A stretch of 60,113 nt of DNA, counting the filler, from Dugesia japonica (taxonomy: Eukaryota): the NCBI GenBank assembly GCA_001938525.1. It is 5 parts of 5 records of this genome, joined end to end, with 100 filler letters (N's around TTAATTAATTAA, not from the genome) between each part and the next. Parts side by side here need not be neighbours in the genome. Positions count along the whole stretch, not along the records: positions 47,676 to 60,113 come from MQRL01551160.1; 4 more parts are not named here. One strand, written 5' to 3'. The position numbers and the translations under genes were made by a program. Positions 1 through 60,113 of this stretch are shown one piece after another. The notes under the pieces were generated by a model, which did not search any database, was not told where the DNA came from, and saw only the letters and a program-made list of their open reading frames with translations. Within the stretch, counting starts at the first letter, position 1. The number at the start of each line of letters is the position of its first letter.

Positions 1-2184
1 GCAATAATAATAATTTTAATAATATTTATCTTACAAAAATTCAATATACCTCTGAAATATTAATTTAACTTTCTCTTTTCCTTTATTAAATACAAGTNNN
101 NTTTCTTAACTCCGTTTTCTTCTTCCGAATTAATAATATTTAACTAAAATAATAATAAAATTATTTCTAATTATTCAAATACTTTTATTATAATAATATA
201 AAGGTTTATATCGACATTGCAATAATTTTCATACTGTTCTTACTATAATAATAATACTAATTTACGTCTTAACTATTTTCCCGTAAACTCGTTCGACTTT
301 AATAAAATCTTTTACTATAACTTGCTTTTCTTTTAATCTTACTTTACGAAATAATTTTTTTATTATATTTTAACTATCTTTTTTATATATTTATACTCCT
401 ATAACATAAATATAATTATAAATAATAATATATCACACTCTAATTTCGCTTTCGTTCGTTATTTCTCCTTTANNNNNNNNNNNNNNNNNNNNNNNNNNNN
501 NNNNNNNNNNNNNNNNNNNNNNCTCTAATTTCGCTTTCGTTCGTTATTTCTCCTTTATCATTTCTTGACATTATTCATACACTTCATTTTTAATTTGCTT
601 TTTATTTCATGAGCCATAATTTATTAAATGATTTTCTTTTATTACGGAATATATTATTGGAGCCTTCGTACTTTAATTCTGTAATTATTATTTCTTTTGA
701 GCATTTTATCGTTGATTATTATTTCCTTGGATCATTTTATCGTTGATTAATATTTATTTTCTGCCTTTCTTATTCTGGTATTAAATATTCGTTCATTTAT
801 TGAATTATTATTCTCTTTCTTTCGTTTCTTCATTTATTATTTCGCCTTATTTCTTTATCTCTGAGTTTGTCATTTGAACACTTTTTGTGAACATTATCTT
901 CTTGAGCACTTCCATTTATTACTTTTTCTTTATAATGGAATAAAATACCTTCGAATTATTTTGTAACTTCTAACAATAAATGGAATAAAATAATAATAAA
1001 TTCCAATTTATATTGATCGAAAAATTGATCGAACGTGTCTCTCTATCGGAACACCCAATCGTTCGGATTTCGGGACGACACAATAACAAAAATTCCAACC
1101 GACGGATCGACACGATCCGAAAAATAACAACAAAAAATAATAATAACAATAATAACGGGATCGAATTGAGCCGATTAAAATTATGGTTTGTGTATTCCAT
1201 AATTCTTATGATTAAATCTGATTTATGCCATATTCCAAACCTTGACTTTCTGATGAGTTAGGTTCATTCTTTTCTTCTATTATCATTTCTATTTAGTTCT
1301 CGGTTTCTTATAAATTCAATTCAATTTTNATTTAATCTATCATTATGAGGAAGTTGTCACTTTATTTATTCTTTATTGTCGTGGTTAATATTCCTATTTA
1401 TTTTATTACTTCAGTAGCATTGTCTCCTCTTTTCACTAGTTCACTTTAAATATTCATGTTATCAAATGGCCTGTTTCAGTTCAGCATAAGTACAAAATTA
1501 ATGCTAAACCCAAAATTAATACTAAGAGTTGGGGTGAAACACCGGGTACCGAAAATAAAAATGGCGACAAGTAGACTGGAAATTAAAAATTGTCGTCAGA
1601 AAAGAAAGCGAAGCATTCAGATCTAAGAAGAATATAGTTCAGGGAAAGAAGGAAATAATTTAAAGGAAAACCGAGATTGGTAGTTAAAATTAACGAAATA
1701 ATCAACAAAACCCAAAATTTACAACAAGAAACCACTCAGAAAAGAACAGACCAAAGAAGTAATAGAAGTTGTAGCAGGACAAAGAAAGATAATAAAATAA
1801 CCATTATTTCGTTGGGCAAAATCATGAAAATGGAATTAATACTGTAAGAACGAAATATTAATTAAATTAATTAAATGAAGAAAACTGTGAAATTAAATTA
1901 AAACCAAACCAAGGAACAAAGAAATGAATACTTAATTAAGATGCACCAAGAAAATAAAATAAATTATTTATTTATTTAAATAAAATAATTCAAAAGAATT
2001 TAAAATAAATTATTTTTACAAGAAAAATAATTATTTCATGAAAAATGGCAAAAACAACGACTTTCCCTGGTGAGAAAATTAGCAATTAAAAAGATTCTGG
2101 TCAAGGAAAAATCGGATATTTTATAAATCTAAGTTAAAATATCGATAGGAGTCTCAGAAAAAAGGATACAGGGGTTTGAAGGTT

Positions 2185-2352
2185 GACCAATAGATTCAAA
2201 GTCCAATAATATCAACCAATAAAAAGAGCTCACATGACGTTCCAGCCAATGGAAACGTCAAGAAAGTCGTACGATTCCAAATAACCAATGAAAGGAATGG
2301 GGGTGTGAATAGAAAGCGGTATAAATACCGAAATATTCTTGTTATTCAATCA
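2185..2352 (+). promoter_or_regulatory. Compact Pol II promoter-like module (CCAAT array + CRE-like half-sites + TATA)
   Basis: CCAAT at 2187, 2203, 2216, 2246 and 2285; TGACGT (2235) and ACGTCA (2255) inverted around the 2246 CCAAT; TATAAATA at 2320; ATG at 2384 opens a decayed frame. Motif evidence only. Confidence 0.45.
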
Positions 2353-3530
2353 CAGATGCAACGATTTCCGACTTGAACCGAAAATGGAAAATTATTGTGG
2401 ATCCATTTAATCAGTAATATCTATCAAGGAAATGATAATTCAAATCTCGTGCTTGCTCCGGATCGGGATCCAGACCACGTTAGTTTTATTATTTGTCCTA
2501 TTAGTTAAATTAATGTATAACAAATGGTGATTTGATAATTGAATATATTTTTCCACTTGTTACAATCTTGCGTTCTTGATAATTTTAAATCATAGAGTAT
2601 GAAGTGTTAAACTAAACGTAGTAATTAACTGAACCTAGCTAAATATGTTTAATTCTGAAAACGAAAATTTATAATTAATTAAGACTCAAATGACTGATAA
2701 AGTCAAAATCCATTAAAACAGGTGTTAAACGGAAATCTAATAAATTGATGATTAATAAGTAGGATTTAAATCAGGCGAGTATCATGTTAAACGAACCCGA
2801 ACCAAAGGGGTGCGAGTTTGTACTCGAGTTACGAGTCAACGGCTTCATCCAGAAGATCTGGATGCGTAGAATTATATTAAACATTAGTAAAAGCTTAAAT
2901 AAGTTTAAACTCACCAATGGGGTAATTAGTACCTTATTAATAATCATTGTTTAATATTACATTGGGTATTCCATTGATGACCATTAATTACTAGGGATTA
3001 TGAATAAATTAATTAAAATAAAATCCACACAAAACATTACTATAATATAATTGAAGTATCTAGAGTATTCCAAAAACCCCACTAGTTAATCATTCGCAGG
3101 AATAACTTGAATCTCGATACGATGAAAAAAAACAAAAATGTTTAGAAAGAAAACAAAATCTTTATATAAAACTATTTGATATTATTATTCAAGAAATATA
3201 AATTCAACATATTTTTAAGAAATATATAAATTACTACGTCTTTATGGTTGAAAGCGGTTTAAATGTGAGGAAACAATTACCTTAATCATTAATAAATATA
3301 GCCAATAAATTTTTATTATCATATCACTAAACACTTTACTAATCGGAAACAATATAAATTAATTTAAATTGAAGAAAATATTCATAATAACAATAAACCA
3401 TAATTAATACAATTTTTAAAAAATGCATTTAAAATAGTATTAAAATGGTATTGATTTTTAGAAATTTTCCAATAAATTATACTAAATCGATTGGATAAAT
3501 ATTAAAATTATTTTAAATAAAATTAAAGGC

Positions 3531-3893
3531 CGAATTTCTTCGCTGATACAATCAAAAAATTTTTTGGTCCTAATGAGGACCGTTATTCGTGCTCGAGATT
3601 TCTTCTTGTAATGCTTAAATGGCAGCATGACCCAGTAATTCTTCTAGGAATAACCATAAATGTTGCGTGGCTAATTATTTCAGTGCTGAATAAAATTAAA
3701 CCAGGTAAAAATTTGTACAATGTTTTTAAAAAAAAAATACAAACCATCTTCATCTACGATATCTGCCGTTTCTTTCAGAATTGGCAATTTTGTATCGATG
3801 ACGAAAAACTCAGAAAGAGTTTTCTAAATCATTAATTTTCATATCATTTTGTTTTGTTTATCAGACTTACCCAAATGTTTCTTTGGAATCTAT
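3531..3893 (-). pseudogene. Spliced pseudogene fragment, unknown protein (3 exons)
   Basis: Exons 3893-3871 (runs out of an N gap), 3823-3745 and 3685-~3530, with GT..AG introns of 47 and 59 bp in compatible phases. They give RFQRNIW/KTLSEFFVIDTKLPILKETADIVDED/ALK*LATQHLWLFLEELLGHAAI*..., with stops in the last exon. Confidence 0.4.
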
Positions 3894-4169
3894 NNNNNNN
3901 NNNNNNNNNNNNNNNNNNNNNNNNNNNNNNNNNNNNNNNNNNNNNNNNNNNNNNNNNNNNNNNNNNNNNNNNNNNNNNNNNNNNNNNNNNNNNNNNNNNN
4001 NNNNNNNNNNNNNNNNNNNNNNNNNNNNNNNNNNNNNNNNNNNNNNNNNNNNNNNNNNNNNNNNNNNNNNNNNNNNNNNNNNNNNNNNNNNNNNTTTCTT
4101 AATTATTATAGCTAAAAAATTGAAAATTGTTGTTGTGACGTATTAAGTAAAATATTATAAGTAATAGGA

Positions 4170-4625
4170 TTAAACAAAATTAGAAAATGGGAAACGAAGA
4201 AAATTAAAATAAGAAACTAGAAAATTAAGGAAAGTAGAAATTAGGCTAATTTATAAATAAAAGTAAGAAATTACAGTAAGAAATCAAGAAATTAACATAA
4301 TTAAAATATTAAGGTAGGAAATTCAAGTAATTAAGAAGTCAAAATAAGCAATCAAGTAATCAAGGAATTAAAATAAGAAATTTAAAAGGAATAAAGTAAT
4401 TAAGAAACTAAGGTAATAAGTTAAGAAAATGAAAGTGGTTAAAGTGAGGAAATTAGAAATTAGAATAATTAATAAATAAAAGTAAGAAATTACAGTAAGA
4501 AATCAAGAAATTAACATAATTAAAATATTAAAGTGGGAAATTCAAGTAATTAAGAAGTTAAAATAAGCAATAAAGGAATTAAAATAAGAAATTGAAAAGG
4601 ATTAAAGTAATTAAAGTAAGGAAAT
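4170..4625. repeat. Purine-rich degenerate tandem repeat with internal direct duplication
   Basis: AAGTAATTAAGAA-like units; the block AAATAAAAGTAAGAAATTACAGTAAGAAATCAAG... occurs at ~4254 and ~4474. Confidence 0.6.
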
Positions 4626-5729
4626 TATATTAGAGAAATAATTTATTCATCAGCAGAAAAATTCTTAATGTTTTCTTCATCACCACGTGAATTATAATAT
4701 ATAATTATTTGGAATTTATGCCAGTTATAAAATAAAAATTTGGCGTTTTGCCCCTACTTGTTACATATAAAAATAAAACAAGGCAAAAACATAAAAATTG
4801 AAGTTTTCTAATTGCATCCGGATAAACTAGTTTAACAAATTTTATTCATAGATTGTCTTTGTTCTTTATAATACAAGTGATATCATAGGGGATTGTTTCC
4901 AAAGCAAATCAGCTTTTGTATCTCTCTTAAATAATTTGAATCAGATATATTATACTTATATGTTTTCCTTATTTAACCTTAATATCGTTAATATATATGA
5001 AAAATATGAATATAAATATACTATATAGTCGGCTGTTTACTATCAAAAATTTTATTGTTAACTCAAAGTTATACACGTAAGATTAAAAAAATACACGTTT
5101 ATATTACATATTATATTATATTATATTACAATATATTTTAACCTCAGAAGTGGTGGTTCGGTAAACCTTAACTTCACTTGAGAAATAAAATTAAAAGGGC
5201 GAAAAACAAAATTTTGATACCGTATTTATATAGCATTATCGGGATGTGTGTGCATCCCTTACATAATAAGATAATAGTAAAAATTGTTATTATTTATTGA
5301 TAAAATTTTAAACATTTTCATATAATTTANNNNNNNNNNNNNNNNNNNNNNNNNNNNNNNNNNNNNNNNNNNNNNNNNNNNNNNNNNNNNNNNNNNNNNN
5401 NNNNNNNNNNNNNNNNNNNNNNNNNNNNNNNNNNNNNNNNNNNNNNNNNNNNNNNNNNNNNNNNNNTAGTGTATTTTGTTAAATATACAAAATTTAATTT
5501 ACTGAATAAATAAAAATTTCATAAATAAAGTTACAATCGACTATCAAACAAATTGATTTTTCAGATAATCACGTAAAAATAAATACACAAATATTCAAAT
5601 AATTAAACGTTCAAAAATAATTAAATGTTCACATAATCATGATGTCAGTTATTCATCATAGTGAATTATATAGCCTGGAATCCTTCTTGAGTTGGTTCGG
5701 TTCGAATCGAATATTGATTGATGATTGAT

Positions 5730-5768
<39 letters not shown>

Positions 5769-8700
5769 GGTCATGAGTGATATGGCTCGAAAAATATACC
5801 ACTCCATAATCCGCAAACTGGGATTTAGTATATTCGTCATTTAGTATGTTGATGGCAGCCTCGGTGACTGTTACCCAACGTTAAGAGTGCATGAGCGCAC
5901 TATCTGAATGTAATTTGAATTCTTAATTTTGCTGAAGACGATAAAAGTCCTATAAAAAATCAATGGCTTTGTGATATATAATATTTTACATTAAAATTTA
6001 CATTTCATATATGCACAATGTCTATTTGATCACTTAACATATCAGTGATCCTCAGAAAAGTCAACGAATACTTTCCGGATTTTTAAGGAGGAGAATGTTG
6101 ATGGTAAATTTTGTTGGAATTCGCTAAGTTGCTTATTTTCCATCCGAAGTGATTCCACTTCAACCTCTAACTCCTAGATTATCATACCCTGGGCTGTGTC
6201 CCTCCGTATATATTCAATATTTTGTCGCCTGAGCTGCGGCATTTCAAATACGAGCATGTCTACCTTTTCTTGTAGAGCTTGACATGCCTTGGGCCAGTTT
6301 GTTGTAGTAGCTATTTGGCCATTGAAACTAGCCGTGAGTTGAACTTCTGCCCCAAATGTTCGGCTGGGTCGTAGCTGGAATAAATGTTGATTGGCTGCAT
6401 TCTGTGGAGCGTTCTCGTCCATTTCTAATTATGTCAGATTAATTCACTCTTAATCTTAATCTCATTATTCGTTAATGAAATATTTGTGGAAGATATACTT
6501 TCGTGTTGTTCCTAATGGATCTAATGTTGATAATGGGTATGTTAATTAACATCGATGACGGTTGAAGAGAGCAAAATATTAATGCCTTAGGTCTAATGCT
6601 TATAGTAATAAGGATAATTCTAATCGTAGCAACTAACAAAGATAATATTGATACTTCGAACAATTCATAATTTTGATAATAATCCTGTTGGCAAATAATA
6701 GTATCATTAGTCCTAATGTAGTATTACAAGACCGCCGTAGTAGCGATAAACTATGATAATGACCCTAACCTTAGAGTTAATAATGATAGTTAATGATTGT
6801 AAAAATAATATTAATGATAATGATAATGATACAATAGTGACAACCATAGTAATATTAAACTACTAATAAGAATAATCCTAAAAATGTTAGGGCCTAACTA
6901 AAATACTAATAATAATAATCATAAGACTAAAAATGCTATATTCTAAATAACTATAATAATAACAACTAATAATAATAATTATTATAAGAATTCTAAAACA
7001 ATAACGAATAATAATAATAGCGGTTAATGCTACAGATAATAATAATAAGAACCATCAGAGTAGTAAAGATAATAATGATTAATAGTAATAGTGACAATTG
7101 ATTAGGGTAATCGGAGATCTGAATCGACTTGGAAAAGTTTGGATTGAATTGACTTGAAAGAACTAGGATCGGAATTGACTGGAATGAATTACCGATTAGA
7201 ACCACTTGAACGATTTTTCCAATTTTAACAACTCTGAAATTTCGAAGAATAATTTGTGATTAGTTTTATTTCTCTTTTATAGTGATTCGCTATGAATTTT
7301 TACGCTGCACAAAATTGATCAATTATCTTCGGCATTGAATCTGAACAGACAGACTCGAGCAATTATTTTTCTGGATGAACAAAATTGAGCAATTTGAAAT
7401 GGTCTTCTTATCTCGATCGAAGTCTCCGAGTGGACAAGATTGAGTAATTATAATTCTGTTCAAATCAAAGTGGGCAATTTGTGGAAAATTTTCTTCGTAT
7501 CTGCATTGTATGTTCCGAATGAGTGAGACAGGCCAATTTGATGTCGGCCGACAATTAAGATTCTGGTCGAACAAATTAAGTAATTAGGATTTTTCTGCAG
7601 AGATTGTTGAATTGCCAAAGTAATTATGTTGTGATGAACTTTATGAATTTTAATAAATTTGATTGACTAGATGATAATGAATTAATATACGAATTCTTGT
7701 TTATTAAAATTAAAGGGTTGTTTTTTGATCAAGATCGCGGTTCCTTTTATACCCTTTTTTTCTGCATTGATCCTTCACCGATTGGTGGACTTTTGTGGAA
7801 TAATGGCCTCAATTTTTTATGTTGTTTTCCATATTTTTGCAAAATAGTTTGTTTTTCTGAGGTTTTATTTTTTCTTTCTGCGAATATAATTTAATAAAGT
7901 ATAATCTTGCCTAGTTGGTGTAATTTATGTAATTTGATGATAATTTTGTTAAATAACAACTTAATTAAAAAGAATAAATATTTAAAAAATCACAACTTAA
8001 TATATTTAAATAATGGAAAATAAAATATATTTTTACATTGGTATTATAATAATTAAGAATCATATGGAAGATAATAGTAAATTTTTAAAAATATTTTAAA
8101 ATGAAAGAATAATATAATGAGTAAAATTATAATTTTTCTAAAGAATGCTGTTTTAAAATTGAAATGGTTAAATATTAATTGTCTGCGTCGAATTGTCCGT
8201 TTTTTGCTCCAAATTATTGTTTTTTGCTCCGAATTGTCCTCCGACAAATTTTCTTGCAACAGCGCAGTAAAGTTTACTCGAGGAATTTGACTAGCCATAA
8301 CTCCCAAACATTACCAAAAATTAGTTTGCTATGACTCTAAAAGTTATACGTATTTTTACTCCTGACAAATTTTTTTTGTAATCAAAATCACTAAAAAATC
8401 ACAATTTTTTTATTGCTACTTATTTATTTTAGTATTTTTTTTCTTCCCCATAGATTTTCTTGCGTTGGCCCATAAAATGACCAACTTATGTTACTATAAC
8501 ATTTCTCGACCGCAACGTTAAATTTTGTTGGCCTTTGTTAGATTTATTGTATTTATGGTAAATCTTTAACATGGTCTCCTCTGACAATTAATCTTTAATA
8601 GAACCTATTTATAATAGATATTATCTTAAACGTTTTTTTCTTAACCAGCAGATACCTGGTACACAGTATAGTAAACTTTCTCTTATCTTTAGCTAAAATG

Positions 8701-9154
8701 TTTGAATATTTTAAGAAATTCTTGTATAACATACAATTTAATATATCTTTATTAATATAGTTCGTTAAATTATAAATAATGAAATTAAGTAATTATTTAA
8801 AATTAAACAATAACCTTTGAGAAGTTTTCAGTAATTTCTTCTAAATTGTTCATTTTGAAATAATAACTTGATTTGAAAACAATTACAATTTATANNNNNN
8901 NNNNNNNNNNNNNNNNNNNNNNNNNNNNNNNNATTAATACAAATTACAAATATACAAAATAGAAAACTCCTAAATTATTTTTAAAGCTTTTATTTGAAAA
9001 TTTTATCTACTTGTAGTAATGTTTTAAAATTATGATTACATGTGCATGTAATCATTAACTGTAATAATTAATCATTATTCAATTTCACGCCTAATCATTC
9101 TTCGAATAAATTTCATGTGTTTAGTTATATTTTTATAAATATATATTATTTCGA

Positions 9155-9378
9155 CTATCAGTAAGTGTTGTCAACTTTGAGAGCCTACCAGACTTTTGTA
9201 ATAGCTTCGCATAATATTTCATCAAGTCTCTCTAGGACGTCTATCCACAGACCTGGCCGACATTCTCCATCATGCCAAGAAGTAATTTTTTGAATTTCTG
9301 ATAAAAAGTTCTTTTTCCTTACATAAAGACAGTCTTACAGCAAGAGTGTTGTAATTTCTGTCATCAATACCACACTCC
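9155..9378 (-). pseudogene. HUWE1/Tom1-like HECT E3 ligase N-terminal (DUF908) pseudo-exon
   Basis: The minus strand reads LAVRLSLCKEKEL(fs)LSEIQKITSWHDGECRPGLWIDVLERLDEILCEAITKVW*ALKVD. This resembles the HUWE1 N-terminus as recalled ([47 protein letters not shown]). One frameshift and one stop. Confidence 0.6.
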
Positions 9379-12296
9379 TTTAAAATTTGTTGTTTTTAAA
9401 TTTACATTTAAAATATGAAAATTATTAAAATCATATATTTTAATAATGACCATTATTACAAAAGGGTCATTTAAAATTAATAAAATGAAATGTTTTTGTC
9501 TTAATTGTTTTTTAATTGCATCCGGATAAACTAGTTCAACAAATTATTTTGAATTGTCTGTGATCTTCATGATACAAGTGATTTAATCTAATCACCTCAT
9601 AATTGTTGATTACCTTAAGTATTTTAATATTTTTTTAATATATGTTGAGAGGATTTTGGGATTAAAGCAAAACTAAATCGAGAGTTTCGTGAGTTAAATT
9701 AATTTAAATGTCCTTGATAATTTAAAAATAATTTAAATATTAAAAAATATAAATGATAAGTTTTAAAAACGATAATATCAACCTTTCTAAGCGATGTATT
9801 ATCAGCTTTCCAATTTACTAATAGAAAATAATTAAATAAAATTTTACTGTGAAAGATAAACTACAAAGGTTTTCCAAATAATTAATTTCTCCGAGATGAA
9901 ATAAATTGCAAATGCTTGAATCAAATAAATTTCTCCAAATAGAATAAATTAGCTTTAAAAATTCCTTAAATTAAACTGCGTCTAATTAAAATAATAAATA
10001 TGTGCAAAACTTTAAGTTTTGCAACAATATTTATATTGATTTTACCGACATGTGATTACACGTTAATTTTACAGCAAATAAAGAAATTATAAATTTAGTA
10101 AAATATCATTACTAATTTTAACTTAAAATACAATTCAATTGAGTTTTTAAAATCTCGTTCCTAATCAGATCGATTTCATCATTGTCAAATTGTATCTCTT
10201 ATCGAATATCTTCTACCTTTTTTCGTTTTCCTGGATATCTGTTTTTTTTTACTTTGAGAATTTATCGGTAATTTCTTCTAAGTAGTTCACTTTGAAATAA
10301 TAATAAATTAAGAAAATGTTAGTTTTAAAATAAAAATTTTAGCAATGGACCGCCCTGCAACAGCGACAATAACGTTGAATTTGATAAGCTATAACTCCCA
10401 AACATTAACAAAAATTTGTTTGCTATAACTCTAAGTTATATTCATTTTTACTCCTGATCTGTATCAACAGGTTTGGGATGTCTAAATAATAGAGCGATTT
10501 GATCCTCACTAGTAACTAAATGTTTCCATTCAGTTTATAGCTTAATAAAAATCACTATCCTTACTAGGATTTACTTGTACCCAGTCGTTTGAGAGCGAAT
10601 ACCGATGGCTTGCTTTTCTTTTACTATCATACAACGAAATCATGACATACATCCATGTAAAAATTTTGGTAAAAACACCAGTCTAAAATGTATCCATAAT
10701 CATATTCATTCATTTAATTAAAATAAAGTTATAATTATTATTTGTACCAATTATTCATACTTATATTCATATGCTTTTCCGTTGAAATTACCCAAGTAAT
10801 AAATAACATAAACATCAGGTATACGACAATAACGTTTTCTCCTGGAATTTGAATATCCATTACTCCAAATGTATTGCGGGAACAATATTGATATGATTGT
10901 GATCCATATTTCCTCAAGGTTATCTACTTAACTATTTCATCTAACACTTTTTAGAGCAGAGAAGGTAAATTTTAACAAATTTAACTCAATACATCATGGA
11001 GAAATAGTACAACAAATTATTGGGTATTATTGACATTGTTGTTGATAGCATTATCAATCTCTGTATTAATCTTCTAGACTATTTCATCTAACAATTTAGA
11101 GAAGAGAACTGTTTGTTTAATATTTCAAAATTTATTTCTCAAAACAATTAATTTATTTATTCAGTTAAAATAAATATTACTTTAATTCATAATTGAGCTC
11201 TAACATATTCTTCTTTTTCCCCCTACAACTGGTTTTATTACTTTATCATTTGATATTTCTTCGGAATCATCATATGTAGTATAATCATCAATATATTCAA
11301 TAACCATATCGTCAGAAGTTGTTGACAAAAAAATTTTAAATATCTCACAACTAAGTCATTGTGTATATGCATATTAATGGAAAAATCAGCTAAGTACAAT
11401 ATTCGCATTGATCCAGAAAAGTTTTCATGTTCATACATTCTCGAAACACTATTTCTGGAATCATCGGTTCTCGATCCTCATCTAATAAAAACATCAGCAT
11501 TACCATGTANGGCTGCACTGGTAATTATCGAATTACCAGGAGTTGTGTACTCTAAATATGAAGGGAACTGTTCATACGATATTTCTATAAATTTCTTTGA
11601 AATTGTTTATCTCGATCGATTTTTTGTTTATAATATAATATAAATAATATAATTAAGACAGTAATAATTGTAATAATAATAAATAAAAGTAAAGACGACA
11701 ATAAAGATAGTAACGATAATATTAGCCGTTGGTGAAATCAATATAATACAATTTTAAAAGAAAGTTTAAAGAAAGTTCGATTTCTAACGTTATGATTTTT
11801 CAATCTTTTAATCGAAATTTTATCTTATCATTTATTTTAAAAATATAAATTATTTAAGTCCACATATTAAACAAAAAACATTAATGATCTCATAACAATT
11901 AATAAATCTTACTAAATTAATGATTGGCAACTACAGGAGCATAAAATGAACTGAGAATTGTTGAGGATAGTTTTCTGTAAAAAACCTTTGAGAGAATTGG
12001 AAATTTAGGATATTGTAATGTTTTTTCACGACTGAGAATGTCGACTTTGGGAAGTGTTTCTGCTCTTTGAGAGTAAAGAAATGAATGTTTCTCTAAAGAA
12101 AGACAAGTGTAATGTTATCGTTTTTATTTTTATATTTTTTTTCAGGAAAAATTAGTGTATGTATATATACGTATATGTGTGTATATACATACACACACGA
12201 ATAATTAAAATATAATAAAGAAAATATAATTAAATAAATCAATAAAAAATATAGACTGAAGAATTAAAGTTTAAAAATATAAACTTGACAACCACG

Positions 12297-12401
12297 AGCC
12301 ATTTGAAATTCATTAACAGATATTTCTGAACTATTTGAAATTCATTAACAGATATTTCCGAACCATTTGAAATTCATTAACAGATATTTCCGAACTATTT
12401 G
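12297..12401. repeat. 32-bp minisatellite, truncated at scaffold end
   Basis: ATTTGAAATTCATTAACAGATATTTCYGAACY starts at 12301, 12333, 12365 and 12397. Confidence 0.9.
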
Positions 12402-12501
12402 NNNNNNNNNNNNNNNNNNNNNNNNNNNNNNNNNNNNNNNNNNNNTTAATTAATTAANNNNNNNNNNNNNNNNNNNNNNNNNNNNNNNNNNNNNNNNNNN
12501 N
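12402..12501. other. Artificial scaffold linker
   Basis: N44-TTAATTAATTAA-N44, with stops in all six frames; core at 12446-12457. Confidence 0.95.
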
Positions 12502-12939
12502 TTTTCAACCAATGTTCTAAGTAATTAAAAATACAGTCGTCACTAGCCGTACTTTAATTGATCATACATTGCGAACTGAAATACACAATATAGTATACTA
12601 TATTGTATATTTAATAATATTGTAACTTTATTTGCCTGAAATAAAAGTTAAAAGTTATTTTTATTCTATTTTAATTAACAATTGTTACGCAACATTAAAA
12701 GGTTGGGAACCACTGACATACACTAAGCAAAAAATAACCTTAATCAGTTTCAAAAATATTAAATTTACATGTACAACAGGAACAGTGAAACGAAAGAAAA
12801 TCAATATATGGGATGTTTTTTGCTACACATGATGTTAGAAACTTCTTAGGTTAGGTTAAGATAATAATGAATGAATAATTATATCTACAAATATTAATTA
12901 GTCAAATGGTTTCTTTTTTAATTTATTTTAATGTTTGAA

Positions 12940-12970
<31 letters not shown>

Positions 12971-13347
12971 ACAGAAACAAATGATGATGACGATGATCTT
13001 ACAAATATTCGGAGATATATAATGAATTTACCATGAATTATAATTAACAAATATACAACTCGTAACTATTCATGAATTAATAATTTCACATTATGACATT
13101 AAAATTTCACCATGTGCAAACTTAACAAGTATATAATTAATAATTTTTTAACATTAATTTTTAAATTAATTTTTGAAAATTCAAATTAGTAAACTGTTTG
13201 TAACACCTATTTAAAATGAACAATTCTCTTTATTGACAAATTTTATTTTTACAAATACCTAAATCAATATTTAAAGCAAAATATCTAAATTGTTTATTTA
13301 AGTAAATATTCAATACACGAAGTGAATTAAATGCTATAAAAAAATTA

Positions 13348-14553
13348 TTAGGTCATTCGGAAAGTAATGGTGGATTTTTCAATGGTTCAGCATTTCAAGA
13401 ATATCTATGAAGAATATCTATTTCCAATCGATTTTTATTTTAATATAATTAACAATCATGTTTACTATATATTGCAAAGGTTTTGATGGAAATTATATTA
13501 CTTTTTAGTTATCAGTCAACGAACTAATTACCATGGACTGNNNNNNNNNNNNNNAACCCTTATACTTGACAGATTTAACGTCAGTCACAATGCAACATAC
13601 ATAACTGAATATGTAAACAAAGCTTTGAGAGATAGTATTGCAGCTCAGCGTACTGAGTAATGATGACTCCGGAAGTTCCGAAGTGGAAATGAGTCTCTTA
13701 AAGATAAAGAAAGAACCATACGACCTTCTGCTGTTAATGACGATGTTTTAAAACAAATAGACTTGGAAGAGCCAAAACAAAGTGTGTCAGAGATAGCAAC
13801 AAAGATGCATGTTTTACAATCCACTGTCTTCAAGTACCTGAAGCCAATTGGCAAAGTCAAGAAAAAGGATAAAATGTGTTCCACATAACTTTATGAAAAT
13901 CAACATGAAAAGAATACTAGAGGCAGCAACAGCTCTCCTCAGAAGATATTCCACTGATTCTTTCTTGGATCGCATCATTACTTGTGATAAAAAGTGGATT
14001 ATCTCTGATAACGGCAAACATTTTGCACAATGGCTATCTGTTGATGAGCCACCTAAAAAGTTCCCAAAAATTGAAGCTCCATTCAAATAAGTCTATGTTT
14101 ATTGTGTGGTGGTCAACTGCGGGAGGTTTCCACTTTTCTTACATCCAACCGGGCGAAATAATCATTGCAACATCGTACTATGAGCAGCTGGATGAAATGT
14201 ACAGAGAATGGTACAATTACAGCCGGCTTTAATCAATAGAAAGTGTTCAGGAATGGTCATACAATAACTACATAAGTTAAAATATGAAACTCTTGTTCAA
14301 CCACCATACTCAACGATCTGGCTCCACAGATTTTCATTTATTTAAACATTTCGATTGAAGGGTACAGTGTTCAAAAATCAATGTGATATCAAAACANCAT
14401 TCAAAGATTTCATTGACTCCAGAAATTCAGATTTTCTTCAAATATGTATCAATACACTTTTATCACATTGGCAAAAATGCATTTATTCCAATGCTGCTAA
14501 GTTTTCATAAAACTTTTGTTTTGAAATCTACTTTTATTTTCCGAATGACCTAA
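13348..14553 (+). mobile_element. Mariner (DD34D) transposon, full length, decayed
   Basis: TIRs TTAGGTCATTCGGAAAGTAA / TTATTTTCCGAATGACCTAA with TA TSDs. Transposase motifs CVPHNF (WVPHEL-like), FLDRIITCDKKWI and PPYS..LAPTDFHLF. Frameshifts and stops present. Confidence 0.92.
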
Positions 14554-14869
14554 TATATTGATTTAATTATTCAAAATTTTGAATATGCGATTATATTATT
14601 TCAAAAACGTCAATTTTTTTGTTTGTTATAAGATCGCTTTATTTTCAAGTTTTTAACCAAACCATAACAGACAGTTTGGTAATGTAAAAGGATAAATAAT
14701 AGGTCTTAATGGGACAAACAAATATTTGAAAAATAAGTATCTGATTTCCTCTGAGTCTCATTTTTAAGGATTATTTTCTAAACTTTTATAATTTAAAAGA
14801 AAACTATGAGAAATAGGGCAATGCATCAAGTGCAATAAATGTTTGTTCTAAAGAGATGCAACAATCGGT

Positions 14870-15777
14870 AATGTCTTTAGAAGATTAGTAAAAGAATTTT
14901 TCAGAAATTTCGATTTTCGTTTCCTTTTCATTCTACTAGTATGAAGAATGAATTATACAGTAAACTGTTGAAAAATTCAATGCATTATAACTCCAATATT
15001 TATAGAAAAACATACAAAATACCAAAATCACGATGAGTTAAGCAAAGCGACGGGTAATTTCTATTTACAAATAAAGTAGTTGTCGATGATGATTGTAATA
15101 TGCTTACAATAAAAGAATATTTCCCGAATTTATCATCGGCAAAAATTAAAGAAGGAATTTTGGTTGGACCACAAGTACGGAAATTAATGAGAAATAAGAA
15201 TTTCAAAGAGGGCCTAAGTCCAATTGAATCCAGCGTGGGAAGCAATGTTAGATACTCTCAACAACTTTTTGGGTTTGTATTCTTGTTACCATATCTAAAT
15301 ATATTTATTTTTATCAGGTAAAAACCGTTCACTGGAATACCAGAAATTAATAGGTGTTAATATGTCGCTAAAAATATACTTCTTGAGGTGTCACCTGAGC
15401 TTTTATCTTGAGGATTTGGGGAAAACTATTGACGAACATGGTAAAAGATTTCATTAGACGATAAGTACCATTGAAAAGCTATACATGGGCCGTGATGATA
15501 AGCGCATGATGGCTAGTTTTTTTATGACTACTCAAAATTTGACAGTACTCCAAATAAAAAACAATGATGGTATCGTTATTACGTGCCAGCTTAAATTTAT
15601 AGGTGCTGCATAGGTGCCTTTTATGTAAATTTCCTGTTTTTAAAAACCGAATTTTTTCCAAAATGAGACGTGATACAGAAAAACCGAAATTATATTTGAA
15701 ATCAGCTCAAACAAAATATATATGGTAGATAAATTTCATCTCGGAAAAAATTTAAAGTTAAAAATTCCCGGGCAGTG
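14870..15777 (+). mobile_element. Chapaev3-like (CMC) DNA transposon remnant
   Basis: FPNLSSAKIKEGILVGPQVRKLM (15100 ORF) and MSLKIYFLRCHLSFYLEDLGKTIDEHGKRFH* (15362); the 3' end is ...GGGCAGTG at 15777. Family assigned from recalled motifs; left end approximate. Confidence 0.65.
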
Positions 15778-16029
15778 TTATCAATAAATTTTGAAGTGAT
15801 TTTGAGTCTTATAACAGATAGAAAAAACATATTTGTAAAAATATACTTTTTAAATAGTTGAATAGCTGTCCAACCAACAATATTTTCTTTCGTTAGTTTA
15901 ACAATTTTTTGTTGGGTAGTTCTATCATGAAACTCGTCGTTTATTAAAACTGCATCTATACCCCATATCTGCACAATGAGAAGAGCTTGTTCATCATAAT
16001 AAGGTCTTATCATCTACAATAAATATAGT

Positions 16030-16140
16030 ATAATAATAAAAATAACAATAATAATAATGATAATAATAATAATAATAAAAATAATAATAANNNNNNNNNN
16101 NNNNNNNNNNNNNNNNNNNNNNNNNNNNNNNNNNNNNNNN

Positions 16141-16203
<63 letters not shown>
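16030..16203. repeat. (AAT)n microsatellite spanning an N gap
   Basis: Near-pure AAT runs on both sides of the gap. Confidence 0.95.
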
Positions 16204-16206
<3 letters not shown>

Positions 16207-16599
16207 CAATTGATCTTGCCATTGACTCCATGTAGAAAGTAGGCGACGAGTTAAAAGCTCATTTCTACCGTGAGCTTCTCATATTTTTTCCAAAAATTCA
16301 AACTGCTGAAAATTGAATAAAATAACAGGAAATGGAAAGAATAACACAAGAATAAATGAAATTGGTAAATTTTGACTAATGAATTATTATTAGCGAGATT
16401 GGTTTTTAGCCTGAGTTAATTTAATTTGGTAAATTATATAAAGTTCAGTCAACGTTTATTTGCAAAGAATATTTTATAGATTTTTACGAAGATCTGATAA
16501 TAAAAAATTCTTTTGTGTAGAGATAAAACAAAGAATAAAGCAATTACTAGAAAAGTGACGGCTTTCTGATTTTATCGGTACGTTAAGCGGTATATAAAT

Positions 16600-17544
16600 A
16601 TATTGAAAATTATTGATTATTTACCTCGAAAGGATGAAGCCATTTCGAGGATCTCATTGAACGATTAGGATCCAGATTTGAAAAAATAATAAACTCGTCC
16701 AATCCGTATTTTTTACCAACTCGAGGTTCCATATTTGCTGTTGTATAACCTCTAAGGACTTTAGCAGTTGCAAAAAGCAGCATTTCACCTTTGAAAAATC
16801 ATTTTTTTAAATAAATAAAATTAAAAATAAATCCTAAATAAAATTTTTGAAAAAATACCATGAAAATGAATGGATCTTTTAATTGCCAATATAAATGTAA
16901 ATTTGGTTGTTTATAAAACTAAAGCTAGAAATTTAAGACTTATAGAAAGAGCTGATTCAAATTTTGTTGAGGTTCAGAAAGACAGAAATTCTATTTACAA
17001 CAGAAATTTTGACAGAGTAAGCAAGTATTGCAGTTGTTCTGTCTATAAAGAATTTGGATACCCGTGCGTCCACACTTGTAAGATAATATAGAGATTTAAT
17101 TTTAATGAAATTGATTTTATTAATCCCTTACTTCTGAACAGATCTCTAGAGTTTATACAATTTAACACCTGATTTGCCTGTGGATGCCTTAACGTTAACG
17201 AGAATAGATCAAGAAGATACAATTATTACAGTCAGAAGAAGTAGACCCAAAAGAAATAAAGTCAGAATCCCTTCAGTAGCAGAAGTAGTAAACCATAGAA
17301 CTGTTAGATGCGGAATATGCAATGAAACAGGTCATAATATGCGTACTTATCCAAGTAGAAATAGAAATTAAAATTTTAAAATTATATTGACTTTTCACCT
17401 TTTTCATTATCATTAAATTTGTTATAATAAAAATTGATATTTTTTTAAATTTTAGAATAGAAGCTGGTATTATTTTAAATGTTAAAATAAAAGTCGGTAT
17501 TTTTATAATTCCATTATTTTTCGTGGTATTTTCTCAAACCACCC
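16600..17544 (+). mobile_element. MULE/MuDR transposase C-terminal remnant
   Basis: SWIM finger CSCSVYKEFGYPCVH (16870 ORF), then RRSRPKR and zinc knuckle RCGICNETGHNMRT (17174 ORF). Boundaries approximate. Confidence 0.75.
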
Positions 17545-17779
17545 TTTTAAATATTAAATCAAATGATAATAACAATCACTTATAATTAATCAAAATAGTT
17601 ATATTGTGAAAATTTGTTTTGAATGATATAAAATAACAAAAATCTGAACACGTATACATTAAAATAGTTAGATTTCATGACTTTTTAACAAACAACAAAT
17701 AAAACACAAAACAGAGAAACATAACATTTTATCTCATTTTATTTTTAATAAATTATTAGAAACTGTAAAATATTCTCAA

Positions 17780-18400
17780 TTCTAATGGTCCAGTAATAAA
17801 GGTTTCTCACAAAATATGGAAAATCTGTAGGAGAGATAGAAAAATTCTTATAGTTATGGAATTTTCTAAAAAGGATATAAAATCGTGATGTAGCAGAATT
17901 TTTATCACGTTACAATATGCGAAAATAAAAATTTTAATATCTAACGGCGTTGTAAATTGTGTTAATCTCACTCTGTGTTTAACTGTCACGAGATTATCTA
18001 TCCTGTGTTTAACTGTCACGAGATTATCTATCCTGTATTTAAAATCAAGCGCACTAACAGTTCGTGATATTTTGTATGGTAAACATATCAAATAAAATAG
18101 ACTATAACTGACAAAAAATCTTTGAATCCTATTACCTTTGAAATTTATCAGTAACAATATTTTCGATTATTACGATCTGTACATAACTATGGGTATTTTC
18201 ATACAGTCAAACCTTCAGTAAGCAAAAGGAATAAAATAACTGTAAAATTCCTTATAAAATAGAGAAGTTTAGAATTTTTAGAACTAGAATTACGAAACAC
18301 CTTTAAAATAAAAACGTGAAGTCTAAATACTTTACCATACACACAAGACACCAACGGATCAACTTTAAGAAAACAAAAAATAAAACTAACAGTTAAAATA
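17780..18400 (+). mobile_element. Possible L2/CR1-type LINE 3' remnant
   Basis: Fragmentary HNY...KFLIK*RSLEF*N pattern resembles the L2 ORF2 C-terminus; includes a 30-bp tandem duplication at ~17972-18035. Weak. Confidence 0.3.
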
Positions 18401-18436
18401 AGAATTTGGAAAAAATATAACACGCATAATATAAAC

Positions 18437-18748
18437 CAGAGATTTTCAACCTTTTATCAACCATGGCTCCCTTAGAGTATCCATAACATCCCTGTAGCCC
18501 ATGGATGCGTATATGATGTTATATGTACTTTGAATGCGCTATTTTTTATAAATACTAAGTATATATTTATAACATAAATAATAATTAAAATCAATTCAAA
18601 TGATTATTAAATGTTTTTAAAAATTTTTATTTCTGTTAATTTTTTATTCGATTTTCAATTTTAACACTAATCTTTCGTGATATTTTTTTGTCTTCATAAC
18701 CCCCAATTTTCCAAAAGATTTTTTGTGATCTCCTCTTGAGAATTACTG
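18437..18748. mobile_element. Non-autonomous hAT (Buster/Charlie-type MITE)
   Basis: Ends CAGAGATTTTCAA / TTGAGAATTACTG; perfect 8-bp TSD ATATAAAC (18429-18436, 18749-18756). Confidence 0.85.
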
Positions 18749-21700
18749 ATATAAACAATAAAATAAATAATTAAAAATATATTTATTCAAAAAAATTAAG
18801 TTTTGAAAAAAAATTTTTATCGTGACAAAACCTATTTAAAAAAATTGAAATCATTGATTTTTACTTTTTTCTGAAAAATTTTTAAGAAATCAATTTTTTA
18901 TATAAATAACTATTAATATTAAAATATTACTTATATTATTTTTGAATCTTTAATTTTATATTATATTATTGCAGTAAAACGGGGAAATAAAATTTTAAAT
19001 AAATAAAATTATAAAAAGGGGATTGAGATCATTTGGAAAATAATAACAGAATTTGTAAATAAAATTTTGAGATGAGATAATAATAAATAAATAAATTAGA
19101 ATGTTTGTAAAGAATACTGAAATCATCAATTAGCATTTAAATAGAATAATAAATGATAAATGATAAAAAGAGGAAGGAATGTACGAACGGTGAGAGTGTA
19201 AAGATGTACAGAGTAACAGTAGAGTAGTGAAGCGTTGAACGAATTGGAAATAAATTAATATTAATTAACATAAAATAAAAAAGAAATATATATAAAATAA
19301 AATTTAAAAATGTTACCTAAAAAAATGGTGAGCGTTGAAAATGAGCAACTATATATACCCTTTTGGAAATCAGTTAACCACGATTCAATTGGCATGAGTA
19401 CACAAAGGTTCAGTTTCGTTATCAATAAATCGATTGGAAACATGAATAAAATATCAAAAACAATCAATCTTAGCAGACAGGGTAAACGCAAAAATGCATG
19501 TGTTTACATGAAACAAACAATGGGGAAAAATAACCCAAATAAAATTAAAATATTTTTATATGAAAAATAAGTAATTAAAATAATAACAACATATTAATAA
19601 AAAAGTTATAATATTCAATGAGAATGTTAATAAAAGTATATAATAAAAATACAAATAAAATTATATGAAAATAACATAAAAATTAATAGTAGTTAAATGT
19701 ATAAATGCTCAAATGAACATGAAACATATCAACAGATTTAATTATATTGTATAAAGTAATGTAAATACAATTTTTAAAAAAATAACAATATGAATAAAAG
19801 TGGTAACATGATAAAGTGGAACAAAAGTAACAGTAAAGTTAAAATTAAAAAGACGCGCTAGAGGGGTAAATAACAAAACTGAAAATCGTTAAATGACTAG
19901 AAGTCATTCATAAAAATCATTAAATGGTTGAAAATTATGAAATAAAAATAAATGACTAAACTTAAATAAAATAATAAAATAATATATTTAATTTAGTTTA
20001 TTGGAGATAGTAGACAATTTTCAGAAAAGTGTGGGAGTAAAATAAAGTTTTTAGGGTTCGAACCCGGACATGACTTAGGGAATGGAAAATGAAAGGTTTG
20101 TATGCGACGAATTGGATTTTGTTGTGACTAATTCATTTCTATTGGTTCTTTGAACATGTAAATTTTATTCTTGCTGACATCCTAGTTGATAAAATTTTTT
20201 ATTGATTAAAATATGAAATGTAGATTGTGCATGTGTTTGAAAATACTATTTAAACGATTGTAATTATCATTATACACTCTTACCTATTTTGGTGAAAATA
20301 AATATTTGCTAGAAAATCTTAGTGATATTATTTATTTGATAATCAATATTAAGGAACCTCAGGACGAACCTTTACCTGAGATTGAAGACAGATTTCTTAT
20401 CAAGTTAGTAAATTTTTGGAGTAAACGAGTTTAAGTGCTGGAAACCCCAACATTATAGTAAATATAATTTTATTTTTAAAAAAATGATTTCCACAATANN
20501 NNNNNNNNNNNNNNNNNNNNNNNNNNNNNAAAAAATTAATAATATAATTTCATAAATTAAATATTATCATAATACCAACAGCAAGAATAATGTGACCAAA
20601 TTTATCAAAAAAAATATATATATAATGACAGGGTATATAAAAACTCATTAACAGAAATAAAGTATACTTTTCAATCCAAAGACTTGGTCAATTTTAAAAT
20701 GGATTCCTTTTTCAATTCGATAATGAAACATTAATTTACTATTAATATTTTTTGGAGCTTCGTTTTCCGGCAAATGTTTAGTAATATCAAGACGATATGG
20801 TATATAGGGTAGCATGAATTCATGAGTTACAGCTAAATCCTCTAAAATATTAAAATTTTTAATTAAATTTGGAATTATAGACTCCATAAAATAAACTAAA
20901 ATCTAAAATGACCCTGTAATTAAGTAATTAGCTATAAAAGTAATGTGTTAAAATTAATACTGCGAAAATTCGTACTAAAAATCATAATTAATTACAAAAA
21001 AATTCTAAAAAAGAAAATAATTATGAAACAAAGTTGTTAAAACAAAACTTGCGAATAATGATTTCATTAAAAAAATCCACACATCTTCAAAAAACTTTTA
21101 AAAAATTTACTGACCAAAACAAAATTTCATATTATAAAAATAATTTTTTTATTAATGATTTAATTTATAGGATTTTATTTTTAAAATATTTCATAAATTA
21201 TATATTTTTAATTGTTTTTGTCGATAATTTTTTTTAGTTTAAATCTTCTAAAATCTAATCATTAATAGAAACTATTTACTAAAAAATTATTCTGTCTATA
21301 ATATGCAGTTTGAAAAGTTTCCACCATTTTTTACTCAAATTTCAAATGCATTTAATTTTCTTCTAATATTTTCATTGAATGAAATATGTACAATTTTGGA
21401 CGACAAATTGTTGCTATTTTTCTAGTAAAACTGTTATATTGTCCTACTATCATGACCAACATAAAACTTACCATCCTTGACGTCATGGCCACCGTTTGTG
21501 TGGTCTCCCTATGCATTGATCGAAATTCTTTTTGCACATTATTTTCGTACGTAACACATGTATCTTTACACATAATAAGACGTTCTAAAAATTGTTTAAT
21601 TTAATTTATTTTTATTAGCTTTCTTCTTTTACTGTTAAATCGAGTGGTTCCTAAGTAACGTTTTTTGAATTCAGCTTTCTGAAAATGTTGATGATAATGT

Positions 21701-23835
21701 TGTTCTGGTTTGATAATGAATATTGAGTTTCTAAGCGATGTGATAGCTACTTATATACTTGTGTTGTTCCATTTTATATAAGATTTCATCGATTTTCCTG
21801 CAATTGGTCGGCCAGAGAAAATTAAATCTCTAAAATCTAAATTTCCAGAACCAAATCAGCAAGCCATTCACGAGCTGTTCTTTCTATTACTACATCATTT
21901 TAAACTGCAGGTTTTTTAGCAGCTTGCGTTGCATTGTTTTATATCAAAATGTTTCGAATTTATTCCTTATTTTTACTCATTTTATAACATAGAATAACTT
22001 TTCAATGAATAAAAATTTATAAAATTTCTTTTCCATAATGATACAAAACAATTTAGATTTATTAATTACTACTCCCAGCACTACATTACTCATTCTTGGT
22101 TGGTGTTAAGCAATGTGAAAAAAAATAATAAATCAATCTATAATGATTATAAATTAAACTGATTTTTTTAGTTCTAAGAGTGATTCATAGATTTTAAAAT
22201 ATCTGGGAAATTTTTTAATTTGGTATATATTATATTATATTATATTAANATTTATTTTTTTTGAAATATTCAAATATTATTGTAAAAAAAGTAAAAACGA
22301 AATTTTAGAATATAAAACAATTTTCCATACAAATTATTAAATAATTTCTATATATTATAATAGGCAAAATTATGAAAGTTTAAAAATTATTTTATGAAAT
22401 TATGTTTAAACACAATTAAAGATATACGAAAGTAAAAATAATTTGTAAAATTAAATACGATATTTTTAAAATATTTTATTAAATTTCTCAGATTATTTGT
22501 TTGAATACTATGGATTATTCTTCATCTTTTTTTACTTTAATCAAAAACTTGTGATAATAAATAAAAACTTATAGAGAGTTGTGAGGTTTTGAATTTAACT
22601 AATAATAGTAATGATAATTGTGGATATGCTTCACTTGGAGCAAGATGCAATACAAATTTGGGGCCCAATTTATACGGATATTTAAGACTGGTTCATAAAT
22701 TATTTTTTTAATAAAAACTAATATTTTGTTACATTGTATTATATATTATGATTAAAATATTATGTTTCTTCTCCACCAGAAATATTAATAAAAATATTTA
22801 GAGTACGCAATTTTATTTTAACAAATCTTTTCAATGAAAACCAAAAGTGAAACTTTATTTTCGAATACATCAATTATTTAAATAGTTTGCGCTTGCAAAC
22901 CATTTCAATTAAAACAATAAATTTTTATAATTTTTATCTTCTGACATCTTTTTGGTTTAAAATTTAATAAGATGTTTGATACTCAACTATTTGTTTTTTT
23001 TTGATAATTTACATTTCATCAGGTTAATTCGCTTAAAAATAAGAAGAAAAACTTACTAACATATCAATGGGAAAATGTAATTTTCAAATTTGTAAATAGA
23101 TTATTAGTAGTTGATATACTTAAGGAAATGCTAGCTACAAATTTTTCCTAAATTCAGAAAGAAGCTTTTCTGTTGAATCGTGGCAGGAATTGTGCAAAAT
23201 AGTTTGCGCGCAAACTAATTATTAAGATTCATTAAAGTTTATTATAAAGAATTTTTATAAAAAAAGTAAATAGTTTGCGACGCAAGCTAAGTGGTGAAAG
23301 ACGGTAATACTTCATCAGAAAGGATATTAAATGTATATGTTAATATATGGTGAATATTTAATTACATTTTACTAATATAAAGAAAGAAAATCTAGTATCG
23401 ATATTAAACAACTAAAAGTAACTTGTTAAAAATAAAATAATTATAAAGTGGTAAATGTCTACAAATCAATAACCAAATTTTATTTCGAATAAATTTTTTC
23501 AATTCTTAATATTATAAGACATTAAAATTTATTTGCAGAGAAAATGAATATTTCATTGTGAAATTATATGTATTAAATTACAGATAAACAACGTAAAATA
23601 AATTTGACAAAGGGTATTTAATTTCTACATTTAAAGAAAATTAGGTCTTCGAGTTCCGTGTGCAACTGGGGATCCGAGGCAAGTGCCTCTTTAGCTTGTG
23701 AATAAACCCGCCACTTATCCATGATATTAATAATAAATAATTAAATAAAAAAATCTGTAGTCACAATTAAAACTTCAAAAAATTTGATGATTTATTTTTT
23801 AAAAAAGTGGTCAAACAAACAAATGTTGAACTTAC

Positions 23836-24007
23836 TGTAAGTTGGATTATTATCTCTGTATTTAATATCTTTAACGACGTCTCTAAGATCTTTAGAGAAC
23901 ATTGTGTCTTTTTTGTATAAAGAAAATATTTCCCATTCGAAATCAGTTGGTAAACATTCCATGGATTGATATGAGCCTGTTTTATATTCAGGTGCTGTAA
24001 TAGGATT
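23836..24007 (-). CDS. Candidate internal exon of an unidentified host gene
   Basis: 172 bp between a polypyrimidine-TAG acceptor and a GTAAGT donor. Open frame NPITAPEYKTGSYQSMECLPTDFEWEIFSLYKKDTMFSKDLRDVVKDIKYRDNNPTY. Confidence 0.45.
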
Positions 24008-24269
24008 CTAGAGAAAAAAATTAATTATATTTTATTCATTTTAAATACATGAACTTGTTATTAAGTACACTACCCAAAATATTTTTGTTCAAATATTCTT
24101 TTAAACGTCAAATAAATTTTTAAAAAGTATTTTATTTTTTTAAAAGTAGTATATTTTATTAAAATTTATATTTTAAATTTCAATTTTTATAACTTAAATT
24201 CTATTTTAACAATAATAACAATTAGTAATTTATAATTACAAAACAAAAAATTTAAAAAATCAAACAAAA

Positions 24270-24369
24270 NNNNNNNNNNNNNNNNNNNNNNNNNNNNNNN
24301 NNNNNNNNNNNNNTTAATTAATTAANNNNNNNNNNNNNNNNNNNNNNNNNNNNNNNNNNNNNNNNNNNN
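24270..24369. other. Artificial scaffold linker
   Basis: N44-TTAATTAATTAA-N44; core at 24314-24325. Confidence 0.95.
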
Positions 24370-25035
24370 GTGTAAATAAGAAATATATTTTGAGTTTCAT
24401 GATGTCCGTTATTTCTGATGTAACTAACATAAATGTATAAAGTTAAAAATTATAATATAAAATAATACTGTCTAACTTGTTTTCGTGCGATTTTTTATGC
24501 GGTTCATGAAATTGCATAAACAGACGGCACAAATCAGGTTTGAGTGCAATTAGAAATGACTATATTGACAAATAATAGCAATTGAAGAAGTACTTTGTTT
24601 TTGATTTTGACAATTTGATCTAACCGGACAAAACGCAAACATTATTATATTATATTAATTTTGTGTTAAATCAGTTTGAAACTCTTACTTTATTTTGTGA
24701 AGGAACCAATTAAAAATCAAATATAATATCTATTTATTCTAACAAGAAAGTTTATAATAAAATCTATTTTATTTTAATAAATTTTATATATCAAAATTTT
24801 AATAATTGAAACATTATTATTTAAATTTAATTTTTAATGTCTTTTGTTTTTCTAAATATCCGTTTTCTAAATTAAACTTTTTATAATTTGAAATATGAAA
24901 TATTAATCTATTTTTAGATGCTGATTATGTAATTTGTTATTTTATCAGAACTAATTTTTTATTACTTTGTAAGTTATATTTTTTATTTATTTTAAAAATA
25001 AAATAGTTCATTGAATTTTTTCTTCTAGATAAAAG

Positions 25036-28000
25036 ATGAACAGTATTTTTCTTAGCCAGTTACGCTTACTATTATGGAAAAATTTTCTTTTGAGGAAACG
25101 AAAACCACTTTCATTGATATTAGAATTATTAATACCACTCTTTATTGTTTTTATTCTATTGGCGGTTCGAAATGTTCAAAAGAAATACAAAATGGATCTT
25201 TGTGAATTAAGAGAAAAACAAATGCCTTCTTTGGGACCAATTCCATTTTTAAGAGATTTTTTATGTACTTTTAACACTACGTGTTATAACAAAACTCAAA
25301 TCGATTGGTCAGGTAACAGTACCGACCAATTCCAAACGTTTATAATGAATATTACCATATTGTATAATACGTTTCCTAAACCTAATCCAACGATTTTTGA
25401 TATATTCAATTGGTCCAGACAAGAAAATGATAGATTACAAGGCAGCATGAATTACTTTTCCAACTCGACATCACCTTTACTTGAAGCTATGAATCAAATT
25501 CAATCGGGAAATCAAACTGAAGTGAATAAAGGAATGAATACTTTACAAGCATCAATCTGTGGCTCAAGTGAAAATGACATGGGTATGTTTTTGTCGTATG
25601 CAATGCCTAGTACGAGATCGAAAAGATCAATCGCCACATGTAAAAATCAATTGTATTCGTCGATGGGTAAAAATACATTCGGTCGTCAGTTTTACGCTGT
25701 TATTGCTCCGTTGATTTTCGGGAAAATCTATTACACTCCAGATACCGATTTCACCCGGGAATTAATCAAAAGATCAAATACAACATTTAAAACCTTAGAC
25801 GCTTTACGATTGACAGCAGTTGAATGGCGTTTGCATTTCAGTTCTTGGTTTGTTAACAATATGAATAACAGCGGTACAATCAATAATTTACGAAATTTTT
25901 GTAAATTAAATATTCCACAATCGACTGAATTTTGTAGAATCGTTAATTCCACTTTCGATATGAAAACAATTCTCGCATTTAATGCTACAGCGTCGGTTAT
26001 TTTTTCACTAATCGAGAACCTATTGAATTGTACAGAGCTGGATAAATTCGTACCAATGAAATCATCGATCGATATCGATAATTTAGCCAGTCAATCACTG
26101 CTTGACGTATTTGCTGGATTGGTAATCAATGAAACATTTCAATATCTCACCTACAAAAATGCTACTTTCTTGAAATATCAAATTCGAATGCCAACCAATC
26201 GAATCGATACAACGAAAAACTTTAAAACTGTNNNNNNNNNNNNNNNNNNNNNNNNNNNNNNNNNNNNNNNNNNNNNNNNNNNNNNNNNNNNNNNNNNNNN
26301 NNNNNNNNNNNNNNNNNNNNNNNNNNATGCTTTCATAGAAATGGTTACGAATAACGATTCGGTAACTGTCGGTTCCAGTATGCAAATTATGCCTTATCCG
26401 TGTTATGTCAACGATAAATTCATTAGATTTCTCGCGAGCATGATGCCGTTTCTTCTAATAATTGCATGGGCGCCTTCAGTGACAGTTCTCATTAAGAACA
26501 TTGTGTATGAGAAAGAGAACCGTCTGAAAGAATTCATGAGAGTTATGGGATTGTCGAATTTAGTTCATTGGGTCGGTTGGTTTATAACCACATTAGTTAT
26601 ATTGCTCTGCCCAATTATTGCCATGGCATTGATTCTCAAATATAGTACGATATTGGCTTTTTCGTCGGCGTGGGTGGTTTTTTTCGTTCTTCTTTCCTAT
26701 GTTATTTCTTTCATTTGTCAATCTTTTATGATCAGCGTTTTCTTTGATAAAGCCAATGTAGCATCTGTGACTGGGGGAATAATCTACTTTGTTTCCTATT
26801 TACCGTTTCTAGTATTCACCAATTTACCGGATGATGTAACCGATTCAATGTATTACGGAATCGGACTGTTGACTCAAGTAACGTTTTGCAATGCGATAAA
26901 TTTCATTGCTTTCTGGGAACAGTCAACTGAGGGGTTACAGTTTTCCAATTTATTTGAAAGTACCGTAGTAAATTTGAATGTTGGTGTTGGGCATTGTATG
27001 GTAATGATGTGGGTCGATAGCGTTATTTACTTACTAATAGCTTGGTATGTAGAAGCAGTGTTTCCCGGTCAATTTGGAGTTGCTAAGCCGTGTTATTTTC
27101 TGTTTACTCGTCACTACTGGTTTCCTAATAATAAATGTTCCGGTGATATCGAAATATCACCATTTGAAAACTATGCTTTCGATACATCGGCTAACGATAT
27201 TTTAATAGAACGTGGTTTTGAACCGGAACCAACAGATTTAAAAGTGGGTATATCAATTAAAAACCTTGTGAAAACTTACCCGGGTGCCAAAACCAAAGCA
27301 GTTGATAATTTAAATCTGAATTTCTATCAGTCGCAAATCACAGCATTTCTCGGTCATAATGGCGCAGGAAAAACCACTACGATTTCGATATTAACCGGAA
27401 TATTTTCTCCCTCATCAGGAACTGCTTACATTTTAAATGAAGACATTCGAATGGATATGGAAGGTATCAGACAGAAAATGGGTTTATGTCCTCAACATAA
27501 TATTCTATTCGATAATCTCACTGTGGAAGATCATATCTACTTTTATGGATTACTGAAAGGAATGAAAATTGAGGATATCAAAGAGATCTTGCCGAAAATC
27601 GTTGAAGATGTTGGTCTTACAAAGAAAATTCATTCTTCTTCCAAAAGTCTTTCCGGGGGAATGAAACGAAAATTAAGTGTGGCGATGGCATTTATTGGAA
27701 ATTCACGGGTTGTATTTCTAGACGAACCAACTGCAGGTGTCGATCCATTTGCTAGAAGAGGAATTTGGGATTTATTAATAAAATATCGCAGTGATGATCG
27801 GACAATCATTTTAACAACTCATCACATGGATGAAGCGGATTATCTCAGTGATAGAATAGCGATAATCTCTCAAGGAAAATTACAATGTTGTGGTTCGTCT
27901 GTATTTCTGAAAAAGGAATATGGAGATGGTTATTATTTGAATTTAGTTAAAAATCCAAATATCCAAGAAGAAGAGATCGAAAATGGTATTTCAAAAGATG

Positions 28001-31000
28001 GTGTGAAAGTATTGAAGTTCATAAATTCTCATATATCTGATGCAAAAATGATAGAAGAAACTAGATCACAATGGACAATTGTTTTACCACAAAATGATAA
28101 CAATAACAGAAAATTTTCTCAACTCTTTGCCGATCTTGACGAAACAATGTTTACATTGAATATTGCTTCATATGGACTATCGGATATTTCTCTCGAAGAG
28201 GTTTTCTTAAAAGTAGCCGATGATCCATCAGGTGCGGTTGAAGAAATCAAAAAGAAACAAGTTACACTTGAAAATTTAGACTCTCTAACAGATAACGGTG
28301 ATTTACCAAGACCTGCATCTAGATTAAGTTTAAGAAATAAATATGACCACTCTAAGATCGATAATTTGTCATCAATTCCGTTTCAGTCCAATATTGGTTA
28401 TAATCTACTTAAAGGGGCTCCTTTACTTCGTCAGCAATTGCTGGGATTGCAAATAAAACGATTTCATTACACGAAAAGAAANNNNAAAGGATTTATAGCT
28501 GAATTAATCTTGCCTATTGTGCTAATTATCATAATGATAGCTTTCGCTAAAATTTCATCCTCGGTTACGTACCAACCATCAATGGAAATAAGTCCCTGGT
28601 TAATGATGCCGAAAGCACGATCAATCAATTTGAACACATTTTATCGCAAAGAAAACATTTCCAATAATTTGATTGATAGATTGGAGCAATATTATCGATC
28701 AGACCTTGGTGAAGCCGGTATAAGATGTATGAATCAGTCAGTTTATAAAATGGACAATTATCAATGTGACTACACAAATAAAGAATGGTCTTCTTCTCCG
28801 AAAAACGTATCATTATCCAGCCCCGAATGCGATTGTAACAAAACGGGATATCAAATATGTTCGAATAACCTTAGTGGCGGTCCTGAAAACTCTTACCGAT
28901 TAATGGCCTCTACTGATAAGCTGAATAATTTAACGGGATATAATATTTCAGATCATTTATTGAAAAAGTTTAAAGTGTATATTAGAAAGCAATATGGTGG
29001 TTTTCAGGTTTTACTGCCCAGTAATTTCGGTCAATCATCAAAATTGATTGGCCAATCTCCAATTTGGAATGGAATACGTTACTCAGCGAATTCATCGGAT
29101 GAGGTTAAATTTGCTGACTATTTTCAAGAGTTTTTTAATTTATCTGGGACGAAAACTAATTTCAGTCGTATATGGATTAATTCAAAAGGCTATGCTTCAT
29201 TGCCAGCTTATACAAATATATTCACAAATCTTTTGTTGAGGTCTCGAATAAATTCAACTGAAAATGCTTCAAATTATGGAATTTCTGTGTCGAATTTCCC
29301 TTTAAAGTATACCCAAGCTGAATTACTCAGTCAATTAAACAGTCAAATGTTTATAGAAGTATCGTTAGCTATTTTTGTAATATTTGGATTATCTTTCATT
29401 CCGGCAAGTTTTGTAATTTTTTTAATTGAAGAACGAATTAGCGGTTCAAAACGTCAGCAATATGTTTCTGGTGTTAATCCTTATGTTTATTGGATGTCTA
29501 ATTTCTTTTGGGATATTCTAAAATATATTATTCCGATTTTTCTTGTTGTGCTTATTTTTGTAGCTTTTGATTATCAATCTTATATTGGTAGCAAGAATAT
29601 TGGCGCATTCATAACGTTACTTATTTTCTATGGACTGGCTATTATTCCTCATATGTATCCATTCAGTTTTTTCATGTCTACTCCAAGTACTGCATTTGTG
29701 GTACTTGATGCCTATAATTTATTGGTGGGATCCATTACCACAATTTCAACATTTTTCCTAGATATTCTACAGCAAGATGATGACACTTTGGTGCCAGTGA
29801 ATAAAATTTTGAAAAAGGTTTTTCTTTTATTTCCTCAATATGATCTTGGCAGAGGAATGATGGATCTATCTTTTAACTATTTAAAGTATAATGTAAGTGG
29901 GGGACAAACAGATTACGATCCTTTCGCATGGGATACTACCGGTGAAAAATTATGTTCTCTTATAATATTATTTGTTTGCTGGTGGATAATTTTGGTCATA
30001 ATTGAGAGTGGAGTGATAAATAGAGCTTTGTGTGGGAAATTGAAAAATCTCAAATTAAAAATCAATGAAATACGATTGAATGAAGATGCAGACGTTTCTG
30101 CTGAAAGAAATCGGATGAGTTCTGATAAAGTAAACGATGACGTCTTAAAGGTTATAAATTTGACAAAAGTTTACAATCCATCACTGAATCTAAAAAATAA
30201 GTGCTGCAAAAAAGTAATTGATGATGCGATCTCTACAGAAAAAAGAAAACTTGCAGTTAATAATCTTTGTTTTGGTGTTAAAGAAGGAGAATGTTTTGGA
30301 TTACTTGGTGTAAATGGAGCTGGTAAAACAACTACTTTTAAAATGTTGACCGGTGAAGAAAATATAACGCACGGCAACGCTTTTATTAATAGTTGTTCCA
30401 TAATAAATGATATGATTGGTGCTCACAGGAATATGGGATTTTGTCCACAATTCGATGCTTTACATTCTCTANTAACCTGTGAAGAACAATTATACTTTTA
30501 TTGTCGTATTCGAGGAATTGAATCATCTCAAATCAAATCCACTGTGGAATTAAGTTTAAAAAATCTTAGTCTCATTCCTCATACAGAAAAAATGACTCAA
30601 TCTCTTTCCGGTGGAAACAAACGTAAATTGTCAACTGCAATTGCTTTGATTGGTTTTCCGAAAGTGATATTTTTAGATGAACCAACAAGCGGTATGGATG
30701 CNNNNNNNNNNNNNNNNNNNNNNNNNNNNNNNNNNNNNNNNNNNNNNNNNNGGTGCTCGACGATTTCTTTGGAATATTATCCAGAAAATGACTACTGAAA
30801 ATAAAATCGCTGTTATTTTGACTTCACATAATATGGAAGAGTGTGAAGTTCTTTGTCATAGATTATCGATAATGGTTAATGGAGAAATGAAATGTTTAGG
30901 AAGTGTTCAACATTTAAAATCAAAATTCGGTGATGATTATTTTGTTACAATTAGAATGTTTCCAAATAAATGCCAAACCAATGAAAAATTAAAAATTAAG

Positions 31001-31318
31001 TCAATAATAGAAAATAATTTTTCTTCTGGTGTTTTACTTGCAAGTGAAAATTTTATAACACTTCAATATCGATTTGATGTTTCATTGTCTAAATTATCAG
31101 TGGTTTTTGATTTTTTTGAAAAGTTGAAAACTGATGATTTAATTGCTGATTTTTCTATTTCTCAGATTACTTTAGATGAGATCTTTATAAGTTTCGCAAA
31201 GGAAAGTGATGCATTTCATAAAACTGATTCTGAATTATCTAATATAAATTCTCGTGCTTTTACGAGAAATCATTTTTTTAACGCCAAAAAATCTCGAAAT
31301 TTAGAAGTATATACTTAA
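25036..31318 (+). CDS. ABCA-subfamily full transporter (ABCA1/4/7-like), ~2,080 aa, single coding exon
   Basis: N-terminus QLRLLLWKNFLLRKR; MPYPCY; IVYEKENRLKE. NBD1: GHNGAGKTT, LSGGMKRKL, FLDEPTAGVDP. NBD2: GVNGAGKTT, LSGGNKRKL, FLDEPTSGMD. ORFs 25036-30798 and 30677-31318 join as GMDA-GARRFLW across the N gap at 30702-30751, so the frame change is most likely a gap-size artefact. Confidence 0.96.
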
Positions 31319-31444
31319 CTTTTTATATCATCTAGATTTGAAAATTGTATTTCAGAACTAAAAATTATTTTTGTTTTAATAAATTTTCAAACTCCTATTT
31401 TTAAGTTTATTATAAATAATTGATAAATTAATGATCAGTTAGCA

Positions 31445-32034
31445 CAGGAGTAGGTAAACTTTTTCTACGGAGAGTCGCATTGAAAACTTAATTGTTGTTG
31501 GGGCCGCATATTTGTTATGTTTACTTCATTTACAATTTGCAACGTATGAAATAATGAATTAATAACAACACCCATATGTATTTGTCATTTTATTTCATAT
31601 TCACACTAACATAGGATATGCACATCACATTTTACTATACACACAGAAATAGTTTTCAATTTGATAATAAGATTTTCTATTGATAATTATCTCAACAAAC
31701 GTTTGTTGTTACATATTATAATTGTTGTGTATCTCATGATCCACTGTCATAATACTTATTTTCTTATTATTAATACTCATAAAATATTCTATTTTCTTGT
31801 TATTATTTAAATGAAACACCCACCATGAACATGAATAACTTAACTGCACCAGCTGTACAGCACCTTCAACCAAGCTTACTACTAGCGTGATAAATAAGTT
31901 CAAGTGTTTATTCAAGGTGTCTTTCGAACGAAATTAATATCGATATAGTGTCGCAACATGTATGTGCCTGCGGGCCACATAGTATACTCTGATGGACCAC
32001 ATGCGGCTCGGGAACCGTAGTTTACCCACTCCTG
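31445..32034. mobile_element. Non-autonomous hAT (Charlie/Buster-type)
   Basis: TIR CAGGAGTAGGTAAACT / AGTTTACCCACTCCTG; 8-bp TSD AGTTAGCA / ATTTAGCA (7/8 match). Confidence 0.88.
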
Positions 32035-32214
32035 ATTTAGCAGAATGGTATTACAAATTAAAGTAATATAAATTGTTATTTTTTTAATAATATTTAATAT
32101 TAATAATAATATTTAATATTTGGTTACAATTTCAACCAGTGGCGTAACCAAGGGAGGGCGTTGGGGTTAAACCCCCCTTTGGCGTATGAAAAAAATTTCA
32201 TTTTTTATGCGACT

Positions 32215-34515
32215 TAGAGATTCAAAATTGAATATTCGAATATATTTGTGTGTTAATTAACTATTTGATATTCGAATATTTGGAAAAAAGTTTCAAAGAA
32301 TCTCATTTTGAATTTTCGTAATGTTTTGTGTGACATTTCTTTAGTTGACTTTTGAAAAATAGTCGCAATAAGTAATTGTTATTGTCATTAAAAAATTTAA
32401 TGATTAAAATAAATTGTAATCAATTGTTACATTAATTTTTTTGGATATTTCTTATATTCAAAAGGTAAATTAAAGTTTTTTAGATTATCTTACATAATTA
32501 CATAATTAGATTTTTGGCTATGTCAAGAAAATCCGAGGTGTAGAAGTTCAACCACTCCTATGATTAATCATTTGAAGTTACGACACAACATACTTATATC
32601 TCAATCGGCATCAAGGGAAAATTATGAAGAAAAAAATGTTCCGCAGAAAAAGCTAAAAATTGAAAAACAAGTACTATTTTGAACTTTGTAAAAAAACAGT
32701 CTTTAAATGAAATGTCAAAAGTCGCAGTAGTTGATGGTATGTCAATCCAAGCAATAAGCAAATCCGATGCAATAGTTGGATATGTGCAACGAAAAGGTTA
32801 TAAAATGCCAAAAAGTCCAACAATTATTTCAAAATGCATCACCAGCATTTATAGAGAAAAATGAATTGAACTGCGAAATAAATTTTAAAAATTAAAAAAA
32901 TCAAATCGTAAATTTGCTATTATTGTGGATGAATGGACAGATTGCACCATCTTACGTTGTGTAAACGTAACAGTTCATAAAGTCGGAATGGAATCGAATA
33001 AAGTTGAATGCTATGTACTGGGTTTAACGGAAATTGTTAAGTAGGGAAATAAAGAAACTATTAAACATTCATTTGAAACTAAGCTAGCAAACTTTGACTT
33101 TTCTTTAAAAAGTGATGTTATTGCATAAACTAACGACGCAGCAGCTGTAATGAAAAAATATAGAAAAATATTAGATGTTTTAAATCAGCTTTGCCATAAT
33201 CATGCACTCCATTTGGCCGTAATGGATTGTTTTTATATCCCAATAAATTCTACTCCTAATGAAGCTTTGGACTTGGACGATATCGAAAATTTTGTTAATG
33301 AAAAAAATGAAGATGATGTAGAAGAAGATTTTTGGAGTTAGTTGAAGAAAAAAAGATGTTATGACATTGAGTATTGATTTTGGTCAAATTATTAACAGAT
33401 TAGGAGATGTTATAAGAATGTTTAAAGAAATCATCTTTAAAGCACTGTATTTTGCAACAAAATATTGTTCAAAAATTGGGGAAAAAACCGAAGTTGGACA
33501 TCAAAAACAAGATAGAATTCATTTATTGTAATAATTCGGCGATTTTTAATTTGATCAGAATGTATCAATAAATCCTTAGTAGAATTGAATTTAGAACCAA
33601 TTTCGGAAAATGATATTTTTGTTGTACAAAACATTGTTGATATTCTTTCACCAATTGAAACTGCCGTTAGTGACTTGAGCAAAAATGATACAGATCTCAT
33701 AACAGTTAAGGAAGTTTACAAATTTTTAAGAAGAGATCCAGTTTTAATGACACTTATTATTTATCTACATGGTAGAAACATACCAAGTTCCAACGATTAT
33801 TTTCAATTTTCTTCAAAATATGCAGCAATTTCATTTGCTGAAAAAATTATGGAACAAATATATCCAAAAATATTTAGTGAAGAAAGTAATAATGATAATT
33901 CCACGTCATCTTCAAATGATGATGTAATAGAATTATACCACAAGCTGGAATACGAAAAGAATTACAAAATGCAATAAGTTCCATTACAGAAAAATATAAT
34001 GTTAATAATGAAAGAAATATAATGAACTGGGAAAAGAATTTCGCCAATTGGATTTATTGGATATCTGAAATATACTATACGACATACCTCAACAGCATCT
34101 GAAAGAGTGTTTTCAACAGCAAATGCAATAAAATCGAAAAGGAGATCAAAGTTAAATGTAGAAACTTTCAATTCCCTTCTATTTTAAAAAAATATGTTTA
34201 AAAGTAATAAATAAAATATGTAAATAACTAATAGTCTTGGACTATCTTCCTTTTATTTAATATTTACATTTATATCTTTTATTAAAACTTCCCGTTTCAG
34301 ATACAACTATCCTTCGTATCACTGGTTAATTACTAACTGATACAAATCAGTATAATCAGTTTTGATGTTCGTATTAGCAGATACATCTATAACAAAAGCA
34401 ATAAAATCATTAAACCGTTTTTTAATAATTTTATTAATATAATATTTATTTTTGATAATCTTTTTTAAAGTTTTAGTAAATTATTCGAATATTCGAATAA
34501 TCAAATAATCGATTA
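32215..34515 (+). mobile_element. hAT transposon with decayed transposase (~32520-34210)
   Basis: AIIVDEWTD, NDAAAVMKK, QLCHNHALHLAV (CxxH), DIKTR*NS (TRWNS) and TSTASERVFS..KRRSKL. Subterminal GAATATTCGAATA motifs at both ends; left terminus TAGAGAT. Confidence 0.85.
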
Positions 34516-34695
34516 AATAATAATTTTCATTTTTGTTGCAATTATTAAAAAAAACTCTTGATATTTTAATACATATGTTTATAAATTACTAATGTACTTT
34601 TTTGAAATTATTTTTTTCTTAAATTTAATATTGTGGGCCTACGTCACCGATATTTCCCGGGCCTAGACGTGTTTCCAGTCAAGCCCTGGATATCC

Positions 34696-35690
34696 TTATA
34701 TAAATAACAAGATAACAACCTTTTCAATAATAATATTTTTGAATATTCCTACATTCCATTTATCTACCACAAAACAATTTTTATTTCTAATTATGTTCAA
34801 TAATCGTTGATCGTTTTTAATCTTCAAAGTATTTAAGGCTCTTGTTAATCGCTCTCCTTTCTTAAAAAATATTAAAAATGTAATTTTCAACTTTTTCATC
34901 CATTTTTCTATCAATTTTTTCTACAAGCTGGTATCCAAAAATTTTCTGTGTATCTATTCCTCCAATCATATATGGTGTTACTCTTTCAGCAACTAAGAAA
35001 GTAATCTCTTTGCAAACTTCATCAATTTTCACTCTTGTTCTAACGTTCCCAACAATTTCAAGTATACTATTATTTGTACAACGCAATTTTTCATCACTCA
35101 TTTCTAACTGTAGTTCTTGTAATTTATTAAAATAACTCAAACTCATAACATTAATTCGAGCCCCTATATCTAATAGACACTTGACTTTATTTCCTTGAAT
35201 TGATACCATAACACTTGGTCTGTCTTGCAATTGATGGTACAAAATATTTGTTTTCTGTTCTGCTTCAATTGTTCCAACCCATTCTTCTTTTCTATCATCC
35301 GCATAATTTTCCTTCTTTAAGAACCTGTATACTTTTACTGTAACGTTTTCACTAACATCCTATTTTAAACTCATGAGGATAATCACTCACTTAATGTAAC
35401 AATGGATGGCCCCAACTAATTCTTCTACTGGTGGAAACCTGCCATTTGGGTACTGCCTTTCGGAATCACTTTCATATACTTCCTCATATCCATCGTTTGT
35501 ATTGACATCTTCATCTTCAATCGCATGTACTCGATTATATCGGTTTCTTGATCTTTTTGCCGACATAAATTTTTCACTTGTTCTTTTCGTTTTCAAATTT
35601 GTGTAACACTCTTCTGTCTTTTGTCTACCATTTCTACATCGTTTTCATCTCACTTCTTAACATAACCTTTGAAATCTGATAGACTATGTC
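34696..35690 (-). mobile_element. Ty3/Gypsy gag-protease fragment
   Basis: Aspartic protease VSIQGNKVKCLLDIGARINVMS ... MIGGID (34862 ORF), with gag-like acidic/basic sequence upstream. Confidence 0.75.
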
Positions 35691-35699
35691 ATGAATTCA

Positions 35700-37135
35700 G
35701 TACTAAGTAAAGATAAAATAAAGAAAGTGAAAAAATACAAGGCTGATATAAAAATTGACAACACACCCTAATATCAAGATCACAGAAATGAGATCCCTAC
35801 CGAAGATTTACGAGGACAAGGAACATTATCAACGAATCGCCGAAAAGGAAGATATCTGTACGATACAAAAAATGTAGTGAAACCGTACATAAATAAAGTA
35901 GAAGAGAATAGACAGAAAATACATGTAAATAATTTGCCAGTAAAAAGAGTATATAAGAGGAACACGCAACCAATGGTGATGAACGATATTACACAGTATC
36001 GATGAAATATTTGGCAATGTGTTATTTTAATAGACCGAAGATTTCCAGAATCTTGTGGGGGGACAGTGTTATTGCTGCAGAGAACATGGGCATGAACGAC
36101 ACCAATGCTCGTTAAAAGGCAAATGTTAAATTTAGATCTTTTGCGATTTTACAGGGTTTGTCTAGTAGAAGGAATTCTAAAATTGTGTTTTCAAGAGGAA
36201 TTAGACGATTCAAAAGAAGACGTCGAGAGCGTGACAGATCATGATATAGTAATGGAAGAAAACCGGAATGACTGCATTGCTTATATTTCGTTGATGGAGT
36301 CAGTATATAAAAAAATAAAATAAATCAAAATTATGATGAAAGAGAAGAAATGTTTGAAAAAGAAGATGGGCGAGAGTGGAGTATAGTAGATGTTAATAGA
36401 GAAAAGTTAGAGATGTTGTGGGATTCAGGAGCTTCAAAGCCATGAAAGAAAATTATTGGATTAAAATTGGAAAACCGTTGTTGTTGATGCGCAATATCAG
36501 ATCAAATGGAGCGTTTAATAAGGACGGAGAAAAACAGTTGGGTATATCAGAATTAAGTATACAGGAGAACAAGAAAATAAGAAAAATTAAAGTCATCATA
36601 GTTAGACAGATTCATCCCAAATTAATAGACGGTAATGATACAATGAAATGTTTTGTAGGGAAATTAACTGAAATAATTAACCTCAAAAATGAAAGTCTGA
36701 AGAAAACACATTTTGATGAAGATAGAAAAAATAATGAGTTGAAGTTGTTTAAAGAAATTGATTACAGAAAAATGGTTCAGTTGATCCAGAATTTTGGTGA
36801 GATATTCATAGCTTCAAATTTCGATATTGGACATACGAGAAAAGTAACACATGAAATAAAGTTAAAAGAGATCAAATAGTACAGCACCATAAAAGACAGT
36901 CAATGCATTTAGAAAAGAAAATTGAAGATATGATTAAAGAATTAGCAAAGATTAGTTTGATCAGCAAGTGTAATAGTCCTTGAATTTCTTCATTAGTGAT
37001 TCTGAGTGTAAGGACGACTCGATAAAAATGTGCGTGGATAAAATACAAGTGAATTTGAGGTCAGAAAAATTGTTTTTTCTAATGCCAGACATTCAGTTAT
37101 TATTAGATTGTTTATCTGGTTCAAAAAAGTTAATG
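35700..37135 (+). mobile_element. Ty3/Gypsy gag-protease-RT start, decayed
   Basis: Zinc knuckle CYCCREHGHERHQC (~36067), protease MLWDSGAS (~36413), FDIGHT..VTHEIKL, and RT start KDDSIKMCVD..MPDIQLLLDCLSGSK. Confidence 0.78.
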
Positions 37136-37189
37136 CACGAGTTATTGGAGGGATTATTGTATATCTGTAGATATATAAATATAGTAAAT

Positions 37190-37268
37190 GTATATGTATA
37201 TTGTATATTGTATATTGTATATTGTATATTGTATATTGTATATTGTATATTGTATATTGTATATTGTA
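37190..37268. repeat. (TATATTG)n heptamer repeat at scaffold end
   Basis: About 10 perfect units running into the linker. Confidence 0.9.
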
Positions 37269-37368
37269 NNNNNNNNNNNNNNNNNNNNNNNNNNNNNNNN
37301 NNNNNNNNNNNNTTAATTAATTAANNNNNNNNNNNNNNNNNNNNNNNNNNNNNNNNNNNNNNNNNNNN
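37269..37368. other. Artificial scaffold linker
   Basis: N44-TTAATTAATTAA-N44; core at 37313-37324. Confidence 0.95.
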
Positions 37369-37699
37369 ATATTACCAGATTCCCCTTGACCTCCAGTCAA
37401 ACCCGGAGAACCCTAAATAATTAAAAATGAAATATCTTAAAATAAACTAACTTTTTCACCCTGAAAACCAAATTCTCCTTTAGCTCCTTTAATACCCTGA
37501 TAAAATTCATAAATTACAAATATAACGAACAGTAGAATTACTCTATTTCCAGGAAGTCCTTCTAAACCTTTTTCTCCATCACTTCCATTTCTACCATCAA
37601 CTCCCTTTAAATAAATAAATTCATAATATTTAATAAATATTATACTGGAATCCCAATAATTCCTTGTTGACCTTTACTTCCAGTTTCTCCTTTTGAACC
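37369..37699 (-). CDS. Collagen (Gly-X-Y), downstream exon group
   Basis: Phase-0 exons 37699-37646 (54 bp, GSKGETGSKGQQGIIGIP), 37604-37542 (63 bp, GVDGRNGSDGEKGLEGLPGNR), 37496-37452 (45 bp, GIKGAKGEFGFQGEK) and 37412-37369 (GSPGLTGGQGESGN, runs into the gap). GT-AG introns of 39-45 bp. Confidence 0.92.
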
Positions 37700-37927
37700 C
37701 TAAGAAAGTAAAGGTTATAAAAAAATAAATATAAAAAAANNNNNNNNNNNNNNNNNNNNNNNNNNNNNNNNNNNNNNNNNNNNNNNNNNNNNNNNNNNNN
37801 NNNNNNNNNNNNNNNNNNNNNNNNNNNNNNNNNNNNNNNNNNNNNNNNNNNNNNNNNNNNNNNNNNNNNNNNNNNNNNNNNNNNNNNNNNNNNNNNNNNN
37901 NNNNNNNNNNNNNNNNNNNNNNNNNNN

Positions 37928-38234
37928 TAATTTTAAAAATTCTTAGTTTTTAAATTTTTTAAAAAGTTTTAAATACAAAATTAATTTATAATCTAATAAT
38001 AAATTTTTATAACAATATTTTATTAAAATTACTATGTAAACCTATAAATCAAATACGTTTTTTCAAAAATATGTAAAATTTTTAATTTTAAATAATATTA
38101 AAATTTTTACCTAAACCTATAAAATAATACAAATTGATAAACAAGGATAGAACACATACTAATTGGTGTATGGGATTTATTAACAAAGCTATTAACAATC
38201 TTATGTGAAGTAGAAACAATTTTCAATAAAGGTA
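37928..38234 (-). mobile_element. Penelope-like element, inverted internally deleted copy (left arm)
   Basis: Reverse complement of ~45968-46063 joined to ~46470-46676; encodes KIVSTSHKIVNSFVNKSHTPISMCSILVYQF. Confidence 0.75.
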
Positions 38235-38419
38235 AGTAGTCGGGAAAATGCGACTTTAACGGAAGCACGTAACTATAAACGCAGGCAAAGTGCATAAATG
38301 ATAATACACAAATTCAAGAGTTGTGTTTTTAGGGATTATATTTGTTAATTTGGTGTGCGGATGCCGTCGCACATTATAGCGCTAATTAGTTGCATTAAAG
38401 TCGCATTTTCCCTACTACT
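38235..38419 (+). repeat. Polinton left TIR (185-bp unit with an internal inverted terminus)
   Basis: Starts AGTAGTCGGGAAAATGCGACTTTAA and ends TTAAAGTCGCATTTTCCCTACTACT; inverted match to 45595-45779. Confidence 0.93.
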
Positions 38420-38487
38420 CGTTATTTGTTACTTATCTTTTAATCTTTGAATTTTGAAAAATATAATAAAATTTTTAATCAATAAAA

Positions 38488-48044: not shown

Positions 48045-50373
48045 CAGTGGCTTTAAATTTATTTTAGCCTAACGCCTAATTTCTCNATATTTTCATCTAT
48101 AAATAAGTCTACCGCCCACCTAAACTTTACAAAACTAATTAAAATTCAAATACTACTTACTACCAATACAGAATGCTGTATGACTGATACAATATTGTTA
48201 GAAATTTTAGAGTCAATGATACCATAGCATTTGGATGCCAAAGACTTAATGTCTAGATTTAAGTTGATGAGATGCACTTTTAAATAAATTTTCTTAGCAA
48301 TATGCTGATTGTTTCTTTGAATGTTGAGGAGATTAGTTACTGCACAGAATCCACACTCGATGAGGTAATATTTAGGAAATGCCTATTGGAGCAATTTCAT
48401 TTTTTCCATAGGTTTGGATTGAGAGTTGATATTTCTTTGTCCTATAAAATTTTGGTATGTCTACCTTTGCTGTAAAAGTCATGTACAACCTCATTATTTT
48501 GCAATTTCAACAATGTTTCTTGAAACTCACTTCAACATCCAAAACAATTGCCTTAAATGAGCCAATCGTTTATACAAGTACTTGCAGCTCAATTAAATCG
48601 CAAAAGTGCGCTGACATGTCAGTTTTCAAGAATTTCAGATGCTTTCCAAATTTTTCAATGTTATTAGTATTGACTTCTTCACTCATTGAGACCAGTATTG
48701 AAAATTGAAAAACCTCTTGCACAAAAATATTTTTTCAGTATAATGCCAACCTCTGAAATAATGTGACACTCGTCTTCATGGAATCGATTAATATCACAAG
48801 CTACCCTTGAAGTTTCAAATTGATATCATTGAACTTTTGGAATATTACTGCGATGTATAACGGATCTTTCTTTGCAGCTTTTAATTCCTCACAAAGGTTG
48901 ATGTCACCATTTGATTCAAAGAATAGTAGGATAGTGTCAAATAATTCTGTAAATCTTGTCAATTAGTTGTCTTTTTACAACCAACGAAATACAGTATGAA
49001 GAAAAAGTCATTATGTTATTCATCTTTGTTTTTTAAGAATTGGCAAAAGAGATGATCATTCAGAGAATTACTATTGATCTTGTTTACAACATGAATAATA
49101 ATCTTTAATGAAGAGTGCAGATTCTTATCTAGTTGATTATCTGCAAAGCTTTGTCTGTCTACAACACAATGAATGATATATGCTAGGAGTTAAAGTTTTC
49201 AAATATGCTAAGAAGTTCTGATAGCAACAAACCACCGCAGGTGCACCATCAGTTTCACGGGCAACAATGCTGTTAAAAGGAACATGCTTTGTATCAAGAA
49301 AATTATTTGACATACACTATAATCAAAGTCTCATTACCAGGTAACATAGATTGATTGATTAGCAATGAAAATCTAGTGACTTGTAAAATTACAACCAATT
49401 GCTTTTCCACATCTACTGCCATTTTATCAATACGTCTTTAAACATGTGTCACTTAGTGGAAAAACTTTGAGCATCTTGGTTGAATCCTCGTGCATCACAG
49501 TTCTAAAGAATTCTCAAAGAGCTGATAATATGAGTGCTTCATTGATATAATGAGGTTAACACACTTTTATATGAGTTCAAAAACATGGTAAGATACAAGC
49601 AGTCCGTCTATTCCTCTGGCATTACTTTTTTGAAAAATTGTGGTAGTTGTTTTTCGTTCCTTGAATTGCTTATGCAGAATTTTAAAATAATACATTTGCT
49701 TATCATTTTTGTTTGAGTGGATAAAATTTAAATAGGCTTGATGACTTCATAATTAAGAGCTTTAACAAATTCATTTGAGAAATAGTCCAATGAAAACTGC
49801 CGGCAAAGGTTCTTCTTTGATGACATGTTCTTATTCAATCTTGAGGATAATCAATAGCAAATGAATCTATTTGTAAAGTATTTAAGTTATCAAGTAAGCA
49901 CTATTCTTACACGCAGTGTACTGTTGATATACTATTACTGAAAGAAGCAAAAGAAAAACTGTGCAAGTATTTATCTAGGATTTGCACTACCTATACATTG
50001 TAAAATGGGTACTTGAATGACTACTCTAGAACGCTGCACTGTACGTTTTCTTATATTGTCGTGAGTATGTGTTACCTGCATTATTAGTAATAGACATTTT
50101 ACAAGTGCTTGTGCATATGCTATTTACAGTTGGATACATATACTAGGACAACGCAGCTAAGTTGATTGGTAGTTGGATTTGGTGAATGGTGCTTTGTTTA
50201 TGTTAGTGAGTGTTTGTATGCAAGTACATATGCTAGTTACAAGTTAAAGCCGGGTATAGGCTGCAAATAAATTGTCTAAAGGCTAATGCCCACATAAACA
50301 GAGCGCCCACACATTGCCCACTTTCATTTTAGTGTCCATTAGTGGGTGATATTGCCCAGGTTTAAGGTCCATG
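48045..50373 (-). mobile_element. Buster/Charlie-type hAT (SCAND3/ZBED8-like transposase), full length, decayed
   Basis: Perfect 8-bp TSD ATATAAAT. Transposase from ATG 49826 (MSSKKNLCRQFSLDYF), with TDGAPAV, IHCVV.R, HTVFRWL and YLIECGFCAV. Confidence 0.88.
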
Positions 50374-51364
50374 ATATAAATCTCTAATTCTAGCTGTTCA
50401 AATTAGATGATTTCATAATGCAAAAATGTTGTAATATCATTCAAAGAATTGCAATTGATTTAGAAATTATTATAAAAATTACAAATTAATATTCCGGAAA
50501 ATAAATGTGTTACTAATATATAACAATAACAAAGCATTCTCGAAACCATTCTATGGCAATCTAAAATTTATTAAAATATCATATTGGATTTTAAATATTT
50601 TTAAATTTATATTCAATTGACTAATTTAGTACAAAATATTAACGTAATTTTATAATTTACAGTTTTTATTCTTTGCTTTGCGATCCTCCTACAACAGGAA
50701 GTAATTTTTTAAAAAGCTAAAAACAATAGTTAATTTATTCATCAAATATGAAAACTTGCGTGACTAGGAAAATGTTTAAAGAAAAAACAATGTTATTTAG
50801 GTTTATAATAACAGAACTAATGTCGGAGAATTAGAATCAGTGAAACGAACTACTTTCAACACAGCAGTTTATTGGTAAAACTTTATTTAAAACTTTATTA
50901 ATTAATTTTATCTCTTACTATGAATGGTAATTTATTAGATATGCTTATTAATTAATAATTTATAAATGATTTGAATATTTCGGTTGATAATTTTGAATCC
51001 TAACCAATAAAATAAGTAGTTAGAACTTGATGACCAATTTATACTTATACAATGATTAGAAATTAAAATTGTAAACTTGGAGAAATAGTAGCCTTGGAGA
51101 AAATTTTGATTAAAATACAATCACCAGAAACGTTAATTTAACAAATATATTATAAAGATTGATTATCAAAATTGAAGAAGTGGTAGAAATTTTTTAATAG
51201 TTACGGTTAAGCAAGTTTATTCTGAGACACCCGTTGCGACAGAATTCTTTTAATTTTCTTTAAATTTTCAATCTGAATATGAGAATAACTAGAGTAAATG
51301 TCTTACAAACTACTCTGGTATGAATTGTTATGGTTGGTTTTCATATTTGTATATATATTTTATT

Positions 51365-51885
51365 ATTTTTACAGATTATTCTATTTTAATGTAAAATATA
51401 AAAGAGCAAATAAAAAAACAAAACTAATTAAAATATAAAATTTACTAAATTGAGATTTAAAAATGAATGAAAAATAAATGAAAAATATAATTAAATCGTG
51501 CCACTGTAAAAATCAAATATTTATATATATATATATATATATTACATTTGCAATTATTGCGAGAATAATTGCTGAACGTAACCGTTGATCGTTTTTTTAG
51601 AATTCATTTAAATTAAAAAAGTCAATTCATGACGAAGACAAAGTCGAAATATCGAATCAATCTAATAAAACCAAAAAAATATTTTGATCGAGGCTTTTAT
51701 TTCAAATGAATTTATATATATTTATATATATATTTGATTTTTATAGTGACACGATTTAATTATATTTTTCATTTATTTTTCATTCATTTTTAAATCTCAA
51801 TTTAGTAAATTTTTTATTTTAATTAGTTTTGTTTTTGTATTTGCTATTTTATATTTTGCATTAAAATAGAATAATCTGTAAAAAT
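51365..51885. repeat. Long inverted repeat (~165-bp arms) with a ~165-bp insert in a central (TA)n
   Basis: ATTTTTACAGATTATTCTATTTTAATG...ATCAAATAT(TA)n mirrors (TA)nATATTTGAT...ATAGAATAATCTGTAAAAAT. Confidence 0.85.
51625..51657 (+). ncRNA. Minimal type I hammerhead-like motif
   Basis: ATTC-ATGACGA-A-GAC-aaa-GTC-GAAA-T-ATC-GAAT. Stems I and II pair; the core CUGANGA has one substitution (C to A). Confidence 0.55.
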
Positions 51886-52339
51886 CGTAAAATGAAAATA
51901 ATAAAAATTATTTATAAATTTTAATGCCGATAATTGCAAGTGAATGCAATGAAAAGAAATTATATTTTTAGGAGAGATAGTTTAATATTTTTTTTAAAAC
52001 TAAAGAAAATCATATAAAAAGAACAAAAACCTTATTTCAGAGAATCAACACCAAAAACTAATCAAAAAAATATAAATTTCTTATGCTAAAATTAATATGA
52101 ACAAAAAAATGAAATATCATTTTAAAAAATAAAATAGTTTAATGGAAGCAGCAATTTTTCGATATTCTGAATTTAAAATACTCATATTGTGAATCTAGTA
52201 GAACTACACTATTAATCAAATACTAAAAGGAAATATTAAAAATGACAAAATAATTTTTTGAAGATGGATTTAATAGCAAAAAACTAACCAATAAATGTTT
52301 TTTTAAATAATTTTTTTGTTATTTAATAAAGTGAACTTT

Positions 52340-52570
52340 GAATTTTGTCATTAAATTTATGTCTGAAATTTGTAATTTTCTTATTGAAAATAAATGTAAT
52401 TTATTAGTTTATAAAAATCATTTTATTTTATGTAGAGATGTAAAAGTATTTTATACAATTAACAAAAATCAAAATCATTTATGTATTAGATGTATGAATT
52501 GTTATTCTAGTAAAGATTTATTAATTAATCACCAAAAAGAATGTATAAATCATGAATCTAGTAGAACTTC
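52340..52570 (+). mobile_element. Second Polinton remnant (pPolB N-terminal region), inside a tandem duplication
   Basis: NLLVYKNHFILCRD...HLCIRCMNCYSSKDLLINHQKECINH resembles the Zn-binding segment upstream of the exonuclease in Polinton pPolB; ~52191-52390 is repeated at ~52554-52773. Confidence 0.55.
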
Positions 52571-53978
52571 ACTATTAATCACATACTAAAAGGAAATATT
52601 AAAATAGACAAAATAATTTTTTGAAGATGGATTTAATAGCAAAAAACTAACCAATAAATGTTTTTTTTAAATAATTTTTAATAGAAGAATAATTTTGTTG
52701 TTATTTAATAAAGTGAACTTTGAATTTTGTCATTAAATTTATGTCTGAAATTAGTAGTTTTCTTATTGAAAATTGTGAGATTTGAATATTTCGAATGTTT
52801 TAAGTATTTTGTAAATTCGTAAATTATTTATTATTTTAATTTATTAATTTAAATATTGTTATTTTAAAAAAAATTAACAGTTGTTTAACCCTATCAATAC
52901 GATTTTTTTAATTTTTATAATACAGTTGATTTTATTCTATCTTCATTTGTCAAGATTAGTAATTTTTTGTAATAGTTGTAATTTAATTTTCAGCGATTGT
53001 AATTGGTATTCTTCTTGTTATATTAATTCTCAATAAATGTTATCAGCAAATGAGATGCTTCTAAATGACGGTTAATAACGCTTAATAAAAATAATTTAGT
53101 CTTCGGAGGATTTCCCTAACAAAGAATGTAGTCTAGAACTCATGAATCAGCGTGAAATTGAATATTATTTCACAAGGACAGAATGGTTATTAATTGATTT
53201 GAAATAATTAAGTGATCGACTTTAATAAAAAACAATTTGTTTAAGTAATTATTAACAAAAAGAAAAATGTAAAAGGTTCATTTTAAAGTTAAAAAGTTCA
53301 TAAAAATCTTGATGATATTGAAAGAATCGAATTGTTTTAACTGAATAAAGTTTTAATTGGAAGTTCAATTAATAACTTTGCTTGAACTAATATTAATAAT
53401 AATTAATAATCAAACCAAATTCTCTTTCGTATAATATAAGTTGCAACTATGACAACTGAACGAATGTTATAGCAACTTAATCAAAATGTAACTTCTCTGA
53501 GTAGTTGTTAATATCATTAAATGGTTTTATGTTAAAAACAAAGTTAAAGATTATGATTACACATTAATTTAAATGTCTTGATTGCATTTTGTTATTTTTA
53601 AAAACCGACAGTTTCATCTGAAACTTTTTCATTATCTAATTTATTCAAATTTTCCATCATATAAAAACTTCTATAATAACCAACTAAATGAACAACATAG
53701 ATAAAAATTAATAAAAACATTATATTTACAAAGATTTACAAATATTTAATGGCAAAGTTATTAAAACGATTGTCAATGATATCTAAAGACTTTACAAAAC
53801 AATTACGACAAATTATATTATAATAACAATTAATAATTTAAATGTAAAATCAGTTGACAACAGTTTCTCTTTGAAGCAAACTTTTTTTTTATTAAGTACT
53901 TTTGAAACCTAAATACAGTAAACAATAATATTAAAACAAAAACAACATTCAAAAATAAAGTATAGATAATCATTATAA

Positions 53979-54018
53979 CAAGCAGCGCTAGGGCTGGTTA
54001 GTACTTCTAACGTGAGCA
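53979..54018 (+). other. Short 5S rRNA-like internal control region fragment
   Basis: AAGCAGCGCTAGGGCTGGTTAGTACTT resembles the 5S segment AAGCAGGGTCGGGCCTGGTTAGTACTT; the rest of 5S is absent. Confidence 0.3.
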
Positions 54019-55165
54019 GTGTGAATTGATTGACTTCTCACGCCCCACTTCCATCATGATTTTCAAAAATTCACACACACAAGCAGCAGATAGACAATGG
54101 CGGATTGGTACAGCACACATGCATGCCCCAAGGATTTGTGAAGTAATGAAATTAAATCCTAGTGTATTAAGTTGGGAATTTAAAAATTACATCATATTAA
54201 GTAATATTACACGAATGTGCTAGACTTTCCCTGTGTATTTAGCTGGGAAAATATTTTGCACACAAATTATGTCATTAGATTTATTTCATCGTCAAAATTT
54301 TACATAATTGAATTAAGTGATCCCGAGATTTTTAGGGTTTTTAAGCAGTATAACTTTCTACACTTTTTGGTTGGGAATTTGTTTGATGAGGTTGAATGAG
54401 GTCGATTTTTGGTTTGTTTAGGTGAATTTGGTGAGATCGATTCTGGAAACCTTGAATTGATATCCTTGAAGGATTCGGTTAACCTTTACCTCGGGAATAG
54501 AAAATTCGGGTAATTGTTGTGATTCAGTAAGTTATTTCTTCGGGTTTGGTCAGTTTGGTTAATTTCTAGTTGAATTTGGTCAAATGTTTTCCTTAGTGAG
54601 GTCGAATCAAGTCTATTATGGGCAGTTTGAGTTCATTTTGAAAGATTTGGTCAAATATGTTTTCGGACTAGTCAGTTTTGGGTTGAATATTTACGGACAT
54701 TCTTGATAAAAGTCATATCTGTTTAAATTTTCAGATTTTGAAAATTTGAGATCAATTTTTTATGGAATTCAGATGAACCTCCCAAATTTCAAAACTTTTG
54801 GAAATCATTTTTGTGGAGATCTCTACATCAAGCGATGCAAAATTTGATGGAGATTATTTTTCATAAATAAAATTTTCGTAAAATTTCTTTCTCATCTTTT
54901 CATGAAATAACCTTGTCTATTAGATATAGAATTTTTCGCTATTTCAGATATATAAACCTAAAATTGCCAAAGTTTATTAGATAGGAAATGAATGCGGTTT
55001 TGTCACGAAAAATAGCAAATTTTGAATTTTAATGCTTCATTTTTTCTACTTACTTTGTACGATATACAGACTTCCCACCATCTAAGTAAACAATGAATGC
55101 AAAAATAAGTAAAGATGAAATTCACTCTGAGAGATTTTTGTTGAAAACTCCGAGAATAATGATAT

Positions 55166-56166
55166 TTAAAATAAATTACATTTCATGAATGCAATATTGG
55201 CCATTTTGTTGGATGACCTTTCTCTGTCCTCTGGTAGATACATAATATACTGACGAATATGGTCAAAGTACTGATTCAAGTGACTTTTCAACTCTTCCAA
55301 GTAATAAAAGCTTTTATCACGTAAACTGCTGTAAGGCGATCTAAATAAATGATACTCGGATGGCAATTAGTTTGATGAGTACGGTAAATAAACTAAAACC
55401 TTCTAGTTTAGTTGTAGAAGATTCTGTCGAGTGGTCAAAGACACGTGGGGTCTAGCATTATCTTAATAAACCACAATATCATTTTTGTTTATTAGTTCAC
55501 TACGCTTTTTGTTGATTGCATTTAAATGTCTTTCTCCAAATTAATAGTTCAATTTTGATGCAAAAGCTCAAAGTATATTGCCTTAAAATCTTACTAAATT
55601 AATAGCATTGCCATCCTTGAATGTAGCTTTAGATATAGTTAATATTAAATTTCCTGGCTTACACCATGATCTCTCAATTTTAACATTATTATTTGCTATC
55701 CATTTTTTATTGCGGTTACCATTTGCTTTATAAATGGATTGATTCTGTTATGTTTTGATAGAAAATTCCAAAAAAATATTCTGTTTTGTAAATTTTTCTC
55801 CGTTTATTAATGCGGCACAAATGCATCGACTTTTTTAGTCATTTCGAGTTGATTTATTTGTTTGGATACTTTTAAATTTATTTCTACAATTATTTTTTCA
55901 ATCTCTTCAGTAGTTCAATGGTGATCATCTTCAATAAACGCCAATATTCCGTAGTTATCGGTCTTAATAAGTTGTCCGAAACGTGATGCGTGAGTAGGAT
56001 TAAACTCTTTCTAGCGAAAATTTCGGAACCACTTACAACACGTGGAATCATTAACAACACTTTAACCGTACACAGAGCATATCTTTTTCTGAATCTGAGA
56101 GCCAATTTTGTCCTTCTGGAAATAATAAAGCATGGTGTGATTTAAATTTTCTTTTCTATCTTACAT
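55166..56166 (-). mobile_element. Mariner transposase, decayed
   Basis: N-terminal HTH (KICSVYG..STCCKWFRNFR), DNARPH, PYSSN.LPSEYHLFRS; TIRs not resolved. Confidence 0.85.
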
Positions 56167-57369
56167 TTTAAATGTTACGTAATTTGAAAAATGTATTTCT
56201 TTTAAAATATTTCTGTTAAAATTTATTCATTTAAACAACATTTAAACTTTGAATGTCCTAACGTTTAATATTCTGATAAATATTTTAATAATTTCAATTA
56301 AATAAAATAATTATTGGGTACTCGATGAACAAGCGTATTTCTTTTTGAAAACGTAGCTAATAAAATCGGAAATTGAATAAAAGTTAAATTGAAATTTGTT
56401 ATTTTTAAACCGATGATTAATAATAATAATAATTTTAAAAATAAATAAACTTTGTTTATAGTATATAATAAATAGTAAATTAGAAATAAAGAAAAAATAA
56501 TGCATTATAAAAGTACAAATTCATAAAAAATAAATAAACGAAAAAATAAGAAAAACAAATTTAAATCAGCATGAAAAATTAATTTATTATAGCTAGTGGA
56601 TACGAAATTGAAAAAAAACGGATAAACAACGTATTGAGAATTAATGTAAATATTGTAAATTACATAAATCAAGAATAATATTTCAACTACAAATAAACAA
56701 CTGAAGTATTGAGATTCCTAATTATTTTTTGCATTGACAGAAAATATAAATTATAAATAATTAAAGGTTAAGTAAACATAAAAAATATTTGTAGCAAAAA
56801 TTATATTTTCTTTTAAAAAATAAAGGAAAAGAAAACAGATAGAAATATCTCTTACTTTTCAATCTTAATTTTATTAATTTTATTTGTGAATTATTATTCG
56901 AAAATTAATTAAAATTAAAAAAATATTAAAATTACAATTTTTTATTAAAACACAAAAAATTTATACAAAGATTTATTTAAATCAAGGACAAATATATGTA
57001 TTACTACTCATATTCTGTCTTCGTTTATCGCATTTCAGATTCTACAGTGTTGTCTATTGTTCGTCTTAAGTAGGTAGATAGGAGCGCACTGCCTCAATAA
57101 CCCCCTGTGCGCGGATTATATGTGTGCATGTGATTATGTAATAGTTTTGTATAGATTTTACGTGTATTTAGCGGTACGATTAAAATAGATAAGATGTGTG
57201 CACGTGATTACGCAATTGCGGTTTAAGATTTTTACATGGTTTTAGCGGGAAAGATTTGATTACGTAACTTTTGCTCGTATTTTTAGTGTGAACCTAGTTC
57301 AATCTTTTTTAAATGATTTTATTTTATTTATTTGCATTTAATTTTTGCAGGGAATAATAATAATAATAA

Positions 57370-58475
57370 TTGTGGAATTGATGATGGAAAGGTAAAGCAC
57401 TTGCTCAATAAAGCAAATAATGACGGACAGGCATCATATTGATGTGTCAAAGAGTGACATTGAAAAAAGTTTCTATAAATATAATACCAAAGTAATGTAT
57501 GTGGATCGGAAACGCAGTGGAAGACCACCGAATTTATCAATACGGTCACATAGATTTATTTGACGTGAATGCCTGAAAAATAGAAGCATGTCGTTAACGG
57601 AAATAGCACTTACTTCTGACATGGGTAGCATTTAACATGTGTCTAGATGCACAGTTTACNGTATTCTTAATAAGTACGTATTAAGAAGTTATCCGGCTGT
57701 TAGCAAGCCGTTAGTCAATGATAACCAAAGGAAAAGAAGATTGCAATGAGTGATATCTAAACAGCAATTTGATGTTGATAAATGGGCACTTGTTGTCTTC
57801 AGAGATGAATCAATGTTTCGCACATATAATCATGGTCGCTCCCAAAGAATTAGACGATTTAAATATGAAAGATTAAGTCCTATTTGTACTAAGAAGGTTA
57901 TTCAATATGGTGCGCACATCCATGTTTTGGGATGTTTTTCACGATTTGGTGTAGGAATTTTGAAACGAATACAGGGTACGTTGAATTTTGCAAGCTGTCA
58001 AAACAAGATTGTCAATGACATTTACCTAGTTGGCAAGTGCTTGGTCTTCCCTCTGCGTAGGTTCATATTGCAGCATTACAATGCTCCTTGCATCAACATT
58101 ATCTTTTCTCAGTGAACGTCAAATCGATATATTAAATTGGCTGGCAAATTCTTCTGATGCGAATCTAATCGAACATTTGTGGCTTTTCATAAAGATCAAA
58201 ATAAATGCTTTTGGAACTCTGAATGCTGATGAAATGTGGGCGGAGTTACAAAAGATATGGTATAATATACCCACTTCCTTATGTCGCCAACTCGTTGATT
58301 CCATGCCACGAAGAGTGTCCACTATTATCCAGTCGAAAAGATACCCAACAAAATAAATATAAACTTATTATCGTTTGTAAATATAATGTTTCTTTCTTTT
58401 CCATTGGCTTTTCAAACGAATTTTCTGTAATTTTTGTGATTTACATGAGTGCAAACAGACTTTTGAAATTGACTG
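57370..58475 (+). mobile_element. Tc1 (DD34E) transposon, decayed
   Basis: RKRSGRP, AVSKPLV, VVFRDES, ILQHYNAPC, WLANSSDANLIEHLW, LVDSMPRRV..YPTK; right end ...TTTTGAAATTGACTG + TA. Confidence 0.88.
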
Positions 58476-58876
58476 TATANNNNNNNNNNNNNNNNNNNNN
58501 NNNNNNNNNNNNNNNNNNNNNNNNNNNNNATCCAGTCGAAAAGATACCCAACAAAATAAATATAAACTTATTATCGTTTGTAAATATAATGTTTCTTTCT
58601 TTTTCATTGGCTTTTCAAACGAATTTTCTGTAATTTTTGTGATTTACATGAGTGCCAACAAACTTTTGAAATTGACTGTATATATGATTGTAGTTGATTG
58701 AAACATGAATATTAGTCATAAAGACATTCAAAAAATTCAACTAGCAACTAATTGTTTCTTCCATTTTGCTTATCAGCTGTGCGATATATATGGCGATGTT
58801 AACATCAATCTAACATTTCATTTAAAATATGACTATGAATTNNNNNNNNNNNNNNNNNNNAAAGCTATTCGATTGA

Positions 58877-60113
58877 ATGAGAAACAATGAAATAAATTCA
58901 AATACCAAGAAATGTGGACCCCAATCTATCTTGGTTACGATATATAGCTCTGAAAGTTATCCGAGAACTATAGAAGCCAATAATAGTGTGAACGATAGCG
59001 CGGAGTTTATTTATGCAACACCAGTCGGTCCTGACAAGAAATGGTACCGAAATTTCAGGATATATTATTATGAAAATTTTTATTATTATTATTTATCAAT
59101 TTCAGATTTAGTGTGCCTAGCGCTCAATGGTCTCAGAAACGTAAATTATTGATGGAATATCTTGGTCACAAAGGAAAATTTGCAATAGGTCAGAAAGAGG
59201 AATCATTTGAAGGATTTCGACATGTTCAATGCTTCATCACATTGAACAATTCGACTACCTGAATGGCAGTGTAAAGCAAATTACAGCTAAACTGTGTCAA
59301 AGGCACAGAAAATGATTCAATTCAAAGTGATTATTGCACGAAAATCAACACTCGTATTGAAAATGGTATTCCATTAAAATGGGGTAGTAGACGCGAAGTC
59401 GAAACCATGTCTTTATTGACAATAGTTTTGAATTTCAAAAACATTGAGCAAGGCAAGAAGCTTATTGAAGAAGAGAAACCATTTGAGGTTATTAAACTTC
59501 ATGAAAAATTACAAAATACGTTAGTACAGAAACTTCGAAAGTATAATAAAAATTGGGTAGATGAATTTTTCAATTTTGACGATAGGCGAACTAAAGTATT
59601 TAGTGGACCTACAGGTAAATAATATTTTTCTTTTTTATACAAATAATAATAATGTTTTAGGAATTGGAAAAACAAATTTTGCTCTGTCTCACTTCCAGTT
59701 TCGTTTGCATGTCACAATTCGAAAAGATTTTATCAAGTTAGGATCTAATAAATTCAAATGTGATGGAGTGATCGTAGTTGATGTAAATCTATCCAAATGG
59801 GATCCAAAAGAGGTTATAAACTTATATGAAACAGCGTATGATACCTCTATCAACGTAAAGTATAGCACAGGAATAATNNNNNNNNNNNNNNNNNNNNNNN
59901 NNNNNNNNNNNNNNNNNNNNNNNNNNNNNNNNNNNNNNNNNNNNNNNNNNNNNNNNNNNNNNNTTGAAAGAAGATGTCACTTCATCTTATTTGATGGCAA
60001 CCTTCTTTATAGACCAGAAATCGTTGATACAGAGAACCGGCTACCGAAAGTTAGTTACGTACAAAATCATTCAACAATAACAACAAATGAATTCAAGGTT
60101 AATGAATTTAATT
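58877..60113 (+). mobile_element. Endogenous CRESS-DNA-virus-like Rep (HUH endonuclease + SF3 helicase), spliced, with 2 stops; runs off the window end
   Basis: Splicing 59059-59105 and 59615-59660 gives RNFR/FSV (motif I-like), GQKEESFEGFRHVQCFI (motif II), DYCTK (motif III), GPTG/IGKT (Walker A), DGVIVVDV (Walker B), INVKYSTG (motif B') and, after the gap, ERRCHFI (Arg finger). Confidence 0.85.

Follow-up and report, generated by a model that had tools for sequence, protein, structure and literature searches.

A decayed Rep locus of the PEVE lineage in Dugesia japonica with two predicted short introns

PEVE is a virus-like planarian element that is described as extrachromosomal. Its large segment (L001) is 5,699 nt long with 243-nt inverted ends, and its annotated Rep has 272 aa and starts after motif I. 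Spliced Reps occur in mastreviruses and genomoviruses, and known spliced CRESS Reps usually have one intron. Intron-split CRESS Reps as such are known (PMC6186406), and CRESS Reps nick single-stranded origin DNA and unwind it with a ring-shaped SF3 helicase (PMC10288648). PIVE_3p of Schmidtea is an integrated relative that the Liu 2011 supplement lists beside the PEVE large-segment Reps; an integrated member of the PEVE/PIVE lineage is therefore already known.

The window is a 60,113-nt stretch of Dugesia japonica DNA (GCA_001938525.1; five parts of five records joined end to end, filler included). It is AT-rich animal DNA with collagen exons, an ABCA gene, and Polinton-like and Tc1 remnants, and at 58877-60113 it contains Rep motifs spread over three reading-frame pieces, all on the plus strand, whose exons have a GC content of 33-37%. 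Exon A (58877-59058), within an ORF at 58877-59152, encodes an N-terminal extension and the first half of motif I (KWYRNF); its WYRNF aligns with the family's RYRNFR, weakly when taken alone (E 0.03). A longer extension from 58705 had been proposed, which lies in a different frame and finds no support. Exon B (59106-59614) encodes the rest of motif I, a helical oligomerisation region, and the start of Walker A. It includes HUH motif II (RHVQCF, 59218-59235) and motif III (YCTK, 59332-59343), with one catalytic Tyr. Exon C (59661-60113) contains the end of Walker A, a degenerate Walker B (59768-59782), the B′ Tyr (59861), and the Arg finger (59969); a run of 86 Ns covers SF3 motif C. The exon C piece is 58% identical to the relative P0015 and its tail matches the metagenome locus L011 weakly; the window ends inside this tail, which is open as originally described.

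The assignment to the CRESS-type HUH and SF3 Reps is supported by profile matches, motif spacings, and the fold of a relative. A profile of ten relatives, with the window left out, matches 59092-59628 (iE 1.5e-41; profile positions 6-194) and, in the next frame and colinear with the first match, 59660-60028 (iE 2.5e-22; positions 188-306). Because the relatives were collected with the N-terminal half of the window Rep only, the second match serves as an independent check. After removal of the predicted introns, the distance from motif I to GQ.E is 30 aa (30 in four of six relatives, 29 and 32 in the others), that from G to K in Walker A is 6 (6/6 relatives), and that from the B′ Tyr to the Arg finger is 36 (5/5). 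The Pfam Viral_Rep profile, suggested as a check, falls short of its cut-off on the window (E 0.02). On the relatives, Viral_Rep gives 2e-4 to 6e-4 for two of the ten matches and 5e-16 for P0009.

Intron 2 (59615-59660, plus strand) is a 46-nt phase 1 GT..AG segment of 11% GC within Walker A (GPT-X-IGKT). As a predicted intron it is well supported, and the proposal that its removal rebuilds Walker A agrees with the GT..AG ends, the two-frame profile match, and the 6-residue spacing. Its donor scores 150.5 bits as against 133.8 for the next donor, the segment is kept in a diverged contig, and the protein of the relative P0006 stops at this site. Across the window, GT..AG 46-mers occur at 112 of 57,329 positions. 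Across the two introns, the other donors at 59044 and 59603 and the acceptor at 59111 score 9.5-17 bits lower and were rejected.

Intron 1 (59059-59105, plus strand) is a likely 47-nt phase 2 intron of 11% GC with a GA donor and an AG acceptor, located in motif I (YRNF-X-FSVP), and its support is weaker than that of intron 2. Removing it scores 151.4 bits as against 150.2 for reading the downstream frame, a margin of 1.2 bits that leaves out the junction residue, scored as X. An alternative is that intron 2 is real while 59059-59105 arose as an AT-rich insertion of 39 nt, which duplicated 8 nt of its target and shifted the frame after the death of the gene. GA stands in place of GT, an 8-nt repeat flanks the segment at both ends, none of the relatives is split by an intron here, and the nearest GT (59044) used with the same acceptor yields a stop; these features and the small margin speak for an insertion. 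The size, GC content, and TTTCAG end resemble host and family introns, however, the 8-nt repeat equals the acceptor consensus, and the segment is kept in a second contig at 88% identity. An insertion is considered improbable. The original reading of 59059-59105 as an intron draws support from its size, composition, and the 30-aa spacing and is weakened by the donor, the repeat, and the margin.

The short length of both predicted introns had also been said to match host collagen introns of 39-47 bp, which holds roughly, as the collagen introns in the window read about 37, 40, 41, 45, and 98 nt. The relatives P0003, P0008, P0011, and P0015 are continuous at both window intron sites, so the sites are lineage-specific. 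Continuous homologues had been put forward as evidence against splicing; they exist at both sites but do not refute it, because their genes have, or may have, introns at other positions.

The window Rep copy is a pseudogene and cannot make Rep, since two in-frame stops (59260-59262 and 59272-59274) lie between motifs II and III and one of the two acidic residues that the family has in Walker B is missing. The original prediction of an open frame after intron removal overlooked these stops. Its motif order stands for II, III, B′, and the Arg finger, and its Walker B is present in degenerate form. In sequencing run X1, one diverged contig spells the first stop differently, though still as a stop, two diverged contigs have no stop at the second site, and three other contigs have six extra bases just before motif III.

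Nine of 24 listed sequencing runs hold part of the stretch, with one species label throughout, and reads from four of the 24 were mapped. In the DNA run X1, some contigs are near-identical to the window, whereas others represent at least 2-3 variants that are 88-92% identical to it; up to six contigs lie over one place, and some diverged contigs keep introns 1 and 2. Rep copy number is low, with several diverged copies. Seven DNA-type runs from three studies hold 0.28-0.70 of the Rep words, and one of them may be the source. These data bear on a further reading, in which an assembly gap wrongly connects host DNA with a Rep that belongs to a contaminant or to a free (episomal) element. It draws on the N-runs just upstream, on a Tc1 end duplicated across one of them, and on the extrachromosomal state described for PEVE. 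It is very improbable, as the stops and the decay are in line with a fossil in the chromosome, the Rep words recur across the DNA-type runs, and the X1 contig depth is low and even.

Junction reads across either intron, proposed as a check, are absent from the four mapped runs, in which the exons are almost unread in RNA, and no RNA run is listed as a holder of Rep words. Exon reads are nearly absent from the RNA runs X10 and X11, of which about 6% and 25% were read, and at most three X11 reads lie over the unspliced end of intron 2. RNA reads on the AT-rich introns were rejected as partial matches from elsewhere (82/82 in X10 and 80/81 in X11). Run X8, whose RNA type is guessed, gives one 205-nt contig at depth 2, and the small shares in X8 and X9 are no evidence. 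A missing transcript is expected of a dead copy, and the splicing of the window Rep is predicted from its DNA.

The 5′ side of the Rep element is cut off from view by the decayed remains of a Tc1/mariner transposase with its right end (57396-58479, plus strand), of which 58030-58353 matches the Sleeping Beauty transposase (E 2.7e-08) and 58460-58477 holds the end motif. A 98% copy of 58327-58479 lies across a 50-N gap at 58530-58682 (plus strand) and is probably an assembly duplication. Just upstream of the Tc1 remnant, 57114-57248 contains two 61-nt copies that are 72% alike and 74 nt apart. The PEVE ORFs other than Rep, among which a capsid gene had been sought, have no tblastn match in the window, where the Rep flanks are cut by Tc1 on the 5′ side and by the window end on the 3′ side. 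Neither inverted ends nor divergent ORFs are seen in 56500-60113, where the Rep element is truncated in view. The nonanucleotide stem-loop, another suggested check, has no match to nonanucleotide origin patterns in 57001-60113, with the element ends outside the view.

Other parts of the window contain host genes and mobile elements. Collagen (Gly-X-Y) exons lie on the minus strand at 37450-37700 and 46900-47320, with introns of 37-45 nt and one of 98 nt. A decayed Polinton/adintovirus-like region at 38400-45550 includes fragments of an integrase (rve, E 1e-4), an A32-like ATPase (E 6e-3), and a protein-primed DNA polymerase B (E 9e-4); it lies between the two collagen exon groups, possibly inside the gene. 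An ABCA-type transporter of about 2,100 codons at 25033-31318 (plus strand) has closest matches of 63-75% and is apparently intronless, in contrast to the collagen gene with its many short introns in the same genome. Fragments at 34862-36879, judged by eye, resemble the aspartic protease and the RT start of an LTR retrotransposon.

The window Rep belongs to the PEVE large-segment/PIVE lineage, as judged by sequence similarity. A search with its N-terminal half among 1.84 billion protein representatives gave ten matches at E<=0.001, of which the best named is the PEVE Rep (P0003, E 7.9e-15), and a second search brought in six more, of which four are CRESS Reps of a more ordinary type. Identity is 38% to the PEVE Rep over 261 columns, 39-42% to the metagenome loci L010-L013, and 15-24% to ordinary CRESS Reps. 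The phylogeny called for originally, a quick IQ-TREE tree of 30 rows (L017, with no usable ORF, left out; L006 a long, unsure row), places the window with PEVE in an unresolved 12-row group (SH-aLRT 93); a branch with support 100 sets off the ordinary CRESS Reps. By path, the nearest row to the window is P0006, a short sequence. The description of the family as possibly undescribed was too strong, as the lineage is that of planarian PEVE/PIVE and PIVE_3p is in print.

The fold of the family is also of the CRESS type. A model of P0015 (pLDDT 69) matches the Rep structures of vientovirus (redondovirus), duck circovirus, and PCV2 (E 3e-6 to 9e-4), including circovirus nuclease domains. The best BFVD match for the family, first among the viral models, is the PEVE Rep (E 6.5e-20), and the Atlas look-alikes are Cressdnaviricota Reps (0.97). 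A word-based search with the window N-terminal half for longer proteins gave 0/253 candidates, viral-contig scans with P0015, P0023, and P0008 found no relative, and those with P0003 and P0025 found PEVE itself only. Distant Reps or short matches account for 8 of the 9 viral loci and 14 of the 18 metagenome loci from alignment A5, and these were set aside.

The PEVE Rep gene has two predicted, unannotated introns, whose removal would supply motif I together with a long N-terminal arm. An upstream frame in L001 encodes a motif-I-like RNFQLSIP, and removal of a 56-nt GT..AG segment at 4028-4083 restores the 30-residue spacing. A second GT..AG segment, of 48 nt at 3542-3589, links this frame to an ATG at 3248. 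The arm of the spliced Rep would then be about 230 residues long, comparable to the P0002 arm, and the database PEVE Rep is probably only the last exon of a gene at L001 3248-4944 (plus strand). A 265-codon ORF at L001 3252-4049 overlaps the PEVE Rep in another frame.

The unnamed PEVE ORF1L (L001 207-1040, minus strand) has top Atlas look-alikes in ssDNA-virus jelly-roll capsid clusters (0.95), a call based on Atlas features only with 5/10 family agreement and mixed families; its single-sequence fold has a pLDDT of 31. This capsid-like ORF, as evidence from a single source, favours a virus nature of the PEVE lineage.

The four remaining metagenome loci, L010-L013, come from one data set and are close relatives, with Reps that are related and differently damaged. 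All four have a phase 2 GT..AG segment just before motif I; L010 and L012 have another after the Arg finger in common, and a further one, near residue 273, is common to L011 and L013. The ends and phase of these segments are constant and their length varies (36 vs 80 nt), while pS is near saturation (0.71 and 0.78) and pN is 0.16 and 0.13, a pattern expected of working introns under selection. Intron sites seen in DNA fall at about 5, 10, 27, 187, 273, and 290 in P0015 numbering, and odd protein ends point to three further sites (P0002 near 177, P0023 near 40, and P0006 at the window's Walker A site). PEVE-lineage Reps thus appear to carry short AT-rich GT-AG introns at many shifting sites. 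Such introns seem to belong to the virus lineage in general and not to be an adaptation special to this copy, since they are predicted in free PEVE as well. No description of introns in PEVE or PIVE Reps was found in the openly accessible literature, although the 2002 PEVE papers or a Repbase entry may mention them. The word "intron" occurs 0 times in the main text of Liu 2011, and part of its supplement mentions none.

L010 contains a Rep-only spliced cassette of roughly 1.9 kb (about 1715-3650) with no capsid gene, located inside a Ulp1-protease-bearing non-LTR retrotransposon that lacks the RT core. The cassette presumably replaces several hundred bases of the retrotransposon, by our estimate from RT motifs, and at its 3′ end a 109-nt repeat occurs 3.1 times, together with (TA)11. 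This locus makes it conceivable that the window holds a dead copy of a capsid-less rolling-circle transposon, derived from a PEVE-like virus, encoding only a spliced HUH and SF3 Rep, and spreading in animal genomes. The several diverged copies in X1, the four damaged Reps in one metagenome, and the combination of many host-type introns with long N-terminal arms, which is usual for eukaryotic transposases, also fit a transposon. Set against it, the L010 cassette, without a start in frame, resembles a truncated fragment, and the capsid-like gene of PEVE lies on the 5′ side, which is the side missing in L010 and in the window. PEVE ORFs other than Rep have no tblastn match in L010, and a shared end motif of L010 and PEVE is at chance level (358 of 1000 shuffles score as well). 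Copy number is low, and the introns are predicted in free PEVE too. L010 decides for neither a truncated virus nor a transposon, because the start and the capsid-gene side are missing, and a transposon is unlikely overall. A broader proposal, that the PEVE lineage keeps gaining and losing host-type introns and that part of it has lost the capsid and moves in animal genomes as a rolling-circle transposon with Rep and SF3 only, which would make a third kind of eukaryotic HUH transposon next to Helitrons and Replitrons, is slightly more doubtful.

The window Rep is probably a fossil, low in copy number, of a PEVE-like virus whose CRESS-type Rep was spliced; of the two origins first offered, ssDNA virus fossil or transposon, the fossil is the better option, and we infer a viral origin for this copy. 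In the live element, the host spliceosome would cut out several AT-rich introns of 35-80 nt. The resulting single Rep protein would combine an extended N-terminal arm with an HUH domain for nicking (Tyr of YCxK), a region for oligomerisation, and a helicase of the SF3 class. Introns of host size would follow from transcription in the host nucleus. By analogy with known CRESS Reps, the spliced product would nick the element's ssDNA origin with the motif III Tyr, unwind it with the SF3 helicase, and copy the element. With PEVE-like inverted ends, replication may be hairpin-primed as in parvoviruses. A fragment would then have integrated in the germ line in few copies and decayed, leaving the stops, the degenerate Walker B, and the non-canonical donor.

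The window copy itself would be the dead remnant of a lineage that is known but has received little attention. Introns at many places in the Rep would be unusual for such small viruses and would give a compact system for intron gain in a small DNA virus. Very short, shifting introns would cause gene callers to report truncated Reps, such as the PEVE Rep without motif I, and Pfam to miss them; this would explain why so few relatives are known. The pairing of a CRESS-type Rep with inverted-repeat ends makes such elements interesting for the CRESS-to-parvovirus transition, and capsid-less copies, if they move on their own, would form a new transposon class. Several predicted short introns at shifting sites and the predicted unannotated PEVE introns appear to be new, while intron-split CRESS Reps and the integrated PIVE_3p were known.

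The closest known system is PEVE, which has the same motifs and spacings as the window Rep, together with predicted short introns and an N-terminal arm. Its predicted intron sites, at about residue 27 and one upstream, differ from those of the window at 10 and 187 (P0015 numbering), and PEVE is intact with inverted ends and other ORFs, whereas the window copy is broken and neither is seen. PIVE_3p, compared by description only, is likewise an integrated PEVE-type Rep in an animal genome. Circo-, redondo-, and crucivirus-like CRESS Reps have the same Y1 HUH, oligomerisation region, and SF3 helicase. They are 15-24% identical to the window Rep, and the window lineage has at least five core intron sites seen in DNA and three putative ones. 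PEVE, the nearest whole relative, has inverted ends, unlike circular CRESS genomes.

Helitrons and Replitrons are eukaryotic HUH elements with introns in their genes, a layout they share with the window Rep. Replitrons encode a Rep without a helicase, with two introns in Replitron-1, and Helitrons encode a Y2 Rep fused to an SF1B helicase (PMC10288648). The window Rep differs from Replitrons in having helicase motifs and from Helitrons, to which neither Pfam nor fold searches gave a match, in the number of Tyr residues and the helicase class. Its single YxxK and SF3-type motifs agree with the original view that it is neither a Helitron nor a Replitron.
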